From NCBI GenBank assembly GCA_963769425.1, contig CAVYLP010000001.1:1-64000 (forward strand): a stretch of 64,000 nt of DNA. Reading direction: 5' to 3'. The position numbers and the translations under genes are program-made. Below are positions 1 to 64,000 of this stretch, one piece after another. Positions within the stretch are counted from its first letter, which is position 1, and the number at the start of each line of letters is the position of its first letter. This DNA is from Candidatus Bathyarchaeota archaeon (GTDB lineage: Archaea > Thermoproteota > Bathyarchaeia > TCS64). The notes beneath the pieces were generated by a model. The model was not told the origin of the DNA. It saw only the letters and a list, made by a program, of their open reading frames with translations, and made no database searches.

Positions 1-2
1 AG

Positions 3-896
3 GCGGAGATCGAGGAGAAGCCCCTCGGCTCGATGCTGGATGAGTTCAGCAGCATTGCTGAGATCTACCCTGAGGACAAGTTCACCATTGTAAAGGCTTT
101 GCAAGGCCAAGGCCACGTCGTCGGAATGACAGGGGATGGCGTGAACGACGCCGCCGCGCTTGGTCAGTCGGAGGTCGGCATCGCGGTGAAGAACGCGACC
201 GACACCGCGAAGGACGCTGCGAGTGCCGTGCTGACCGATGAGGGATTGGGGGAGATCGTCAGCATGGTTAAGATTGGTAGAACTCTCTACCAGCGGATAT
301 ACGGCTGGGCACTCATGATGATCTCAAGGAAGCTCCACATAGTCGGCTACATCGTCGCCATGTTCTTCCTCACTCACTCCTTCATGTTATCGATCATGGG
401 AACTGTTCTGATGCTGTTCCTCGGCGACTTTGTCTCAATGTCTATCTCCACCGATAACGTCAGGTTCTCATCTAAGCCAAACAAGTTCGACGTATCACAG
501 ATGTTTGTCCTTGGCGGGTCTTTGGGTCTGCTTAGCACGATAGAGGGTGCTCTTCTGACTCTCGCGTGTCTCTCCTACTTCGGATTGAGCGGCAACGTGG
601 ACAAGATCTACACATTCGGGTTCGCTTACCTGAACATCGCTGGGGTCTCCACCATGCTGATCGTCCGCGCCAGGGATCGTTTCTGGAAGATTAGGCCAAG
701 CGACTTCTTGGTGGTCACCGTGTTAGCGGAGTTCCTATTAGTGATCATTATCGGCGTCTTCGGCTTCCTTGAACTGGCCCCACTAGGCTTCTTACCCGTC
801 GCTGTGATACTCGCTTACACATTCCTAGTCACGTTTTTGATAAATGACTCGGTCAAGGTCTACCTAATGAAGCAGTTTTGTAAGAAAATATCCTAA
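3..896 (+). CDS. P-type ATPase (plasma-membrane H+-ATPase-like), C-terminal part; gene starts left of the window
   Basis: Frame is open from nt 3; hinge motif GMTGDGVNDA, PEDK motif, then the C-terminal TM helices. Confidence 0.9.
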   Translation, partial: AEIEEKPLGSMLDEFSSIAEIYPEDKFTIVKALQGQGHVVGMTGDGVNDAAALGQSEVGIAVKNATDTAKDAASAVLTDEGLGEIVSMVKIGRTLYQRIYGWALMMISRKLHIVGYIVAMFFLTHSFMLSIMGTVLMLFLGDFVSMSISTDNVRFSSKPNKFDVSQMFVLGGSLGLLSTIEGALLTLACLSYFGLSGNVDKIYTFGFAYLNIAGVSTMLIVRARDRFWKIRPSDFLVVTVLAEFLLVIIIGVFGFLELAPLGFLPVAVILAYTFLVTFLINDSVKVYLMKQFCKKIS

Positions 897-912
897 AATA
901 GGTTTCTGGCCT

Positions 913-1169
913 CTACTTCCCGAGGTTCACTAAGGAGGCGCTCATGCCTGCCTTAGACACGGATTTTATCGTCTCATCGGTTGAGACAAGCGATGGATCG
1001 AAGGAGATCTTCATCCTATTCGAGATGGGGTTGATGTTGAAACTCTTCACACCTTTTCAGCCCCAAACAGCCTCTTTTCAATCACCTTCACCTCACAGGA
1101 GCACCCTGATCCTTTGAGTTTGAACGTTGTCGCTTCAACATTTTCAGGGTCCTTTTTTCCAGTTTCCAA
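913..1169 (-). pseudogene. Heavy-metal-associated (HMA/CopZ-like) domain protein, frameshifted
   Basis: Manual translation from TTG 1169: METGKKDPENVEATTFKLKGSGCSCEVKVIEKRLFG; removing one G and one A from homopolymers near 1053-1064 continues LKGVKSFNINPISNRMKISFDPSLVSTDETIKSVSKAGMSASLVNLGK* (stop 913). Confidence 0.65.
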
Positions 1170-1195
1170 GAATCTATCCCAGCTATCCGCGCGGC

Positions 1196-1402
1196 TCAGT
1201 ACTCTTTCACCCACACTCGCAGATCCAGTGCGAGCGCGGGTGAAGATTCCAGTTCACGCCCCGCTGATGCTCCCCACCTCGGCGGGATCGCAATCTTCTG
1301 CCAAACCAGTATGTGTCCGCAGTTCCTACAGATGGTCGATTCTGCCTGAACGTCAGATCGGATTTGTCCCGGGTAATAGGTCTCGACAATGACTTTACCC
1401 AT
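1196..1402 (-). pseudogene. Small Cys-rich (zinc-finger-like) protein, frameshifted
   Basis: CRNCG in ORF 1196..1402 and WICECG in overlapping frame 1207..1410; ATG lies just after the stop of the upstream relic. Confidence 0.4.
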
Positions 1403-1406
1403 ATTC

Positions 1407-1800
1407 TCACCTCCAGACCTTCACACCGTTCTCGGCGAGGTACTGCGCCGCGAGGTCCGTCACGTCTCCGCTGTGGTAGGGGATCCTAAGCCCCTTAACG
1501 TGTCGAGAGGGGGTCCCTGTACGTTATCTCGGCTCGACCCCTCTTCGCATAGTCGTCGAGTATCGTCTGAGCTATCTCAGAGGCCACCCGGTATTTAGGG
1601 CTCCATGCACCTCGCGTGGAGGTTCAGCGCCTGGGCCACCTGCTCCTTCGTGCAGTCGAGGACGCCCCAGACCACTCGGCTTTGGCCCGTGCGGGCGCAC
1701 CAGCTTATTCGTGAACCGTAGCTGGGGCTCGATTCGTACCCCATCGCGCTCAGGGTATTGAGGCACCTGTAGACCGAGGGCTCGGGCATGCCGAGGTGGA
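1407..1800 (-). pseudogene. 5'-truncated, multiply frameshifted HTH-like protein
   Basis: Pieces in different frames: LGMPEPSVYRCLNTLSAMG / VWGVLDCTKEQVAQALNLHARCM / KYRVASEIAQTILDDYAKRGRAEITYRD / DVTDLAAQYLAENGVKVWR* (stop 1407). Confidence 0.5.
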
Positions 1801-1809
1801 TTCTCGAGC

Positions 1810-1956
1810 GACCTCGACGTCGAGGCCCTTCTGAAGGATTGGGGTGTAGACCCCCCGAATAATAGGCGGATTCTAGACTCCGAGGCTTTGGGGAATGCTA
1901 GGCGCTTAGCCAAGCTGCTGGCTGAGAAGGTAGATGAGATTCAGGAGGCCGCTTAG
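1810..1956 (+). pseudogene. 3' fragment of an unidentified gene
   Basis: DLDVEALLKDWGVDPPNNRRILDSEALGNARRLAKLLAEKVDEIQEAA*; no upstream start in frame; its stop abuts the OsmC gene and it carries AGGAGG. Confidence 0.35.
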
Positions 1957-2382
1957 CTGGCCACATACAAGACTGTGACGGAGTGGATGAGTGGTCACCT
2001 AGGGGAGGTTCGGCTAAGCAATGGTCCGGTGCTCCCCTTCTCCGCCCCCGCAGCTATACAAAGCGTTGATGGCGTATTGACACCTGAAGATGCTTTCGTA
2101 GCTGCTCTGAACACCTGCTATATGCTGATGTTCATCTGGAGTGTGGAGAGACTCAAGGTCGACCTCGTGAGCAACACATGTGAGGCGGAGGGCCACGTCG
2201 AAGAATTCCTCGACAGGACCTTAACCTTCGACAGGATGACACTTAAGCCTAGTATAGTGGCGAGGGGCTGCACGGCGGAGAGGGTGAAGCGCGCATTGGA
2301 GCTGGCCGAGAAGTACAGTCTCATCTGGCAGTCCATCAAAGCAAAGGTTAGCCTAGAGCCCGAGATAATCATTTTAGGATAA
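1957..2382 (+). CDS. OsmC/Ohr family protein
   Basis: TPEDAFVAALNTCY motif and C-terminal KYSLIWQSIK; ORF track starts at GTG 1975, but in-frame CTG 1957 follows AGGAGG. Confidence 0.8.
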   Translation: MATYKTVTEWMSGHLGEVRLSNGPVLPFSAPAAIQSVDGVLTPEDAFVAALNTCYMLMFIWSVERLKVDLVSNTCEAEGHVEEFLDRTLTFDRMTLKPSIVARGCTAERVKRALELAEKYSLIWQSIKAKVSLEPEIIILG

Positions 2383-2666
2383 CCATTTGATAGGCGAGTA
2401 TTATGAGTTGTTCCGAGATACGTGAAAGACAGCAAGGAGATATATCCAATAACGAAAATTATGAGATTTAGGGATAGAAAAATGCTAAATTCGCTAAGGA
2501 AAAACTTGGAAAAGAAATAAAAAGTTGAAAAAAATATTGTGCGGCAGATAAGATGGCTGATTTAGAGATTATAATATCAGAAATCCATAAAACCTAACCT
2601 TCTCAAAATGCTTGTAAATAACGTCGTAGGTCCATACTCCCAATAGCCTCCGACAATACAGCCAAA

Positions 2667-2683
2667 GGGGCCGAAGAGGCCCC
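2667..2683 (-). terminator. GC hairpin, possible terminator of the SnoaL-like gene
   Basis: GGGGCC-GAAGA-GGCCCC flanked by A runs on the + strand. Confidence 0.4.
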
Positions 2684-2773
2684 AAAATCTCTTTCTAAGA
2701 AACGTGCGAGGTGAATGAAAGATGATGAGGTCATCTCACTCTAATTTTAGCACACTTGAATCTACTATCTTTC

Positions 2774-3220
2774 TTAAACCACTGCGATGCTATTTGGCCA
2801 AGCTTCTCCGATTTGTTGCTCAGCAGCTGGGTTAGACGCATGCCAGTGAACGATTAGCCACTCATCACCAGATTTCTTCAGGATGATCGTTAGCCTCGTG
2901 GGTATATGCATCTCCCTGGAGCCTATCCTAGCGTAGAATGCTGCTTCCGTCACGGCCCAGGCAAGTTTCCCTTCTGTGAAGATAGACCTCCAATTGTAGA
3001 CGATCGAGCTGGCCTCTGACTGAGCCCAGTCACGTTTGAAGAGGGATTTCACCTCGCTCTTTCCAATTTTTTTCTCATCAGCACCGGTCCCTAACACTAC
3101 GAGGTCATCATCAGGTGAGAATAAGGACATCATCTTATCCAGATCCCTCTCCTCGAATGCCTCGGCAACCTTGTCTAAGGTGGATATTACCCTTGATTCC
3201 GTTTCCTTGGTTGGTTTCAT
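2774..3220 (-). CDS. SnoaL-like / NTF2-fold protein
   Basis: AFEERDLDKMMSLFS N-terminus and RLTIILKK..WLIVHWHAS C-terminus; likely ATG at 3220. Confidence 0.85.
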   Translation of the reverse strand: MKPTKETESRVISTLDKVAEAFEERDLDKMMSLFSPDDDLVVLGTGADEKKIGKSEVKSLFKRDWAQSEASSIVYNWRSIFTEGKLAWAVTEAAFYARIGSREMHIPTRLTIILKKSGDEWLIVHWHASNPAAEQQIGEAWPNSIAVV

Positions 3221-3380
3221 TATAATCCTCCGCAGGTACGTGTACGAGGGTTTGAGCGAATCCGCGCCCAATTAATGTAGTATTTTCAACAGATGATAAG
3301 ATTATCTAGATATGCCCATGCACGTCAGATTCTGCGAGTCTTTCCCGTTTTCCTAACCTTAATCGAGTAATCGAATCATA

Positions 3381-3417
3381 TTATCCCAAATTTACTTTGG
3401 AATAAGCCTCATCTTAC
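3381..3417 (+). repeat. 37-bp intergenic repeat B, copy 1
   Basis: TTATCCCAAATTTACTTTGGAATAAGCCTCATCTTAC; 35/37 identical to copy 2. Confidence 0.9.
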
Positions 3418-3437
3418 ACCAAGGTATTTAGTATACG

Positions 3438-3466
3438 AATAGTCTTATCCTCACTCTCACCTGATA
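3438..3466 (+). repeat. Companion repeat A, copy 1
   Basis: AATAGTCTTATCCTCACTCTCACCTGATA; recurs at 7195 and 11148, degenerate at 7277 and 9453. Confidence 0.8.
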
Positions 3467-3816
3467 TTAATCTGTAAAGTATTGCGCGCGCTAATAACAT
3501 GTTTTCCCCCAACCGGATAAGCTCCCACTGAGGATCGCTTATCACAGACATGCTCCGGCATCAACCAGTTTTATGCACTTATGTAGACTTTCTAAGACAC
3601 ATATTTGATGTAGAACCTTCGGTCAGCTTCGATACTTGTGTAGCTTGACGAAGGATTCTCCCTGTACTCTTACCCTATAATGCTTATTCGCTCGCGCGAA
3701 TTGGACATCCAGTTCTTAATTGGATACGAGGGAAGAATAGAATGATGGGAAGAAGCGGGAGTAAAAGCATAAACTCTTTACTATTAACCATGAAACATTA
3801 GTTCGAAGATGGGACA

Positions 3817-4629
3817 TTGAGTAATCTATGCGACCTTCTTTTTGAGCTATCAAGCGAGGAACGCATGAAAATACTCAATATAATCAATATCAAACGAAGT
3901 AAGCTAACTCAAATTGCAAAGGCATTAGGGATTACCAATCAAGAGTGCAGTAGACACGTTTCTAGGTTAGTCATAGTAGGACTCGTCGAGAAAAAACCAG
4001 ATGGTAATTTTCAGACTACTCCTTATGCCAATCAAGTTATCATGCAACTCAAACCTCTTCATTTTTCCTTGCGTTATCGGAATTATTTCCTCGAACATAC
4101 AACGGAATGGATCCCTCCCGAATTTCAGATGAGACTGGGGGAGTTGAGTAAGTCTCAGCTTGTCGATGATGTTATGGTAGTCTTCAGGAACATTGAGAAA
4201 ATGTACGATGAGGCTGATTTGTACGTTCTCAGGGTAACGGACAGGTTTATGCTCACTACAATGCCCTCAGCCGATAAGGCGTTGAAGAGGGGTGTGACGC
4301 AACGAATGCTGGACCCGGAAGATATAGTTGTTCCCTCGGACTTCAAGAATACACCGAAATATGATGAAGCATTAGCGAATAGGCAGTTTATCAACCGCAG
4401 TATTACTCGCTGTGATTTCTTCCTAGCCATGTCAGAGAAGGTAGTGGCAGCCCTCAGTTTCCCACATATTGATGGGCGTTTTGACTATACGGGTCTAACA
4501 TCTGATGACCCCGATTTCATTAAATGGTGCGAGGACCTATTCGAGCACTATTGGACAGAATCAAAGAAAAAGAATTTTGACTGGCTTCCCAGAAAAATCG
4601 CTGAAAGTAAAAATAAAAAAAATAATTAA
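3817..4629 (+). CDS. Winged-HTH transcriptional regulator (ArsR-like N-terminus, DUF1724/FilR1-like C-terminus)
   Basis: LFELSSEERMKIL..SRHVSRLVIVGLV HTH; C-terminal SDDPDFIKWCEDLFEHYW typical of this archaeal family. Confidence 0.8.
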   Translation: MSNLCDLLFELSSEERMKILNIINIKRSKLTQIAKALGITNQECSRHVSRLVIVGLVEKKPDGNFQTTPYANQVIMQLKPLHFSLRYRNYFLEHTTEWIPPEFQMRLGELSKSQLVDDVMVVFRNIEKMYDEADLYVLRVTDRFMLTTMPSADKALKRGVTQRMLDPEDIVVPSDFKNTPKYDEALANRQFINRSITRCDFFLAMSEKVVAALSFPHIDGRFDYTGLTSDDPDFIKWCEDLFEHYWTESKKKNFDWLPRKIAESKNKKNN

Positions 4630-4775
4630 ATTACATGTAAAATGAAAAGCGAGCGCGCATAATTAATCTTAAATCCTCATGAAATATCATTACGAATTTT
4701 TTTCTCTTGATACCTCATTAGAAAACTGATGGCAAAGATGCGTGCACATGAGAAGCCCATACGATGTGAGATACT

Positions 4776-5927
4776 TTGAATTCTGATGGACCCCAGCAGA
4801 CAAAACCCTCGCAGGGTAGACTCCAGTTCATCGACTTCACACGCGGCATAATAATGGCGATCATGGCTTGGGACCACGTCGCAACCTTCTGGTGGCCCCA
4901 GCACTACGGAAGCGAGGGCCTCGGAGGACTCTTCCCATATCTGGGAGCCGACCTCCTGCCCTTCCTTTCAAGATTCATAACACACTTCTGCGCACCCACA
5001 TTCTTCTTCCTCTCCGGAACCTCGATAGCCATCTCCACCGCGAGGAAGCTTCAGAGGGGTGAGAGCCAAAAGGCGATCTCCCTCCACCTTGTGAAAAGGG
5101 CGGGGATATTAGTCCTCCTCATGGTCTTTATCGAGGGAAACGCCTTCGGACTCAGCCCAATCTACTTCGGCGTCCTCGGCTGCTTCGCAGCCTGCTTCAT
5201 AATATTCAGTGTTTTCAGGAGGCTCCCGTGGCAGATCATACTCACGATCTCCACAGCCATCGTCGTCTTCCATCCGCTACTTGACCTGAGCTTCCTCCCC
5301 AAAGATGGCATCGGGCTCCTCTTGAGACTCTATCTACATGAGCCGAGCTACAATTACTACCCGTTCCAGGTTCTCTACCCCATAATCCCATGGGTCGGCG
5401 TCATGGGACTAGGCTGGTGCCTCGGTGTATTCCTTAATCGCCTAGACAGAGAACAAATAAAGAGATTAGCGAAGCCAATCGCCCTGACGGGTGTCGGCTC
5501 AATATTCGCATTCATAGCAATCAGGTGGCTCAACGGTTATGGTAACCTAGTGCCCAGGAGTGGCAACACAATTCAATCCTGGCTGGCGGTCTCGAAGTAT
5601 CCCCCAGATCTAGCCTTCCTAACAATCACCCTCGGTGGTATGTGCTTCCTGTTGGCGCTAGGCATACAAATAGAGGATAAAAAGTGGTTTAACGGAGGAA
5701 TAATTGGCGCTCTGCTTGTCTTTGGCAGGAACCCCCTCTTCTTCTATGTCACCCACCTTGTCCTTTACAGGGTTCGCCCATTCTATATGACTACACCCCT
5801 TTTCACTATGGATCTATCCACCGTGGTCGTCTTCTGGTTTATTGGACTCGTAGTGTTGTGGAGGCTGTGCCTTAGATATGAGAAGTTTAAGAAATCTCAC
5901 CCCGAGTCGCTTCTACAATATATCTAA
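4776..5927 (+). CDS. DUF1624 / HGSNAT-like membrane acyltransferase-family protein
   Basis: RLQFIDFTRG..MAWDH, RFITHFCAPTFFFLSG, YPIIPW, KYPP motifs; multi-TM. Confidence 0.85.
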   Translation: MNSDGPQQTKPSQGRLQFIDFTRGIIMAIMAWDHVATFWWPQHYGSEGLGGLFPYLGADLLPFLSRFITHFCAPTFFFLSGTSIAISTARKLQRGESQKAISLHLVKRAGILVLLMVFIEGNAFGLSPIYFGVLGCFAACFIIFSVFRRLPWQIILTISTAIVVFHPLLDLSFLPKDGIGLLLRLYLHEPSYNYYPFQVLYPIIPWVGVMGLGWCLGVFLNRLDREQIKRLAKPIALTGVGSIFAFIAIRWLNGYGNLVPRSGNTIQSWLAVSKYPPDLAFLTITLGGMCFLLALGIQIEDKKWFNGGIIGALLVFGRNPLFFYVTHLVLYRVRPFYMTTPLFTMDLSTVVVFWFIGLVVLWRLCLRYEKFKKSHPESLLQYI

Positions 5928-5944
5928 CGTATGGGGGATTACAC

Positions 5945-7067
5945 TTGCTTGATAACAGCTCGATGAAAATTAAGAACAGAAAATCGAGGATAATATGGAT
6001 AGTTGGGCTGATATTTGTAGGTGGCCTTCTAGCCGTGATTACCCTGAACCGAGGAACACATGAAGGTAGTCCTATGAACACATCTCAGCCTATTTATTGG
6101 CCTACAGAAGGGTGGAGGAGAGAGACTCCGGATAAACTTGGTATGAATGGATCCAAACTCGTCGCCATGGTCGACGATATTAAGAGGAGCATACCAACCA
6201 TAGACAGCGTCATCATCATTCGCCATGGCTACATCGCGGAGGAGGAGTACTTCGGTTCCTACAACGCCACAACCAATCACCACCTCTATAGCTGCACGAA
6301 GAGCGTTGTCAGTACACTCATCGGCATCGCGTTAGACAAGAAACAAATAGATAGTGTCGACTCAAAGGTCCTTGACCTTCTCCCTGAATACCATCCCGAG
6401 AACATGAGTGATTGGAAAAGGGACCTAACCCTAAGAGATCTTCTCATGATGTCATCCGGCCTCGACGCGAGAGACGACTACTCCGATAACTGGATCTGGA
6501 TTAACAGGCTCATCAATTCACAGGATGCAGTAAGGTACGCGCTGGACCTCAACGTAACTGTAAAACCCGGCACCACCTTCAAGTACACTGACGCAAACTC
6601 GCACATCCTCTCCGCTATCATCATCGAGAAGACTGGCATGGCCACCCTCTCTTACGCGAAGAAGAACCTCTTCGAACCACTGGGAATACACGACGTAACA
6701 TGGAAAAATGATACGAGTGGGAGGCAGTGGGGATTCTGGGGCCTTTACATGACGCCGTTAGATATGGCGAAAATTGGTTACCTTTACTTGCACAATGGTA
6801 CATGGGACGGCGAGAGGATAGTTTCAGACGGCGTGGACGAGGCAGGCAACATCGAAGAAGATGGATGCCGACCTATTTCCAGGATATGGGTTCCAATGGT
6901 GGGTAAATGACAAAGCAGGATACTACACAGCAGCGGGATACGGAGGACAGTTCATATACGTATTTCCTGATAGGGACATGGTTGTTGTTTTTACTGGCCA
7001 TGACGAGCTGAATTTCGATAACCCTGGAAGACTGTTGGATATGTTTATTTTACCAGCAGTTAAATGA
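5945..7067 (+). CDS. Serine hydrolase, beta-lactamase class C-like family, N-terminal membrane anchor; one apparent +1 frameshift near 6830
   Basis: SCTK (SxxK), FKYTDAN, LYMTPLDMAKIG; ORF 6861..7067 supplies YGFQWW..AAGYGGQFIYVFP; removing one G joins the frames. Confidence 0.85.
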
Positions 7068-7194
7068 GAGAGTGCGCGCTCTACAAGATTTACAGATTCT
7101 ACGCGCGCATGCTCATTTTACTCAAATCTCGCATAGATAGAGTTTCGGAGATAGGTGTTCTTGCTCTTCTACATTGAGGGGTTATTAGACCCTC

Positions 7195-7304
7195 AATAGT
7201 CTTATCCTCACTTCCACATTCTCAATAAGAAAATCTTATCCCAAATATACTTTGGTATAAGCCTCATCTTACGTGCAATAATCTTACCATGAGTTCCACC
7301 TGAT
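7195..7304 (+). repeat. Composite A-B-A repeat cluster (B copy 2 at 7236-7272)
   Basis: AATAGTCTTATCCTCACTTCCAC ... TTATCCCAAATATACTTTGGTATAAGCCTCATCTTAC ... AATAATCTTACCATGAGTTCCACCTGAT. Confidence 0.9.
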
Positions 7305-7577
7305 TGTTACCAGCGATTGTATGGTTGATTTGACTGTGATTCAATCTGCATACTACATGGTAGCTACTAAGGGAGTACTAGTAGCAGCAGTCTAATAATT
7401 ACACAACATGAGGATGACCCAGAGAAACATAAAAGCCACTCTGGAGACTGGTAAACTACTTTTCCTAGCCGAATTCCAAAAAAAGCTGATGAAAACGTAT
7501 GAGATATGCGCCATAATGTTATAAGATAGAAAAACGCTCACAAAAAATATTCTGTGTTTCAGAAAAAGAGCTGAAGA

Positions 7578-9392
7578 ATGCATATGAGAGCTAAGATCTT
7601 GAAGCTTCTAGTTTCCATATTTATTATCAGTTTTGTTTTGTTTCCGGCCAATATGGTCCACGCGGACGCATTGCTGACTACAGTAAAAGTGGGAGCTGCC
7701 CCCTGGGGTGTAGCCTATGATTTCGCTAAGGGAGAAATATTCGTGGTCAATTCCGGCACAGGCACCGTCTCAGTATTTTCTGACAGCGACTTTACTATAC
7801 TTGCAACAGTGACGGTAGGGCAGCAACCCTATAGAGACATTTACGATTCTGGCAGAGGCGAAATCTTCGTTGCTAACTATGGTGCGAACTCAGTCTCAGT
7901 GATATCAGATGTAACCAATACCGTTTTGGCTATCGTGCCCGTGGGGTCTTCACCCTCATCTTTTGCCTATGATTCGAGTAAGGGTGAAATATTCGTAGCC
8001 AATTCAGGTGGCAACACAGTCTCCATTATTTCAGACAACACTAACTCCGTCGTGGCTACCGTGACCGTAGGCTCTAACCCCTATGACTTAGATTATGATT
8101 CAGGTAAGGGCGAGATCTTTGTCGCCAACTCTTTCTCCCGATCCGTTTCCATCATATCAGACATTAACAATCAAGTGGTTGCAACCGTACCCGTAGGAAG
8201 TGGCCCATTAGGCGTTGCTTATGATTCTGCCAAAGGCGAGGTCTTTGTAGCCAACTCCGTCTCCAACACCGTTTCGGTGATATCAGATAGCAGTAACACC
8301 GTCGTCGCAACTGTGAATGTAGGAACTAGTCCAGGGCCCATGGTCTATGATTCAAACACTGGCGAGATATTCGCGGTTAATAGAGGTTCTGGCTCGGTCT
8401 CTGTCATATCGGACAGCACAAATGCGGTCATTACCACCTTAACCGTGGGAGCCAAGCCCTATGGCGCAGCCTATGATTCTGGCAGAGGCGAGATATTTGT
8501 TACCAATTATGGTGATGGCACGCTCTCGGTCATGTCCGATTCCTCTAATACCTCTACTTTACCGGGCACAAACGCAACATCAGACCTATTGCAACAAATC
8601 TGGGTTCCAGAGCCAACGAACACAGTGGTGGCAGTCGGTGTATCTGCAGTGGTGGTTGGGGCGGTTTCACTGCTTTTTTCCGCCATAAACGACCCATTAG
8701 CGGGTTTTGGTGGAGCATTGAGCGAAAAAATAAAGGACGTAATCCCCGACGAAATAAGGGAGTGGCTTGAGGAAGTAGTGTCTTCTAGACGCGAGTTGGA
8801 AGCCGCGGATAAGACCGGTTCTCCCTTTACTCCAACCAGAGCCGAAGTGTTGGCATACGTTACGTCGATAGTCGTTCTGGCCATCGCCTTCTCCTATGTG
8901 AAGATCATTAACCTTAGCCAGCTATGGGAGTTGCTGCCCCTTTTCTTCGCTACGAGTGTTATTGTTGGATTCGTCCAACACTTCTTTTCAATAGTGTACC
9001 TGCGAAGCAAGGGCGTGTGGAGTGAATACACGATTTGGCCCTTAGGGCTTTTCCTCTTCCTCTTCACAACATTCTCCTTCAGGGTTCCGTTCTCTTCGCC
9101 AACACGGAGCATACACTCCAAGAAATTCACCGAACGATTAGGTGCCGTCGCTTCTGCAGCTGAGATTCTCATAAGCTTAGCCTTCGCCGGGTTATTCTTC
9201 CTGCTATTGAAAAGCGGTTACGTGGCTGTTGGTGATGCAGGTTTGTCTATGTGCGTGATCGGCTCTTTTTTCGGTACTTTCCCCGTGTCTCCGATGAGTG
9301 GGAAGGACATTTTCGACCACAGTAAGCGTCTTTGGGCGACGCTCTTTAGCATAACATTACTAATCTTTGTTGCCTGGTTGCTCCTAATCTAA
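7578..9392 (+). CDS. YncE/YVTN beta-propeller surface protein with C-terminal multi-TM domain
   Basis: Signal peptide; seven ~42-aa repeats VGxxPxxxAYDSxKGEIFVAN..SVSVISD; several TM helices at the C-terminus. Confidence 0.9.
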   Translation: MHMRAKILKLLVSIFIISFVLFPANMVHADALLTTVKVGAAPWGVAYDFAKGEIFVVNSGTGTVSVFSDSDFTILATVTVGQQPYRDIYDSGRGEIFVANYGANSVSVISDVTNTVLAIVPVGSSPSSFAYDSSKGEIFVANSGGNTVSIISDNTNSVVATVTVGSNPYDLDYDSGKGEIFVANSFSRSVSIISDINNQVVATVPVGSGPLGVAYDSAKGEVFVANSVSNTVSVISDSSNTVVATVNVGTSPGPMVYDSNTGEIFAVNRGSGSVSVISDSTNAVITTLTVGAKPYGAAYDSGRGEIFVTNYGDGTLSVMSDSSNTSTLPGTNATSDLLQQIWVPEPTNTVVAVGVSAVVVGAVSLLFSAINDPLAGFGGALSEKIKDVIPDEIREWLEEVVSSRRELEAADKTGSPFTPTRAEVLAYVTSIVVLAIAFSYVKIINLSQLWELLPLFFATSVIVGFVQHFFSIVYLRSKGVWSEYTIWPLGLFLFLFTTFSFRVPFSSPTRSIHSKKFTERLGAVASAAEILISLAFAGLFFLLLKSGYVAVGDAGLSMCVIGSFFGTFPVSPMSGKDIFDHSKRLWATLFSITLLIFVAWLLLI

Positions 9393-9452
9393 TGAGATTT
9401 TTGAAATGGGTGAAAAGGTACGGACTGCGGACATTAACGTACATCTACCCAC

Positions 9453-9529
9453 TCAATGACCCTATCCTAACTTCCTAAATATTCTAATAATCTTAACCCA
9501 AATTCACTTTTGCATAAGCCTCATCTAAC
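9453..9529 (+). repeat. Degenerate A plus repeat B copy 3 (9493-9529)
   Basis: TTAACCCAAATTCACTTTTGCATAAGCCTCATCTAAC, 32/37 identical to copy 1. Confidence 0.85.
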
Positions 9530-9711
9530 GTACAGCAGATTGATCGAGGAATCAGTTCCATATAGGTCGCGAACGCTCGCCCCATAACCCGTGATAATAA
9601 ACTTGGAAACAAGTTCTAATTTGCACACGAGTCGCAAGCAACCATGCTATTGAATCGATCTAATCACAAAAAGATATACACCCGTACCTTACAAAGACAA
9701 CCGTATCCTGC

Positions 9712-11115
9712 ATGACAGACTATGGCAAAGTGACACCAGCATTCCTGCAGCAGCTAGAGGAGGTTGTAGGCTCCAAGGGCATCTCGGTTATCGGCGAAGA
9801 CCTCGTGAAACATAGCAAAGATGAGAGCCTTGAGCCCCCTCACACTCCTGAAGTGATCGTGTACCCACTGAGTACCGGCGAGATATCGTCGGTCATGAAG
9901 CTAGCCTCCAGTAACAACATCCCGGTGACCCCCCAAGGATCTAGAACTGGCCTCAGCGGCGGAGCGCACCCCATCTATGGTGGTATAGCCCTCAGCCTCG
10001 AGCGAATGACGAAGATTCTAGAGATCGATGAAGGAAACCTGATGGCTGTAGTCGAGCCGGGTGTCCTCATCATGGATCTGCACACAGAGACGGAGAAGAA
10101 GGGTCTCCTATACCCCCCTGACCCGGGTCAAGAGTCGGGCAGTCTCGGTGGGAACATCTCCACCAACGCTGGTGGCGTTAAGGGGATGAAGTATGGAGTG
10201 ACGAGGGACTTCGTCCAAGGCCTCGAGGTGGTCTTACCCAGCGGGGAAGTAATCACGATCGGTGGAAGGCATGTTAAGAACTCAACGGGATACGAATTAA
10301 TCGACCTATTTGTAGGATCGGAGGGAACACTGGGTGTGGTTTCAAAGGCTACGCTCAGGCTTGTACCGAAGCCGAAGAACACCGCCATCATCTACGTCCC
10401 ATTCAATTCTGTTAGGGCAGCAACAAAAACAGTCTCCGAGATAGTTAGCAGGAAGGTTGTACCATATGCTTTGGAATATGTACCCCAACACGCGGTATTG
10501 ACCGCTGAGCGTTTCCTAGAGCGGACGTTGCCTGACCACGATCACCCAGCTTACCTCATCGTTGGAGTCGATGGAAACAGTGAGAATGAAATCGATAGAC
10601 AGCTCGACGTCGTGGGTGAGGTGTGCACGGAGATGGGTGGTGCTGACGCGTATCTCGCCGACACCCCATCTCAACAACAGCAATTATGGGAGGCGAGAAA
10701 GTGCCTTTTCGAGGCGTACAAGGCGTTCTATGAGATCGATGAGGTAGACGCCTGTGTCCCCAGAAGTCGGTTCCCAGATTTCGTGGAGGGTGCAGAGAAG
10801 ATCTCGGAGAGGCTCGGTATCCTGATCTCGACGATTGGGCATGCGGGCGATGGTAACGCTCACAGCATTATGGCTCGTGAACAAATTGAAGACAGGGGGG
10901 CTTGGATGAAGAAGCTTGATGTAGCGATCGAAGAGCTAATTGATCTCAGCCTCGGGATGGGTGGTACAATCTCGGGCGAGCATGGAGTTGGCTACGCTAA
11001 AAAGAAGTACTTAGTGAGGAAAGTCGGCGATACGCAGGTGAATCTCATGAAAGTGATTAAGCGTGGGTTTGACCCTCAGAATATCTTGAACCCTGGGAAA
11101 GTTATAGATATTTAG
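9712..11115 (+). CDS. FAD-linked oxidase, GlcD / D-lactate dehydrogenase family
   Basis: GSRTGLSGG, GGNISTNAGG..KYGVTRD, GSEGTLG, GHAGDGNAH, ISGEHGVG, DPQNILNPGK. Confidence 0.93.
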   Translation: MTDYGKVTPAFLQQLEEVVGSKGISVIGEDLVKHSKDESLEPPHTPEVIVYPLSTGEISSVMKLASSNNIPVTPQGSRTGLSGGAHPIYGGIALSLERMTKILEIDEGNLMAVVEPGVLIMDLHTETEKKGLLYPPDPGQESGSLGGNISTNAGGVKGMKYGVTRDFVQGLEVVLPSGEVITIGGRHVKNSTGYELIDLFVGSEGTLGVVSKATLRLVPKPKNTAIIYVPFNSVRAATKTVSEIVSRKVVPYALEYVPQHAVLTAERFLERTLPDHDHPAYLIVGVDGNSENEIDRQLDVVGEVCTEMGGADAYLADTPSQQQQLWEARKCLFEAYKAFYEIDEVDACVPRSRFPDFVEGAEKISERLGILISTIGHAGDGNAHSIMAREQIEDRGAWMKKLDVAIEELIDLSLGMGGTISGEHGVGYAKKKYLVRKVGDTQVNLMKVIKRGFDPQNILNPGKVIDI

Positions 11116-11147
11116 AATTACATATGTTGTGTCGCAGAACTGTATGA

Positions 11148-11171
11148 TCTTATCCTCACCTTCACCTGATA
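11148..11171 (+). repeat. Companion repeat A, further copy
   Basis: TCTTATCCTCACCTTCACCTGATA, 22/24 identical to the copy at 3443. Confidence 0.8.
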
Positions 11172-11290
11172 CTCAATTATGAATTGAACAACGCACGCGT
11201 CAATGGCTACTTGCCCTTGAAGTCGGTCTTCTTTCCGACAGCCCTTGTTATGAGAAAAATAAGTTATAAAATATAAACAGAGACGTTTAA

Positions 11291-11318
11291 ATATCGACAT
11301 CGATATCAATGTCGATAT
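11291..11318. promoter_or_regulatory. Putative PadR operator overlapping a TATA box
   Basis: Perfect inverted repeat ATATCGACAT-N8-ATGTCGATAT next to TTTAAATA (11286-11293), just upstream of padR. Confidence 0.65.
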
Positions 11319-11325
11319 CACGAAG

Positions 11326-11874
11326 ATGATTCACGTGCGATGGCCTAGAAATATCGCTATGGTGCCGAAGGGGTTCCTGAGGTACAAAGTCCTCAATCTC
11401 CTAAGCTTGAAGTCAATGTCCGGCTCAGAGATCATGTCGGAGATAGAGGTGCAAACTGGGGGGAAGTGGAAGCCTAGCCCAGGCTCAATCTACCCTCTCC
11501 TTGCATGGTTGCAGGACAACGGGTTTGTGGTAGAGGCTGAGGTATCTGAGGGGATCAAGAGGTACTCTCTTTCGGAGAAGGGGAAAGGTTTGCTCTCGGA
11601 GATGGAGAAGACGTGGAAGACGATGAGTGAGAAACTCTCTCATCTCGGTTCTGATTTCGGCTTCATGGGGTCATCTTGGAGAGACTTGATCGCCAGCAAG
11701 TCCTTTGAACGGCTTCATGAGCCGACTGCGAACCTCGCGGCGGCGCTCTGGAGATACCACAAGAAAGCCATACAGATTGACTCGGAGGATTCTTCGGAGG
11801 AGGTTAAGGTAGCACTGGAGGAAGCCGCTAGAAGAATCAATCACGTCGCTGAGAGACTGGAGGATAAGAAATGA
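11326..11874 (+). CDS. PadR family transcriptional regulator
   Basis: KGFLRYKVL..WKPSPGSIYPLL..KRYSLSEKG. Confidence 0.9.
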   Translation: MIHVRWPRNIAMVPKGFLRYKVLNLLSLKSMSGSEIMSEIEVQTGGKWKPSPGSIYPLLAWLQDNGFVVEAEVSEGIKRYSLSEKGKGLLSEMEKTWKTMSEKLSHLGSDFGFMGSSWRDLIASKSFERLHEPTANLAAALWRYHKKAIQIDSEDSSEEVKVALEEAARRINHVAERLEDKK

Positions 11875-11969
11875 CCGACAAGGCTATTGTTGTTGATGAA
11901 TTTAGACATTCAAACTTGCTTGTTCATGGGATAACAAGTGAATCTTCGAATAGGAGTCGATATCAATGA
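11871..11969 (+). pseudogene. 32-aa mini-ORF, probable remnant of an ABC ATPase gene
   Basis: MTDKAIVVDEF...; start overlaps the padR stop (ATGA) and stop overlaps the permease start (ATGA). Confidence 0.45.
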
Positions 11970-13222
11970 GACTCTTTGATATCATCGATTCAGCTTGGAG
12001 TGGAGTTAAATCTCGCAAGTTCCGATTCGTGCTTAACCTCATCGGCATCCTCATCGGCTGCGCCGCTGTCACCGGCTTGATATCTCTTACCCAGGGACTC
12101 AGCAACAACATAAGCGGCCAGCTTGGCACCCTCGGTGCATCGACAATTACTATCTTACCCGGAAGTACTTTTAATAACCCTATAAGCGGTGGCTCAGCGC
12201 CAAGCAGCTCCGTCGGAGGCGGCGCAGCAACTAATCCATTCGGCGGTGGCTCAACTGGTACACGAACCTTAGATTACAAGGTTGTTAGCACGATTTCGAA
12301 GATCTCAGGTGTCCTCTATACGGTTCCAGTCGACTCGGGAGGATCAGTGACTTACTCCGTGAATGGAAAGACTTACTCCCACTCATTGACGGGGTCAACG
12401 GATGTCTACTTCCAAGTCAACAAGTCACTTGAAATTGTTCAGGGTAGAGCACTCCTCAGATCCGATACCGGTGTCGCCGTGATAGGCGCGGATATTGCTC
12501 AACCATCTGATTCATCCAATCCGATAATCGGGGTTGGTGATCGTATCAAGGTCACAACGACCGTGAACGACATAACCAAACAGTTGACGTTACGAGTAGT
12601 GGGTGTGCTTAAGAGGGCTGGCGGCAGCTTCGGCTCAAGTGACAGCGCCATCATCATACCGTTGGGGACATTCGACCAGTTCTTCGAGAAAAATGGTAAA
12701 TACAGCACAATTCAGGTGCTAACTTCCTCACCCGATTTAGTCGATTCCGTTTCGCAAACGATTAAAACCAAGGTAAGCAACATCAGCGTCATCACAGCGG
12801 CTGCCGCTCAGGGTTTAGTCACGAGCATTCTCGGGACTATTCAGGCAGTGCTCGGCGGCATCGCAGCGATCAGTCTTGTGGTTGCCGGAGTTGGCATTAT
12901 CAACACTATGACGATCAGTGTTCTTGAGAGGACTAAGGAGATTGGTGTACTGAAGGCCCTAGGGACGAAGGCGAGGGATATCCTATTTCTCTTCCTCTCG
13001 GAGGCTGTGCTAACGGGCATAGTCGGAGGAATAATCGGGGCGGCCCTTGGCTTTGGGGTGAGCAGTTTAGCGGGCAACATCATCGGATTGGCGCCTGAGT
13101 TAAGCTTGCCCCTTGGGCTCATCGTTGTTGGTTTTGCCGTCGTGACTTGCGTTGTCTCGGGTATTTACCCCGCGTGGCACGCAGCTCAGATGAATCCTGT
13201 CGAGGCCCTGAGACATGAGTAA
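11966..13222 (+). CDS. ABC transporter permease, MacB/FtsX family
   Basis: GIAAISLVVAGVGIINTMTISVLERTKEIGVLKALG and YPAWHAAQMNPVEALRHE. Confidence 0.95.
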   Translation: MRLFDIIDSAWSGVKSRKFRFVLNLIGILIGCAAVTGLISLTQGLSNNISGQLGTLGASTITILPGSTFNNPISGGSAPSSSVGGGAATNPFGGGSTGTRTLDYKVVSTISKISGVLYTVPVDSGGSVTYSVNGKTYSHSLTGSTDVYFQVNKSLEIVQGRALLRSDTGVAVIGADIAQPSDSSNPIIGVGDRIKVTTTVNDITKQLTLRVVGVLKRAGGSFGSSDSAIIIPLGTFDQFFEKNGKYSTIQVLTSSPDLVDSVSQTIKTKVSNISVITAAAAQGLVTSILGTIQAVLGGIAAISLVVAGVGIINTMTISVLERTKEIGVLKALGTKARDILFLFLSEAVLTGIVGGIIGAALGFGVSSLAGNIIGLAPELSLPLGLIVVGFAVVTCVVSGIYPAWHAAQMNPVEALRHE

Positions 13223-15017
13223 AAAAATAGAAGACACTGCGGGTCAGAAATCCGATTCAGGCAAAAAATCTCAACAAGGTAATCCACTACTTCGGATCCT
13301 TGGCTACCTAAGGCCATATTGGCGAATAATCGCATTATCGATATTGCTACTATTTGCTTCTGTGGCCTCTGATCTCGTAATCCCCACCCTAATTCAACGG
13401 ATAATAGACGATGGAATAATCTCCAAGAATATTACAGTCGTAGTAACATTAACCGCGTTAATGATCGGTGTGGCTCTACTTGGCGCAGGGGCTACAATAG
13501 GTAACACGTTCCTCGCCATAAGGGTCGCTCAGAGCTTCGCCGCCGATGTTAGAAGCTCCGCATATCACAGGATACAGAAGTTTAGCTTCGGAAACCTTGA
13601 CAAGTTCCAGACAGGCCAAATTATAGTCAGACTCACGAGCGACGTAAGCTCCGTCCAAATGATAGTGATGATGGGGCTGAGGATGTTCATCAGCGCCCCG
13701 ATAATGATCGTCGGCAGCATCGTGCTCATGTTCATTATCAACGCGGAGCTCGCCAGAATCGTCCTTCTCCTGCTCCCCCTCACCCTCGTACTCGCCGTCG
13801 TATTCATCTGGAAAGCTCTACCAATGTTCCTGGAGGTTCAGAAGAGGCTCGATAAGCTCAACACAGTTCTTCAGGAGAACCTCGCAGGGGTCAGAGTCGT
13901 AAAAGCCTTCGTGAGGCAGAACCACGAATCGATCCGCTTCGAGGAAGCGAACACGAGTCTCACGAAACAGACGACGAAGGTGCTCACGATTTTCGCAATT
14001 CTGTTTCCCACGATGCTGATAATAATCAACCTAAGCGTACTCAGCGTCATCTGGTTCGGAGGACTTGAGGCAATAGGCGGGAGGTTCAGCGTGGGCGACA
14101 TACTCGCCTTCATCAACTATCTACTCATCGCCATTTTCCCACTGATATTTCTCGCCATAATGTCCAGCCAACTCTCAGCCGCTGAAGCCTCAGCTCAACG
14201 AATCTACGAAATAATCGACTCCGAGCCTCAGGTCCAAGAGAAGCCCGATGCAAAGCAGCTCACAGACGTCAAAGGAAAGGTCATCTTTGAGGACGTTTCC
14301 TTCAGCTATGCAGGTGACCTTAGCGAGCCAGTGCTTCAGGGCGTCAACCTAGTCGCTGAGCCAGGCCAGACCATCGCGATCCTCGGCGCCACTGGCTCAG
14401 GGAAGTCGACGTTAATCGACCTAATCCCACGCTTCTACGACGTTACAAAAGGCAGGCTCACCGTTGACAGCATCGACGTGAGAGACGTAACCCTCGAGTC
14501 GCTTCGCTCAAACATAGGCGTCGCTCTCCAGGAAGCTATCCTCTTCAGCGGTACCATACGCGACAACATAAGATACGGTAAACCCGAGGCCTCAGAGGCC
14601 GAGGTAATTGCCGCCGCGAATGCCGCGCAGGCTCATGAGTTTATAATGAGCATGCCCAAAGGCTACGACACGGACGTAGGCGAGAGAGGTGCAGGTCTCT
14701 CTGGTGGGCAGAAGCAGAGGGTCAGCATCGCGAGGGCCCTGCTGGTCAAGCCTAAGATACTCATCCTCGATGACAGCACGAGCTCGGTAGATGTCGAGAC
14801 CGAGGCGAAGATTCAGGAACAATTAGACATGATCATGGAGAATAGGACGAGCTTTATAATCGCCCAGCGTATCAGCACGGTTCTCAAAGCAGACAAAATA
14901 GTAGTCCTCGACAAGGGTCGAATCGTCGCTGAGGGCACACATAATGAGCTGATGAATACGAGCTCCATCTACAGGGAGATATACGACTCCCAGCTTGGCG
15001 GAGGAATCAGGCTATGA
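13215..15017 (+). CDS. Heterodimeric ABC exporter, TM287-like subunit (degenerate site)
   Basis: TMD+NBD; GATGSGKS, LSGGQKQR, Walker B ILDDSTS, IAQR instead of the His switch. Confidence 0.95.
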   Translation: MSKKIEDTAGQKSDSGKKSQQGNPLLRILGYLRPYWRIIALSILLLFASVASDLVIPTLIQRIIDDGIISKNITVVVTLTALMIGVALLGAGATIGNTFLAIRVAQSFAADVRSSAYHRIQKFSFGNLDKFQTGQIIVRLTSDVSSVQMIVMMGLRMFISAPIMIVGSIVLMFIINAELARIVLLLLPLTLVLAVVFIWKALPMFLEVQKRLDKLNTVLQENLAGVRVVKAFVRQNHESIRFEEANTSLTKQTTKVLTIFAILFPTMLIIINLSVLSVIWFGGLEAIGGRFSVGDILAFINYLLIAIFPLIFLAIMSSQLSAAEASAQRIYEIIDSEPQVQEKPDAKQLTDVKGKVIFEDVSFSYAGDLSEPVLQGVNLVAEPGQTIAILGATGSGKSTLIDLIPRFYDVTKGRLTVDSIDVRDVTLESLRSNIGVALQEAILFSGTIRDNIRYGKPEASEAEVIAAANAAQAHEFIMSMPKGYDTDVGERGAGLSGGQKQRVSIARALLVKPKILILDDSTSSVDVETEAKIQEQLDMIMENRTSFIIAQRISTVLKADKIVVLDKGRIVAEGTHNELMNTSSIYREIYDSQLGGGIRL

Positions 15018-16852
15018 GCAACAAAGCTCCATCCAGTAGACCTGAATCAGGTCCAGGGAGAGGGGGGCCAGGCATGAGCTTCGCAAGAGGAGTATCCCGA
15101 GCGAAAAACCCCAGTGTGACACTCTCGCGCCTCATCCGGTACCTCCTCGCCTACAAGCTCCAGCTGGCTCTAATAGGCATTTTCGTTATCCTCGGCACAG
15201 TGGCTTCATTATTAGGTCCATACTTCGTGGGTGTTGCCGTTGACCAGTACATAAGCACAGGGAACGTCCCCGGGCTCTACGGCGTCGTCATCATCCTAGG
15301 TCTCATTTACGCCGTGGGCTACTTGTCCAATGCACTACAGGCCATCCTCATGGCGAGGATATCCCAGAAGGTACTGAAGCAGCTGAGGAAGGAGCTCTTC
15401 GAGCACCTCCAGACCCTCAGCCTGAGCTTCTTCGACAAGCGCACACAGGGGGAGCTAATGAGTAGACTCACAAACGACATAGACGCAATAAACCAGGCAC
15501 TCAGCCAGAGTGTCACGCAGCTTATTTCGAGCTTCCTCTCCATCATCGGAATCCTGATTGTAATGTTCATCCTCAACGCCTGGCTGGCTCTAGGTAGCCT
15601 CCTCGTGTTTCCCCTCATGATATTTGCTACACTATTCATCGGTAGCAAAACACTCGCAGGCTTCAGAGACCTACAGAGGGACCTCGGCAGGCTAAACAGC
15701 ACGATGGAAGAGACCATCAGCGGTGAGCGAGTCGTATTAGCCTTCAGCAGGCAAGATCGTGTGCTGAAGGACTTCGACGAGACGAACGAATCAGTACGCA
15801 AAGTCGCTACGAGGGCGAACAGCTACGCCTTCGTAATCATGCCTATAATGAACATCATGGGCAGCGTTGCGATCGCAGTGGTAGCCGGGCTCGGGGGCTG
15901 GATGGCAATCCAGGGCATGGTCACGATCGGCGTCATCACCAGCTTCATCTTCTACGCCCGCAACTTCTCGCAACCACTCCAGCAACTAGCTAACCTCTAC
16001 AATACCATTCAATCTGCACTCGCTGGCGCGGAGCGCATATTCGAGACGATAGACGAGAAGCCCGAGTTAAACGATAAACCTGACGCGAAGCCACTCAAGG
16101 AGATAAAAGGGGACATCGTCTTTGAGAATGTGGATTTTAGCTATGACGGCAAGACACCGATTCTAAAGAATATGAACTTCCACGCGGAGCCCGGGCAGAT
16201 GATGGCACTAGTAGGTCCAACTGGGGCGGGAAAGACAACGATGGTCAACGTTCTCAGCAGATTCTATGACATCCAGTCCGGTTCAATCAGGATCGATGGC
16301 GTCGACATCAGGGACGTCACACGAGACAGCCTAAGGAAGCAGCTCGGGACTGTATTGCAGGATAACTTCCTCTTCGCTGATACCGTGATGGAGAACATCC
16401 GCTACGGCAACCTGGAGGCCACGGACGAGGACTGCATAGCTGCAGCGAAACTGGCGAACGCGGACCAATTCATCACGCGTCTACCCGAAGGCTACATGAA
16501 CATGCTCACGGAGAGGGGTAGCAACCTAAGCCAGGGGCAGCGCCAACTACTCGCCATCGCGAGAGCCGTCATTGCGGATCCGAAAATTCTGATTCTAGAC
16601 GAGGCTACGAGTAATGTTGACACGAGGACTGAGATCAGGATTCAGGAGGCGCTTCTTAAATTGATGGAGGGTAGAACGAGTTTCGTCATCGCCCACAGGC
16701 TGAGTACTATCAGGAAGGCGGATCAGGTCCTAGTGATTCGGGACGGCGAGATCGTGGAGCGTGGTACGCATGACTCATTACTCTCCGAGAGGGGCTTCTA
16801 CTACAACCTCTACGTGAGCCAGTTCAAGGGAACTCCAGTAGGAGTATCATAA
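15014..16852 (+). CDS. Heterodimeric ABC exporter, TM288-like subunit
   Basis: GPTGAGKT, LSQGQRQ, ILDEATS, IAHRLS. Confidence 0.95.
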   Translation: MSNKAPSSRPESGPGRGGPGMSFARGVSRAKNPSVTLSRLIRYLLAYKLQLALIGIFVILGTVASLLGPYFVGVAVDQYISTGNVPGLYGVVIILGLIYAVGYLSNALQAILMARISQKVLKQLRKELFEHLQTLSLSFFDKRTQGELMSRLTNDIDAINQALSQSVTQLISSFLSIIGILIVMFILNAWLALGSLLVFPLMIFATLFIGSKTLAGFRDLQRDLGRLNSTMEETISGERVVLAFSRQDRVLKDFDETNESVRKVATRANSYAFVIMPIMNIMGSVAIAVVAGLGGWMAIQGMVTIGVITSFIFYARNFSQPLQQLANLYNTIQSALAGAERIFETIDEKPELNDKPDAKPLKEIKGDIVFENVDFSYDGKTPILKNMNFHAEPGQMMALVGPTGAGKTTMVNVLSRFYDIQSGSIRIDGVDIRDVTRDSLRKQLGTVLQDNFLFADTVMENIRYGNLEATDEDCIAAAKLANADQFITRLPEGYMNMLTERGSNLSQGQRQLLAIARAVIADPKILILDEATSNVDTRTEIRIQEALLKLMEGRTSFVIAHRLSTIRKADQVLVIRDGEIVERGTHDSLLSERGFYYNLYVSQFKGTPVGVS

Positions 16853-16967
16853 GACAATTCGAAGCCATAGTTCATATTTTGTCATTTGTATTTTCTCGCT
16901 AATTCGTTTGGAGGTTTCAATGGTTTAATAGGTCATAACTTATAACAACAAAATAGTGAAGGGCTGA

Positions 16968-17096
16968 ATGAAGGTCGTTGTTTTCGGCGCGACAGGTAAA
17001 ACCGGTAGACAACTTGTACAACAGGCAATTGCAAAAGGCTACCAAGTTGTGGCTTTCGCCCGAGACAAGTGCCTGCTATCTGTAATTAATAACTAG
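16968..17096 (+). pseudogene. N-terminal fragment of an NAD(P)H-binding (flavin reductase/BVR-B-like) oxidoreductase
   Basis: MKVVVFGATGKTGRQLVQQAIAKGYQVVAFARD followed by a premature stop; absent from the ORF track. Confidence 0.75.
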
Positions 17097-17256
17097 TAAC
17101 GATGATACCAATGAGAATGCCTATCATCGAAAATGATAATATAGATCTCGAGGCAGGCAGCGCTAATGATGTCCTCAAGTGGCTTATAACACGAGCTGTG
17201 TTTTGCCTAATCCCATCATATAAAGTCAAAGAAACCAAGTATAAGGAGGAAGTAAC

Positions 17257-18384
17257 TTGACTACTATCGATATCGCAAAAGAACTTATAAAATTCGACAC
17301 ATCTGGTCCACCCGCCAAAGAAAAACCGTTAGCTAAATGGATTAAGGACTACCTGGAGGACTTGGGCGTCAACACTCAAATCCAAGATGTCGCACCCGAA
17401 AGAGCAAACGTCATCGCTAAAATAGGGGAAGGAAAGGGCCCCGGAGTCGTCTTATCTGGACATATTGACGTTGTCCTAGCAGGGGATCCTCAATTATGGA
17501 AGGAAACAGCCCCATATTATCCAAAGGTGACGAATGGCAAACTCTATGGAAGAGGTGCATGCGACATGAAGGGGCCTGACGCATGCATATTACAGGCAGT
17601 AACCGATAACATAAAAAATAATTTCAAAAAACAACTAACACTTGTCTTTACATCAGGCGAGGACACTGGAGGTTGGTTCGTGGAAAAAGTAATCGCCGAC
17701 AAACTTGTTACAACAACCGACGCTAGGTTTGGGGTGATACCCGAACCAAGTGTAATGAGAATCGTGCGGGCTCATAAAGGGAGCGGGGGCTGTGTCGTCG
17801 CGTTCAAGGGCAAAGCTGCTCATAGTAGCCGCCCCGAGTGGGGCATCAATGCCATCATCCACGCCTCCGACTTCATACAGGGTGTTAAAAAGCTTCAGAA
17901 AAAACTCGAATTTGATAACTACCCATTACTCGGCCATAGTACGGTAAAACCCACGCTTATAATTGGAGGCCTTAAGAGCAACATTATCCCGCCAAGCTGC
18001 GAAGTTACCATAAACGCCCGCTTAATACCTGGCCAAGACAACGCTGCTACTTTCAAAGGTTGGATGGACGACATAATTAACTCGATGAAGAAACAAGACT
18101 CAACGGTAGAAGCTGAAATAAGGGGTCTTGCAGCATCAGTTGCACTAGATGTTCCTGAGAACAGTGAGGTAGTCAAGCTTCTCATGAAGCTCCTAGGCAC
18201 AAAGCCAGAAGGGGAGCCGTATTATACTGAAGCTGTCAGTTACTCGAAGGCTGGGATTCCAACTGTCATCTGTGGACCTGGTGATATTGCGCAAGCCCAC
18301 ACACAAGATGAGTTTATTACTCTTGAACAATTAAGCCGCGGTACCAAAATGTTCAACGAGATCATCAAGAAAACTTGTCTGTGA
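17257..18384 (+). CDS. M20 family metallopeptidase / ArgE-DapE-like deacylase
   Basis: LSGHIDVV, LYGRGACDMKG, GED, EPS, GKAAHSS, GPGDIAQAHTQDE. Confidence 0.9.
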   Translation: MTTIDIAKELIKFDTSGPPAKEKPLAKWIKDYLEDLGVNTQIQDVAPERANVIAKIGEGKGPGVVLSGHIDVVLAGDPQLWKETAPYYPKVTNGKLYGRGACDMKGPDACILQAVTDNIKNNFKKQLTLVFTSGEDTGGWFVEKVIADKLVTTTDARFGVIPEPSVMRIVRAHKGSGGCVVAFKGKAAHSSRPEWGINAIIHASDFIQGVKKLQKKLEFDNYPLLGHSTVKPTLIIGGLKSNIIPPSCEVTINARLIPGQDNAATFKGWMDDIINSMKKQDSTVEAEIRGLAASVALDVPENSEVVKLLMKLLGTKPEGEPYYTEAVSYSKAGIPTVICGPGDIAQAHTQDEFITLEQLSRGTKMFNEIIKKTCL

Positions 18385-18680
18385 AACCAGTAAAATTCTT
18401 TTTTTAGTTACTATTTCCTCAGAGCACATTTGCTATGCTTATTCTTTATATGCGTCATTTAATTTACAGCAAAGTTGACTAGAACGTGCACAAGTGCAGG
18501 GATAACAGAGCATTACCATCATAGAATGAATCTAATTCTCCACTGAAGCCCTTTTAATTGAGTCACCAAGGTCGAGGCTACAACTTATAGAAATCAAGGC
18601 GCTTCTTTTTGGGAACTATCTTTTTCGGATCCCTTTTATTTTTACTAAAATCGATACTTTATACTTGCTGATTAGAACGA

Positions 18681-19265
18681 TTACAAGTAACTGCGCCAAT
18701 CTTCTAAGAGTTCAGGCCACCTACGCGTCGCCTCGTAAATAATCCTCGCCTCAACCACCGCATCCACACCCGCCCTATGAGAGTCAGAGTAGGACCAGCG
18801 GGGGAAAAGAAACCGATGAGCCTCCTCAACACTCGGCCACTTGTATCCACCTAATGAATTTGGGATCTTCAAGTAACCCGATAAAGTCTTCAGGGGATCC
18901 CAGAATCTCACCGGAACCCTGAATCCCCGCGAGTCGTGCTCCAGGAGCCTCAGATCGAAGTCGTGCCCCCACGAGGTGACTGGTACACCCATGTCGAATA
19001 AACCCTGAAGCGGATAACGAAGATCGTCGAGCGGAACCGCTTCCTTGATCTCACCAGGGGTCAGCGATGTGTTCTGAAACACCCAAGAACCAGGGTGACA
19101 CATCTCCTTCTCGCGACAGACGCTTTCAACCAACAAATCGACCTTACCAGAGTCGAGATCGAGGCGAGCGACGCCGACCTCACAGATCACGCAGTTTTCG
19201 GGCTGAAAATTGTCGGCAGTGGGATTAAGGTTCCCCGTCTCAAGGTCCACTACGAGAACATTCAT
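18681..19265 (-). CDS. DEDDh 3'-5' exonuclease (DnaQ-like)
   Basis: VVDLETG, WGHDFD, SHRAGVDA motifs. Confidence 0.8.
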   Translation of the reverse strand: MNVLVVDLETGNLNPTADNFQPENCVICEVGVARLDLDSGKVDLLVESVCREKEMCHPGSWVFQNTSLTPGEIKEAVPLDDLRYPLQGLFDMGVPVTSWGHDFDLRLLEHDSRGFRVPVRFWDPLKTLSGYLKIPNSLGGYKWPSVEEAHRFLFPRWSYSDSHRAGVDAVVEARIIYEATRRWPELLEDWRSYL

Positions 19266-19372
19266 ATCCAATTAATATTTGGTAGCGTATCCAAATTTGA
19301 GCTTTTCTAAAATATAAAAGATAATAGAATTGAGCTTGCGCAATTGTTGGGCTAATATAAGATGAAGGTCAC

Positions 19373-19762
19373 CTAATGAAGCATCTCAGTATGATCATCA
19401 AGCTTCCCTGCGAGGTAAGCCTTCACAGCATCTTCTGCGGATACAAGCTCAGTGATGAAGGGTTTCAAACCAGCGCCCTTGATAGCCTCATGCGCTCCCC
19501 AACCCATGCCCCGGGCAATCAAAACCTCACAGTCAGAGACGTTGGACAGCATCGAGTTATGTTTAGCATCAGCCTCCGGCCCGTGGTGGCCACCCTCTTC
19601 GTGCTGATGCGGTTCGCCACCAACGTGGTGCGCCGCCTTATCCCTCATTTCCGAGCCCTTAATCACGCCGCCCTGTACATCATACACGATATAGTACACG
19701 GCTCTCCCAAAATGCTGAGAGATCGTCTTACCATCATCAGTTACAACAGCAATTTTCAACAT
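19373..19762 (-). CDS. NifB/NifX-family (FeMo-cofactor-binding-like) protein with His-rich loop
   Basis: KIAVVTDDGKTISQHFGRA, CEVLIARGMGWGA. Confidence 0.88.
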   Translation of the reverse strand: MLKIAVVTDDGKTISQHFGRAVYYIVYDVQGGVIKGSEMRDKAAHHVGGEPHQHEEGGHHGPEADAKHNSMLSNVSDCEVLIARGMGWGAHEAIKGAGLKPFITELVSAEDAVKAYLAGKLDDHTEMLH

Positions 19763-19770
19763 TACCAACC

Positions 19771-20295
19771 TCACTCGAATACAACTGACGCCATCCTCTT
19801 CTTAGCGTCCGAGAGAATACCCTGAATCCTCTCAAGCTTACCATCATCTAGGCTGTCCTCATTCATGAGAACCATCGCCTGCATGTCCCGGATATCCCCC
19901 ATGAATGCGAACCGACTAACCCTCTCGGCGTAGATCCTACCCGCCTTTAACCTGTCGACAACCTCGAAGTTATCTTCAAGATGCTTCCTGCCATCAGGCG
20001 TCAGAGAGTAGACCTTCTTCCCATCAGTCTCCTCAGAGGATACGTATCCCATGTCACCCAGCTCCTGTAGTGTTGGATAGATCAAACCAGCGCTCACGGG
20101 GTGCTGATACGTCGCTCCAATCTGCTGTATCAAAGCGTAGCCATGCATGGGTTTCTCAGCAAGTGCAATCAGCACTAGGAAACGGAAGTCCCCTCTCCTT
20201 ACACCGAAGCCCATTCCCCGCCGCATCTCCATGGAGCCAGGGTATACGTTGTTACAGCATCCCCGACCTAAGCCGCGTCGACATGGACCGCCCAT
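19771..20295 (-). CDS. PadR family transcriptional regulator
   Basis: RRGDFRFLVLIALAEKPMHGY..GLIYPTLQEL..KKVYSLTPDG; likely ATG at 20295. Confidence 0.9.
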   Translation of the reverse strand: MGGPCRRGLGRGCCNNVYPGSMEMRRGMGFGVRRGDFRFLVLIALAEKPMHGYALIQQIGATYQHPVSAGLIYPTLQELGDMGYVSSEETDGKKVYSLTPDGRKHLEDNFEVVDRLKAGRIYAERVSRFAFMGDIRDMQAMVLMNEDSLDDGKLERIQGILSDAKKRMASVVFE

Positions 20296-20301
20296 AACAA
20301 C

Positions 20302-20317
20302 TATATCTATAGATATA
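20302..20317. promoter_or_regulatory. Putative PadR operator
   Basis: Perfect 16-bp palindrome TATATCTATAGATATA just upstream of the likely start. Confidence 0.55.
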
Positions 20318-20473
20318 TTAATAAACATATTTAGGGAACACCGATTAATTCTTCACCACTTGGGTACAACTCCACCCCCAGACTTCCTCAGGATGGGAAC
20401 CCAAGCAAGCATCGCGCTTGAAACGAATAAAAAATATATTGAGAAGGTGAGCCAGCGAGTCGTTCAGTATAGT

Positions 20474-21838
20474 TTAGGGGCTCTTCGATGAACTTCTTTG
20501 GATCGCAACATCGACAGCCGCTAGAAGCGGATCATATAGCTCAGAGACAGCGGGACAGTATGCGAGCTCAACCGAGCTGAAATCCTTGAGAGTCACACGA
20601 TTTCTCACTGCCAAGGCAATCATGTTCACCCTCCACGCAGCCCCCTGCTCACCAACTGCCTGCCCACCAATGATCCTACCCGTACTAGCCTCAGCAACAA
20701 TCTTCACCGTGACCTCCTTTGAATCGGGCATCCAGCTAGGCGTACCCCCGAGTTTAGCCTTCCCCGTGACGACCTCGATTCCTCTCGACTTGGCAATTTC
20801 GCTGTTGAAGCCAGTAGACGCAACTTCCATCTCCCCAATATACGAGACGAAGGTGCCGAGGGCCCCAGGAAACACTGCGTCCCCACCAGCGGCGTTGGTT
20901 CCGCCGACAACGGCCTGCCTGAACGCGGTTGTAGCGAGGTCGATCTTCATCTTCGAACCATCGATGCCGCTGAAGGTCAGAGCGCATTCTCCGACAGCGT
21001 AGATGTCGGGGACACTAGTCTTCATGCGAGCATCCGTCCAGATGGCCCCGTTCTCGATCATGATCCCAGCATCCTCCGCTAACCTAGTTTCGGGCTCGAC
21101 TCCGACCGCCATGATGACGATGTCCGTCTCGATCACCCTCCCCCCGATGACTACGCTATCCACCTTCACCGAGCCATTGATCCTCTCTATATCCTCCCCG
21201 AACAGGATCTGGCAACCCTTCGACAGGATAAAGTCCCTCACCACCTCACCCATATCCGGGTCCAGATTCCGTGGGAATGGCGGTAAACTCCTCTTAGTAA
21301 CGATTACCTCCAAACCGAGGGACTTCAAAGCCGACGCCAACTCGAGGCCAATTGCACCGCCTCCTACAACGACCGCCCTGCGGCTCCTCAACGCATGCTC
21401 CTGAAGCGCCCTAGCGTTCTCAGGGTTCGATACAACGTGCACACCCTTTCCGAACAACTCGCTAGCCCCAGGTATGTCGAGTGATGTAGGTTTGCTACCC
21501 GTGGCTAGGATAAGCGAATCATAGGGAATCCGTAATTGTTCCCCGAACTCGAGGTTTTCGACCTCTACGAGCCTATTTTTAAGATCAATCCGCTTCGCCT
21601 CGTGCCTCAGGAGCTTCTTAAGTTTCCTCGTGCTGGGGATCGTGTGCTTCAAGGCTTCGAAGCTCTCAACCCGCTTCCCCACCGCGTAGGGGAGGCCGCA
21701 GGGGCTGAACATGTCGTAGCTCCTCCGCTCCACGACGGTGATGTCTACACTTCGGTTCTGACGCTGAGCCGACCGGATAGCATGCAACCCACCGGTCCCC
21801 AATCCAATTATTACGATTCTTTTAGAGCCCTCAGACAT
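20474..21838 (-). CDS. FAD-dependent NADH oxidase / CoA-disulfide reductase-like flavoprotein
   Basis: IIGLGTGG, MFSPCGLPY redox Cys, VVGGGAIGLE, AYCPAVS; likely ATG at 21838. Confidence 0.9.
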   Translation of the reverse strand: MSEGSKRIVIIGLGTGGLHAIRSAQRQNRSVDITVVERRSYDMFSPCGLPYAVGKRVESFEALKHTIPSTRKLKKLLRHEAKRIDLKNRLVEVENLEFGEQLRIPYDSLILATGSKPTSLDIPGASELFGKGVHVVSNPENARALQEHALRSRRAVVVGGGAIGLELASALKSLGLEVIVTKRSLPPFPRNLDPDMGEVVRDFILSKGCQILFGEDIERINGSVKVDSVVIGGRVIETDIVIMAVGVEPETRLAEDAGIMIENGAIWTDARMKTSVPDIYAVGECALTFSGIDGSKMKIDLATTAFRQAVVGGTNAAGGDAVFPGALGTFVSYIGEMEVASTGFNSEIAKSRGIEVVTGKAKLGGTPSWMPDSKEVTVKIVAEASTGRIIGGQAVGEQGAAWRVNMIALAVRNRVTLKDFSSVELAYCPAVSELYDPLLAAVDVAIQRSSSKSP

Positions 21839-21887
21839 ATCAAGCCAAGGGTAAAACATGATTCGTAACAAATTAACCCGAGTAAAG

Positions 21888-22286
21888 CTATGAACCGATG
21901 ACATTCAGCTCGTAGTTGATCTCGGGGCTACCCTTCATCGTATTACCCACATAGCAACGATTTACTGACCCGAGGAGACCAGTCCTAGCCTCCTGCGACA
22001 AGTCCGCCTTCACCGTCACCCTTACGTTAAAGATCCCTACCCTGCTCGGATCCTTCTCATCCACTGTGTCAACCTCCACGGTCAACCCCTCATCAGGTAT
22101 GTTGTGCCTCTTCAAGTACCACCCAGCGTAGAGGCCAGCACACAGACCCAGAGAAGCAACCATTAAACTACCTGGACTAGGCCCTTCCCTCGGAGACTTG
22201 TCATCGATCTGGCCACTAACGATCTCAAAACCCTCTACCTCAGCTTTTAACTTCAAACCGTTTATTCGAGTAATTTTGATTACCAT
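21888..22286 (-). CDS. OsmC family protein
   Basis: GPSPGSLMVASLGLCAG and RCYVGNTM (two conserved Cys). Confidence 0.88.
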   Translation of the reverse strand: MVIKITRINGLKLKAEVEGFEIVSGQIDDKSPREGPSPGSLMVASLGLCAGLYAGWYLKRHNIPDEGLTVEVDTVDEKDPSRVGIFNVRVTVKADLSQEARTGLLGSVNRCYVGNTMKGSPEINYELNVIGS

Positions 22287-22394
22287 GGCGTCGATATCTT
22301 CATGGTCATTGATAAATCTCCCCCAACAAAGAGACTCAAAACAAGCTAACAACTATGAACTGAACAGGAGAAAAAGAAGGAGAATACTTAGCGC

Positions 22395-22679
22395 TCAGAG
22401 GGTCTTAGCGACCTCACTCAGGGGCTTAACCTCTCTTAATTCGACGGTCATGGGGCCGAAAAATTTCTTGACCGTCTGAGAATCCTTTGCATCAACGATG
22501 AAGAAGCCTTTATGGTCGGCGCTGGTGTCGGTTGGGCAACTCATGTTTGCGCTTGTCAGCTTTATCCCGGCTTTCTTTATATTATCCTCCGAGAAGAGTT
22601 GTTTAATCATCTTCTTTCCGTCGCTGGTATTCAGAGGGCACTGTGAGGCTGGGTGAGTGTGGACCGCTGCGTATAACAT
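22395..22679 (-). CDS. Small hypothetical protein (ferredoxin-like fold likely)
   Basis: ATG start, operon orientation, VHTHPASQCP and HKGFFIVDA patterns. Confidence 0.65.
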   Translation of the reverse strand: MLYAAVHTHPASQCPLNTSDGKKMIKQLFSEDNIKKAGIKLTSANMSCPTDTSADHKGFFIVDAKDSQTVKKFFGPMTVELREVKPLSEVAKTL

Positions 22680-22762
22680 CTATCACATCTCCAAATTTTT
22701 TTAAGGAACAGTAGTTATTAAACCAAAATATCGCTTTTAACTATGAATAATAGTAAGACTAT

Positions 22763-23140
22763 TTAGTCCTCGTAGCTCGCCCCGATGTATTCAACATATT
22801 TACGATTACTGAGTTGGAGAGCAATTTCGCTCGAGGGCTTAAGCTGCTTAGGATAACGATTCACAAACTTCTCCAAGGTTTCCTTCCCCAGGTTGGTGTA
22901 ACTGACATTCATAACATAGATATGACCTGAAGCATCCTCAACTACAGCATAGGCTACGAATCGGGGATAGTCAACACGTGTTAAAGCGTTAGATAGGCAA
23001 TCCTGAGGTACACCGTCGCAGTCGAAGAAGACCATATGCTCCGCCGAATAGAACATTCTAAAAACGTAGTTCCTAGTCTCGATGCCTGGATACCTCTTCC
23101 GCAGGTCGATAAGGATTTCGTTGGTATCGACGATGGACAT
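22763..23140 (-). CDS. Hypothetical protein
   Basis: 125-aa ORF with ATG preceded by AGGTGA, co-oriented with neighbours. Confidence 0.7.
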   Translation of the reverse strand: MSIVDTNEILIDLRKRYPGIETRNYVFRMFYSAEHMVFFDCDGVPQDCLSNALTRVDYPRFVAYAVVEDASGHIYVMNVSYTNLGKETLEKFVNRYPKQLKPSSEIALQLSNRKYVEYIGASYED

Positions 23141-23258
23141 TTAGCTTCACCTTATGTGAAACATCAACTATTCTTGATTAATATTTCTACAAAAAGAGAA
23201 AAAAGTTGTGGGCCGTATTTGTGAAACTATATAAATTAAAAAAACGGGGTAAATTGCA

Positions 23259-23666
23259 CTACCCTTTGCCGATGTGTACTTTAATCGGAGTCACCTTAAT
23301 GATTACTCTGATTTCTTTACCACTCAGCTTAGGCATCAAATCGTAGAAATTTTTTCCCCGATATGCATTCGATAACTTATCCAAGTGCTCCAAGGCTCCT
23401 TCTTCGATAAGCTCTGCATTACCCTGCACTTCGATCCACCTCATCTTATTAGCGGGATCAACAGCAAAAACGGAGACCTTCTTGTTTTTTCTAATGTTTC
23501 GCTCCTTCTGATAGCCGACCCCGGTGTTGAGTAATATATGGGCACCATCAAAGCTGCACCAGACAAGAGTGCTCTGTGGATAACCCCTCGAGGAGATCGT
23601 CGTTAATAAGACATCGATTGTACTCCGAAGTAGATCAGCGTGGCTCAAAGGAACCTCTGTACCCAT
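23259..23666 (-). CDS. PPOX-class (putative F420-dependent) oxidoreductase
   Basis: GYPQSTLVW, QKERNIRKNKKVS, RWIEVQG, HLDKLSNAYRG. Confidence 0.88.
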   Translation of the reverse strand: MGTEVPLSHADLLRSTIDVLLTTISSRGYPQSTLVWCSFDGAHILLNTGVGYQKERNIRKNKKVSVFAVDPANKMRWIEVQGNAELIEEGALEHLDKLSNAYRGKNFYDLMPKLSGKEIRVIIKVTPIKVHIGKG

Positions 23667-23780
23667 CTAAACCAAATCATGATGAGGTTAAACGAAATAT
23701 AATAACTCGTATCACATTTAAAAACTTGAAAATAATTTTAACTTTGTGTTATGAGAAACCCTGACATCGAGGGTATAGTG

Positions 23781-24049
23781 AATGAGTCAGAAACCAGTTC
23801 GTATGGTTGTGCCCGGAGTCGCTCCCTTCGGGATGGCGTCCGTGAATATAGAGAAATGTAGAACGGGCCTGGGCCAGTAGGGTCAACGCCATTGTTGTCG
23901 AGCTCGGGTGTGATCATACACCACTCTAGCCTGCTAGGTTCAGTGGAGAAGTGAGCTGAACGAGGGGGTAGCTACTCTGCGGAACAGCCCCACCCACGAC
24001 AGCTGCACCTATAAAGAAGTCTTGACCTGAGAACTGCAGTGGATTCATT
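23781..24049 (+). ncRNA. Candidate ~270-nt highly structured RNA of unknown family
   Basis: 5'/3' closing helix AAUGAGUC/GAUUCAUU, C(UUCG)G hairpin and many nested helices; no ORF; AT-rich promoter-like sequence upstream. Confidence 0.6.
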
Positions 24050-24082
24050 GGGGGGAGATTGTCGCGGTCAATGATGGAGAGG

Positions 24083-24376
24083 TTACTCTTCCTTCGCCCG
24101 GACCAGCTCCAGCGCGAGGTTGCCCCCCTTCTCGAACCTCACAGTCAGGGTCTGGAAGAGGGTCTGGAATATCCTGATCTTCCCGTACCGCTTCTCCTTT
24201 ACGAGGCCGAGCTTCACCAGCTTCGCGAGGTGCCTCTCGACGCTCGTGTAGTTGAGCCCCGTGCGGCGACTAACCTCGCTTATGTTAAGCTCCCCGCTCT
24301 CAGCGAGGACCTGCAGGGTCCTCACCCGCCCTCGGCTGCCGAGGAGTTCCTCCGCCTGCGCCCTACTTCTGCTCAA
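24083..24376 (-). CDS. Winged-helix DNA-binding protein (ArsR-like)
   Basis: LLGSRGRVRTLQVL..GELNISEVSRRTGLNYTSVERHL..KRYGKIRIF; overlaps the cdc6 stop. Confidence 0.85.
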   Translation of the reverse strand: MSRSRAQAEELLGSRGRVRTLQVLAESGELNISEVSRRTGLNYTSVERHLAKLVKLGLVKEKRYGKIRIFQTLFQTLTVRFEKGGNLALELVRAKEE

Positions 24377-25535
24377 GACCCCTGAGCACCTCGCGCTCCA
24401 AGTCCTCCGCGGAGACCTTCCCCAGAGTTATGAGTTGGGTGCGCCCCTGGCTCCCCGAGTCGACCTTCGACGAGATTATCCCGGTCGCCTTGAGGCCCTC
24501 CAAGTACTTCCAGAATTGAGTGTGGGCCCGCGGTGTCTCGCCGCGCTCCTCGCACGCTACCCTGTAGAGCTGCTCCACCTCCCCCGTCGTTGCGTGTGGG
24601 GCTGTGCTGTTGCGGAAGAACCGGGCCACTGAGAGGAGGGTGAGCCTCTCGTGGAGGCTCAGATGGTTCATCCCCTCCTTCTTCACCGGGGAGAGCACGC
24701 TGGACGAGACCTGACGCACGTGTTCAGGCCTGACCTGGGGCGCCCCATCCATCTCCGCCCTCTTCCCCGCCCCCCAGAGGAGATCGATCGCGCAGCGGGC
24801 GTCCCCGTTCTCCGAGGATGCTAGCTCCGCTATGAAGTCCACCACCTCGAGTGGAACAGCCCCCCTCCGGAAGGCCGCCTCGGCGCGTGCCGCGACGATG
24901 TCGGAGAGCTGCGGCGTGGAGTACTCGGGCATCTCTATGAGGTTCCTCTGGAGGCTACTCAGGGTGCTCCTGTCAAGCTTCTCGAAGACACTCCGGTCCT
25001 TTGTGATCATGAGGAGGCTGAGCCTGCGCGGAGAGTCTGGCTGGGTCTCGTGGACTCTGGTGAGCTGATACAGCGCGTCGCTCCCCTCCGTGTCTATGAG
25101 CGCGTCCACCTCATCGAGGCAGAGGAGGAGCTGCTCGTTATCCTCGCCGAGGATCTGCATGAGGGTCTCAACGAGCTCGTTTGGGGCGTAGCCTCTCTCG
25201 GGGAACTCTGGGCGCAGCGTCTTGACGACTCTGCGAAGGACCATGAAGAGGCTCCCCCTGAGCTCCCTGCAGTTTACGTGGACGTAGTCGACCCTTAGCC
25301 TCTTCTTCTTCGCCTCGTCTCTGAGCCACCTACCAAAGACGCGGGCGAGCGCCGTTTTTCCGGAGCCCACCCCGCCCACTATGATGGCTCTTTGACTCAT
25401 CTCGTAGGGCGCCGAGAGTATGAAATCGTAGGTGAGTCTGAGGGAGCGCAACTGCTCCTCCCTGTGCAGCAGCTTGGACGGGATGTAGTTGATGTCGAGT
25501 ATGCCCTCGTCTACGATGAGTCTCTGGTCGCTCAA
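24363..25535 (-). CDS. cdc6: Orc1/Cdc6 replication initiator
   Basis: YIPSKLLHREEQ, Walker A GGVGSGKT, HVNC, Walker B CLDEVD, GDARCAIDLL, C-terminal winged helix. Confidence 0.93.
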   Translation of the reverse strand: MSDQRLIVDEGILDINYIPSKLLHREEQLRSLRLTYDFILSAPYEMSQRAIIVGGVGSGKTALARVFGRWLRDEAKKKRLRVDYVHVNCRELRGSLFMVLRRVVKTLRPEFPERGYAPNELVETLMQILGEDNEQLLLCLDEVDALIDTEGSDALYQLTRVHETQPDSPRRLSLLMITKDRSVFEKLDRSTLSSLQRNLIEMPEYSTPQLSDIVAARAEAAFRRGAVPLEVVDFIAELASSENGDARCAIDLLWGAGKRAEMDGAPQVRPEHVRQVSSSVLSPVKKEGMNHLSLHERLTLLSVARFFRNSTAPHATTGEVEQLYRVACEERGETPRAHTQFWKYLEGLKATGIISSKVDSGSQGRTQLITLGKVSAEDLEREVLRGLEQK

Positions 25536-25681
25536 AGATGGTCTCCCCCGTGAGGGCTCCTCCGGGTGCGGATTTATGCTTTACGTAGGTTCCAGCTGAT
25601 CAACTGCGGAGAGGTGAGTGAAAGTGATCTCTTCTTGAAACCTTTAAACAGCTACCCAACTAATAGACAAATGATTCACCA

Positions 25682-26705
25682 ATGCCCCCGAGTAGCAGAC
25701 TGCGCACAGGAAAAGTACCAAGCGACGTCCTCAAGCGATGCGTCTTCAACCGCCTCGGCGTCCTATCCGAAAGGGTGATCAGGGGGGCCGCCATCGGCGA
25801 AGATGCCTCGATCATAGACATGGGGACTAAAGTCCTCGTCGCGAAGGCCAACCCCATAACCGGGGCGGAGGTGAACATAGGTAGGCTCGTCGTTCATGTC
25901 AACGCTAACGATGTGGCCGCACGCGGCGCCAAGCCACTCTGGTTCATGAACACCATCCTTCCTCCCCGAGGGCTGCATGGAGGCGAAGCTTGTGGAGATA
26001 ATGGAGGAGATAAATCGGGCATGCATCGAGCTTGGAGTCCAGTTAATCGGCGGCCACACCGAGTGCATCGCTGGGTTGGAGAGGCCGATAATATCCGGCT
26101 TCATGATGGGAGAGGCCCCTAAGAACAGGTACGTCACCACAGGCGGAGCGAAACCGGGGGACAGGATTATACTCACAAAGACGGCTGGGCTCGAGGGGAC
26201 GAGCATCCTCGCCTCCGATCTTGAGGAGAAGCTCAAGAGGAAGATCGACTCGAAGACCCTGCAGAGGGCGCGCAGGATGATCGACGCTATCAGTGTCGTC
26301 CCTGAGGCCCTCAAGGCCGTGGAGACTGGCGGCGTCCACTCGATGCACACGCCAACCGAGGGCGGGGTCATCAACGGGCTCTTCGAGATGGGTGCGGCTG
26401 CCGGAGTCGGTCTCAGCGTTGAGGAGAACCTCATACCAGTGGCACCGGAGACGCGCATCATCTCTGATACGCTCGGAATCGACCCTCTCAAGCTCCTCAG
26501 CTCAGGCTCCCTACTGATGGCAGTGAGCGATTCGAGTGTCGGCAAGATCCTCGACGCCATAGAGAGCATCGGCGTCCAAGCCACAATTATAGGTGAGGTG
26601 AAGGATAGGCCCGACGGGAGGGTCATCACCCGGACCAACGGAACCCAGAAGACTATCGATCCCGTCCGCCAGGATGAACTCTTCAGGATCTTGGGTAAGG
26701 ATTAG
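25682..26705 (+). CDS. AIR-synthase-related protein (HypE/PurM fold); apparent +1 frameshift near 25960-25967
   Basis: TGKVP..IGEDA..NANDVAARGAKP in ORF 25682; IGGHTE, AKPGD, MHTPTEGG, DPLKLLSSGSL in ORF 25977. Confidence 0.85.
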
Positions 26706-27531
26706 TCACTTCTCACAGGTTATCCCCATAACGCCTGTGTGGTACTCCATCCCTATGAAGCCGACCGCCTTGAGACGCCTTTGAACACCTCGCTGAAGAT
26801 CGACACCCCTGTAACGGGACCGCGGCTCCCCCGTATAGTGAAACAGCTTACCACCCGCAGCCATCACTCGGAACAGCTTCTTGTAGAATTCCTCGCTGTA
26901 GAGTTCCCCCGCGTGAGTAAGGCGAGGAGGATCGTGAATCACCCAGTCGAAGAATTCTAGAGGTAAAGAATCTACAACATAGAAGCTATCGCCAAGTAAA
27001 AGGCGGATCTCACCATCGAAGAGATGACTCGACCAAGGATTCATCTGAGCCACCCTGACCACTGGTGGCTCACGCTCAATGGAAACAACGACCTCCGCCC
27101 CCCTATCTAAGGCACCAATCGCAGTATAGCCTAGCCCCATACAGGTGTCAAGACATCTACCTCCATCTATTCCGAGAACCCTAAGCTTGTCCTCAGTATC
27201 CACTATCAGGCGTCGTATCCTTGGTCCTGTGCATCCTGATGCCATCTATCTCAAGTGTAGGCGCACCCGCGGTGGGGACGAGCTTGTAGAACCTTCCTGA
27301 CGAGATTGCGACCTGATAGATGGAGTCGCCTTCAGGAAAGAAGACGCCATTCTCCTTGGTGGAGATTTCTCTAAGATCATCAATTTTCACATTATGACCG
27401 AGGAGATCTGCAGATACCTCGGATACTTTGATCTCTGAAACCGATAACCCCAGGTCTAAGGAGACCCGCCTCGCTCCGCCAAGAATTCTCCCCGCAACGT
27501 CCACGGTGATCATCGGCGGTAGCACCCTCAA
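26706..27531 (-). CDS. Archaeal SAM-dependent methyltransferase; apparent +1 frameshift near 27205
   Basis: APTLEIDGIRMHR (ORF 27193..27588) joins LDTCMGLGYTA..IHDPPR..AGELYS (ORF 26706..27245). Confidence 0.85.
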
Positions 27532-27666
27532 TCTCGGTAACCTACAACGAGATGTGCTCATCCGATTAAATACCCAGCGACTCAGCATCTCACTGGGTGA
27601 AGAATAATATCAAGATCATTGATGGCTAAATCAGTCTTTGAAACCCAATAGTCAAGAGACCAGGGG

Positions 27667-28923
27667 CTAACTGAAGAGGTCTCGCGGATACTTTGCCTTG
27701 GTGTCAAGCCACTCCTCTATTCTGAGGAGCTGATTATACTTCGCCGTCCTCTCACCCCGGGCCGGGGCACCGCTCTTGATCTGCCCGCAGCCTATGCCAA
27801 CGGATAGGTCGGCGACCCACGGGTCCTCGGTGTCACCACTGCGATGCGACGCCATTACGCCGTACTTGTTACTCCTCGCGAGGTTCGCCGCCTCAAGCGC
27901 CTCTGTGAGGGTCCCAATCTGGTTTACCTTCCAGAGTAGTGCATTGCACGCCCCCATCTCTATGCCCCTGGCGAGCCTCTTGGAGTTGGTTACGAAGAGA
28001 TCATCCCCAACAACCTGAACCGGTAGGAGCTTCGTCGCCTTCACAAAACCCTCATAGTCCTCCTCCTGTATCGGGTCCTCTATGCTGATTATTGGGTAAG
28101 CGGCGATGAGCTCCCGGTATAGTTCAATCAGTTCATCAGTGCTATAATCAACTCCCGCTACCCTATACGAGCCATCCTTGTAGAAGGTGCTCGAGGCAAC
28201 GTCCATACCTATCTTCACCTCATCACTATAACCAGCCTCCTGAATAGCTCCAAGGAGCGCCTCAAGGGCCTCCTCAGGAGTCTTCACCGGTGGAGCGAAA
28301 CCGCCCTCATCCCCTACGTTTATCGAAGTCTTACCATATGTCTTCTGTAGGCGCCCTTTAAGGGTCTGGTAGACCTCTGCACCCATCCTTAGAGCCTCGC
28401 GGAAGCTCTTCGCCCCTGTCGGTGCTATCATGAACTCCTGGAAGTCGAGCTGATTACCCGCATGCTTCCCACCGTTGACCACGTTAAAGAAGGGGATGGG
28501 GAGAAGCGATGAGTCCTTATCGATATATTCGTGGAGTCGGAGGCCGTCGGAGGCTGCAGCCGCACGCGCACAAGCTAGGCTTACGCCTAACATCGCGTTA
28601 CCGCCTAGGCGGGACTTGTTCTCGGTACCATCGAGATTTATCATCACACTGTCGATTTCGGCCTGCTTCCTGGCGTCCATGCCAATTATCTTGGGCTGTA
28701 TAATCTTGACGACAGCGTCGATCGCCTTTGTCACACCCTTGCCACCGTATCGTTTGCCGCCGTCCCGTAGCTCGATCGCCTCGTATATCCCTGTTGAAGC
28801 CCCGCTTGGGACCGCCGCTGAGACTCTAATTCCATCCTCAGTCGTGACGTCAACCTCGATGGTTGGATTACCCCTGCTATCAAGGATCTCCCTTGCCTTA
28901 ACCGACTTTATTAAGTACCGCAT
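27667..28923 (-). CDS. eno: Enolase
   Basis: DSRGNPT, VPSGASTG, GDEGGFAP, KVNQIGT, SHRSGDTED, QIKSGAP. Confidence 0.98.
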   Translation of the reverse strand: MRYLIKSVKAREILDSRGNPTIEVDVTTEDGIRVSAAVPSGASTGIYEAIELRDGGKRYGGKGVTKAIDAVVKIIQPKIIGMDARKQAEIDSVMINLDGTENKSRLGGNAMLGVSLACARAAAASDGLRLHEYIDKDSSLLPIPFFNVVNGGKHAGNQLDFQEFMIAPTGAKSFREALRMGAEVYQTLKGRLQKTYGKTSINVGDEGGFAPPVKTPEEALEALLGAIQEAGYSDEVKIGMDVASSTFYKDGSYRVAGVDYSTDELIELYRELIAAYPIISIEDPIQEEDYEGFVKATKLLPVQVVGDDLFVTNSKRLARGIEMGACNALLWKVNQIGTLTEALEAANLARSNKYGVMASHRSGDTEDPWVADLSVGIGCGQIKSGAPARGERTAKYNQLLRIEEWLDTKAKYPRDLFS

Positions 28924-28983
28924 CACCCGCACCACTTGTTGGTGGCACTGAGGCAGGTGCTCGTAAAAATGTAGCGATCGGCG

Positions 28984-29247
28984 CTACTTCTCGCGGGCTT
29001 CCTCTATGTAGGCGAGGAGATCTCGTTCCTCGAATGGCCAGCCCGTAATTTTAACGATGCCGTTCACGGCGATTGCGGGAACGGCCATCAAATTAAGGGA
29101 CATACCTCGGGCGATGCCCTCGTCAGTGAATGTGTCGACGTCGACTAACTCAATGTCCTTTATCCCCTGTAGAACCTTCGTGATTAGGGTCTTAGCAGCG
29201 GGGCAGTATGGACAGACCGGGTTGTAGAAGTACTCGATCTTGATCAC
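28984..29247 (-). CDS. Thioredoxin/glutaredoxin-like protein
   Basis: CPYC, AVPAIAVNG. Confidence 0.9.
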   Translation of the reverse strand: MIKIEYFYNPVCPYCPAAKTLITKVLQGIKDIELVDVDTFTDEGIARGMSLNLMAVPAIAVNGIVKITGWPFEERDLLAYIEEAREK

Positions 29248-30164
29248 GTTGTTCCCTTCTGTTTCACATACTTCATAGCTGAGAGAGCAGCCTTGGCTCC
29301 TTCACCCGCCGCCGTGACTACCTGCCAGCCGATGCAGCAGCAGTCCCCCGCCGCGTAGAAGCCAGGTAGGTTGGTCTGCTGATTCCTGTCGACGATGATG
29401 CACCCGCCTTCGTCAGCGTCTATGCCTGCCTCGACGAGTATATTGGATGTGGAGATGTGTTCGAGGAGTATGAAGACGCCATCGGCGGCAATTCTCTCAA
29501 CTCTACCTTCGGTGAGCTTCGCCCCGGTCACGAACTCATCGCCTATGATCTCGGCGATCTCCTGCCCCTCAATCACCTCAACCTTGGGGTTGGCTCTGAG
29601 GGTGGCCAACTCAGGGTAATCTTCACTATAACCCTTCTTGCCGGGGATAGCTATCACCTTAGAAGCCGTGCTTGTGAGGTGGATTGCGTCCTGCACTGCT
29701 TCATGTCCAGAGCCCACGACGGCCACGACCTTATCCTTAAAGAACGGACCGTCGCAAATGGCGCAGTAGCTGACGCCTCTACCCTTAAATTCCATCTCCC
29801 CGGGTACACTGAGTTGTTTGCGCTGGATACCGGCTGCTATGATCACCGTCTTCCCCTGATAGTATCCACTGCGAGTGGATACAATTTTATAATCGCCAGC
29901 GTCTGCGAATCCGATAACCGTTTCCGGCTTTAACTCGACGCCAAACCTCCTAGCTTGCTCGGTGAAGAGAGTCATTAATTCGGCGCCGGTGAGGCCTTGG
30001 GGAAAACCGGGATAATTCTCGATTTTATTTGCCTCAAGTGCGCGTCCCCCAACCTTCCCGCTATCAAGTAATAGAGTGCTGTGGCCTTGCCGCGCAGTGT
30101 AGATCCCCGCCGTCAAACCGGCGGGTCCCGCGCCTATGATAATTACGTCCCAGATCTTCTCCAT
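29244..30164 (-). CDS. trxB: Thioredoxin reductase
   Basis: GAGPAGL, ENYPGF, GRGVSYCAICDG, AAGDC. Confidence 0.93.
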   Translation of the reverse strand: MEKIWDVIIIGAGPAGLTAGIYTARQGHSTLLLDSGKVGGRALEANKIENYPGFPQGLTGAELMTLFTEQARRFGVELKPETVIGFADAGDYKIVSTRSGYYQGKTVIIAAGIQRKQLSVPGEMEFKGRGVSYCAICDGPFFKDKVVAVVGSGHEAVQDAIHLTSTASKVIAIPGKKGYSEDYPELATLRANPKVEVIEGQEIAEIIGDEFVTGAKLTEGRVERIAADGVFILLEHISTSNILVEAGIDADEGGCIIVDRNQQTNLPGFYAAGDCCCIGWQVVTAAGEGAKAALSAMKYVKQKGTT

Positions 30165-30221
30165 CTTAGACGCGCCAAGGATAGTGGACGTGAGGGTTAA
30201 AGAAAAAGAGTTTGTTGTCGC

Positions 30222-32615
30222 CTACTCCTCCCTGTACTCTTTGGCCTTGTCGGCCATATCGGAGAGGGTATTTTGGACTAGACGATTTATTGTCCCTGCG
30301 GGGTATTTCCCGTCCTTACCCAGAGCACCAGCCGGGACTCCTGTGAGGACCTCGATGCCCTCGTCGATGGTTGAGACGGGGTATATGTGGAATTTTCCCT
30401 CCTTCATGGCGTCGATTACCTCCTGCTTGAGCATGAGGTGCTTGACGTTGCTCGAGGGGATGACGACTCCGTGCTGTCCGTCGAGGCCCCTCGCCTTGCA
30501 GAGTTGGTAGTAGCCCTCGATCTTCTCGTTTACTCCGCCGATGGCTTGGACCTCTCCCTTCTGGTTTACGGATCCGGTGATGGCGAAGTGTTGCTTGATC
30601 GGTTTGCCGCTTAGGGCGCTGAGGATGCCGTAGAGTTCGGTGCTAGAAGCGGAGTCTCCTTCGACACCGCTGTAGCTCTGCTCGAAGACGAGACGAGCCG
30701 TGAGGCTAAGCGGGAACTCCTTCGCGTAGCGGTCGTGGAGGAAACCGCTGAGTATCTGGACACCCTTGGTGTGGATTGGGCCGCCCATCTGGGCTTCGCG
30801 CTCAATGTCAATTATACCCTTCTTACCCACGCCGGTGCTCACCGTTATTCTGCTCGGCTTCCCGAAGGCGAAGTCTCCGAGGCCCATGACGCTGAGGCCG
30901 TTTATCTGCCCCACCTTCTCACCGGTTGTATCGACTAGAATTGTGCCCTCCTCTATCATCTTCTCCAGCTTCTGCTCGATGAGGTTACTTCTATAAAGTC
31001 TCTCCTCGAGGGCCCTCTCGACGTGTTTGCTAGTGGTGAATTCGCTCTTCTCCTCCTCAGCGTAGTGTGCCGCCTCTTTGATTATGTCTGAGACCTGTGC
31101 GAACCATGTGGATAGTTTCTCCTGGTCCTCTGCTAGTCGTGAGCTGTACTCGATGATAGCTCCGATACCGGTTGAGTCGAGGTGCTTTAAGTTCTCCTTG
31201 TTGCAGAGCATGCACATGAAGGAGGCGTACATCTGGATGTTCGCCTCATTTCGCTCCATAGTCGTGTCGAAGTCTGCCTTAACCTTGAATATCTCTTTAA
31301 AGTCCCTGTCGTACTGGATGAGGAGGTAGTATATGTCGGGGCTGCCGACGATCACCACCTTTACATCGAAGGGGATGGGTTCAGGTGTCAGTGTCTTAGT
31401 GGCTATGTAGCCGAGGCGCTGGGCTATGTCCTCCACCTTGATCTGCTTGCTGGTTATCGTCTTCTTTAGACTGTCCCACGCGACTGCGTCCATGAGGAGG
31501 TCCTCGACGGGTATGATTATGAATCCGCCGTTCGCCTTGTGTATCGAGCCTCCGCGGATCATCGTGTAGTCGGTTAGTAGGGCTCCGAACCGGGCCTCCT
31601 TCTGGACTATGCCGAAGAGGTGTGGCTGGGTGGGGCTCATCTCGGTGATAACAGGTGCACCCTTCAGGTCGGAGTTGTCTACAACTAGGTTGACCTTGTA
31701 GCTGCTTGTCGGGTCCTCCGTAATACCAGGCATCAAGAAGGGCAGGGCGGGCTGCTGTTTTGGCTGCCCAGCTGTGAGGATCGTCTCGAGGTTCTCGAGG
31801 ATGTCGTTCTTCACCGATGTGAGGAACTCCTTGACTTCTTCGATGTCCCCGTATTTTTCGAGGAGGGTGTCCAGGAGGTGGTCCATGGCGAAGGTAGCGA
31901 CGTCTTTGTTGAACTTTTCGATCGCCTCCTCGGCGCTTCTGTCGAGGTCCCTGAACTGGCGGAAGGCGCTCCTAAAATCATCTTGGAGCTTCTCGCGGCG
32001 CTCCCTGATCTGCTCCCTTATCTTCGGAGGAAGGGCTGTGAATTGCTCGTCGGCGATCGGTTGACCATTTATCACGGGTGTTATCGCTATGCCTATGGGA
32101 CTGCGCTGGAGGAAGAAGCCTGCCTCATTCGCCTTCTGGTTTATCTCCTGCCAGAGCTCAGTCTTCTCGTCGTCAAACTTCTTCACCGTGCTAGCCCGCT
32201 TTTGAGCGTAGTCTTCACTCTCGAAGGCCTTCTGGAGCTCCTTCTTGACGTCTTCTGTGAACTTATCCATGTCGTCGCGGAAAGTCTTACCCTTACCCGC
32301 CGGCAACTTCAGCGCGTTTGGCTGGTTCTGGTCCTTAAAGTTGTTGACATAGCACCAGTCCGGTGGGACCGGCATCTCCTTCGCCTTCTCCTGTAGGAAG
32401 CCGACGATCGCGGTCTTACGTCCAGTACCTGACATACCGGAGACGTAGATGTTGAAACCCCCATCCTTCATCGCTAGGCCGAATTGGAGCGCCTTGACGG
32501 CGCGGTCCTGCCCGATTATCTGCTTGAGTGGCTCAAGTTCTGCTGTAGAGTTACAGTTCGCTATCTCCGATGTGCACTTCTTCCTGGCCTTCTCGTAGCT
32601 AAGTTCGACTACCAT
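30222..32615 (-). CDS. Lon-like S16 protease with AAA-like domain (LonC type, no membrane anchor)
   Basis: IIGQDRA, GSIHKANGG, VEGDSASS catalytic Ser, AIGGVNEKIEG catalytic Lys. Confidence 0.92.
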   Translation of the reverse strand: MVVELSYEKARKKCTSEIANCNSTAELEPLKQIIGQDRAVKALQFGLAMKDGGFNIYVSGMSGTGRKTAIVGFLQEKAKEMPVPPDWCYVNNFKDQNQPNALKLPAGKGKTFRDDMDKFTEDVKKELQKAFESEDYAQKRASTVKKFDDEKTELWQEINQKANEAGFFLQRSPIGIAITPVINGQPIADEQFTALPPKIREQIRERREKLQDDFRSAFRQFRDLDRSAEEAIEKFNKDVATFAMDHLLDTLLEKYGDIEEVKEFLTSVKNDILENLETILTAGQPKQQPALPFLMPGITEDPTSSYKVNLVVDNSDLKGAPVITEMSPTQPHLFGIVQKEARFGALLTDYTMIRGGSIHKANGGFIIIPVEDLLMDAVAWDSLKKTITSKQIKVEDIAQRLGYIATKTLTPEPIPFDVKVVIVGSPDIYYLLIQYDRDFKEIFKVKADFDTTMERNEANIQMYASFMCMLCNKENLKHLDSTGIGAIIEYSSRLAEDQEKLSTWFAQVSDIIKEAAHYAEEEKSEFTTSKHVERALEERLYRSNLIEQKLEKMIEEGTILVDTTGEKVGQINGLSVMGLGDFAFGKPSRITVSTGVGKKGIIDIEREAQMGGPIHTKGVQILSGFLHDRYAKEFPLSLTARLVFEQSYSGVEGDSASSTELYGILSALSGKPIKQHFAITGSVNQKGEVQAIGGVNEKIEGYYQLCKARGLDGQHGVVIPSSNVKHLMLKQEVIDAMKEGKFHIYPVSTIDEGIEVLTGVPAGALGKDGKYPAGTINRLVQNTLSDMADKAKEYREE

Positions 32616-32672
32616 CCACTGTCGCCTGTTGATCAGTGAATTAGAAGCTCAGTATATAAAGTCGGCTCAACT

Positions 32673-33128
32673 TCAGGTCAATCTGGCGATTAATTCTTTG
32701 AATGTGAGGCCTTCGCCGGTCTTGAGGGTGTAGTCACCCGGGCGCTCGGCGATGCTGAAGCACCAGCCCTTGTACTTGAACTTGCCCGCGAGGACGGCGT
32801 AACGTCTGGGGTATATCTTGTGTATGTCAAGGAAGGCGTTGAGTTTTGCAACTTGATCGGATTTGTAGTAGGAGTACTTTACCTGGCTCTTGACCTCGAA
32901 GGCGACGACAGTTGTGTTCTTAACCGCGAAAACGTCGGGGAGAGGTTCTGTGCTTGGGGCACTGACTGGGACCCTGACTGCGTTGAATCCCTGTTCACGC
33001 ATCATGCCTACGAGTTCTCTCTCGGCGTCGTATCCACGCTTCTTCATGGCACGAACCTGTTTGCCGGTGAGGGTGCGTGTGAATCTTTCGCGTCTCTTCT
33101 TGGGGTTGGCTATGTCTCGGAGGGACAC
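32673..33128 (-). CDS. hjc: Holliday junction resolvase Hjc-like nuclease
   Basis: RGYDAERELV..RVPVS..LPDVFA..AFEVKS (PD-(D/E)xK). Confidence 0.8.
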   Translation of the reverse strand: MSLRDIANPKKRRERFTRTLTGKQVRAMKKRGYDAERELVGMMREQGFNAVRVPVSAPSTEPLPDVFAVKNTTVVAFEVKSQVKYSYYKSDQVAKLNAFLDIHKIYPRRYAVLAGKFKYKGWCFSIAERPGDYTLKTGEGLTFKELIARLT

Positions 33129-33130
33129 GG

Positions 33131-33469
33131 TTACTCCTCGTCTTCATTCTCCTCGGGGAGGGGTAGCTGGCCGTTTTCTAGGGGCTCTATGGCTAGTTTG
33201 AGGAGGTCGCGCAGCCAGCCGCTGTAGGTTGTGGCGTTTGGGTATTTCTGGTACATGCGCTTGTGGGGGACCTTAGCGACTAGACGGAGTTGGACCATCT
33301 TGTTGACGTAGAACTTGGCGCTGCTTCGGCTTATATCGCAGACCCTCGCGAGGTCTCCGCTCGTGAATACAGGTTCGAGGTTCTTGTATCCGAGGACTAC
33401 CTTTGGGGGAAGTGGTAGTGCTGCCTCGAGTATCTCAAATAATGACTCCTCCCTCGACATCTGTGTCAC
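33131..33469 (-). CDS. Hypothetical HTH-like protein
   Basis: FTSGDLARVCDISRSSAKFYVNKM; co-oriented 2 nt upstream of hjc. Confidence 0.7.
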   Translation of the reverse strand: MTQMSREESLFEILEAALPLPPKVVLGYKNLEPVFTSGDLARVCDISRSSAKFYVNKMVQLRLVAKVPHKRMYQKYPNATTYSGWLRDLLKLAIEPLENGQLPLPEENEDEE

Positions 33470-33885
33470 CGGTTTGGGTTGAATTGGTTAAGGTACAATA
33501 TAAGGCGCGAGGGTTGTTGCACACGGCGAAACTCAAGCAAAGATGGTTAAGCGCTCTAAAAAGGAGGCTATCAATTAGTAACTTATCGATGTGAATCTTG
33601 TTTCAGGGAGAGTCAGCCTACGCAGAGCTGCTCCTGCCATTCACAAGTCGCTTAGTCACGTTGACAAACCACTTCCAATGGAGGACAGCTGGGGACTACG
33701 AAGCGCGCACGCATCGTGTTCAGATCCTAATATTAATAGGAGGATCTCGGCCATTGAACACGGAAAAAATAAGAAAACGTATTTCCACGAATTTTAATTT
33801 ATTAAAAGATGTATTATTATTAAAAAAAACGCATCATTTTAAAACAGGGTACAAATATATAAAATAGCACATCGGTGTTTCGTTT

Positions 33886-34491
33886 ATGACGTTGACAGAT
33901 AATGATGGAGCAAAGTCAGTGGCTCAGCGTGTAAGAGAGGCAATCCAGATGAGACCGAGCCTACTTGACTCACTCAAATTAGGGATAGTCAACTATAGCG
34001 CACTAGCGAGAATGCTCCAAGAGGAAATTGGAGAAGGAAGCACAGAGGCCGTGAAGGCCGCCGTGATTCGTATAGCTGAGGACCTCTCCAAAGATCGTAG
34101 GCTCCAAGAAGAAGAGGTAAGAGGAATCCTAAAAGAGTCCAAGGTCCGGCTCCAAGACAAGATTGCTGTACTCATCAGCCCAATAAAGATGGACATACCG
34201 TACATCGTAACAGCCTACCTCACTGACAGCTATGTCTACATAGTCGACCAGACAGGCATAGGCAAAGACCTGCCGAAACAGGTACAGGTGATGAACAACC
34301 TCGTCGCCCTAGTCCTACTCAGCCCGGATCGCGTCGAGACGACCCCCGGTTTCGTCGCCTTCATAACCCAGCTCCTTGGAGGACACGACATAAATATCAT
34401 AGAGTTCATCAGCTGCTTCACGAACACCGTCATAGTCCTCGACACACGAGACGCGCTGAAGGCCTTCAGCCTCCTCCAGAACTACACATAG
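33886..34491 (+). CDS. ACT-domain-containing archaeal regulator
   Basis: LGIVNYSALAR N-terminus; TPGFVAFI..INIIEFISCFT ACT domain. Confidence 0.88.
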   Translation: MTLTDNDGAKSVAQRVREAIQMRPSLLDSLKLGIVNYSALARMLQEEIGEGSTEAVKAAVIRIAEDLSKDRRLQEEEVRGILKESKVRLQDKIAVLISPIKMDIPYIVTAYLTDSYVYIVDQTGIGKDLPKQVQVMNNLVALVLLSPDRVETTPGFVAFITQLLGGHDINIIEFISCFTNTVIVLDTRDALKAFSLLQNYT

Positions 34492-34752
34492 AAAGGACTC
34501 TAAACTGATTCTTTAGTAAGAAGGAGTTCTAAATAAAAAATAACCAAATTAAACCAACTCTAACAACATTAAAACAATCCATAAACATAGATAACCCAAT
34601 CCGTTACGTCTTCAGCCAAACGCGTCCTTAAAATAGCTCAAAAAAACAAGTGGAGAAAGGATCGGTGACTTCTCGCGCCCATACTTCAATTCACCAACCT
34701 TTCTTTAAAACAGCAAAGCTTTTAGTAGGAGGCTACTAACTCATGCTTGAGA

Positions 34753-35061
34753 ATGGCGGAGATTTGTCCCGTCTGCGGACTCCCTAAGGACCTTTGCGTC
34801 TGCGAGGAGATGAGCCGGGAGCAGCAGCGGATAAGGATACGGTTAGAAAACCGCAAATGGAGTAAGACCTGGACCATCATCGACGGAATTGACTCGAAGG
34901 GTGACCAGCTCAAGAAAATAGCCACGCAGCTCAAGAACAAGTGCGCTTGCGGTGGAACGGCCAAGGATGAGCAGATAATGCTTATGGGCGACCACCGTGA
35001 TGTTGTCAAGGATGTTCTTATCGAGCTTGGCTTCCCCGAGGAGAACATAGAAGTCCAGTAG
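34753..35061 (+). CDS. Translation initiation factor aIF1 (SUI1 homolog)
   Basis: CPVCGLPKDLCVC, LKNKCACGGT, GDHR. Confidence 0.95.
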   Translation: MAEICPVCGLPKDLCVCEEMSREQQRIRIRLENRKWSKTWTIIDGIDSKGDQLKKIATQLKNKCACGGTAKDEQIMLMGDHRDVVKDVLIELGFPEENIEVQ

Positions 35062-35180
35062 CACGAAGTAGATTTCACCGGGCACCAGTCTTTTATTACC
35101 TACTCGGCTTTCCTCCGAATGGCACGTCTTTTATATTCATTAAAAATGGGGGGCACCTAAGATGAAAGAAGATGGAGATG

Positions 35181-35447
35181 TTATGGAGTTGATGTGGGCT
35201 TCCCTTTGATATTGACCGTCGTCTTGATAGTCGTTTTTCCACCGGGGAGTATGACTCCTGTGCCAATTTCGACATCTAATTCTAGGGTGGCGCTCCACTC
35301 GCTGACACCCGCCTCGGCTAGCTCTTTTTTAACAGCAGACACGGCCTCGTGTAGGGTGGGAATTTTTCCTAAAAGTCCTTTGTCATGCACATCAGCTAAC
35401 TGAGACTTTGTGTAACCCGATACAACGTAAACTTTCAATTCTTCCAT
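35181..35447 (-). CDS. Small hypothetical protein
   Basis: ATG 35447 preceded by AGGTGA; 88 aa. Confidence 0.55.
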   Translation of the reverse strand: MEELKVYVVSGYTKSQLADVHDKGLLGKIPTLHEAVSAVKKELAEAGVSEWSATLELDVEIGTGVILPGGKTTIKTTVNIKGKPTSTP

Positions 35448-35665
35448 ACAATCACCTAGACTAAAAAATCGAGGACGAGAATAAAACGTTGTAGTCATTA
35501 TAAAATACTAGTTGTGGTCAACCACTCAGCTTAGGTGAGTTGGCTTGTTTTTCTCTCCTAATATAGATCTCCTCGCGAGTGATTGGTGCCTCTTTTACCT
35601 CTTCAGTTGGGTGTGAACCCCGAAGCCGACGCCCTTTTAACCCCGGCCCCTGAGACATAAACGGA

Positions 35666-36668
35666 ATGGCGGGCAAACCTAAAGACGTAGCCGAACCAAC
35701 AGACTCGGCTTACTACAAGGCGAAGTACCAGACGATAGAGGATTTGCCATCCGTAGGGCCAGCCACAGCAGCGAAACTCAGGGAGATAGGCTTCAAGACC
35801 GTCGAGTCCATCGCCATGGCGACGACCGCCGAGTTGATCACCGCCGGGATAGGCGAGGAGACCGCGGGGAAGGTCATAGAAGCGGCACGCAAGAGCTTCG
35901 CTATCACCTTCGTCCGCGGCGACGAACTAGTCGAGATCAGGAAGCAGATCAAGCAGCTCACGACCGGCTGCCCGAGCCTTGACACGCTACTCAAGGGCGG
36001 GCTAGAGACTCAGAGCCTCACCGAGTTCTACGGAGAGTTCGGCACCGGGAAGAGCCAGATCTGCCACCAGCTCTGCGTCACAGTCCAGCTCCCCGAGGAG
36101 CAGGGCGGGCTAAACGGTGGGGCTCTATATGTGGACACCGAGAACACGTTCCGCCCCGAACGCATACAGCAGATGGCCCGGCGCTTCGGCATCGACCCCG
36201 AACGAGGCGCTAAAGAAGATTATCTTCGCCGAGGCGTACACTAGCGACCACCAGATGGTCCTCCTCGACAACGCCGACGAGGTCATCAAGGAGAACAACA
36301 TCCGTCTCATAATCGTTGATAGCCTCACCAGCCATTTCCGCAGTGAGTACCTAGGCCGCGAGATGCTCGCCAGCCGCCAGCAGCTACTGAACAAGCACAT
36401 GCACAAGCTAATGAGGCTGAGTCGCGCCTTCAACACCGTCGCCGTCATCACGAACCAGGTTATGTCCCAGCCCGACGCATTCTTCACCAAGGGTGTTATG
36501 CCCGTCGGCGGCCACATAGTAGGCCACATGAGTCACACCCGAATCTTCCTCAGGAAGGGTAGAGATAATATACGCATAGCCAAACTAACTGTGAGCCCGA
36601 GCCTCCCCGAGGGAGAGGTCCCCATCAGGATAACCGAGCAAGGAATAGAGAGCGATGAAGAGATCTGA
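35666..36668 (+). CDS. radA: DNA repair and recombination protein RadA; apparent +1 frameshift near 36197-36201
   Basis: HhH DLPSVGPATA, GEFGTGKSQ, DTENTFRPERI; second frame gives DSLTSHFRSEY.GR, TNQV, GGHIVGH; removing one C from GACCCCG restores the frame. Confidence 0.95.
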
Positions 36669-37053
36669 CAGACCCCGAGCCCTGACAGCCACTGGCAAGA
36701 CACGCGAGGCTGTTATAGTGTTCTTCGACGCCGTCATCGAGAGGCGATTCAGTGACGCTGACAAGGCCCTCGAAGAGGTACGAAACAGGAAACTTTCAAA
36801 CCCCGAGTTCCAAGACGGCTACATAAAGGCCCTAGAGGGCATAGTTACATCCGCCCGAAGCGGCGACGAGAGGGACTACCTAAACAGGTCAAGCAACACA
36901 GAGGAGGACCTAGAGAAGCAGAGCAGGGACTTCAGGGAGATACTCATGAAAGGGAGGCCGAAGCCATTCGACCTAGGATTCTTCAGCGCATGGAGCGATC
37001 TCGTCCACTACAGGCTCGCCGCGAACAAGTTCGCTAAAGCGGCGCAACCGTGA
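36655..37053 (+). CDS. Hypothetical protein downstream of radA
   Basis: 132-aa ORF overlapping the radA end; GYIKALEG and FDLGFFSAW internal repeats. Confidence 0.7.
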   Translation: MKRSDRPRALTATGKTREAVIVFFDAVIERRFSDADKALEEVRNRKLSNPEFQDGYIKALEGIVTSARSGDERDYLNRSSNTEEDLEKQSRDFREILMKGRPKPFDLGFFSAWSDLVHYRLAANKFAKAAQP

Positions 37054-37306
37054 AGATCGTATAAAGCAGAGTCCATGCCATTATCCAGATGAAGATGTAG
37101 GCGCCTACACCGACCTTTAGGCCGTGGCCGCGGTCCAACTTGAGCCACCCCGAAAGCAGATCAGAGGACGCGAGGTACAGGAGGGTCCCGAGCATGAAGA
37201 CGAGCGTCCCGTCGATCTTCCCGAAGACCTGTAGAGCGACGCAGAGTATAGCGGCGACGAGTGCTAGGCCCACCTTGATCCAGTAGAGCTTCTCAGATGG
37301 TTTCAT
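37034..37306 (-). CDS. Small 3-TM membrane protein, EMC6-like
   Basis: Three hydrophobic helices ending GVGAYIFIWIMAWTLLYTI. Confidence 0.65.
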   Translation of the reverse strand: MKPSEKLYWIKVGLALVAAILCVALQVFGKIDGTLVFMLGTLLYLASSDLLSGWLKLDRGHGLKVGVGAYIFIWIMAWTLLYTIFTVAPL

Positions 37307-37355
37307 CGGGCGTTCACCGCTCTATTCCGGCGTCGGGATATTTGGGTGTATCGAA

Positions 37356-39458
37356 TTAGCCGGACCCGGTGGGGACGGTGATGTGGAAGGTGGTCCCGGC
37401 GCCGACCTCGGACTCGAACGAGATCGTGCCCCCCTGCGCCTCGACGGCGCGCCTGCAGTAGGTGAGGCCGAGCCCCATCCCCCCCGACTTCGTCGTGTAG
37501 AGGGGGGAGAACAACTTCCTCCTAGACTCCTCCGTGATGCCGATGCCAGTGTCGGATACTGAGACACTGACAGAGTCTCCCTCCCTGACTGCTATCACCG
37601 TTAGCCTCCCCCCATTGGGCATCGCCTCCACGGCGTTTTTCACCAGATTATCGACGACCCTGTGCATGATGTCAGGGTCGAGGACCACGGAGTCGAGCCC
37701 CCCTCCGATCGAGGTGGCTACTGCCACGTTGCCGGGGATCGTCATCCCCTCCAACACGTTCTTGATGAGTGAGCCCAGATCGGTCCGTGTCGGCTGAGGA
37801 ACAATATCCCGGGTGCTCGACCTCCAGTCCGCGATCATCCTGAGGGACCGTGTTGCATTCTCCTCGATGAGCTGCAGCATCCTCGGCGTGAGGACAGGCT
37901 CGTTCTTCGCGAGGTTTACGGACTGCATTATCGCGGCGAGGGGCCCACGCAGGTCGTGGGCGACGGTCGCCCCCATACGCGTCACCGCCTCCATCTGCTC
38001 CGCATGGGCAACCCGAATACGGTCCACCTCGCGCTGCCTTTCGGATTCCATACGCCTCGTGATGTCGTGGAGGGCAGCGAACACCCCATCCACGACTCCA
38101 TCCCTGTCCCGGTAGACGGTCGCGTGGTAGACGACGTTGATCAGCCTCCCCGAAGTGTTCCTGATCACCAGCGGGTATTCGCTAATCGGGCCCTCGCTGA
38201 AGACTTGCAGATACGCCTCCCTCGCCTTCAAAGGCTCGGTGAAATAGCCGGAGAAGTCGGTCCCGACCAACTGCCCACGCGAAACCCCCGTAATCTCGAC
38301 GGCAGCGTCGTTCACGTCCGTTATGAGGCCCTCCCTGCTTATCGTGACGAGGGGGTCGAGACTCGCCTCAATCAGGCTCCGCGTGTAGTGGGCAGAGGCC
38401 TCCACCTTCTCGAGGGCAGCGCGAAGCGCTTCCGTCCTCTCTCTCACCTTTTCCTCGAGCCCCTCCTTCTCCCTCCGGATCTCCTCCTCAGAAACCCTCA
38501 GCGACTCGTTCGTCCTATCCATCTTCTGGTTTAGGCCGAGGAGCTGCTCGTTCGAAGACCTGAGTTCCTCATCCGAGATACGGAGGGCCTCGTTGGCGGA
38601 GGCTAGATCCTCGTTCAGCGTGGCGAGCTCCGCCTCGCTCCTCTTGACGTCCTCGTACGCCTTACGGAGGGCCTCCTCGTCCTTCTTCCTCTTTGTTATA
38701 TCCCTGTGTATACCGAGTGACGCGGTACTCCCCTCAAAAATGATCCTCGACGCGTTCACCTCGCAGGTGACGAGGCCGCCGTCGCTCCTGAGCAGAGTGA
38801 TCTCGTACCTGTCAGGTTCATCCTCTCCCCTGATCCTGGACTCGGTCCTACGCCTCACCATCTCCTTGTCGATGGGGGCGACGAGGCTGAAAGAAGGAAG
38901 GCCAACGAGCTCCGTGGGGGTGCTGAAGCCTAGCAGATCCGCTGCAGCCCTATTCGCGTATAGATACTTCTCAGCGTTCAGCACAATGACGGCGTCGCTG
39001 AGGTTCTCAAGGAGGTCCCTGTACCTCTGCTCGCTCTTGGCGAGGGCATCCTCGAAGCGCCACGCCTCTACACCTTTCCTTATCCTCTGGACGAGAACCT
39101 GGAAGTTGCTAAGCCCCTCCTCCTTCCTCACGTAGTCGTCGACGCCGCTCTGGAAAGCCCGCTCCGCGACCTCTTCGCTGCCCCGCCCCGTGTAGAGGAT
39201 GAAAGGAATATTGCTCGTCCGTCTGATCTCTGCACAAAGCCCCACACCGTCCATGTTCCCCATCTGGTAATCGGAGACAACGCAGTCAACCCCCCCGCCC
39301 GAGAGCAGCTTCAACGCCTCAGAGGCTCTCGAAGCGTAGGAGACGAGTATGTTCGGCTCATTTCTCTCAACGTAGAGCTTCACGAGTTCGAACTGGACGG
39401 ATTCGTCGTCGACGAAGAGTACCCTTATTGTCAGCTCAGTAGGAGGTATAGGGTTCAG
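37356..39458 (-). CDS. Hybrid sensor: receiver - PAS - coiled coil - PAS - histidine kinase
   Basis: IRVLFVDD upstream of the ORF-track start, VSDYQM, YTGRGSEE; AHDLRGPL H-box, NLVKNAVEAM, DTGIGI, GMGLGL; probable CTG start at 39458 after GGTGA. Confidence 0.9.
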   Translation of the reverse strand: MNPIPPTELTIRVLFVDDESVQFELVKLYVERNEPNILVSYASRASEALKLLSGGGVDCVVSDYQMGNMDGVGLCAEIRRTSNIPFILYTGRGSEEVAERAFQSGVDDYVRKEEGLSNFQVLVQRIRKGVEAWRFEDALAKSEQRYRDLLENLSDAVIVLNAEKYLYANRAAADLLGFSTPTELVGLPSFSLVAPIDKEMVRRRTESRIRGEDEPDRYEITLLRSDGGLVTCEVNASRIIFEGSTASLGIHRDITKRKKDEEALRKAYEDVKRSEAELATLNEDLASANEALRISDEELRSSNEQLLGLNQKMDRTNESLRVSEEEIRREKEGLEEKVRERTEALRAALEKVEASAHYTRSLIEASLDPLVTISREGLITDVNDAAVEITGVSRGQLVGTDFSGYFTEPLKAREAYLQVFSEGPISEYPLVIRNTSGRLINVVYHATVYRDRDGVVDGVFAALHDITRRMESERQREVDRIRVAHAEQMEAVTRMGATVAHDLRGPLAAIMQSVNLAKNEPVLTPRMLQLIEENATRSLRMIADWRSSTRDIVPQPTRTDLGSLIKNVLEGMTIPGNVAVATSIGGGLDSVVLDPDIMHRVVDNLVKNAVEAMPNGGRLTVIAVREGDSVSVSVSDTGIGITEESRRKLFSPLYTTKSGGMGLGLTYCRRAVEAQGGTISFESEVGAGTTFHITVPTGSG

Positions 39459-39515
39459 CGGGTGTCACCGAGATGGTGAATTAAAAATATCCGCAGCTTA
39501 AGATTCTTCTCTCCT

Positions 39516-40289
39516 CTAGCTGATGTACTCGGGCCTTTTATCCGAGATGGGGAGCAGGTCGGTCTCCTCCTCGAAGACCTCGAGCCTCTTCCTTATGGAT
39601 GCGTCGAGGCGCCTCGCCCTCTTTTCGAGGAGCGTGGTATCGAGTTCGAGGTTGAGAATTGAGGCGAGTTTGATGAGGACGGCACGAGAGGATAGGTGCT
39701 GTGGCACATTAGCATACTTTATGTCCCCCATGAGGCAGGCGCCAGGTATGCCGCGGCTCTTCGCGACGCCAATGACGACCCCGTTGAGGCCGTTAACGAC
39801 CCCCTCCTCTTCCACCACCTTGATCCCGTGTGTGCCGAGGAAATCCTTCATCTCCTCCCCAGAGCATACGCCGTAAACCTGGGGCTCATCAGTATACTCG
39901 GTCGGGTAGGCAGCCATCGTCCACATTCGCTTCACGCCGAAGTCGACAGCGAGCTCTACCACCTTCTCCGCGAGCCTCAACGACTCCTCGGGGATCGAGG
40001 GCTGCGCGTCACCCACACAGATGATTAGATTCCTAGACGGGGCGGCGTAGAACCTGTGCCTGATAGGGGAGAGCTCACCGACGCCCTTATTGTATACGAG
40101 CATGTTGTGGAAGTACGTCACCTCGGCGAAGAGCCTCGCGTTCAGGCGCCTGCGCAGGTAGTCGGCGGATATCTTGGCTATGTAGCCCATGCCGGGCCAC
40201 GCGGCGATCATGTCTGGGTGGTCCAGCTCGGGCTTACTGATGTAGTGGATGTCCAAAGGAGTCGCATAACCCAACCCGTGGTTTTCCAT
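39516..40289 (-). CDS. PAC2 family proteasome assembly chaperone
   Basis: AWPGMGYIAKISADYL, GDAQP, GLNGVVIG..GACLMG. Confidence 0.88.
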   Translation of the reverse strand: MENHGLGYATPLDIHYISKPELDHPDMIAAWPGMGYIAKISADYLRRRLNARLFAEVTYFHNMLVYNKGVGELSPIRHRFYAAPSRNLIICVGDAQPSIPEESLRLAEKVVELAVDFGVKRMWTMAAYPTEYTDEPQVYGVCSGEEMKDFLGTHGIKVVEEEGVVNGLNGVVIGVAKSRGIPGACLMGDIKYANVPQHLSSRAVLIKLASILNLELDTTLLEKRARRLDASIRKRLEVFEEETDLLPISDKRPEYIS

Positions 40290-40404
40290 TAAACCTTTCG
40301 TTATTCCCACGGCACCCAACAGAGAGGGCCTTGGTTGATCCTTCTCATAGTCAGAATCGAAAGAAACTATTTAGCCCACCATCAAGGGACAGTAGAAGAA
40401 CTCT

Positions 40405-40560
40405 TTGGATAATGCAGGGCATAAGGTCAGTTGGGGACATGACTGCCCCGTATGTGGGGCGAAGAAAGCCATCATAGCTGGGATAGATTCCACCAATAAT
40501 AAGTCGACGACCCCGCGGTGCCTCAAATGCAAGACAGTTTTCAATAATCGCCCGAAGTGA
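40405..40560 (+). CDS. 51-aa zinc-ribbon microprotein (below ORF-track cutoff)
   Basis: TTG start; MDNAGHKVSWGHDCPVCGAKKAIIAGIDSTNNKSTTPRCLKCKTVFNNRPK*. Confidence 0.6.
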   Translation: MDNAGHKVSWGHDCPVCGAKKAIIAGIDSTNNKSTTPRCLKCKTVFNNRPK

Positions 40561-40876
40561 CTTCGGAGTTAAATCCCGTAGTTCCCTTCTTATCCGTTTC
40601 AAGAAAAATCATCGGATCCCATGTCTTAGAATTTGGGGTTAAGCCCACGCCACCTGGACCCCTTTATATCTGGAGAATTTTTACTGGATAAGTCAAGTAT
40701 ACACAAGTGATACAGGGCCTTTTTACAGTACTGAGAAAACCGCTTTTGGTCTCAACTCCCCATGACAATATTTACTCCGATGCGACAAAGGGTGGATAAC
40801 ATTTTCCACTTGTACCCGTCGCCGATGAACTATCCGCGCAACAGAACCATCAAATACGAACCGGGGTCCCCACTTC

Positions 40877-41058
40877 GTGTAGCGCGGGAAGCCACTGAGG
40901 CCGGAGGGGCCCAGACACGCCGAGAGGCGCGATACAGGCGGGAACGGAGCCCTCGGGTTGGCCTAGGGGTACTTCAAGGGGGGGTGAAGGGGGCGGCAAG
41001 CAAACCGGGAGACAGGACTCCAGTGCCTTCTCAGACTATGATCGCACCTGCGCTACGC
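40877..41058 (+). ncRNA. Candidate ~180-nt structured RNA or 5' leader
   Basis: 12-bp closing helix GUGUAGCGCGGG/CCUGCGCUACGC, CGCC-GAGA-GGCG GNRA hairpin, further internal helices. Confidence 0.5.
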
Positions 41059-41081
41059 CTAAACCTAGGGGTAGCCATACA

Positions 41082-41414
41082 ATGATGAGACCGAGAGGAT
41101 GGACCGAACAAGAAGTCGATACGCTACGGAGATTATACCCAACCACGGCCACACTCACGGATCTCCAGAATAGCATCCCCTCCAGGAGCCCAAACTCCAT
41201 ACGCATTATGGCGTCTAGGCTAGGCCTCAGAAGGCCAGACCTCCTCACTGGCATAGAGAAGGCGGGGGAGATCAAGACCTCCGCCTCAATCGGCGGCGGC
41301 GTCCTCGTCAGGTGCAGCAGGTGCGGGGGGTGGGTCGGCGTGGCATCGGTAAAGGCAAATGGTGGCATAATCATCTGCGAGAACTGCGGATGCGTCAGCC
41401 ACGTCGGCGACTAG
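41082..41414 (+). CDS. Myb/HTH-like plus zinc-ribbon protein
   Basis: WTEQEVDTLRRLYP..RSPNSIRIMASRLGL; CSRCG..CENCG. Confidence 0.75.
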   Translation: MMRPRGWTEQEVDTLRRLYPTTATLTDLQNSIPSRSPNSIRIMASRLGLRRPDLLTGIEKAGEIKTSASIGGGVLVRCSRCGGWVGVASVKANGGIIICENCGCVSHVGD

Positions 41415-41495
41415 AGGCTTCACCAATTACTATATGTTACCACTTCATACCCTTTTTATACCAAGAGTCCGTTGTCAAAACGGAGGCGTTAGGCG

Positions 41496-42059
41496 TTGAG
41501 TCTCGAACTTGAACCGAAGATGATGGTGCGGGAGGCCATGTCGAGCCCCGTCTTCTCCATCAGCGAGGAGAGTGACATCACCGAGGTCGCCAAGTTGATG
41601 AAGGAGCACAAGCTCGGCGCCATCGTTGTGAACAACCTTGAGGGTCAGCCCGTCGGCATAGTCACCGAGAGGGACATAGTCCTCAGGGTGGTCGCCGACG
41701 GCATGTCCCTACACGGCGTGAAGGCGAATCAGGTGATGTCGAGCCCCCTCCGGGTCATCAAGGCGGAGACCCCGATAGTCGACGCGATGAGGATGATGGA
41801 TAAGCTCAACATACGCCGACTCGGCGTCACCTACAAGGGACAGCTAGTCGGCATAATAAGCCACAAGGACATCATCAGGATCATCCCCACGATAATGGAA
41901 ATCATGAGGGAGAACTCCAAGATCAACGGCGCGACAAACGGCTTCAGCCCCTCCACGGTGGGTTATTGCGACCGCTGTGAGACCTACTCGATGAACCTAC
42001 GCGCAGTAGACGGCGAGTTCCTCTGCGAGGACTGTCGGGTCGAGGAGAAGGAAGAATAA
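41496..42059 (+). CDS. CBS-domain protein with C-terminal zinc ribbon
   Basis: Two CBS repeats (VGIVTERDI, LVGIISHKDI); CDRC..CEDC. Confidence 0.92.
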   Translation: MSLELEPKMMVREAMSSPVFSISEESDITEVAKLMKEHKLGAIVVNNLEGQPVGIVTERDIVLRVVADGMSLHGVKANQVMSSPLRVIKAETPIVDAMRMMDKLNIRRLGVTYKGQLVGIISHKDIIRIIPTIMEIMRENSKINGATNGFSPSTVGYCDRCETYSMNLRAVDGEFLCEDCRVEEKEE

Positions 42060-42086
42060 ACGCCGGGGCACAATTCTAGCCTGGAC

Positions 42087-42551
42087 ATGAGGCCACGCTT
42101 CCTCCTAGATGGCATGCTCGGCAGCCTATCCCGGTGGCTCCGCATGGGTGGGTACGACACCGAGTACCTGAAGGATACTCCAGACGACGAATTGATAGAG
42201 GCCGCGAAGGGGGAGGACCGCATCCTGCTCACCCGGGACGAGGTACTAGTTCATAGGGCCTGTAAGCAGGGCGTCGAGACAATATACATCGAGAACGAGG
42301 GCGATGAGGAGGCGCTCCGCCAGCTCGCCACCCAGTTGGGGTTAGAGTACGACCCGACCCAGGCACGGTGCCCGAAGTGCAACAACACCGTCGATAAGGT
42401 TGGGAAGGAGGAGGTCGCCGACAGGGTCCCCGAGGGTACGTACAAGGTCGTCGACGATTATTGGGTATGCACTCACTGCGGTAGCATCTACTGGCGCGGT
42501 AGCCACTGGCCGAGGATAGTAGAGACCCTCAGCGACGCTGGGAAGAGATAG
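42087..42551 (+). CDS. Mut7-C RNase domain protein
   Basis: FLLDGMLGSLSRWLRMGGYD, RILLTRD, RCPKCN, CTHCGSIYWRGSH. Confidence 0.93.
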   Translation: MRPRFLLDGMLGSLSRWLRMGGYDTEYLKDTPDDELIEAAKGEDRILLTRDEVLVHRACKQGVETIYIENEGDEEALRQLATQLGLEYDPTQARCPKCNNTVDKVGKEEVADRVPEGTYKVVDDYWVCTHCGSIYWRGSHWPRIVETLSDAGKR

Positions 42552-42607
42552 ACACCTCTCCGGCAGGCTTTAAAACGCGCTGGGCACCCGAATGATGGAA
42601 GAGATAG

Positions 42608-43228
42608 ATGACCTTCGACCTTACGCTGGAGGAAGGGACTTACCTCGTCAAGTTAGCGAGGAGGACGATTGAGGCCGCTTTCACGAAGGCTGAGGTCAGC
42701 CTCGAAGACGCCCCTCAGAAGACTAAGGAGGAGTGCGGAGTCTTCGTCACTCTCAACAAGCTAGTCGGCGGGGAGCCGCAGCTCAGGGGTTGCATAGGCT
42801 ACCCGTACCCGATCAAGCCCCTCGTAGAAGCTGTTAACGACGTGGCCTACGCGGCGGCCTTCGAGGACCCCAGATTCCCTCAGTTGAATAGAACAGAGCT
42901 GAGCGAGATAGTCGTCGAGGTCAGCGTCCTTACTCCTCCTGAGTCGATCGGGGTGAAGAAGCCAGAGGAGAGCCCCTCCGCCGTCAAGGTCGGGTGTGAC
43001 GGTCTGATTGTCAAGCGCGGTGGGCGGAGCGGCCTTCTACTGCCCCAGGTAGCGACCGAATGGTGCTGGGACTCCGAGGAGTTCCTATCACAGTGCTGCG
43101 TGAAGGCAGGGCTCTCACCCGACGCTTGGCTCGTACCGGGAACACAGGTCTCCAAGTTCCAGGCTATCATCTTCGTTGAGGAGTCCCCAGGCGGGGAAGT
43201 CAAGAGGCTCGAGATTAGGGGCGAGTGA
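42608..43228 (+). CDS. AMMECR1 domain protein
   Basis: GVFVTL, LRGCIG, AAFEDPRF, GLLLPQV. Confidence 0.95.
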   Translation: MTFDLTLEEGTYLVKLARRTIEAAFTKAEVSLEDAPQKTKEECGVFVTLNKLVGGEPQLRGCIGYPYPIKPLVEAVNDVAYAAAFEDPRFPQLNRTELSEIVVEVSVLTPPESIGVKKPEESPSAVKVGCDGLIVKRGGRSGLLLPQVATEWCWDSEEFLSQCCVKAGLSPDAWLVPGTQVSKFQAIIFVEESPGGEVKRLEIRGE

Positions 43229-43235
43229 GGGCTCC

Positions 43236-44432
43236 TTGGGGGACTTCAGGGGTGCGCGAGTCTACTTCACCCCGAACGGCATAGGGCTCGGCCACGTCAG
43301 TCGGAATATGCCCATCGCCAATGAGCTGCGGAGACAAGGCGCCGACGTGCTCTTCTCCACATACCTAGAGGGCGTGGACTACGCGAAGAGGCAGGGCTTC
43401 CGCGTAGTCTCCGTGCCGCCCATCTCGATGGCAAACGACTCCTCGGGCAGTATCGACCTCAGGATGTCCAGCGTGAAGCAGGGTGTAAAGGCCCTCCCCA
43501 CCTTCATGAGGCAGGTCAACCGGGAAATCAAACACATCAAGGCATACCGACCGGACGTCGTCGTCTCCGACTCCCGCCTCTCCTCCATCTTCGCGGCGCG
43601 GATGCTCCGAGTCCCCATCCTCCTCATACTCAACCAATTCACCCCCCTCTTCCCCCGGCAGAGAGACATGTTCATGCTCGCGAAGGTCGCAGACGGCGTC
43701 ATAATGACACTCATCGGCAGGGGGTGGGGGTACGCCGACAAGATACTCATACCCGACTTTCCCGCTCCATACACTCTAAGCATCGACTGCTTAAGGATAC
43801 CCGGCCCCTACCAGAGCAAAGTGGAGCTGATTGGTGCCATTCTCCCAAAGATGCCGAGGGATGCGAGGAACAGGGACGAAGTCAGGACGAAGCTGGGCGT
43901 CGGACCGGACCAGAAGCTCATCTACGCTGGAATAAGCGGCCCACGCGCCGAGAGGCTACCTCTGCTCAAGGTGCTCGCCCCTATCTTCGAGTCGTACCCC
44001 GACGAATTCAGGGTCGTTATGTCGATGGGAAACCCAAATGGCACATCGAAGCCCGTCAGAATGGGTTCACTCATAGAAGTGGATTGGGTAAGTGACCGAT
44101 TCGACGTGCTAAACGCATGCGACCTCGTCATCTCCCGGGGTGGACACGAGACGATGATGCAGAGCATCTGCTACGATAAGCCCTCGATAATAATCCCTGT
44201 CCCAAAGCATCCAGAACAGTACGGCAACGCGAGGCGGGCCCAGGAGCTGGGCGTCGCCCACGCCGTTCACCAGAGGAATATAGAGAGGGACGGGCTCCTC
44301 CTCCTTACGGAGGAGATGCTCGGCAACGACTCATTCGGCAGGCGCCTTGCAGAGCTTAACCGCAAGGGGATCGGTGGCGGTGTCGAGAAGAGTCTCACTG
44401 CTCTCTCGGGGATCATGCGCGGTCGACCGTAA
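43236..44432 (+). CDS. GT-B glycosyltransferase (GT28 / MJ1255-like)
   Basis: GIGLGHVSR, PDVVVSD, ISRGGHETM, HPEQYGNA. Confidence 0.88.
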   Translation: MGDFRGARVYFTPNGIGLGHVSRNMPIANELRRQGADVLFSTYLEGVDYAKRQGFRVVSVPPISMANDSSGSIDLRMSSVKQGVKALPTFMRQVNREIKHIKAYRPDVVVSDSRLSSIFAARMLRVPILLILNQFTPLFPRQRDMFMLAKVADGVIMTLIGRGWGYADKILIPDFPAPYTLSIDCLRIPGPYQSKVELIGAILPKMPRDARNRDEVRTKLGVGPDQKLIYAGISGPRAERLPLLKVLAPIFESYPDEFRVVMSMGNPNGTSKPVRMGSLIEVDWVSDRFDVLNACDLVISRGGHETMMQSICYDKPSIIIPVPKHPEQYGNARRAQELGVAHAVHQRNIERDGLLLLTEEMLGNDSFGRRLAELNRKGIGGGVEKSLTALSGIMRGRP

Positions 44433-44465
44433 GGCTTGAATACGGTCACACCGAGACCGTAGGCT

Positions 44466-44810
44466 ATGGCATACTACTACGCCAAGAAGAGAAACAGGGA
44501 AGTAACGAAGTACTGGAACCAGAATGTCCTCAAGGCCTTCAACGAGTTCGACGAGAAGGTCTTCGAGCCGGGCAAGCTCGACGTGAAGACGAAGGAGCTC
44601 TGCGCGGTCGCGGCCACCTACATCACTAGGTGCCCGTACTGCATCGAGGCCCACGCTAAGAGGGCGATCGCCGCAGGCGCGACGAAGGAGGAGCTCGCCG
44701 AGGTCATCGCCGTCGCCGCGGCGCTAAACGCGGGCGCAAGCATGGCCCACATGAACTTCGCCCTCGAGGCCGGGGACGACGAGAGCAAGTATTTGAAGGA
44801 CGACGAGTAA
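44466..44810 (+). CDS. Carboxymuconolactone decarboxylase / AhpD family protein
   Basis: LDVKTKEL..RCPYCIEAH..GATKEELAE. Confidence 0.92.
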   Translation: MAYYYAKKRNREVTKYWNQNVLKAFNEFDEKVFEPGKLDVKTKELCAVAATYITRCPYCIEAHAKRAIAAGATKEELAEVIAVAAALNAGASMAHMNFALEAGDDESKYLKDDE

Positions 44811-44812
44811 GC

Positions 44813-47677
44813 CTACTTCTTTTTATCGTCCCAGTACTGCCGCGTGCGCATGTACTGGATTTTTGCCTTAAGCAGGTCCGAGTAGAACTCCTTGTCGGTG
44901 GGGTGCATCCTGCTGAGGACCTGGTAGGCGGTCACCGGGCCAACGCCGTGGACGGCGAGGGCCTCCAGCGCCTTGTGCCCGTAGCTGAGAACCATGTCGG
45001 CGGTCTTTCGCCCATTCGTGACGGTGTCCATCTCCTCGGGGAGTAGCTGCTCCCCCACCTTCATGCGGTTGAGCAGGGACTGGAAGTGGGCCGGGTCCTC
45101 GTATCGCCGTAAGACCGCGAGTAGGCCGGAGCCACATTTAGGACATGTTGGTCGCTCGGGGAGGTCCCTTATCCTCGCCTCCTTGTGCCAATCATTGCAG
45201 TTCATGCAGCTCAGCTTCACTTCGCGGGAGAGGACGCTCTTCTGCATGTACTCGAGTTGGTCGGGGACGGCGATACTCGAGTCCATTAGCTCCTCGAGGT
45301 CGGCGTACGCCTCGAGAATGTGGCGGGCGAGTGGGCTCGGCTCCCTCGCCGAGACGTAGCTCAGCTTAACAGCGCCAGAGGATATTCGGGTGGCTATCTC
45401 CTTCACGGACCCCAAGTCGAGTTTCTCGCGGTAGACCTCGCGCAGGGACTCCTTGTAGATAGGGCTGTTCCGGTACCTGCGGTAAAGCCGATTGAGCTCC
45501 GCCGCTCCCATCGTCTTCCCGCGTGGGATGGCGCCGAAGCGCTCCGCGATGAACTTCATGTTGTAGGCGTAGGGGAAACGCGCCTCCATGTACTCAGTGA
45601 GCCTCTTCTCCGCCTCCTCGGGGGTCAGGCTCTTCAGGACGTTCAGGATGTCGTCGACATCGTACTTGGTCGCCTTCTGGGGCGTCTCGATGAGGATGCG
45701 GTAGGCATCGCTCCACCAGCCTAGAATGAGGTCGCGCTCGCTGAGTGCGGCGTCGAGGACGCAGCCGAGTGTGGTGTTGACCTTGCTCCCGTAGGCGGTG
45801 TGGATGACTATGTAGCGCTCATAGGCCTCGAGGAGGATGAGGTCCTTAGTTGGGATTGGGAAGCCGTGCTTTAGCTGGTCGTCGACCTCCTTCGCCGCCA
45901 CGCCTATAGTGGCGAGTGGGACCTTGAGTTCCTTTGATAACTCCTCGACTGTCGCGTCGAGGCCCTTCGCCTTGATGCTCTCGGCTATCCTCTCCCTGAT
46001 GTCACCCACTTCTTCGGCGATGTCCTTGGTGACACCGATGAGTTCGCCGTCCCATCCGGGGAGGGCGCCGAGGGGGTCGTCGCTGGGGAGGACGAAGAGG
46101 CGTCCCTCGTCCTCGTCGATCTGGAGAATCTTCCAGACTTTGCCCTTGAGGATGACGTTGAGGCCGACGCGTGCGCGGAGGGTCCAAAACTCGTCGCCAA
46201 CCGTGCCGATGACCTTGTCGGTGACGACGTTGATGAAGGGGTAGCGTCTTTCGTCGTTGATCATACCGAGGTTCTCGAAGTAGTATCTCTGACCCTTCTT
46301 CGTCTTCTCCAGCTTATCTCCTCTCCTGTTCACTATCCTGATGGCGTTTAGGAAGTCTACGACCTCGTCGAAGTCGCCGTGACTCAGTGTCTTAAAGCAG
46401 CTCGCGCCACCCGTGATAAGGGAAAAAATTTTTTCCAGGCCTACTTCGCCATAGTCGAGTGTCATTCCGGTTATCTGGTGGGCGAGCACGTCGAGTGGGT
46501 TGACGTGTGGCATTGTAGGCTCTATCTCGTTCACCTTCGCCTTCCGAGCCGTCACCATCGACTCAAGCGCGTCCTCCCCGTAGGCGGTGATGAGGATTCC
46601 CCGAGATAGTTTGCTGAGCCTGTGGCCAGCCCGTCCCACGCGCTGTATGAGTGTTGAGACCTGGCGGGGGCTGTTGTACTGGATGGTGAGGTCGACGTTG
46701 CCCACGTCGATGCCGAGCTGGAGTGTGGAGGTGGCTACTATCGCCTTCAGCTCCCCCGCCTTGAACTTGTCCTCGACTATGTGGCGCTGCTCCCTGCTCA
46801 GGCTACCGTGGTGGACCTCGATCCCCGGGTCGAGCTTCCCCAGCTTGTGGCCGAGGCTCTCCGCCTGCCCCCTGCCCTGTACGAAGATGAGTGTCGAGTT
46901 GTGTGCCTTGACGAGGTCCCTTATGGCGCGTAGTCTGGAGGCGGCGACTGGCGTCGTGTTCAGGTCGCTGCCGATGTCGAAGTCCTCGTCCCGTGGCTCC
47001 GGGAACTCTACGTCGTACACGTAGTCCTTGTCGACGGTGACCTCGACGATCTTGATGAGGTGTGGGCCGGCGAGGAAGGCGGCGATAGTCTCCGGGTTGC
47101 CGACGGTGGCGGAGAGACCGATCCTCTGCGGGGGCCTCGCAGCGACCTCATCGAGGCGCGCCAGCCCCACTGTGAGTTGCGCCCCCCTCTTCGAGGCGGC
47201 GAGGTCGTGTATCTCGTCGATTATCACCCATTTGACGGAGGCGAGGTGCCTCCTCATGTCCTTCGTGGGGAGGATGGCCTGGAGCGTCTCGGGGGTGGTG
47301 ATGAGCATCTGCGGCGGCTTCCTTAGCTGGCTCCGCCTCTGCTTCTGCGTCGTGTCGCTGTGGCGCACCTGCACGTCGATGCCGAGGTGCTCCGCCCAAA
47401 CCATCATGCGCTTGTCGATGTCCCTGTTCAGCGCCCTGAGGGGGGTTATGTAGATGATGTTGATCCCAGTCTTGTCCCCCTCGCGCAGATAGGCGTCGAA
47501 GACGGGGAGTATCGCGGCCTCAGTCTTACCGCTCGCCGTCGGGGCGATGAGCAGGACGTTTTCCCCCGCCAAGATCGGTGGGATCACCCTCTCCTGCGGA
47601 GGCGTCGGCTTCACCATACCAAACTCGGATAGCGCCTCCTGCAGCCGGGGGTGAAGCAGATCGAAGACCGATGGCAC
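44813..47677 (-). CDS. Lhr-like SF2 helicase with C-terminal zinc finger
   Basis: APTASGKT, PLRALNRD, TTPETL, DEIH, SAT, HHGSL, QRVGRAGH; CMNC..CPKCGS. Confidence 0.93.
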   Translation of the reverse strand: MPSVFDLLHPRLQEALSEFGMVKPTPPQERVIPPILAGENVLLIAPTASGKTEAAILPVFDAYLREGDKTGINIIYITPLRALNRDIDKRMMVWAEHLGIDVQVRHSDTTQKQRRSQLRKPPQMLITTPETLQAILPTKDMRRHLASVKWVIIDEIHDLAASKRGAQLTVGLARLDEVAARPPQRIGLSATVGNPETIAAFLAGPHLIKIVEVTVDKDYVYDVEFPEPRDEDFDIGSDLNTTPVAASRLRAIRDLVKAHNSTLIFVQGRGQAESLGHKLGKLDPGIEVHHGSLSREQRHIVEDKFKAGELKAIVATSTLQLGIDVGNVDLTIQYNSPRQVSTLIQRVGRAGHRLSKLSRGILITAYGEDALESMVTARKAKVNEIEPTMPHVNPLDVLAHQITGMTLDYGEVGLEKIFSLITGGASCFKTLSHGDFDEVVDFLNAIRIVNRRGDKLEKTKKGQRYYFENLGMINDERRYPFINVVTDKVIGTVGDEFWTLRARVGLNVILKGKVWKILQIDEDEGRLFVLPSDDPLGALPGWDGELIGVTKDIAEEVGDIRERIAESIKAKGLDATVEELSKELKVPLATIGVAAKEVDDQLKHGFPIPTKDLILLEAYERYIVIHTAYGSKVNTTLGCVLDAALSERDLILGWWSDAYRILIETPQKATKYDVDDILNVLKSLTPEEAEKRLTEYMEARFPYAYNMKFIAERFGAIPRGKTMGAAELNRLYRRYRNSPIYKESLREVYREKLDLGSVKEIATRISSGAVKLSYVSAREPSPLARHILEAYADLEELMDSSIAVPDQLEYMQKSVLSREVKLSCMNCNDWHKEARIRDLPERPTCPKCGSGLLAVLRRYEDPAHFQSLLNRMKVGEQLLPEEMDTVTNGRKTADMVLSYGHKALEALAVHGVGPVTAYQVLSRMHPTDKEFYSDLLKAKIQYMRTRQYWDDKKK

Positions 47678-47737
47678 GATAAAACGTGCACGAGACTAGA
47701 ATAAAACGGGTTTCACCAATGGAATGAACTATATCTC

Positions 47738-48517
47738 TTAGGTCTGGTCAGCGTACTTGATCCACGTGTACGTTCCGATCGCCCCGCCCAAACAGGTGAG
47801 GAGGACGATGAGGTAGCTGACGGCACCTAGCGGGTCTCCCCCCGTGTTGGCCTTGATGAAGAGCGCCGGGACAGCGTACGGGAAATACATACCGTACCCG
47901 ATCACCTCTGATACCTGTGCCAACGCCAGCGCCAAGAACATGAAGCCCACAGATGGGAGATATCCGCGCCCAACGAAGGCGACGAGAGCAATTGGGGTGA
48001 TCAACAGGATATTCATGACCCCGACGACGAGAATCGTTGACATACCACTAAGAATGACCTCCGAGGATAGACCGGGTAACACCACCGCGTAGCCCAGAAA
48101 TACGCCGAGCACGGAAACTAGGGCTATCATCAGCAGGGACCATAGAGCGAAGACCGAATACTTCGCGGCTATGAATGCCGAGCGGGATGTAGGAAGCGCG
48201 AGCAGATCCTTCATGGTATGATCTGAATGCTCCCTACCGAAGACCCAGCCACCCATCAAGGCGCTTATGATTATTAGTCCCATGACGCCCTGGGAAAGCA
48301 TCCCGAGATACGTCGACCAGTCAACCGCACCCACCAGTATCTGCGCTTTGACGCCGATGATGCCGAGGCGACGCGCCCCCTCGGGGTCCTTCATGATCAC
48401 CATGAAAAACGCCATTGCCAGTGGAAGCAGGGCATAACCTAGGGAAATGAAGAGGGGAACCCTCGATCTCCTGACCTTCAATAACTCCGCCCAGAGGGCT
48501 GCCACGAAACCCTTCAT
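47738..48517 (-). CDS. ABC-2 type permease (bacitracin/lantibiotic-resistance-like)
   Basis: AELLKVRRS, FGREHSDHTMKDLLALP; six TM. Confidence 0.88.
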   Translation of the reverse strand: MKGFVAALWAELLKVRRSRVPLFISLGYALLPLAMAFFMVIMKDPEGARRLGIIGVKAQILVGAVDWSTYLGMLSQGVMGLIIISALMGGWVFGREHSDHTMKDLLALPTSRSAFIAAKYSVFALWSLLMIALVSVLGVFLGYAVVLPGLSSEVILSGMSTILVVGVMNILLITPIALVAFVGRGYLPSVGFMFLALALAQVSEVIGYGMYFPYAVPALFIKANTGGDPLGAVSYLIVLLTCLGGAIGTYTWIKYADQT

Positions 48518-49437
48518 GGCGTCACGCCTCCCTCAACGAGCTGGAGGAAGTGCGCCTCCAAGTCTAACTGTTCGACCCTGAGCGACATGGGGGGATATCC
48601 CGCTTCTACGAGCAGCGAAGCGATCTGGTCCGGGTTGTCCACGGCGTCCTGACCGTGTACCGTGATCTCGCCGTTGAGTGATGCGTCAAGCCCTGTGGAC
48701 TCGAGATACCTGAGGGCCGCCGCGTTGTCGCGGGTCTGAATAACAAGCGTCTTCCTGGCGCGCCTCTCCAGATCGGAAGCGTCTATCTCCTCAAGCAGCC
48801 GCCCACCATGTATTATCCCTATACGCGTCGCGAGGCGATTCACCTCGCCTAGTATATGCGACGACATGAAGACGGTCGTCCCCGCCTTCACCAACCCGAG
48901 GAGCATCTCCCGCACCTCCACTATTCCCGCCGGGTCCAACCCGTTCGAGGGCTCATCTAGGATCAGAAGCTCCGGTTCGTTGATGAGCGCCTTCGCCAAC
49001 CCCAGGCGCTGAATGTTACCTGTAGAGAGTGCTTGGGCGCGTCGATCCGTGAACTCTGTCAGGCCCAACTTTTCTATCACTGAATCTACGGCTTTGTGAT
49101 CATGTATCAGGTGGAGTCGGCGTGCGACATCCAGATTCTCCCGCACGGTCAGCTCGGGGTAGGTGGATGGCCGCTCGACGAGGTAGCCGACGCGCGACCA
49201 GAGCGCATTGGAGCTTGGGGACACACGTTCACCGAAGATGCTCACCGATCCCGATGTGGGGTTGATCATCCCGAGAAGCATCCGGATCGTCGTCGTTTTC
49301 CCGGCGCCGTTCAACCCGAGGAAACCGTATATTTCCCCCTTGTTTAGCGTGATCGACAGCCGATCCACCGCCGTCACTTTTCCGAACCGTTTCGTCAGGT
49401 TACTTGTTTTTATCACTTCAGACATTAGGAACTCCAA
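48514..49437 (-). CDS. ABC transporter ATP-binding protein (BcrA-like)
   Basis: GLNGAGKTT, LSTGNIQRLG, ILDEPSNGLDP, SSHIL. Confidence 0.93.
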   Translation of the reverse strand: MEFLMSEVIKTSNLTKRFGKVTAVDRLSITLNKGEIYGFLGLNGAGKTTTIRMLLGMINPTSGSVSIFGERVSPSSNALWSRVGYLVERPSTYPELTVRENLDVARRLHLIHDHKAVDSVIEKLGLTEFTDRRAQALSTGNIQRLGLAKALINEPELLILDEPSNGLDPAGIVEVREMLLGLVKAGTTVFMSSHILGEVNRLATRIGIIHGGRLLEEIDASDLERRARKTLVIQTRDNAAALRYLESTGLDASLNGEITVHGQDAVDNPDQIASLLVEAGYPPMSLRVEQLDLEAHFLQLVEGGVTP

Positions 49438-49440
49438 CTA

Positions 49441-49470
49441 ACCATGAGTATATTATGTTATACTATCGGT
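49441..49470. promoter_or_regulatory. Putative TetR operator between divergent genes
   Basis: ACCatgAGTATA-ttatgt-TATACTatcGGT inverted repeat. Confidence 0.5.
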
Positions 49471-49524
49471 CATTTTAATATACTTACCGTTTTGTATTTA
49501 TACCCCAAAATAGAATAATATATC

Positions 49525-50106
49525 ATGCCGAAGGTCGTCCCCGAGTACAAAGAAGTGGCCCGGACAAGGATTATCCAGGCGGCCACCAAAATATTCACCG
49601 AAAAAGGTTACCAGAACGCCAGCATGGACGACATCGCCAAGGAGATAGGCGTCACGAAAGCCACGCTCTATTCATACTTCGACAGCAAGAAGGACATCTA
49701 CAACATCATCGCAATATCAGCAAACCAGAGAATGCGTGATACCCTGCAAACATCGCTCAACAACCACGACTACGTGGCAGCTCTCGGGGGGATAGTCAAC
49801 TGGAAGATAGACCTCCTGAAGGAGTTCATACACGCCAGCATCGACATAGTGAAGCTCTCACCGAACGACGAGGAGGTTACAAAGATACTAAGGGACGAGC
49901 GGGAGAAAGACTTGAAGGCGCTTCAGGACTTCTTCCAAGGCCAGATAGATAACAAGACTATACGCAGCGACGTGGACGCGTACACGTTAGCGAATATAGT
50001 CCTCGCGCTCTACTGGGAGATGATAACCCAGCTCTACGCCGGGTTTGACAGGGAGAAGGTTCAGGAGACGTGGAGCAGGAGCATGACGGCGATAATCGGT
50101 GCGTAA
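49525..50106 (+). CDS. TetR/AcrR family regulator
   Basis: FTEKGYQNASMDDIAKEIGVTKATLYSYFDSK. Confidence 0.95.
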   Translation: MPKVVPEYKEVARTRIIQAATKIFTEKGYQNASMDDIAKEIGVTKATLYSYFDSKKDIYNIIAISANQRMRDTLQTSLNNHDYVAALGGIVNWKIDLLKEFIHASIDIVKLSPNDEEVTKILRDEREKDLKALQDFFQGQIDNKTIRSDVDAYTLANIVLALYWEMITQLYAGFDREKVQETWSRSMTAIIGA

Positions 50107-50153
50107 CAGCCGTCTGCTTTCTACCAGATTATTTATGAAGGATAGTGGAGAGG

Positions 50154-52040
50154 CTACCGGTACTTCGCTATCGACTTCTCGAGGAAGCCGAGATCCAGCC
50201 GGTCGAGGGTCTCCTTCTTCGGGATGCCCCTCTCGTCCCAGCCGAGGGTGTCGAAGTATGTCTTCATCCGGATGTCCACCCTCTCCTTGTCGGTTGTCTT
50301 CCCCTTGAAGGGACCCGATGGGAGGGGCTCGTAGTACCTAGGCGGGTTCACGTCGTCCTTGATGGGCTCCCAGGTGAGGTCGGGTCCGCCCATGAGGAGG
50401 AACGCCTTCTGCAGGGTGGTTATCCTCGGGCCGTTTACCTTCCTCCAACCGGTGACCGTGATGGGGAAGCCGGTTACGGCCTTCGCGAAGTCGAACTGCA
50501 GGGCGAGGTTGGGACCCCGGGCCGTGAAGCTGCAGTAGACGGCGCAGTCGAAGTAGAGGTTGCCAGTCATGTCGTTGTAGCCGTCGGTCACGTTGGCCGT
50601 GTGGTCGCCCCCCTGGACGCTCGCGGCGTATGTCATGTCGTGTGTGTAGTCCGCGTCGCTCCGGGTGCCGTGAGCGCCTATCTCGATGCCCTTGACGTGG
50701 ACTACGTACTTGAGGACATCATCCTTCGGCAGCCCCTTCATCTCCGCGATCTTTATCGCGGCGCGGTAGCTGCCCTCGGCGAGGATGTCTCCGATGCCCT
50801 GCCTGTACGCCATCATGCGCGTCAGCTTGTCGAAGGCCTCAACGTCGCCCCACTCGAGCTTGAAGCCTATGTCCTCCTCCGTGAGGATACCGCGCTGGTA
50901 GAGCTCCGCAGCGAACCCCACGGTGTTCGCACCGTTGATGCCGCTGTGCCCCAGCTTGTCCATCAGCGTGCTCAGGTGGATGTTGTCGCCGGCGTCGTAG
51001 ATTCCGAAGTTCGTGCCGCAGTAGGCCTGCAGCTCGTAATCGGGGACGTCGGTTATATCTCCCTTCCATCTACCAGACTTTATACAGCTGACCTTCATGC
51101 AGTTCGTCGTGCAGTTGAAGTCTGCCCACTTGACCTTGACCCAGTAGCGGTCCATGTAGCGGTTTACGCCGAGCTCCTTGTCGTCGTGCCACTCCTCCTG
51201 CCAGTTCCTGATAGGCTCGCTACTCGTGCCCGCTCCGGCGCCGTAGCCCATGGCACCCGTGCCCCACCTGCGCATCGGGGACACGGCTATGAGGTCGGCG
51301 TGCACCTTTCTCCAGAGCACCTTCACGGTCTCCGGGGCGTCGACTGTGGGGAACTTGCCCCTGCTCTTTACGACGATGGCCTTGAGGTTCTTGCTCCCCA
51401 TGAGGGCGCCGTAGCCGCCGTATCCGCAGGCGTGACAGATCTTCGTGCAGACCGCCGAGTTGCGCACCATGTTCTCCCCCGCGGGGCCTATGTACATCGA
51501 GGCGGGCTCCTTCCAGAGGCCGACGCGGGGCATCTTCTTCGCGAGCGTGTCCCGAACCTCCTTGTTGAGCTCGATTACCGTCTCTTCGGAGTCCAAGCCC
51601 CAGAGGTGCTTTGCGTCAACGAGCTCGATGGATTCGTCAGTAATTAGGAGGTAGACAGGCGTCTCAGACTTGCCGGTGAAGATTATCCCGTCGTAGCCCG
51701 CGTCCTTAAGCTCTACAGCAGTCTCCGTAGCCGCGGTGCTACCAATTACGCTGTTGTTGGCGGGGCTCTTGCCGCTCACGCAGATGCGTGCGCCGGGGTA
51801 GATGCCCGTCATGGGGCCGGTCGCCACTATGAAGGGGTTCTCTGGGGCGAGAGAGTCAAGCTCGCTCCAGTGCTCACCTACCCTATCCCATAGGATCTTG
51901 GCCGCCATCCCCCTGCCGCCGAGGTACTGCTCAAGCATGCCACGTGGGAACGTGATCTTCTCGAAGCTGCCCTTGGTAAGGTCTACGTCGAGCCACTTGC
52001 CGGCGTATCCGCCGGGGATGTTGTCGCTGTTTCCGCTCAT
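50154..52040 (-). CDS. Tungsten-containing aldehyde:ferredoxin oxidoreductase family protein
   Basis: GYAGKWLDVDL, GGRG, GKSP, IGPAGEN, MGSKNLKAI, PDYE, LAEG; own ATG at 52040 with GAGGAGGT. Confidence 0.93.
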   Translation of the reverse strand: MSGNSDNIPGGYAGKWLDVDLTKGSFEKITFPRGMLEQYLGGRGMAAKILWDRVGEHWSELDSLAPENPFIVATGPMTGIYPGARICVSGKSPANNSVIGSTAATETAVELKDAGYDGIIFTGKSETPVYLLITDESIELVDAKHLWGLDSEETVIELNKEVRDTLAKKMPRVGLWKEPASMYIGPAGENMVRNSAVCTKICHACGYGGYGALMGSKNLKAIVVKSRGKFPTVDAPETVKVLWRKVHADLIAVSPMRRWGTGAMGYGAGAGTSSEPIRNWQEEWHDDKELGVNRYMDRYWVKVKWADFNCTTNCMKVSCIKSGRWKGDITDVPDYELQAYCGTNFGIYDAGDNIHLSTLMDKLGHSGINGANTVGFAAELYQRGILTEEDIGFKLEWGDVEAFDKLTRMMAYRQGIGDILAEGSYRAAIKIAEMKGLPKDDVLKYVVHVKGIEIGAHGTRSDADYTHDMTYAASVQGGDHTANVTDGYNDMTGNLYFDCAVYCSFTARGPNLALQFDFAKAVTGFPITVTGWRKVNGPRITTLQKAFLLMGGPDLTWEPIKDDVNPPRYYEPLPSGPFKGKTTDKERVDIRMKTYFDTLGWDERGIPKKETLDRLDLGFLEKSIAKYR

Positions 52041-52562
52041 TTGATTACCTCCTCGCCCTTCTCGCCGAACATCTTCACAGCTAGGTCCTTCGCCGTGTCG
52101 TAGGGGTTCCTGCTGTAGATCTTCCTGCTGTACGTTCGGGGGCTCATTGACAATGGTAAGGCAGTTGTAGCCCGCCTCTGTGCAGACCTCGACGCACTTG
52201 GGTTCCCCGTTGCAGAGGTCGCAGATGACCGCCTTGTTATCCCCCGGGTGGAGGTAGGGCACGGTCCCCGGGCACACCCTGATGCATGCCCCGCAGCTGA
52301 TGCATTTCGCGCGGTCGACGATGACAGCAGCCGTGTTGGGGTCCTTCGATAGAGCCTGTACCGGGCAGGAGGCTATGCAGGGGTAGTCCATGCACTGTGC
52401 GCAGAGGTGTGGCACCTCGACGCCGGGGAACGGCATGAAGACACGCACCCTTGAGGCGTCGGGCCACATCCACCCCTCGTGCTCGATGCTGCAGGCAAGC
52501 TCGCAACGCCTGCAGCCCGAGCAGTGCGAGGGGTCACGGGCGATCCATATCGGTTTCGGCAT
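52037..52562 (-). CDS. 4Fe-4S polyferredoxin subunit of the AOR; apparent +1 frameshift near 52130 creates a false fusion
   Basis: CSGCRRC..C, CAQC..C..CP, CISCGAC..CP, CDLC..C..C; corrected frame ends RKIYSRNPYDTAKDLAVKMFGEKGEEVIK* overlapping the AOR ATG. Confidence 0.88.
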
Positions 52563-52622
52563 ATGCTTTCACCGGAATTACATCTACCGCGTAACCGTCC
52601 CGAATAAGATTGTTGGTCGTGG

Positions 52623-53594
52623 TTACATGTTCCGGGCGGTGAAGAAGGCGACTAGGTCGAGGCACTTCTGTAGCTTCTTCTCCTTTGCGTAGTAGGTTAG
52701 AGCGGCTAAGGAGGCGCATGAGGCGGGGAGCACCGAGAGTCCCTCCTCGCGTTCTACTATCTCTGAGTATCTCAGCAGCTCACTGTCGGTGACTTGGGTG
52801 GCCCAGCCCCCGCTCTCCCAGAGGGCGTCGAGGGCTTCCTGCCCGTCTAGGCTAATCCAGCTAACGAGGGGTTCGTTATAGCTGGTTTCCGTGATCTCTT
52901 CAAGTCGAAGGTCTTCGATCTTCCTTTTCCCGGTAAGGAAGTTTGAGACTATTGGGTTCCCACCGCTCGTGCTTGCGGCTATGATTACTGTGTTTTTATC
53001 CGTCTTGCCGGCTTTCCTGAGGCTCTGGAATCCGTGGTTAATGCCAGCAAGGGTTGTACCGTTGCCCGTTGGGACGGCTAAGACGTCGGGAGCACGTCCC
53101 ATCCTCTCCACTATTTCGTATGCGATTGTGGCGTACGCCTCGATGGAGACGGCCCTGTTCTCGGGGGTGCCCGGGTTGGCGTTGTACCATCCCCGCCTAT
53201 TCGCCTCGGCGCCCGAGAACTCCACGACCTCCTCATAGGTGCCCGGGGCCCTGTGGATCACACCGCCCTTCCTCTCCATCTCAGCGATCCGTGGGGTGTG
53301 GTACTTCTCCGGGATGTAGACGTGCGTGGTGATGCCGAAGATCCGGGAGACGTGGACGAAGCTGGCGCCGAAGTTCCCGCATGAGGCGATGGCCAGCTCC
53401 CCAAAGCCTTTTTCCTTCGCCATTTTAAGGCATGAGTAAGCTGCTCGGTCCTTCATCGTCCCAGTCGGGTTACCGCCTTCAAATTTCAAGTAAATGTTGC
53501 CAAATCCGAGCAACTGTTCGAGATTGCGTGAACGTGTAAATATCGTGTCGCCGATCCCGTGTGCGATTAATTCTTCTTGTAACATTGCCGTCAA
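52623..53594 (-). CDS. PLP-dependent fold-type II enzyme, threonine-synthase-like
   Basis: LKFEGGNPTGTMKDR, ASCGNFG, VPTGNGT. Confidence 0.88.
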   Translation of the reverse strand: MTAMLQEELIAHGIGDTIFTRSRNLEQLLGFGNIYLKFEGGNPTGTMKDRAAYSCLKMAKEKGFGELAIASCGNFGASFVHVSRIFGITTHVYIPEKYHTPRIAEMERKGGVIHRAPGTYEEVVEFSGAEANRRGWYNANPGTPENRAVSIEAYATIAYEIVERMGRAPDVLAVPTGNGTTLAGINHGFQSLRKAGKTDKNTVIIAASTSGGNPIVSNFLTGKRKIEDLRLEEITETSYNEPLVSWISLDGQEALDALWESGGWATQVTDSELLRYSEIVEREEGLSVLPASCASLAALTYYAKEKKLQKCLDLVAFFTARNM

Positions 53595-53673
53595 GATCTG
53601 AATCTAACCTGATAGTAAGCAATAATAAGTAGCATTAATGATTATCGACTCTGGATAAGAAGTCCACGCAGGT

Positions 53674-55041
53674 ATGTGTATAGTGTCTAGCCTCTCTGTG
53701 GAAGCGAGACAGATCGAGACGGGTTATGAAATAAATCTCCGCGGGTCGCGGTATGTCGTAAAATATCCCAACGGCTTCTGGAAGAATTACCCCCAGGAGG
53801 CAAAGGATGTCTTATTCGACAACCTCGTATACGCAGAGACCGTCCATCTCCCCCTGACCCTCCGGAAGAGCGAGTTGAGGTACAACACCTCCGCCCCCTT
53901 CTTCCAGACCCAGTTTTTCCAGAACCTCTTGATGGACCTGCCTAGCTGCGCAGACGTAGACGGGACCAGAACGTCGGAACTCATCAAAGAGTTCATGAAC
54001 CTGAAGATCAAGTTCAACGACTACGACGTAAAGTTCCCAACCTACAAGCAGCCGAGCAGGGACGACAGCAGCGTCGTCGCCCTCAGCTTCGGTAAGGACA
54101 GCCTACTAACCTGGGCCGTCTGCCGCGAGCTCGGCCTCAACCCCCAGGCGGCTTACGTCGTGGAGCCCCTCCTCCTATATGAGGAGAAGCACAAGGACGT
54201 GCTCGCTAAGGAGTTCGAGAGCGAGTTCAAGGTGAAGCTGAACAAGATAATCCACACGACTGGCCACCTACGCGACGGCATACGCCTCGGTGTGGGTAAG
54301 ACTGAGATCGGCTGGGGCCTCCAGAACACTCAGTACGCCATGATGCTGCTTCCCATTGCCAACACGTTCCAGGCGAAGTACATCCTCTTCGGCAACGAGC
54401 AGAGCTGCAGCGAGTACTACTACGACAAGGAGGGCTTCATCTGCTACCCTGCCTTCGACCAGAGCCACAAGTGGACGGTGAACATCGACGTCATTACCCG
54501 CCTCCTGACGAATGGCGGCGTCCGCACGATGAGCGTCATCGAGCCCCTCAACGACATCGCCGTCGTCTACGCCCTTTACAAGAGGTACCCTGAGGTAGCA
54601 AAGTACCACATGAGTTGCTTCGTAGAGACCGAGGCCGGCCGCGACACGAGGTGGTGCATGAGCTGCAGCGTCTGCAGCAAGATGTACCTGCTCATCAAGG
54701 CGTGCGGCTTCGACCCCAAGACGGTCGGGCTCACGAAGAACATGCTCACTGAGGACTGCAAGGACTACTTCAGCCTCTTCGGCGGAAGCGACGTCAACAC
54801 CTACGCCTTAACGGGCAGGGGCCGCGACGAGCAACTCTTCGCATTCTACCTCGCGTGGAAGAATGGCGACAAGAGCCCACTCACTCAGGAGTTCGAGCAG
54901 AGGTTCCTAGACGAAGCGAAGGGCAGGGAGGACGAGCTCTACAAACTCTTCTTCGGCGTCCACGAGGCAATCACGATGCCCGAGAAGATCAAGAACGAGA
55001 CCCTCAGCATATACAAGGAGGTCCTTTCGGACGTCCCCTAG
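53674..55041 (+). CDS. PP-loop ATP-dependent protein resembling MurL peptidyl-glutamate epimerase
   Basis: LSFGKDS, FGNEQS, SVIEPL, HMSC, WCMSCSVC in MurL-like order and length (455 aa); family call recalled, not searched. Confidence 0.6.
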   Translation: MCIVSSLSVEARQIETGYEINLRGSRYVVKYPNGFWKNYPQEAKDVLFDNLVYAETVHLPLTLRKSELRYNTSAPFFQTQFFQNLLMDLPSCADVDGTRTSELIKEFMNLKIKFNDYDVKFPTYKQPSRDDSSVVALSFGKDSLLTWAVCRELGLNPQAAYVVEPLLLYEEKHKDVLAKEFESEFKVKLNKIIHTTGHLRDGIRLGVGKTEIGWGLQNTQYAMMLLPIANTFQAKYILFGNEQSCSEYYYDKEGFICYPAFDQSHKWTVNIDVITRLLTNGGVRTMSVIEPLNDIAVVYALYKRYPEVAKYHMSCFVETEAGRDTRWCMSCSVCSKMYLLIKACGFDPKTVGLTKNMLTEDCKDYFSLFGGSDVNTYALTGRGRDEQLFAFYLAWKNGDKSPLTQEFEQRFLDEAKGREDELYKLFFGVHEAITMPEKIKNETLSIYKEVLSDVP

Positions 55042-55051
55042 CCGCAGGAAG

Positions 55052-56050
55052 TTGAGAATCGCTTTTTGTTGTAACACTCGCCACGACAAGGGCGAGTTCC
55101 AAGTCGAGTACGAACCACAGCACACGATCGAGCTCGTGAAGCACGCCATCGAGGCCGCGGACTGGGAATATCTCCAGATCGAGGCCGACGAGACTTGCTT
55201 CGAAACCCTTCGCAGGGAGAAGCCGGACCTCGTCCTCAACAGAGCCGAGGGCATCCGTGGCGAGAGTAGGGAGAGCCATATCCCCTCCTTCTGTGAGATG
55301 CTTGGCATCCCCTACACGGGCGCGGGCGTCATGGCGACCGCTATCTGCCTCGACAAGCCCACGACGAAGAAGGTGCTAGAGTGGCACGGCATCAAGACCG
55401 CTCCCTTCATGGTACTCTTTGAAGAGGGCGACCCAATCGACCCCAAGCTCAGGTATCCCCTCATACTCAAGCCGAGCCACGAGGGCAGCAGCATCGGCAT
55501 CAACATCGACAACGTCGTCCACGACGAGAAGCAACTACGCAGAAAACTCAAGGAGATGCTTGGAGTTTACAAGCAGGGCATACTCGCGGAGGAGTTCATC
55601 GACGGGCGCGAGTTCAGCGTCGGCATAGTCGGCAACTTCATCGGCGAGGAGAAGCCCCGTATCCTACCCATCTTCGAGATGGACTTCAGCAAGTTCGCCC
55701 CCGAACTCGGCACCGTCCTCGGTCAGAAAGCCAAGACCATCTACGACTCGTCCGCCAACTACATCTGCCCCGCCAAGCTCCCAGCAAAGCTCAAGAGGGA
55801 GATAGAGGAGACGACGCTAAAAGCAGTGAAGGTCCTACAGTGCTATGATTGGGGCCGCCTAGACTACAGATACAACAGCCGTGGTGAGCTCTACTTCCTT
55901 GAGATCAATCCGCTCCCCGGCATAGACGCCGACGCGTCCGTCGACGACTTCAGCTTCTACCCCTTCATGTGGCTGCGGGGCGGCTGGAGCTTCGACGACA
56001 TGATACGCGAGGTCGTCGGCGCAGGTCTTAAGCGGTACGGCATCAAGTAG
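55052..56050 (+). CDS. D-Ala-D-Ala ligase-like ATP-grasp ligase
   Basis: IPYTG, CLDK, PLILKPSHEGSSIGI, EEFIDGREF, GRLDYR, LEINPLPG. Confidence 0.88.
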   Translation: MRIAFCCNTRHDKGEFQVEYEPQHTIELVKHAIEAADWEYLQIEADETCFETLRREKPDLVLNRAEGIRGESRESHIPSFCEMLGIPYTGAGVMATAICLDKPTTKKVLEWHGIKTAPFMVLFEEGDPIDPKLRYPLILKPSHEGSSIGINIDNVVHDEKQLRRKLKEMLGVYKQGILAEEFIDGREFSVGIVGNFIGEEKPRILPIFEMDFSKFAPELGTVLGQKAKTIYDSSANYICPAKLPAKLKREIEETTLKAVKVLQCYDWGRLDYRYNSRGELYFLEINPLPGIDADASVDDFSFYPFMWLRGGWSFDDMIREVVGAGLKRYGIK

Positions 56051-56057
56051 CTCCCCG

Positions 56058-56651
56058 ATGAGCGAGGAGCCGCCCTTTTTCGAGGAGGCGTCCAAGCGGG
56101 TAGAGGAGAGGCTGGGCACCCTCCTCGGGGAACCCGTCAAGATAAGCGTATACGTCTCCCTCAACAGAAAGCTGATCGACGAGATAATCAAGATAGAGTC
56201 AAACATGTTCCGGGACGAGCTAAGGTACAGCCTCTGGGAGCTGATGACGAGAAGTGAGAAGCCGGGTTTCGTCCTCATCATGGTGAGGCAAGATAGTGAG
56301 CCCCTCGCCTTCTTCTTCGGATACGAGGACCCCGAGCTCCCTGGCGGGTACTACGGGGACACGCTCGCGAGCATCGTCGAGGGGAAGGGGGTTGGGAGCA
56401 GCCTATTCGCCCTCGTCCATATCTACTGCTACGAGAACGGGTACAACCACTTCACCTGCCACACGGAGGAGGTGGATGAGAAGGGGAGGAAGCTCAGGGA
56501 CTGGTACATTGCTATGGGTATGGATTACATCAGCACAACCTCCGAGTACGGCGACCTGATGCGGGTCAGGCTCACCCCCGGCCACGCGAACTGGATGTAC
56601 CACCGTCACATACTTAGTGAGAAGCAATACAATAGGAACCCGGATCAATGA
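56058..56651 (+). CDS. GNAT-like acyltransferase
   Basis: DTLASIVEGKGVGSSL (motif A-like), WYIAMG. Confidence 0.6.
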   Translation: MSEEPPFFEEASKRVEERLGTLLGEPVKISVYVSLNRKLIDEIIKIESNMFRDELRYSLWELMTRSEKPGFVLIMVRQDSEPLAFFFGYEDPELPGGYYGDTLASIVEGKGVGSSLFALVHIYCYENGYNHFTCHTEEVDEKGRKLRDWYIAMGMDYISTTSEYGDLMRVRLTPGHANWMYHRHILSEKQYNRNPDQ

Positions 56652-56705
56652 GAATCATCGTTCCATGAAATAACACTTTTAACCGAATCAGCCTCCATCT
56701 GCTTC

Positions 56706-57152
56706 ATGCTGTACTTTTCATATGGTTCCTTTCTAGACTCGGAGATGCTGAGGAAGCACTGCCCTAATGCTAAGTACATTGGTAGAGCTACTTTACCAAA
56801 CTGGGAATTACAGTTCAATTTCCTGAGCCGTACATATAATGGCGGCGTGACTGGAGTTGAACCAGCAGTTGCCAAACTCGTTAGGGGAGTTCTATATGAG
56901 GTCTCTAATGAGGAACTACTTCACCTCGATACAATCGAGGGAATTCCTGAAGGGATCTATTATAGGCAGACAATTTATGTCGTAGACGAATTTGGGAAAC
57001 CTGTTAAAACAGCTACTTATAGGACGACCAATCCCAAAGGACCCTTCAAACCTACGAAGAGATACGTCGGACTCATGATTAGTGGGGCTAAGGAGCACCG
57101 TCTCGACTCCGACTATGTCAAGGAACTTGAAGCCATCGAGACCATCGATTAG
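56706..57152 (+). CDS. Gamma-glutamylcyclotransferase (AIG2-like)
   Basis: YFSYGS, VRGVLYEV, LDTIEG, PTKRY..GAKEH. Confidence 0.9.
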   Translation: MLYFSYGSFLDSEMLRKHCPNAKYIGRATLPNWELQFNFLSRTYNGGVTGVEPAVAKLVRGVLYEVSNEELLHLDTIEGIPEGIYYRQTIYVVDEFGKPVKTATYRTTNPKGPFKPTKRYVGLMISGAKEHRLDSDYVKELEAIETID

Positions 57153-57431
57153 CAGTTCTTGTTATGCTGCTCGCTATCGCATTTTTTCGTCTCACATTTA
57201 AGATATTGTCACTAATCAACGGATAATCCGATAAATATGTGATTAATAGCGGTGACTTCCTATGTAAATATTGTAACCCGTAGAACTATGTTCATATTGG
57301 CGACATACGCAGGAGTCATTAAAAAACATCGTTAAGTCAGTAAAATCTTAGGTTTCGTTGTACTAAATGCAAAGGTCTTCGATAAAGACAAATTATCATT
57401 CAATTCCGATCTACCCATGTTAAATGGGGGC

Positions 57432-59008
57432 TTAAAGGCCCTTGTGGAACAGGATCTTCCCGTTCACGATCGTCATATAGACCTTCGCCTCCCGAATATT
57501 CTCGGGCTTCATCTCGGTCAAATCACGATCGATGACCGCCACGTCGGCGAGCTTTCCCGGTTCGATACTTCCTTTGAGGTCCTCCTCGAAGCTTGCGTAG
57601 GCACCGTTCAGGGTGTAACACCTTATCGCTTCTGTCAACTTGATACGCGCGTCCTTTATGCCGTGGTTGACCGCGCTCCAGACGCCGTAGATCGGGTGGA
57701 ACGGCATGCCGTCGCTGCCGAATGCGATGGTTATCCCCTCATCGATCATTATCCTGTAGGGGTTGTTGAGACGGTTTCTCTCCTTCCCCAGGCGCTGCTC
57801 GTACATGCTCCCCGGGCCCGCCCACTCGCCGACGAAGTTGGGCTGAACAGCTGGTATGATTCCCAGCTCCTTGATGCGCTCTATCTGCCCAGCCGTGAGA
57901 ATCTCACAGTGCTCGATGCGGTGGCGGTGATCCTTCCTAGGAGTATCCTTGATGGCGGCCTGGATGCTGTTGATAACGCATTCAATCGCGTAGTCGCCGA
58001 TGGCGTGGATCGCCAGCTGGTTACCGTGCCTGTGGGCCGCTATCGCCTTCTCATCCAGCACCTCGGGCGGCATGATCAGTAATCCCTTCGAAGAAGGCTC
58101 ATCCGTGTACGGCTCGAAGAGCGCCGCCGTCCTCGCACCTAGACTACCATCCATCAGCAACTTCGTCGGCCCGATCTTGATCATATCGTTGCCGAAGCCG
58201 GTTCGTATCCCCATCTCATAGCTCTGCTTCTGGATGGTCTCGTTAAGGAAGAGGTAGGCACGGACCTTAAGGTACCCTTTGGCGAGCGCCGTCTGGTAGG
58301 CCTTGAGGGCGTCCCCGCCGAGCCCGGCGTCGCCTATGCTCGTGCAGCCGAGGCTCAGCGCGTACTCGGAGGCAATCTTCAGCCCCTCGACGGCGGTCTC
58401 CTCAGTGACCGGCGGGATGAATGGCTCGATCAAGTGGCGGCAGTCTCTCAGGATGCCGGTTGGTTCGCCGTCGGAACCCATGTCTATTTGACCCCCATCA
58501 GGCTGCTTCGTTTTCCTGGTAATACCCGCTATCTTGAGCGCTGGTGTGTTTAGCGTCAGCAGGTGGCCGCAGATGCGTACCACTATGATGGGATGCACCT
58601 TGCTAACGGCGTCGAGGTCCTCCCTCGTGGGGTATCTGTTCTCGGGCCACTTGGATTCGTCCCAGCCCTTACCGATTATCCACTCGCCCTTCTTAGTCGT
58701 CTTTGCCTTCTCCTTCAGCCGCGCCATCGCGGCCTCTAGGGTGGGCGGGTCACGGAGCTGGACATCACGTATCATCGAGATTCCCATCCCGTAGAAGTGG
58801 CAGTGGCTGTCGATGAACCCCGGCACGACCGTCATGCCGGAGACGTCGTAGACCTCGGCCCCCTTAGGGATCTCGATCTTCCCCTTCTTTCCCGCGGCTA
58901 GGATGTAGTCGCCTTGCATCAAAACGATGCTGTCTTTGATTGGCGGACGGCCCGTTCCGTCGATTAGTGTGCCGCCCGTCAGAACTCTTGGACAAGGTTC
59001 CAGGGACA
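57432..59008 (-). CDS. Amidohydrolase (YtcJ-like); exact start uncertain
   Basis: PGFIDSHCH, KLLMDGSLGARTA, IHAIGD, RHRIEH, FGSD, GSIEPGKLAD. Confidence 0.92.
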
Positions 59009-59115
59009 ATACTGTCGTTGGACTCCTTGTGCATAGCGCGCGGGTATTGGAATATAAATCATTGGGGAGGGACCTCATCGGATTATCCCTCGCGGAATAG
59101 TTAGATAATCCTAGC

Positions 59116-59994
59116 TTATCCGGCGCTTAGGTAGCCGCTTAGCATTAAATTAAGCGTCTGCACAATCGCCACTACGACGAAGTCCTTCGCCAGCACTTTG
59201 CCTAACTCAAGCAACCGGTTGATGTCTCGGGAGCCAAGAATCTTCCTACTCAACCATAGGCGCAGAGAGACGAATGCAGTGAGTGTGAAGAGGATAACAT
59301 AGAAAACCATTGGAAGATTAAACATCACCCCGACAAGCAGCATTAGGGGCAGGAGTGCGTAGCCCAGTGCTATGGTTAACATCATCCCCAGACGAGGTCC
59401 GAAGACGATGTGAACGGTCCTCGCCCCGCTCTTGAGGTCGGGTTCATAATCCGCTAGATCCTCCCAGAGGCTGTTCACGGCGGTTGTGGTTCCTATCACC
59501 GTTACAAGCACCAGAACGCTGGGATAGGTGGCGCCAGCGAAAGCGGCGACGATGAGAACTGGGACAGCCCCGACAGTGAAGTTCACTACAGGTTTCCATA
59601 GTGTCTGCCTGAGCCTAAAGGGTGGAACAGAGTAGAGCACACCGAAGAAGATGCCCACCACGACCCAGAAGACCACGTAGATCGACGTCGTCAGCACCCC
59701 CAGCAGTGATGATAGGGCACATAGCCCAAGTGCTACTGGCAAACCCAGCTCACCGAGTCTTCTCGTGAACTCAGCTCTGGACGGGTGGGAAAGGATGTCG
59801 AGCTCCTTGTCGAAGACGTTGTTCAGTGCGTCGACGCCGCTCCACCCGAGGAACACGATAACCCCGAGGTAGGAGGCCTGGTTCCACGCGCCCGAGTCGA
59901 GCATGAGGAAGGCTGCGCCGACGGCGATGGCGAATACCATCACGCCCCTCTCCGCGGATATGAATTTGGCGAACCCCCGCAACCCACGGAGCAT
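59116..59994 (-). CDS. UbiA family prenyltransferase
   Basis: NNVFDKELD, LYSVPPFRLR, EDLADYEPDLKSGART; multi-TM. Confidence 0.9.
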   Translation of the reverse strand: MLRGLRGFAKFISAERGVMVFAIAVGAAFLMLDSGAWNQASYLGVIVFLGWSGVDALNNVFDKELDILSHPSRAEFTRRLGELGLPVALGLCALSSLLGVLTTSIYVVFWVVVGIFFGVLYSVPPFRLRQTLWKPVVNFTVGAVPVLIVAAFAGATYPSVLVLVTVIGTTTAVNSLWEDLADYEPDLKSGARTVHIVFGPRLGMMLTIALGYALLPLMLLVGVMFNLPMVFYVILFTLTAFVSLRLWLSRKILGSRDINRLLELGKVLAKDFVVVAIVQTLNLMLSGYLSAG

Positions 59995-60062
59995 ATCAAC
60001 TGACCTTACCCTGCTGATTTAAAAACCATCGCCGGGGAAACGGCCCCAGCGGGAATGGATCT

Positions 60063-61196
60063 TTAGCCGACCGTGACGATCCCAGTCGTGTACTTCTTTA
60101 TCGCGGCCTCGTTGAGCTCGAACCCGAGCCCAGGCCCCTTCGGCGCCTCTATGTAGCCCTTCTCGAGCTTCACGGGCTCCTTGATCACGTCCTCGTTGAA
60201 CCACTCGGGGAAGCCTGAGAGCTCGCACTTCTGGGTTATCGCCTTCCCGCACCCGGCTATGATATGGGACGCGGCGGAGAGGCTCACACCCATCTCGAGG
60301 TCATCGTGCATGAGGGTCGGGATGTTCATCACCCTCGCCATGTCGAGTATCCTCTTCACGTTCGTTATCCCGCCGGCGGGGCGGTAGGTCTTCAGTCCGA
60401 GCACGCCAATTGCTCCCATGTCGATGAGAGTCTTAACGTCCGCCATCGAGAAGAGTGACTCGTGGGGCATGATGGGGGTGTCTACGGAGCCAGCGACCTT
60501 CGCCAGGGTGGCGAAGTCCCACCAGACGGTGGGCTGCTCCACTAGCTCCACGTCGTACTGCTCGATCTCCCTGATCATCTTGATCACGTCGGAGGCCCCG
60601 TAGCCCTGGTTGCAGTCAACGCGGAGGATAACGTCCTCACCGATGGCTTCCCTCATCGCCTTGACACATGATACGTCCCGCTTCGGCCCTATCTTGAGGC
60701 GGATGCCCGTGTACCCCTCCTTGACGAGGCGCTTACCCTCGGCGGCCACCTTCGCAGGGGTGTCGATCCCTATGAGGGCGACGTTCGGTATCTTCGATGG
60801 GTTCGAGCCTCCCCCTAGGAGCTTGTAGACTGGGACGTTGAGGCTCCTGCCCATTATATCCCATAGGGCCATATCCACCGCGGCCTTCGCCATGGGGTAG
60901 GTTGGGGCCCAGTAGTCCATCTTCTCCCAGACCCCGTCGAGGTCGAAGGGGTCCATGCCCATTATGTTCGGCGCAATCCAGCGCCTGATCATCTCCGTGA
61001 CCACTGCCTGGTTCTCCGGCGAGAGCGGGGGGAGCGGGGGACACTCTCCCACCCCGGAGATACCCTCGTCCGTGTGGACGCGGGCAAGGATGAACTCGAA
61101 GGGCATCCCCTCCCCCAGCTTCCCGTATCGAGAGAGGGCGAGGACCTTCTTCTTCTGCAGATTAATAGGTATGATCTCAACCTTCGTTATCTTCAA
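60063..61196 (-). CDS. Enolase-superfamily (mandelate racemase / muconate lactonizing-like) enzyme with atypical active site
   Basis: TDEGISGVGE, KAAVDMALWD..PVYKLLGG, RLKIG, VDCNQ, VEQP, PHES, GPGLG. Confidence 0.88.
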   Translation of the reverse strand: MKITKVEIIPINLQKKKVLALSRYGKLGEGMPFEFILARVHTDEGISGVGECPPLPPLSPENQAVVTEMIRRWIAPNIMGMDPFDLDGVWEKMDYWAPTYPMAKAAVDMALWDIMGRSLNVPVYKLLGGGSNPSKIPNVALIGIDTPAKVAAEGKRLVKEGYTGIRLKIGPKRDVSCVKAMREAIGEDVILRVDCNQGYGASDVIKMIREIEQYDVELVEQPTVWWDFATLAKVAGSVDTPIMPHESLFSMADVKTLIDMGAIGVLGLKTYRPAGGITNVKRILDMARVMNIPTLMHDDLEMGVSLSAASHIIAGCGKAITQKCELSGFPEWFNEDVIKEPVKLEKGYIEAPKGPGLGFELNEAAIKKYTTGIVTVG

Positions 61197-61245
61197 GCAG
61201 GAACACGACCGTATCCAATGCGGCTCCACTTGTTGATGAGGTTTT

Positions 61246-61950
61246 TCAGTGGGTCAGGCTTAGGAAGTTCTCAATGAGCAGGTCGGCCAGTCGCCTCATT
61301 TCGGGCTCCCGCTCCCTGCACTCGTTGAGGACCTGCTCGCGGGTCTTCCCGACAGCCACAAGCTCCTCAGGATAGGCGGAGGCCCACCTCTCCGCTTCAA
61401 TGTGGTTTATCTCAAGGTGGAAGATGATACCCCGCACGTTCCTCCAAGCGTAGGCCTGGATAGGGCATGGGTCACCTCGTGCCAGAAGCCTACCCCCCAG
61501 CGGGACCTTGAACATGTCGCTGTGCCAGTGGAATACGGGCACCTCGCGGGGGAAGCCATTGAAGAGTGGGTCGGCGATACCATCGTCTGTCAGGGTGACT
61601 GTGTAACCTCCGACCTCCTTCCTCGGGCTCCTCACGACCTCGGCGCCGAGCAGTCGCGCGAGTATCTGCCCACCGCAACACACTCCAAGCACAGGTTTAC
61701 CACTCCCCATAACCCTTGAGAGGTACTCCCACTCCTTTGTCAGGAACCTGTGTTTGTTGACGTCGTTGGCTGAGATAGGTGTGGGGCCCACGACGAATGC
61801 CGAATATTTCTCGGTCCCCGGGAACGCCTCCGCAGCCATTGAGTAGGCATGGACTAAATCCACGTCGGCTCGTTCCCTTAGGAACTCCTCGTAGAGGCCG
61901 AGGTTCTCCGTGGCGTCGTTCTGTATAATGAGCACCCTGCTCGGCTCCAT
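61246..61950 (-). CDS. Class I glutamine amidotransferase-like protein
   Basis: PVLGVCCGGQ nucleophile elbow, FHWHSD, FHLE. Confidence 0.88.
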   Translation of the reverse strand: MEPSRVLIIQNDATENLGLYEEFLRERADVDLVHAYSMAAEAFPGTEKYSAFVVGPTPISANDVNKHRFLTKEWEYLSRVMGSGKPVLGVCCGGQILARLLGAEVVRSPRKEVGGYTVTLTDDGIADPLFNGFPREVPVFHWHSDMFKVPLGGRLLARGDPCPIQAYAWRNVRGIIFHLEINHIEAERWASAYPEELVAVGKTREQVLNECREREPEMRRLADLLIENFLSLTH

Positions 61951-62030
61951 GTTGGTTAATCGTCGCCTCGGTTTAAAATGGGTTCGAGGGAAGGCAACCG
62001 ATATTGGGAGGAGAGGTAGGAGTCTCAGCC

Positions 62031-63197
62031 ATGGATGAGCGCACCACGATGCCCATCTGGGCGGAGGTAGACCTCGACGCCCTCGCCCATAATATACGGG
62101 AGGTCAGACGCCTCACATCGGCGAACTCGATGATATTGGCGGCCGTCAAGGCGGATGCGTACGGCCACGGGGCTGTGATATCCTCCAAGGTCTTCCTCGA
62201 TAACGGAGCGGATAGGCTCGGTGTCGCCAGGCTCGGGGAGGCTGTGGAGCTAAGGGACGCAGGTATAGAGGCGCCGATCCTCAACCTAGGCTACACCCCC
62301 GAGGCCCAGTACGGAACTCTAATCGGGAGAGGCATCGCGGCGACCATCTACACATTCCTTCAGGCTCAGGCTCTCGACGATGTCGCGGCAAAGCTCCACA
62401 CTAAGGCCGTCGTTCACGTCAAGATCGATACCGGGATGAATCGCCTGGGGTTCCAGCCTAACGACGAAACCCTAAGGGCGATAGCCAAGATCAACGTACT
62501 TCCCAACGTGGAGCTTGAGGGCATTTACACCCACTTCGCCGTCTCCGACATCGCCGACAAGACGTACACCCGCCGACAGTTCGAGCTATTCAGGTGGGTT
62601 CTGGACGAACTCAGGACGAGGGGCGTCGAGCCCCCCATTAGGCACGTCTCCAACAGCGCCGCTATAATCGACCTCCCCGAGTACGCCCTCGAAATGGTCC
62701 GCCCTGGTATCATGCTCTACGGATACGAGCCAAGCATCGAAGTTGACCTCAGTCGGGTGAGCCTAAAGCCTGCGATGACACTTAAGGCGCGTCTATCAAA
62801 CGTCAAGGTCGTGCCCGAGGGAGCGGGTATAAGCTACGGACTCACCTACACGACGAAGCGCCCGAGCATCATCGGTACCCTCCCCGTCGGCTATGCTGAT
62901 GGTTACAGGAGGGGTCTTTCCAACAGGAGCTGGGTCGATTACGGGGGCGAGAGGGCGCCTATAGTGGGGCGCGTCTGCATGGACCAGTGCATGATAGACT
63001 TGACAGACATTGACATGGCCGAGATTGGCGACGAGGTCACCCTATTCGGGGGCGGGTGCTCGCCGAGCGTCGAGGAGACGGCGAGGATGCTTGACACCAT
63101 ACCGCATGAGGTGACTTGCGCCATAGCCCGCCGCGTTCCACGAGTATATCTTAAATCGGGTAGGGTCACCGAGACACGTGACTACCTAGAGGGATAG
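62031..63197 (+). CDS. alr: Alanine racemase (bacterial type)
   Basis: AVKADAYGHG PLP Lys, KIDTGMNRLG, HVSNSAA, VRPGIMLYG, ISYG, GYADG, GRVCMDQ. Confidence 0.95.
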   Translation: MDERTTMPIWAEVDLDALAHNIREVRRLTSANSMILAAVKADAYGHGAVISSKVFLDNGADRLGVARLGEAVELRDAGIEAPILNLGYTPEAQYGTLIGRGIAATIYTFLQAQALDDVAAKLHTKAVVHVKIDTGMNRLGFQPNDETLRAIAKINVLPNVELEGIYTHFAVSDIADKTYTRRQFELFRWVLDELRTRGVEPPIRHVSNSAAIIDLPEYALEMVRPGIMLYGYEPSIEVDLSRVSLKPAMTLKARLSNVKVVPEGAGISYGLTYTTKRPSIIGTLPVGYADGYRRGLSNRSWVDYGGERAPIVGRVCMDQCMIDLTDIDMAEIGDEVTLFGGGCSPSVEETARMLDTIPHEVTCAIARRVPRVYLKSGRVTETRDYLEG

Positions 63198-63210
63198 AGC
63201 CAATTCGTGT

Positions 63211-63483
63211 TTAACGTCTCTTTTCCCAGCGCCTCTCCTCGACGAAGAGTTCAACACCTACGAAGGGAGCAGGGTCGCTGTGGGGCTTCACGGCGATGTA
63301 CGGCGCCCCGACTGGGCCGAAGAAGTCGAAGACCACTCCAACGCGCTTCCGCTTCGAGTCGTAAACGAAGTCGCCGATACTCGCCTCCTCCTTCGCCCTA
63401 ACTATCATCTGGCCTGTGCTCTTGGAGACGTGCATCACTGTGCCTATGCTGTGTGGTTTCGGGCGTTCCTCTCTGCGGGGCAC
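63211..63483 (-). CDS. gar1: H/ACA RNP protein Gar1
   Basis: IGTVMH..VGVVFDFFGPVGAPYIAVK; next to srp19. Confidence 0.85.
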   Translation of the reverse strand: MPRREERPKPHSIGTVMHVSKSTGQMIVRAKEEASIGDFVYDSKRKRVGVVFDFFGPVGAPYIAVKPHSDPAPFVGVELFVEERRWEKRR

Positions 63484-63524
63484 GCGTTAAGCGACGTACG
63501 GGAGACTTATAATCGTTAGGTGGC

Positions 63525-63806
63525 TCAGCCGCCTCGTGGCAGCTTGGAGGCGATGAGCTTGAGAACCTTTTCTTTGGGTTCCTTCGCCTCGACGAGGACG
63601 TATCCGGTCTTGATCCATGGGTAGCGCGGGTGAGCCACCGAGGGCTGGAGCTCTGCCTTGAGCCCGGCGGAGACGGCCGCCTTGACGATGTCCTCGGTCT
63701 TCGGCGCCCTAATCGCCAGAGCCTTTGGTACGCGGCGCCCCTCCCCCCAGGTGACGGCGGAGTCGAAGTAGAGGGGCCAGAGAACAATCATGCCCTTTGA
63801 TCTCAA
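63525..63806 (-). CDS. srp19: Signal recognition particle 19 kDa protein
   Basis: VLWPLYFDS..GEGRRVPK..HPRYPW..GYVLV; likely TTG start at 63806. Confidence 0.92.
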   Translation of the reverse strand: MRSKGMIVLWPLYFDSAVTWGEGRRVPKALAIRAPKTEDIVKAAVSAGLKAELQPSVAHPRYPWIKTGYVLVEAKEPKEKVLKLIASKLPRGG

Positions 63807-63852
63807 GTGGAGCACACCATAGCCCCCTTGGGGTGGTGTGGGTGAAAAAGGT

Positions 63853-63999
63853 TTACTCCTTGTGGACGACGGCGCTGAGCGCACCGCTCTGCCCGGGGCG
63901 CGAGATTATCCTAGCGAGGCCCTTCTCGGTCCTCACAATCGTGCCCTTTGTGATAACGCCGCGACGATTGTAGTCGGCGTTGGCGGGGTTGCTTATGAC
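63853..63999 (-). CDS. rps8e: 30S ribosomal protein S8e, C-terminal part (gene starts right of the window)
   Basis: VISNPANADYNRRGVITKGTIVRTEKGLARIISRPGQSGALSAVVHKE*. Confidence 0.93.
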   Translation of the reverse strand, partial: VISNPANADYNRRGVITKGTIVRTEKGLARIISRPGQSGALSAVVHKE

Positions 64000-64000
64000 G

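Follow-up and report, generated by a model that had tools for sequence, protein, structure and literature searches.

On Acinetobacter plasmids, gene modules are flanked by XerC/XerD sites; these pdif sites are 28 bp long (11-6-11) and stand in inverted orientation on either side of the modules. An array of modules bounded by repeats was found in 64,000 nt of DNA of a sediment archaeon, Candidatus Bathyarchaeota archaeon (Thermoproteota; Bathyarchaeia; TCS64), comprising positions 1 to 64,000 of the forward strand of contig CAVYLP010000001.1 in assembly GCA_963769425.1; this whole stretch is called the window. We put the probability at roughly one half that its two repeats, A and B, serve as junctions in an integron-like gene-cassette array specific to one genus. 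Single genes or small groups of genes would come, go and be reshuffled at these joints much as in a bacterial integron, with different sites and a putative enzyme.

All window copies of A and B are intergenic and on the plus strand (Table 1). An earlier note on this DNA had described B repeats at 3381, 7236 and 9493 in one orientation, and these were recovered: the B core ATAAGCCTCATCTTAC, with at most one mismatch, was matched three times in the window, and 100 dinucleotide-preserving shuffles yielded 0.00 matches on average. By our own reading, copies 2 and 3 share 35/37 and 32/37 positions with copy 1. The inverted repeat claimed for B was found as the dyad CTTA-NN-CCAAA-N5-TTTGG-NN-TAAG, together with the invariant CCTCAT; B is a small palindrome able to form a hairpin, and AAGCCTCATC is at least 90 % conserved among 55 distinct copies from the window's genome and its relatives. 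The A copies claimed earlier are real as far as the pattern TCTTATCCTCAC-N3-CACCTGAT goes, which with up to three mismatches had three matches in the window (3443, 7200 and 11148) against 0 expected; the copy named at 9453 is degenerate (about 15/23 positions by eye), and the first coordinates of A were about 5 nt too low because the preceding AATAG had been included. A more diverged copy at 7282 reaches 71 %. In nhmmer searches the two repeats belong to a single composite unit of about 145 nt, A'-B-A, in which A' and A are direct and not inverted repeats; A also stands alone. The sub-parts of the family are modular (A, B, a GGGTTTGGGTTTGGGG box and two linker types), a TCTTATCC box is common to A and B, and the 3' end of A carries a CAC(C)TG..CAGTG inverted repeat. 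Behind B of unit 3 no recognisable A was present. Conservation of the repeats extends to over 100 copies from about 12 genomes, and the conservation of A and B exceeds that of the coding sequences behind them.

Table 1. Repeat units and genes of the array in the window
Feature	Position	Strand	Description
SnoaL-like gene	2774..3271	-	Pfam SnoaL_3 6.4e-22; oriented opposite to the repeats; directly upstream of unit 1
Unit 1	3327..3487	+	weak A' region, B 3381-3417, long linker, A 3443-3466; nhmmer E 3.7e-24 against the unit profile
Module 1	3817..6910	+	three genes; Pfam
FilR1-like winged-helix regulator, module 1	3817-4629	+	Pfam
DUF1624/HGSNAT membrane acyltransferase, module 1	4776-5927	+	Pfam
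Beta-lactamase-fold serine hydrolase, module 1	5945-6910	+	Pfam
Unit 2	7188..7335	+	A' 7200-7223, B 7236-7272, 9-nt linker, diverged A 7282-7305; nhmmer E 4.2e-33
DUF4760 gene-start remnant behind unit 2	7321..7395	+	MVDLTVIQSAYYMVATKGVLVAAV, then stop; Pfam DUF4760 is matched by full-length genes that share this start
Module 2, NHL-repeat beta-propeller protein	7578..9392	+	Pfam NHL 3.9e-17
Unit 3	9447..9575	+	degenerate A' 9453-9476, B 9493-9529; nhmmer E 1.2e-23
Module 3, GlcD-type FAD-linked oxidase	9712..11115	+	Pfam FAD-oxidase_C 3.2e-60, FAD_binding_4 1.5e-38
A-only site, last repeat of the array	11147..11185	+	exact A-pattern match; nhmmer profile positions 96-134
Block downstream of the last site	11326..16852	+	PadR regulator, MacB/FtsX permease, two ABC exporters; Pfam for the first three genes

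Synteny with relatives, whose conservation across the repeats would have spoken against the earlier idea of module capture, is lost exactly at the repeats. The modules of the window are spread over different contigs in three congeners (G002, G012, G016), and the homology blocks stop at or beside sites. The gene trio of module 1 lies together on G002:C24 without repeats, and its DUF1624 gene occurs alone between two A sites on G012:C7; homologues of module 2 are on other contigs in G016 and G012, those of module 3 on G002:C10 and G012:C26, again without repeats. Beyond the last site, window positions 12272-16834 are syntenic in G008 (79 %), and the frame 15014-16852, outside the Pfam scan, was called an ABC exporter because it falls within a nucleotide block (13280-16833) recurring in the genus. 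The SnoaL-like gene upstream of unit 1 is probably itself a cassette; its homologue in G002 (78 % at the nucleotide level, window 2772-3309) is located inside a co-oriented repeat array, locus L055. Module 1 is a natural presence/absence difference with its joint in the B core. Near-relative contigs from 4/4 metagenome runs of four studies connect position 3401 directly to 7257 and omit the 3.86-kb module 1, one of them with 405 nt to the left and 653 nt to the right of the joint. The joint falls inside an identical 16-nt B core that contains CCTCAT, the spacer at which the earlier note had proposed to look for breaks in gene content. Fifteen to sixteen letters fit both sides and resolve the position no finer; short-homology recombination would also give a joint confined in this way. 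Metagenome depth over 3768-6937 was 0 in 18 of 40 bin-by-run cells and 0.22 to 5.14 in the remaining ones. Homologous cassettes have a common junction at the downstream A, on its 5' edge, and an upstream boundary that varies in its distance behind the upstream A.

The repeat family was held by 14 of the 41 relatives searched and is confined to one genus of the Bathyarchaeia. The architecture seen in the window recurs in at least seven other genomes and in a second array of the window's genome, and the arrays of congeners are long and co-oriented. Of 88 neighbouring pairs that lie within 5 kb of each other among 136 sites, 87 share one orientation; the median gap is about 700 nt, and the single switch of orientation is at an array head. 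By our own crude codon-usage calls, in loci picked for their repeat content, 67 genes between sites point the same way as the repeats and 40 the opposite way; in single-gene segments the numbers are 32 and 13. Reversed genes with Pfam support in the second array include those for a DinB-family protein and a nitroreductase. Sites abut the 3' ends of reversed genes and, in the second array, also lie between convergent gene ends. The functional unrelatedness noticed earlier in the window extends to the arrays at large: 107 Pfam families were present among 87 proteins, mainly small hydrolases, redox and stress enzymes, and the Pfam scan of these 87 proteins revealed no mobile-element genes.

Conserved array heads with four to seven copies of GATACTCTTAAACATC (iterons) were observed at four loci in two genomes, head DNA being present in only 2 of 18 genus genomes. 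At two of the four loci, the gene of a 441-aa tyrosine integrase with an N-terminal zinc ribbon, or its N-terminal part, is divergent from the array. An assignment of this protein to IntI was rejected (70.7 bits against a cut-off of 265). Its family occurs in 11 of the 18 genus genomes, including G001, G006 and G010, which gave no repeat match, and G007, which gave a single one, and was not found in some repeat-rich ones (G011, G005). One complete array, with 16 sites on G002:C34, forms the cargo of a tRNA-integrated island of 18.6 kb that encodes such a zinc-ribbon tyrosine integrase and carries iterons; on one side of the array lies the tRNA gene and on the other a 24-nt repeat of the 3' end of this tRNA (22/24 identical), and the island is absent from the syntenic locus of the window's genome. 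The head integrase abuts the tRNA gene and thus may serve island integration only. The window's genome has a remnant island at tRNA-Pro that ends with an A site. Its single tyrosine recombinase is encoded 90 kb away from the nearest array, and the orthologs of this protein are not distributed like the repeats. A search for a XerA-grade protein in this genome found none; the best recombinases reach 63-76 bits against a cut-off of 220 for the XerA model. Thirteen recombinases from four genus genomes were compared: three lie within 1.5 kb of a site, these three are mutually unrelated, and no consistent linkage to sites was found. Inconsistent recombinase linkage, variable upstream boundaries of cassettes and a B joint resolved to 15-16 nt all speak against a cassette array. 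Of the earlier proposal of att/dif-like scars left by a module-capturing system, the part on module joints in a cassette-type array stands; a dif- or att-like nature in the strict sense stays a candidate reading, as the tyrosine recombinases found are not consistently linked to the repeats.

In an integron-like array, each module of one to a few genes would be enclosed by units in direct orientation. When two units recombine, the intervening module would leave as a circle keeping one hybrid unit, and the reverse reaction would put such a circle into a resident unit; repeated use would generate co-oriented arrays regardless of the direction of the cargo genes. We infer that the exchange is site-specific. 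Candidate binding features would be the shared TCTTATCC box, the B dyad followed by the invariant AAGCCTCATC, and the inverted repeat of A, and the catalyst may be an Xer/IntI-like tyrosine recombinase, e.g., the zinc-ribbon integrase at the array heads.

It is possible, at rather unfavourable odds, that no dedicated machinery acts here. A would then be promoter and 5' leader of the fast-expanding DUF4760 family and B a conserved linker, the many near-identical copies would offer portable homology for ordinary homologous or short-homology recombination, which, besides illegitimate insertion, would move, pick up and remove genes between them, and the array would merely look like an integron. 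In a role that the earlier note did not consider, A serves a DUF4760 gene family as its conserved upstream leader. Of 128 A copies, 46 have a GTGAT-type ribosome-binding motif and a start MVD... at 8 to 60 nt behind them, and 14 of these 46 run into full-length frames of at least 120 aa. Five MVD-start frames were scanned, two among the 14; four match DUF4760 and one DinB_2 instead. In our own reading, the geometry of A fits an archaeal promoter and short leader. Pairing between the CAC(C)TG of A and the CAGTG at the ribosome-binding site is possible in 86 % of cells, compared to 14-57 % with the partner slid, which would suit a leader hairpin; however, this hairpin showed no covariation, its score being reached by 119 of 500 shuffles, and no structure was predicted by RNAalifold. 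Truncated gene starts were found behind 30 of the 46 sites. Clean exchange does not predict them, and together with the variable upstream cassette boundaries they point to events that are not site-specific. On the other hand, the sole observed gain/loss event is in B, not in the leader, and its longest identity is 16 nt. Since the module-less form was seen in all runs and the identity is that short, the window's genome would probably have gained a 3.9-kb circle through very short homology. The 40 of 107 array genes facing against sites at their 3' ends and the better conservation of A and B relative to the genes behind them also disagree with a leader origin, which leaves the conserved heads with iterons and integrase unexplained.

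A shared operator or promoter of a regulon, bound by one factor such as a FilR1-like or PadR protein and only incidentally linked to gene content, had been kept as an alternative by the earlier note and is now improbable. B is a dyad of the kind bound by dimeric regulators, the TCTTATCC box is shared by both repeats, two window copies precede regulator genes, and most copies in the window's genome sit upstream of a same-strand gene. Against this, genes between sites are unrelated and face either way, which argues against a promoter or operator; the orientation of sites is not tied to that of genes, sites occur between convergent ends, A-to-start-codon distances in the window's genome range from 54 to 351 nt, orthologues of the window genes in relatives are mostly without repeats, and operators would not be expected to be co-oriented 87 to 1. 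Non-autonomous mobile repeats (MITE-, REP- or BIME-like) inserting into intergenic DNA, with rearrangements as a secondary effect, are quite unlikely. Such elements would resemble this multi-copy, intergenic, lineage-restricted family with its modular sub-parts and its hairpin-capable palindrome, yet the direct A' and A leave the unit without terminal inverted repeats, the copies are clustered and co-oriented instead of scattered both ways, no Y1 (RAYT/IS200-type) transposase, TnpB above cut-off or serine recombinase was found in the window's genome, and the comparisons made revealed no otherwise syntenic intergenic region that differs by the presence of a lone unit. An assembly artefact with an unreal module order is very unlikely: repeats of 40-150 nt can mis-join metagenome assemblies and metagenome contigs do join 3401 to 7257, but the assembly is probably contiguous, as the genome of 2.55 Mb comes in only 6 contigs, the architecture recurs in other genomes and in the second array, and even if misplaced, module 1 stays unit-flanked.

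Among described systems, pdif modules share with the integron-like array short dyad sites that bound discrete modules in varied contexts, and a presumed host recombinase with none inside the module. The A/B sites differ: they are composite and directly oriented, the B dyad has a loop of 5 nt, and no protein of XerA grade was found in the window's genome. Tandem accretion at tRNA att sites is similar in that direct repeats of a site separate successively acquired segments; the G002:C34 array, in an island that has a tRNA 3' end and its 24-nt repeat as its limits and the integrase adjoining the tRNA, and the tRNA-Pro remnant ending with an A site fit this pattern. The internal A and B repeats, however, are not tRNA-derived, the segments are single genes of 0.4-3 kb and not whole elements, and 16 internal sites lie inside one tRNA repeat pair. 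Integrons and integrase-less attC clusters (CALINs), including the archaeal integrons of Ghaly et al. (2022, PMC9668308), likewise have co-oriented sites bounding mostly single unrelated genes, similar cargo (small hydrolases, DinB, nitroreductase, glyoxalase, stress proteins), mostly arrays without an adjacent integrase, and a tyrosine recombinase gene divergent from the array head, here in two relatives. The earlier statement that the array fits neither attC nor CRISPR patterns was confirmed. An attC identity of the A/B sites was rejected: they have no long imperfect hairpin (ssDNA folding z -1.5 to +0.8) and no conserved AAC/GTT triplets, and consist of direct repeats (A', A) around a 27-nt dyad. 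Further differences from integrons are the zinc ribbon and low IntI score of the head integrase, the reversal of about a third of the array genes, the many cassettes that carry their own flanks, and at least one array being island cargo. Reused promoters or leaders also place the same conserved non-coding segment before unrelated genes, and A has promoter-plus-leader geometry before DUF4760 genes; in contrast to such segments, the A/B sites also occur directly at the 3' ends of reversed genes, keep one orientation throughout whole arrays and fall at gain/loss joints.

The two repeats of the window, the 24-bp element A and the 37-bp element B with its dyad and CCTCAT, were found on the plus strand in intergenic DNA at the places reported in the earlier note, A being displaced by at most 5 nt. 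The B core with at most one mismatch matched three times in the window against 0.00 expected from 100 shuffles, the A pattern with at most three mismatches three times against 0 expected. When all copies of the genome were aligned, A and B turned out to belong to a single composite unit of about 145 nt: first A', a version of A that frequently lacks its 3' end, then some 10 nt of A-rich sequence, B, a linker and finally A. The linker between B and A was 9-10 nt long in 22 cases and 23-28 nt in another 13, and A was missing behind B in 20. Eight full or nearly full units and about nine A-only sites are present in the 2.55 Mb of the source genome (six contigs), the window being the initial 64 kb of its contig 1. 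One hundred twenty-eight distinct A copies were followed by B (14 copies), by a ribosome-binding motif and start codon (46 copies) or by other sequence (68 copies). Directly 5' of a subset of A copies a box, GGGTTTGGGTTTGGGG(C/T)CATAG, was observed, a third module of this mosaic repeat family.

Coordinates of the repeats and of associated features (C, contig; L, numbered extracted locus; G000, source genome; G002, related genome; L027 holds the array on contig 34 of G002)
Feature	Sequence	Coordinates
B copies	window	3381, 7236, 9493
A copies	window	3443, 7200, 7282, 11148; degenerate copy near 9453
Full or nearly full units	source genome	window (three); C1:313.6 kb; C1:335.1 kb; C4:188-191 kb (three)
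Box GGGTTTGGGTTTGGGG(C/T)CATAG, examples	G000; extracted loci	C1:336001-336030, C6:905130-905166; L009, L033, L034, L038, L041, L045
Truncated gene start behind A	window	7321-7395
GC-rich tracts	window; extracted loci	3483-3491, 4653-4661, 4738-4750, 7100-7112, 11191-11200; L040 3205-16105; L041
Paralogous segments	window / G000	1-865 / C1:409412-410276 (74 %); 1814-2372 / C1:405993-406552 (77 %)
Syntenic regions at the island	G002 / G000	C34:35001-56189 / C6:302114-322979
Intron-bearing tRNA	L027; L304	2018-2124; 2244-2350
Integrase gene, 441 aa	L027	2142-3467
Integrase fusion gene	L074	668-1846
GATACTCTTAAACATC clusters	L027; L074; L087; L063	3653-3775; 1985-2110; 1522-1648; 7765-8130
Remnant at tRNA-Pro	G000 (L297)	C1:92467-94695 (2467-4695)
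Conserved 350-nt sequence	G000; G002; L049	C1:375372-375726, C4:385757-386102; C34:75832-76188; 10238-10589
Sole tyrosine recombinase gene	source genome	C4:281837-283093

The central proposal of the earlier note, that the repeats are joints between gene modules, was supported, and gene content differed exactly at the repeats, both across species and among near relatives in metagenomes. Synteny across the repeats was not conserved: in G002 the regulator/DUF1624/serine hydrolase module was located on contig 24, the gene for the GlcD oxidase on contig 10, and contigs 1 and 23 carried the ABC genes; a second related genome, G012, had the DUF1624 gene alone between two A sites on contig 7, with NHL and GlcD genes on contigs 34 and 26, respectively. 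Behind the last site of the window (12272-16834), synteny was kept in a third relative, G008. At position 71885 of contig 6 of the source genome and at the orthologous place in G002, homology extended through the upstream gene to A and ended right behind A. Two loci within G002 had nothing in common before A; their identity was about 80 % across A plus leader and rose to 98-100 % some 90 nt past A. A five-site array of 6.8 kb in G002 lay between two blocks syntenic with the source genome, where the counterpart is an AT-rich stretch of 2.2 kb in which no gene was called. Homologous cassettes with sites on one or both sides occurred in different genomes (L013/L034, L027/L030, L027/L034, L022/L042, L032/L039/L041); their common junction was the 5' edge of the downstream A, and how far behind the upstream A they started varied. 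Paralogous copies of the window's left part lie on the same contig, so that it belongs to a dispersed duplication.

Metagenome contigs from four runs of four studies, covering sediment and peat, were aligned on positions 2500-12000, most pieces being 90-99 % like the window. The empty-site junction that the earlier note had proposed to look for was present in all four runs as a joint from 3401 to 7257, skipping 3855 nt; in one run a single contig of 1058 nt spanned 2997-3401 and continued with 7257-7914. The joint falls into the B core, which includes CCTCAT, and its position is defined to 15-16 nt, since as many letters, the ATAAGCCTCATCTTAC common to B copies 1 and 2, fit both sides. A single ancestral event may be common to the four runs. 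Depth over 3768-6937 was low in every run, with 0 in 18 of 40 bin-by-run cells and 0.22-5.14 in the other 22. From the skipped joint and the low depth it follows that near relatives possess the SnoaL gene, one hybrid unit and the NHL gene but lack the regulator/DUF1624/hydrolase module. Recombination between two direct units would have exactly this arrangement as its product or as its substrate; a circular form of the module was not seen. Because the module-less form occurred in all runs and the module is present elsewhere without repeats in G002, we think that the genome of the window gained it. Four minor joints (3412 to 7194, 3470 to 11148, 7217 to 9489 and 9526 to 7197) had flanks as short as 18-37 letters, or additional letters separating the two flanks, and were therefore attributed to repeats from other loci. 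Stretches without cover, e.g., 9791-11058 in run X3, were left out, as no contig joins across them. We give a probability of about one half to the reading of the A/B repeats as a dedicated, integron-like site-specific system. The core of the earlier interpretation, repeats as module junctions, is supported.

The organisation of the arrays was analysed in loci picked for holding repeats, not for orientation. Among 136 sites (E at most 0.01), 87 of the 88 neighbouring pairs within 5 kb were co-oriented, with a median gap of 705 nt (quartiles 534 and 1561). Genes were called with a simple codon-usage score trained on the source genome, in that genome and in 20 array loci from six congeners. Forty-five of the 85 inter-site segments contained one called gene (32 in the direction of the sites, 13 against), 17 segments contained none, and in total 67 genes between sites were oriented with the sites and 40 against. 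A second array of the source genome, at 188-192 kb of contig 4, comprises four co-oriented sites; an M20 peptidase and an unknown gene run with them, a DinB-family protein and a nitroreductase against them, and one A is located between two convergent gene ends. The cargo was heterogeneous. Pfam assigned 107 families to 87 array proteins, 14 of which were DUF4760 proteins. Others were alpha/beta hydrolases, metallo-beta-lactamase fold, DinB, Usp and SnoaL proteins, dienelactone hydrolase and nitroreductase, besides M20, gamma-glutamyltranspeptidase, phosphotriesterase, flavodoxin, old yellow enzyme and others. Pfam identified no mobile-element genes among the 87, and none of eight cassette proteins compared with the PADLOC models for defence functions had a match. 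Nearly every intergenic spacer contained GC-rich tracts of alternating purines and pyrimidines (9-21 nt; GCGCGC, ATGCGCGCAT and GCGTGCAC types), inside and outside arrays, in otherwise AT-rich surroundings. In the source genome (CG)3 had a density of 0.43 per kb in non-coding and 0.26 in coding DNA. (CG)3 and GCGCGC-type tracts were enriched 6.5-8.6 fold near A and occurred at several homology breaks. As cassette ends they were rejected, with 0.92 per kb inside arrays versus 0.64 outside, and GCGCGC-type tracts were present in nearly all non-array spacers of L040. Being a general intergenic motif of these genomes, the GC-rich tracts were excluded from the system; a lineage-wide role as promoter, terminator or Z-DNA-prone signal is possible.

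Behind the 46 A copies with a gene start, a ribosome-binding motif of the GTGAT type and a start codon that opens MVD... followed 8-60 nt downstream. Fourteen of these frames were open for at least 120 aa and two for 60-119 aa, and 30 stopped within 60 codons at varying points; one such remnant lies in the window behind A. Of five MVD-start frames scanned, two of them from the 14, four matched Pfam DUF4760 and one DinB_2. A is also the leader of DUF4760-type genes, which gives the strongest competing explanation, homology-driven shuffling at the conserved leader and linker with the leader acting as portable homology. Its main support is in the 30 truncated gene starts and the variable upstream boundaries of cassettes, which fit untidy, partly illegitimate events better than clean integron-type exchange; overall, we judge it rather unlikely. 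The CAC(C)TG of A was complementary to a CAGTG at the ribosome-binding site in 86 % of the cells compared, versus 14-57 % with the partner slid, and for this inverted repeat a hairpin of the leader and a core site in duplex DNA are both conceivable. RNAalifold predicted no structure for A plus leader, and the two named helices were complementary with no covariation. The probability left over is shared by regulatory, MITE-like and artefact readings. A regulon operator or promoter, for which fixed position and orientation were observed in the DUF4760 subset alone, is disfavoured by the 40 of 107 genes reversed, the sites between convergent gene ends, the unrelated functions and the orthologues in relatives, most of which have no repeat.

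The source genome encodes one tyrosine recombinase and, by our searches, neither a serine recombinase, nor a TnpB above cut-off, nor a Y1 transposase (PF01797, matched in 6 of 14 control genomes). As a partner of the repeats this recombinase was rejected: its ortholog pattern differs from theirs, with matches, mostly weak, in 7 of 18 genus genomes. G002, G012 and a further relative, G016, had 7-13 very diverse tyrosine-recombinase family matches each. Thirteen recombinases were compared, that of the source genome, the integrase on contig 34 of G002 and 11 others from these three relatives. The tyrosine recombinase next to a copy, which the earlier note had suggested to look for, was encountered in part: three of the 13 lay within 1.5 kb of a site (G002:C34, G012:C29, G016:C10), these three were mutually unrelated at E 1e-3, and the window contains none. 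On contig 34 of G002 a 441-aa integrase with an N-terminal IS1-like zinc ribbon is divergent from an array of 16 sites. Its best matches were XerA with 75.6 bits (cut-off 220) and IntI TIGR02249 with 70.7 bits (cut-off 265); NF011946 gave 40.7 bits (cut-off 435). Between integrase and array are about 330 nt with four copies of GATACTCTTAAACATC, which could be arm-type integrase sites or plasmid-like iterons. This head recurs with 89 % identity in G012 on contigs 69 and 92 and partly on contig 29, where the partial head sits exactly at the one place at which orientation changes, with a minus-strand array on one side and a plus-strand array on the other; arrays invariably point away from the head. 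On contig 69 the N-terminal 219 integrase residues are fused in frame to an unrelated C-terminus, by eye possibly ketopantoate reductase-like. Across loci, clusters of 4-7 direct GATACTCTTAAACATC copies were observed, some with an inverted GAGTATC behind them; the head that contains them shows about 89 % conservation between two species. When the 16-nt iteron was searched for in the species collection, where some 280 chance matches are expected by our estimate, several copies together occurred at the known loci only, an uninformative outcome. Head DNA was found in only two of the 18 genus genomes. The integrase family was found in 11 of the 18, often as C-terminal fragments only, and also in three genomes without a repeat match and in one with a single match. 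The scatter of C-terminal fragments across the genus recalls integrases that split their own gene upon integration.

One array, that on contig 34 of G002, is the cargo of a tRNA-integrated genomic island. The region before it is syntenic with the source genome, and in both genomes an intron-bearing tRNA gene (Rfam, 42 bits) comes after this region. On the G002 contig, 18 nt separate the tRNA from the end of the integrase gene; next come the iterons and the 16 sites with cargo, and the distal end, 18.65 kb from the tRNA end, is marked by 24 nt that repeat the tRNA 3' end with 22 identical positions. Synteny is back about 1 kb past this repeat, and between the corresponding flanks of the source genome lie only about 0.8 kb. 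Given this structure at a tRNA, the integrase may serve island integration only. The window contains no tRNA, and its contig begins at position 1, the side where a head would lie. ARAGORN reported no tRNA at either of two loci where the Rfam model found a 107-nt intron-bearing tRNA; since it misses such genes, its blanks in these archaeal loci are unreliable. In the source genome a 2.1-kb remnant was observed at a tRNA-Pro, in the order tRNA, integrase fragment, about 1.7 kb, truncated A and a 25-nt repeat of the tRNA 3' end; the truncated A carries a 44-nt segment also present behind the unit at C1:335111. A 350-nt sequence, 85-88 % conserved, occurs twice in the source genome and in two congeners, in G002 57 nt behind the distal tRNA repeat of the island.

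Single-gene cassettes would be inserted and excised at the composite A/B sites as double-stranded DNA, without an attC-like hairpin, and the catalyst would be a Xer-like tyrosine recombinase with a zinc ribbon, which would also move entire arrays in the form of tRNA-integrating islands whose head bears iterons. That this recombinase and the A/B sites form a new archaeal gene-capture platform of a Bathyarchaeia genus, an integron analogue of independent origin, is put forward tentatively, at less than even odds. A search with unit 2 found the repeat family in 14 of 41 genomes, i.e., the source genome, 12 of 17 other species of the genus and, with a weak match, the single genome of the sister genus; there was no match in 22 genomes, several of them incomplete, from 17 other genera of the class. 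Some congeners have high copy numbers, with up to 173 candidates in a first-look count. The exact A 20-mer was present in 92 stretches of a species collection of 185,579 genomes, with about one chance match expected by our arithmetic, and all except four were from assemblies titled Bathyarchaeia or Bathyarchaeota. Bathyarchaeia are among the most abundant sediment archaea; to our knowledge none is genetically tractable and little is known on their acquisition of accessory genes. If the repeats are recombination sites, the integron problem of stockpiling and reshuffling single genes would have been solved a second time, independently, with a site read as duplex DNA instead of a folded strand and a cargo of hydrolases, DinB, nitroreductases and stress proteins that parallels bacterial chromosomal integrons. 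If the repeats act as portable homology only, they would still illustrate how a conserved leader makes a gene family a capture hotspot. The A/B repeats are usable as PCR or search anchors for the mobile gene pool of this lineage in metagenomes, and the presence/absence difference at 3401/7257 is a concrete, testable event.

A surface-level literature search on Bathyarchaeia repeats, integron-like archaeal arrays and DUF4760 yielded no report of the A/B family. CRISPR arrays have repeats of 25-40 nt and non-coding spacers of similar length, whereas the gaps here span 0.4-3 kb and hold genes, as the earlier note had argued. REP/BIME-RAYT and IS200/IS605 repeats are palindromic and differ by their Y1 HUH transposase, not found in the source genome; their copies are scattered or alternate in orientation, unlike the co-orientation of 87 to 1 here. 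In contrast to MITEs, the unit ends A' and A are direct repeats and orientation is uniform within arrays; no filled/empty pair with target-site duplication was seen in the comparisons. A pdif site has 28 bp with two 11-bp arms and a 6-bp spacer, and its modules are flanked by inverted sites in the presence of a Xer recombinase; the B dyad has an 11-5-11 layout in which two inner positions are mismatched, all sites are direct, and the best XerA-model scores were 63-76 bits against a cut-off of 220. The attC site is an imperfect inverted repeat of 55-140 nt (R''-L''...L'-R') with RYYYAAC and GTTRRRY ends that folds as single-stranded DNA. Six A/B units or sites folded as single strands gave z values of -1.47 to +0.84 relative to shuffles, with only a 27-nt B hairpin forming; positions 5 and 6 of the B stem were mostly mismatched, GTT/AAC was limited to a minority variant, and no Rfam family reached its gathering score. 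The sites are therefore not attC, again as the earlier note had it, without a conserved AAC/GTT, and the head integrase is far below the IntI and XerA cut-offs, no IntI-type integrase being found next to an array. Integrons and CALINs are also known in archaea, with canonical attCs (PMC9668308). The A/B arrays have in common with integrons co-oriented sites and mostly single-gene cassettes of unrelated functions, and by function they behave similarly to chromosomal integrons and CALINs.

Follow-up and report, generated by a model that had tools for sequence, protein, structure and literature searches.

An archaeal gene module pairing a distant MurL homolog with a Ddl-type ligase, and a candidate route to a small peptide

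Introduction

In bacteria, enzymes of the Ddl and MurL types serve the cell wall. What, then, might genes of both types be doing side by side in a 64,000-nucleotide stretch of DNA (the window) from a member of the Bathyarchaeia, archaea not known to have peptidoglycan? The lineage follows from loci 99% identical to this one, which are labeled Candidatus Bathyarchaeota. The original prediction was that this cluster builds, epimerizes, acylates, and recycles a small, possibly glutamyl peptide, with a QueC-like assignment of its PP-loop protein as the main alternative. The gene set is conserved in Bathyarchaeia and Asgard archaea and has so far been uncharacterized. Here, we ask which of its genes belong together, what the PP-loop protein resembles, and which chemistry the module is likeliest to perform.

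A five-gene locus with a conserved core

The locus contains five open reading frames. The gene for a ThrC-like PLP enzyme lies on the reverse strand (52623..53594; 323 aa; PALP, 182 bits), and an AT-rich divergent region of 79 nt (53595..53673), within which the promoters of the PLP and PP-loop genes presumably lie, separates it from four forward-strand genes. These encode a MurL-family PP-loop ATP pyrophosphatase (53674..55041; 455 aa), a Ddl-type ATP-grasp ligase (55052..56050; 332 aa), a GNAT N-acetyltransferase (56058..56651; 197 aa), and a gamma-glutamylcyclotransferase (GGCT)/AIG2-like protein (56706..57152; 148 aa), with gaps of 10, 7, and 54 nt by their coordinates. Coordinates and profile searches agree with the reading frames, spacing, and family assignments first proposed. 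RNA-library contigs bridge the PP-loop–ligase junction (library X23 record 12) and the ligase–GNAT junction (library X24 record 21), a weak hint that the three genes are cotranscribed. The contigs come from two libraries of one study and are mostly 90 to 95% alike, so they probably derive from relatives, and since one of them (library X24 record 15) spans the divergent promoter region, they could be DNA carry-over.

We examined the neighborhoods of 80 loci spanning Bathyarchaeia, Thor-, Heimdall-, Hod-, Hermod-, Borr- and Promethearchaeota, and Nitrososphaeria, counting each gene over the loci with room for it. As expected, the genes co-occur in these other genomes. The Ddl-type ligase gene accompanies the PP-loop gene in 74 of 75 loci with room, and in one locus the two are fused. 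The ThrC-like PLP gene, originally taken for a mere divergent neighbor, proved to be a core member, linked to the PP-loop gene in 61 of 62 loci with room; its arrangements are upstream divergent (37), upstream on the same strand (6), and downstream convergent (32). GNAT is a usual, non-obligate companion: tblastn placed it in 66 of 73 loci with room and the family HMM in 65 of 80. It is fused to the ligase in three loci (L039, L040, and L041) and missing beside at least five otherwise intact modules with room (L020, L023, L032, L042, and L068). Beyond these genes, every family is confined to 21 or fewer of the 80 loci. Recurrence across 80 loci of different species puts this arrangement far beyond chance, and its core consists of three genes (PP-loop, Ddl-type ligase, and ThrC-like PLP), usually four with GNAT.

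GGCT does not belong to that conserved unit. The protein itself scores above cutoff for both AIG2_2 (PF13772; 61.3 bits) and GGACT (PF06094; 38.2 bits), and its gene is a lineage-specific addition, present in 13 of 69 loci with room: 12/12 at ≥90% identity, and 1/23 and 0/34 in the more distant bands. With 12 of the 13 in the ≥90% band, the predicted recycling of a possibly glutamyl product rests on one lineage.

Downstream of the module, members of this genus carry genes for GGCT, an amidohydrolase, an enolase-superfamily enzyme (with sub-threshold matches at 109 bits to L-Ala-D/L-Glu epimerase and at 80 bits to N-acetyl-D-Glu racemase), a class-I GATase-like protein, and, 5 kb away, an unambiguous alanine racemase (382 bits; cutoff, 168). 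Such a suite would suit salvage or catabolism of D-amino-acid peptides from bacterial necromass, in which imported peptides are reworked, for example by D-to-L inversion. We consider this improbable. The GGCT, racemase, enolase-family, and amidohydrolase genes accompany the module in close kin only (amidohydrolase 0/52, enolase-family 1/44, GATase 0/40, and alanine racemase 1/38 in more distant loci with room), ATP-grasp ligases are biosynthetic, and MurL is reported to act in one direction only, from L to D.

The module occurs in 6 of 301 genomes sampled evenly across the phylum and in 25 of 36 from its own family, while none of the 24 genomes sampled outside this family, from elsewhere in the order and class, had it. 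Given this patchy distribution, its product is not essential.

The PP-loop protein resembles MurL in profile and QueC in predicted fold

MurL was the sole NCBIfam match of the 455-aa protein (24.9 bits; cutoff, 700); a Pfam search returned no match at E ≤ 0.1, and the QueC models PF06508 and TIGR00364 did not match. Among 24 family members, 21 matched the NCBIfam MurL model (best E, 2.3e-10) and none matched a QueC or asparagine-synthetase model. By hhalign, the family aligned with 13 MurL orthologs, drawn from 15 of 401 genomes, at 95.5% (E, 1.6e-8; 262 columns), compared with 8.8% in a QueC control. The motif order originally noted (GKDS, NE, SC, WCxxCxxC) is present in these orthologs, where GGGxDS, NE.SA, SCN, and WCGxCxKC correspond to SFGKDS, GNEQSC, MSCF, and WCxxCxxC in the archaeal family. 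Invariant across the 24-sequence alignment are S138-x-G-K-D-S143, G240-N-E-Q, S314-C315, and W327-C328-x2-C331-x2-C334; the first, S138-F-G-K-D-S143 in our protein (54085..54102, forward strand), is a variant of SGGxDS, given as the PP-loop hallmark in PMC13329287. An ESM Atlas search, which we treat as a lead only, found a MurL family set common to 27 of the 30 nearest clusters.

Sequence identity to MurL is 20%, however, and HMM scores are 12 to 31 bits. Blocks conserved across the 13 MurL orthologs (NGHVP, NHQxSK, and PFECVG) are replaced by ELGWGLQ, YDQSH, and FSLFGG, and the first ~90 residues cannot be aligned. By profile, the protein is thus a genuine though very distant MurL homolog, and the label "MurL-like" holds at the superfamily level. 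Given the remoteness of this relation and the replaced blocks, epimerase activity is something we infer only; with those blocks replaced and the N terminus unalignable, residues needed for epimerization, which are not defined even in MurL, may be absent. In addition, a paralog with 35% identity has no adjoining ligase, so acting on a ligase product is not universal in the family.

The AF2 model (pLDDT, 91) comprises an N-terminal domain (~1-120), a QueC-like Rossmann core (~128-350), and a C-terminal helical domain. Its nearest solved folds in Foldseek are QatC, QueC, and Cap9 (QueC-family E, 4e-4), and VIA gave Z scores of 15.0/14.9 for QueC and 14.0 to 14.2 for QatC. The family's four invariant cysteines (C315-x12-C328-x2-C331-x2-C334; 54616..54675, forward strand) align with SCN...WCGxCxKC of the MurL orthologs and SCY...HCGxCESC of QueC, and they probably form a Zn site; the spacings given for Zn sites in PMC13329287 and PMC13279940 are C(x)8CxxCxxC in QueC and C(x)19... 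in QatC. With a MurL-like profile and a QueC/QatC-like predicted fold and four-cysteine site, MurL and QueC are not an either/or choice, and the QueC alternative stood in fold while failing as an exclusive one.

This fold and cysteine site keep amide-forming chemistry a live rival, in which the enzyme would adenylate a peptide carboxylate for attack by ammonia, giving an amide or nitrile as in QueC or AsnO. The product could be an N-acetyl-dipeptide amide, e.g., a compatible solute. QueC uses ATP and ammonia to turn a carboxylate first into an amide and then into a nitrile (PMC13329287), and the route to NAGGN runs through N-acetylation and ligation by Ngg followed by C-terminal amidation by AsnO (PMC8070244). 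The missing MurL-specific blocks and the ligase–GNAT fusions, which mirror bifunctional Ngg, also fit. Nevertheless, we judge amidation unlikely, if the strongest of the rivals: the profiles favor MurL over QueC, all 24 members leave QueC and asparagine-synthetase models unmatched, the protein has no glutaminase domain, and only close kin have a stand-alone GATase gene in the vicinity (9/9 loci with room in the ≥90% band; 0/40 in the more distant bands). More weakly, the sequencing runs holding this stretch are labeled peat and sediment, which do not obviously imply osmotic stress.

A second rival follows from QatC, the only solved structure to align near full length, N-terminal extension included (model residues 3-406; 315 to 326 aligned). 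QueC-family enzymes target protein N termini in CBASS and Qat (PMC13279940), and the archaeal enzyme could, like Cap9 and QatC, join an activated carboxylate to a protein amine, or act with the ligase on a protein C terminus, tRNA, or nucleoside. We think such macromolecule modification quite unlikely, as the PP-loop, ligase, and PLP proteins match no PADLOC model, no candidate substrate protein is conserved among the neighbors, the partners are small-molecule enzyme types, and GNAT lacks an N-terminal glycine motif.

Other adenylation-dependent reactions on an N-acetyl group or carbonyl are very unlikely. Acetamidine formation, as by WbuX/PseA-type N-acetyl-sugar amidotransferases, is suggested by TIGR03573 WbuX matches in 2/24 members and by 8wex, an N-acetyl sugar amidotransferase, at Foldseek rank 47; sulfur insertion via an Fe-S cluster bound by the cysteines is suggested by the structural neighbors LarE, TtuA, and NcsA (Z about 10) and the four invariant cysteines. 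These matches are much weaker than those to MurL (21/24) and QueC/QatC (Z 14 to 15), and no sulfur-carrier gene is conserved nearby. The cysteine spacing fits the QueC/QatC Zn site rather than the three-cysteine Fe-S motif given for LarE in PMC13329287.

A Ddl-type ligase in a genome without MurC-F

The ligase has a C-terminal ATP-grasp domain (PF07478, Dala_Dala_lig_C; 118 bits), the only PF07478 match in the genome, and scores below every Ddl cutoff (best NCBIfam score, 176 bits; cutoff, 243). Alignment with Escherichia coli DdlB shows the ATP-grasp catalytic residues retained, with EGSS, GxGRxD, and LExN kept, a Thr opposite the Tyr of AKY, and a 6-residue insertion before SF. In DdlB, the acceptor carboxylate is held by the Arg of GxGRxD and the Ser of an S-L pair, both of which the archaeal ligase keeps. 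The donor (first) D-Ala binds in the N-terminal region of DdlB, to which that of the archaeal ligase cannot be aligned; the latter carries an invariant family signature, NTR..EF.VEY..NR.EG.RG.SRES.

Could the module nonetheless have a true cell-wall function, making a stem peptide of the peptidoglycan or pseudomurein type? The alanine racemase 5 kb downstream and the bacterial roles of Ddl and MurL would fit. Conservation of the module does not extend to the racemase, however, and the ligase diverges from Ddl as described above. No Mur ligase lies in the window, as originally noted, and across the whole genome (2.55 Mb in 6 contigs, 91% complete) there are just two Mur_ligase_M genes. They lie together on a different contig, each is a FolC (364 and 359 bits; cutoff, 163), and on them the models for pMurC/D/E and MurC-F fall far short of their cutoffs. 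Since MurC-F, MurF included, are absent from this 91%-complete genome, the module is predicted not to serve peptidoglycan synthesis, and a cell-wall role seems extremely unlikely.

The PLP enzyme is ThrC-like and of fold-type II. It exceeds the cutoff of NF004996 "threonine synthase" (349.8 bits; cutoff, 266) and falls short of that of TIGR00260 thrC (75 to 76 bits; cutoff, 167); three other ThrC-type genes above cutoff occur in the same genome. Its family invariably has K48, in the PLP lysine motif NPTGTxKDR, and C72-G73-N74 at the position of ThrC's STGN. Searched singly against Pfam, the GNAT sequence reached no better than E 0.04, whereas a 17-sequence profile had 57 matches to PDB sequences at E ≤ 1 (best E, 9e-7), nearly all named GNAT-type acetyltransferases; DTxA..GKGxG and FYE..GF are conserved.

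A proposed pathway

From the homology, fold, motifs, gene linkage, and fusions above, we propose that the product of the module is a small non-ribosomal peptide, in the simplest case a dipeptide, whose bond is formed by the ligase and whose C-terminal carboxylate is adenylated by the MurL-family enzyme for L-to-D epimerization. We give this reading a probability of roughly 40%, with epimerization the likeliest outcome and amidation its main rival. The PLP enzyme would supply or tailor one amino-acid building block. The ligase would activate a carboxylate as an acyl phosphate and join it to the amine of an alpha-amino acid, leaving the acceptor residue's free carboxylate as the new C terminus. 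This alpha-carboxylate would be adenylated via the PP-loop (ATP to AMP + PPi), near which lies the probable four-cysteine Zn site; the activated N-acyl residue would then undergo L-to-D inversion, as in MurL, with hydrolysis of the adenylate, and GNAT would acetylate the free amino group. Members of this genus also carry GGCT as a downstream addition. Substrates and step order are inferred along with the inversion, and the product may serve as a compatible solute, an envelope or glycan decoration, or a metabolite.

Pairing a peptide ligase with a MurL-family enzyme follows the known MurD2/MurL logic. MurL requires both ATP and Mg2+ and gives off AMP, and it has been proposed to act by adenylating the alpha-carboxylate (PMC8788868, PMC5808125).

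Several observations run against the pathway. The nearest solved folds (QueC, Cap9, and QatC) belong to enzymes that yield amides, not epimers, and to this can be added the remote relation to MurL and its replaced blocks, the ligase-less paralog, the loci lacking GNAT, and the patchy distribution.

Comparison with known systems

Compared with MurL, the archaeal PP-loop enzyme is homologous, shares the order P-loop, NE.S, SC, WCxxCxxC, is of similar length (455 aa; 447 model positions), and is encoded directly beside an ATP-dependent peptide-bond-forming ligase. That partner is a Ddl-type ATP-grasp enzyme, however, whereas Mur ligases adjoined MurL orthologs in 7/7 cases tested, and the module adds a PLP enzyme and GNAT. 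The archaeal host lacks MurC-F, the substrate cannot be UDP-MurNAc-dipeptide, and the proteins differ in identity, score, N terminus, and conserved blocks. The QueC family (QueC, Cap9, and QatC) provides the best structural match and shares the PP-loop, a four-cysteine site after "SC", and carboxylate adenylation chemistry, but the archaeal cysteines are spaced C(x)12, against C(x)8 in QueC and C(x)19 in QatC, and neither QueC profiles nor PADLOC models match. Like Ddl, the ligase keeps the C-terminal ATP-grasp domain and DdlB-aligned catalytic residues; unlike Ddl, it has its own N-terminal signature, the Thr substitution, and a C-terminal loop insertion, in a genome without MurF.

Ngg is an N-acetyltransferase and an ATP-grasp ligase in one protein, and the archaeal acetyltransferase and ligase are likewise fused in three loci. 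The archaeal module differs from the NAGGN system (Ngg plus AsnO; Sinorhizobium and Pseudomonas) in adding a PLP enzyme and in its third enzyme, a MurL-family protein without a glutaminase domain instead of an asparagine-synthetase-type amidotransferase. In enzyme logic, the two are alike: as outlined in PMC8070244, NAGGN offers a precedent for an N-acetyl dipeptide made by a GNAT and an ATP-grasp ligase, followed by an ATP-dependent enzyme that modifies the C-terminal residue.

A conserved core of three genes with variable companions

The original prediction read the genes at 52623-57152 as an operon that pairs a MurL-like epimerase with a Ddl-like ligase to build a possibly glutamyl, D-amino-acid-containing peptide. 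ORF calling recovered the five claimed frames at the same coordinates: a ThrC-like PLP enzyme on the reverse strand (52623-53594, 323 aa; PALP, 182 bits) and, on the forward strand, a PP-loop protein (53674-55041, 455 aa), a Ddl-type ligase (55052-56050, 332 aa), a GNAT (56058-56651, 197 aa), and a GGCT of the AIG2/GGACT type (56706-57152, 148 aa). The claimed spacers were likewise recovered, with 79 nt separating the divergent PLP and PP-loop genes, followed by gaps of 10, 7, and 54 nt. Near-identical loci (99%) carry the lineage label Candidatus Bathyarchaeota. In 2-kb windows, G+C ranges from 0.44 to 0.61, and the first 24 kb lie mostly below the module region.

We assessed linkage by taking one genome per species, which yielded 105 confirmed relatives, and by searching the best 80 loci with the window proteins (tblastn), counting only loci whose contig had room for the neighbor. 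Loci were binned by the identity of their PP-loop protein to that of the window (at least 90%, 60-89%, and below 60%). The ligase was found in 12/12, 26/26, and 36/37 loci of these bands (74/75 in total), the PLP enzyme in 10/10, 20/20, and 31/32 (61/62), and the GNAT in 12/12, 21/25, and 33/36 (66/73), and the expectation that these genes co-occur in other genomes was thus borne out. The PLP gene stayed linked even though its position varied among the 80 loci: 37 have it upstream and divergent, 6 upstream and codirectional, and 32 downstream and convergent, and no PLP gene was found in the other 5. A family HMM placed a GNAT gene in 65/80 loci, and in five (L020, L023, L032, L042, and L068) the gene is genuinely absent although the rest of the module is intact. 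Given these counts and losses, we consider the PLP enzyme, PP-loop protein, and ligase an obligate core, to which the GNAT is often added as a fourth member and, in this genus, the GGCT as well. The PP-loop gene is therefore locked to a peptide-bond-forming ATP-grasp enzyme and a PLP enzyme, usually together with an acetyltransferase. When the 1213 ORFs called in the 80 loci were clustered, no further family appeared in more than 21 loci.

The GGCT itself scored well over its Pfam cutoffs (PF13772, 61.3 versus 27 bits; PF06094, 38.2 versus 22.8 bits). It was present in 12/12, 1/23, and 0/34 loci across the three identity bands (13/69 in total), and the "glutamyl" and "recycling" parts of the original prediction are not supported by this distribution.

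Several genes flank the module in the window. Directly upstream of the PLP gene, an 802-aa protein (50154-52562, reverse strand) resembles polyferredoxin-type Fe-S proteins over its N-terminal ~140 residues and aldehyde:ferredoxin oxidoreductase (AOR) over residues 183-425; it looks like a ferredoxin-AOR fusion, and its gene adjoins the module in some close relatives only. Downstream are an amidohydrolase (57432-59078, reverse), a UbiA-type prenyltransferase (59116-59994, reverse), an enolase-superfamily enzyme (60063-61229, reverse) with subthreshold matches to muconate cycloisomerase, L-Ala-D/L-Glu epimerase, and N-acetyl-D-Glu racemase, a class-I GATase-like protein (61246-61950, reverse), and a clear alanine racemase (62004-63197, forward; TIGR00492, 382 bits). 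Together these downstream genes look like D-amino-acid or peptide metabolism, with synteny restricted to close kin: the amidohydrolase, enolase-family gene, GATase, and racemase occurred essentially in the band of at least 90% identity only. Salvage of D-peptides, which we regard as a less likely role for the module, is suggested solely by such genus-specific neighbors.

Fused and degraded forms were rare. Three loci (L039, L040, and L041) encode a fused ligase-GNAT protein, and one (L076) encodes the PP-loop protein and ligase as a single 803-aa frame. A protein search, itself weak evidence, returned no fused form above 797 aa, so the latter may be a fusion that is genuine but uncommon, or else an artifact of assembly. 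A further Bathyarchaeota locus (L053, 3885-4788) may carry a decaying module: its ligase is broken into frames of 82 and 162 aa and no GNAT turned up, while its PLP and PP-loop genes appear intact.

The module was present in every one of the 17 genomes sampled within the genus and in 25 of 36 within the family. It was absent from the 24 genomes that represent different families in that order and class, and it occurred in 6 of 301 genomes spread evenly over the phylum. This sparse representation, alongside the presence of the module in many Asgard lineages, indicates that it is accessory and patchy. Module loci also turned up in bins labeled Actinomycetota (L054, bin G001), Krumholzibacteriaceae (L019, G002), and Patescibacteria (L031, G003), all three of which are probably mixed; on another contig, G001 holds a bacterial dcw-like cluster with murC in two adjoining frames (279 and 204 bits).

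The sequencing runs that hold this stretch are labeled as peat and sediment metagenomes. Two RNA libraries from one study contained contigs, mostly 90-95% alike, that together extend over the PP-loop, ligase, and GNAT genes and across the two junctions between them, and one of these contigs also spans the divergent promoter region. As assembled contigs, which establish neither a transcript nor its ends and strand, and whose cover excludes most of the PLP gene and the GGCT, they offer a weak hint that the PP-loop, ligase, and GNAT genes are cotranscribed.

The PP-loop protein is a remote homolog of MurL

The PP-loop family is large, with 334 clusters at 90% identity in our first search and 564 representatives at 50% identity in a profile search at an E value of 1e-3 or below, 170 of them at 1e-30 or below. 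Its members are strongly conserved and annotated solely as "hypothetical," and those with named hosts come from Bathyarchaeota, Aigarchaeota, and Thor-, Heimdall-, Hod-, and Promethearchaeota; one of eight distant representatives belongs to a Mariprofundaceae bacterium. In an alignment of 24 members, invariant or near-invariant blocks comprised S138-x-G-K-D-S143, Y169-E-E-K-H-K174, E211-x-G-W-G-L-Q217, G240-N-E-Q243, D262-Q-x-H265, I289-E-P-L292, M313-S-C-F316, and W327-C-x2-C-x2-C334.

MurL was the sole NCBIfam match of the window protein, at 24.9 bits against a curated cutoff of 700 that the protein does not reach, with residues 111-361 aligned to model positions 118-359 of 447. This cutoff is tuned to Xanthomonadales; MurL orthologs from another phylum, found beside Mur ligases, themselves score 80-474 bits. 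No Pfam family, including QueC (PF06508), matched at an E value of 0.1 or below, and neither the protein nor its profile gave a significant match among PDB sequences (TtuA, E values of 0.07 and 0.31, respectively). Across the 24 aligned members, MurL was matched by 21 (best E value, 2.3e-10), WbuX by 2, PRK13795 by 3, and the QueC models, TIGR00364 included, by none at an E value of 0.01 or below. Five of 10 distant representatives matched MurL weakly (15-31 bits), one of which also matched two PRK "hypothetical protein" models. An ESM Atlas look-up, a lead only, pointed the same way: the MurL family set was common to 27 of the 30 nearest clusters, one of the three top-ranked being Bathyarchaeota dominated, and in one Bathyarchaeota-dominated cluster 20% of members carried MurL_N (PF26299) and MurL_epimerase_C (PF26298).

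As a MurL reference we used 13 orthologs from outside Xanthomonadales, drawn from the phylum of one of the mixed bins, where the MurL model found a match in 15 of 401 genomes. A Mur ligase was the adjoining ORF in all seven cases tested, with a MurD-like N domain in two, so these orthologs and their ligases are MurD2/MurL-type pairs like those described in PMC8788868 and PMC5808125. Several MurL orthologs from this phylum (L107, L114, L119, and L120) lie within very long frames, 817-947 aa in the loci and 858-1140 aa in the search, which could reflect high G+C or fusion to an upstream gene.

Profile-profile comparison (hhalign) matched our 24-member alignment to the 13 MurL orthologs with a probability of 95.5% (E value, 1.6e-8; 262 columns; 20% identity). 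The controls gave 8.8% for our alignment against seven QueC sequences from relatives and 25.8% for MurL against QueC. The predicted motif order (P-loop, NE.S, SC, WCxxCxxC) held in both groups, with GGGxDS of MurL aligned to SFGKDS of the window family, NE.SA to GNEQSC, SCN to MSCF, and WCGxCxKC to WCxxCxxC. Three further blocks that the MurL orthologs conserve, NGHVP, NHQxSK, and PFECVG, are replaced by ELGWGLQ, YDQSH, and FSLFGG, the first ~90 residues of the window protein could not be aligned to MurL, and direct HMM comparison of the two families yielded 12-21 bits. Judged by these alignments, the kinship to MurL on which the original prediction rested is genuine but remote.

In a FastTree phylogeny, read for its topology only, MurL sits on a very long branch, followed by deep representatives, then by a paralog from the same genome together with locus L075, and finally by a single clade that contains all ligase-linked PP-loop genes. 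The paralog (contig C6, L088:7813-9204, reverse strand; 463 aa, 35% identity, E value of 1e-100) has a variant P-loop, SGKES, and keeps GNE.SC, MSCF, and WCxxCxxC. No ligase lies near it, its neighbors being proteins of 167 and 279 aa without a Pfam match and an SDR, and most genomes of the genus have both copies.

A QueC-like fold accommodates both assignments

The AlphaFold model of the PP-loop protein (pLDDT 91, pTM 0.91) has a QueC-type Rossmann fold. Foldseek ranked QatC first (E value, 2e-5; about full length), then QueC (E value, 3.8e-4; TMt 0.69) and Cap9. By VIA-align, QueC scored highest (Z of 15.0, with 204 residues aligned at an rmsd of 3.1, and 14.9), alongside QatC (14.2 and 14.0; 315-326 residues, model 3-406) and Cap9 (14.0), while ThiI, LarE, TtuA, and TilS were lower (about 9-11). 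Modification of a macromolecule in the manner of QatC or Cap9 seems to us a less likely function; no PADLOC model was matched by the PP-loop, ligase, or PLP protein.

According to PMC13329287 and PMC13279940, QueC-family proteins activate a carboxylate using ATP and combine an SGGxDS loop with a C(x)8CxxCxxC zinc site, the first spacer being 19 residues in QatC. The window family has invariant variants of both, SFGKDS and C(x)12CxxCxxC. QueC, the main alternative in the original prediction, fails by sequence (8.8% by hhalign, no model match in 24 members) and stands by fold. We conclude that the window family is sister to MurL and that both belong within the QueC-like PP-loop fold, which makes the two options nested rather than exclusive. 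The PP-loop protein is a MurL homolog whose fold is of the type that adenylates carboxylates; its PP-loop is intact, and it has a four-cysteine site.

The partner enzymes depart from their annotations

The ligase is the sole PF07478 match in the genome (Ddl C-terminal domain, 118 versus 24 bits), and it falls under every curated Ddl cutoff (best, NF002378, 176.1 versus 243 bits). Its alignment to Escherichia coli DdlB begins at residue 74, and from there on the catalytic residues are retained, namely EGSS, R and D in GxGRxD, and E and N in LExN. The N-terminal region, which in Ddl binds the first D-Ala, cannot be aligned; here the window ligase has its own invariant charged signature (N8-T-R10, E15-F, E19, N63-R-x-E-G, and G70-x-S-R-E-S75; NTR..EF.VEY). 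The substrate site of DdlB includes an N-terminal Glu that binds D-Ala1 and, in the K-Y pair, a Tyr. The window ligase lacks this arrangement, with Thr in the position of the A-K-Y tyrosine. Six inserted residues precede an S-F pair aligned with S-L of DdlB.

The PLP enzyme exceeds the cutoff of NF004996 (PRK06381, "threonine synthase"; 349.8 versus 266 bits) and falls below that of TIGR00260 thrC (75-76 versus 167 bits), with its lysine motif kept. An ESM Atlas look-up of this protein returned generic PALP clusters only. Its family carries the loop (S/T)CGN(F/Y/L)G with an invariant Cys, where ThrC has S-T-G-N-T-S, and three other genes of the genome exceed the thrC cutoff (267, 197, and 189 bits). 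The enzyme is therefore not the housekeeping threonine synthase.

The fourth gene product had a subthreshold Pfam match as a single sequence (14.5 bits against a cutoff of 22; E value, 0.04). Its profile, however, matched 57 PDB sequences at an E value of 1 or below, nearly all named GNAT-type acetyltransferases (best, 8a9o; 9e-7), and on this evidence we assign it to the GNATs. The acetyl-CoA motif of GNATs is Q/R-x-x-G-x-G/A, and the family of the window protein conserves GKG(I/V)G.

A candidate pathway for small D-amino-acid-containing peptides

To date MurL is known solely from peptidoglycan synthesis in certain bacteria (PMC8788868 and PMC5808125), and PMC5808125 describes its reaction as an ATP-dependent, AMP-forming, unidirectional L-to-D epimerization of a C-terminal residue. 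A cell-wall role for the archaeal module is less likely: the genome has just two Mur_ligase_M genes, both FolC. In a literature search outside supplementary material, on MurL and its homologs and, at the level of listed records, on D-alanine ligases of Bathyarchaeota or Asgard archaea, we came across no publication about a MurL-like module in archaea; the gene neighborhoods tabulated in the supplement of PMC13329287 may conceivably concern related clusters.

We propose that the PLP enzyme would supply a building block and that the ligase would join it into X-Y, leaving the C-terminal carboxylate free. The MurL-family enzyme would then adenylate this carboxylate, the N-acylated C-terminal residue would be inverted to the D form and released, and the GNAT would cap the N terminus. 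Murein-free archaea, including many Asgard archaea and Bathyarchaeia, might in this way make a small, usually N-acetylated D-amino-acid peptide by ATP-driven epimerization after ligation and not with a racemase. They would use a deeply diverged enzyme of the MurL family, coupled to a ligase of the Ddl type and to a PLP enzyme dedicated to the pathway. We hold this reading tentatively, at odds of roughly three in ten. Its main rival is that ammonia attacks the adenylate, giving an amide instead of an epimer. Such a reaction would parallel QueC chemistry as well as the NAGGN pathway, in which, according to PMC8070244, Ngg performs acetylation and ligation and AsnO performs amidation. Other adenylation chemistries appear less likely.

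Our results define a large sister family of MurL, in which one Bathyarchaeia/Asgard clade is firmly tied to a PLP enzyme and a ligase of the Ddl type. Four genes so far "hypothetical" or misnamed ("threonine synthase," "D-Ala-D-Ala ligase") thereby become a pathway that can be tested, in sediment archaea that are abundant and for the most part uncultured. Were epimerization after ligation correct, MurL-type chemistry would have its first instance in archaea and its first beyond peptidoglycan, with a new archaeal route to D-residues, a new class of archaeal metabolite, and a small-molecule substrate system for studying MurL chemistry. An amide product would instead mean a new metabolite of the N-acetyl-dipeptide-amide type. 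Either outcome cautions against annotating these genes with cell-wall or threonine-biosynthesis functions.

The pairing of a ligase with a MurL-family enzyme in archaea is a variant of a known theme. Whereas bacterial MurL adjoins a MurD2-type Mur ligase, the PP-loop gene of the window has as its neighbors genes for a PLP enzyme, a ligase of the Ddl type, and a GNAT. In the MurD2/MurL system ligation comes first and epimerization follows, and the proposed archaeal pathway would parallel this order.
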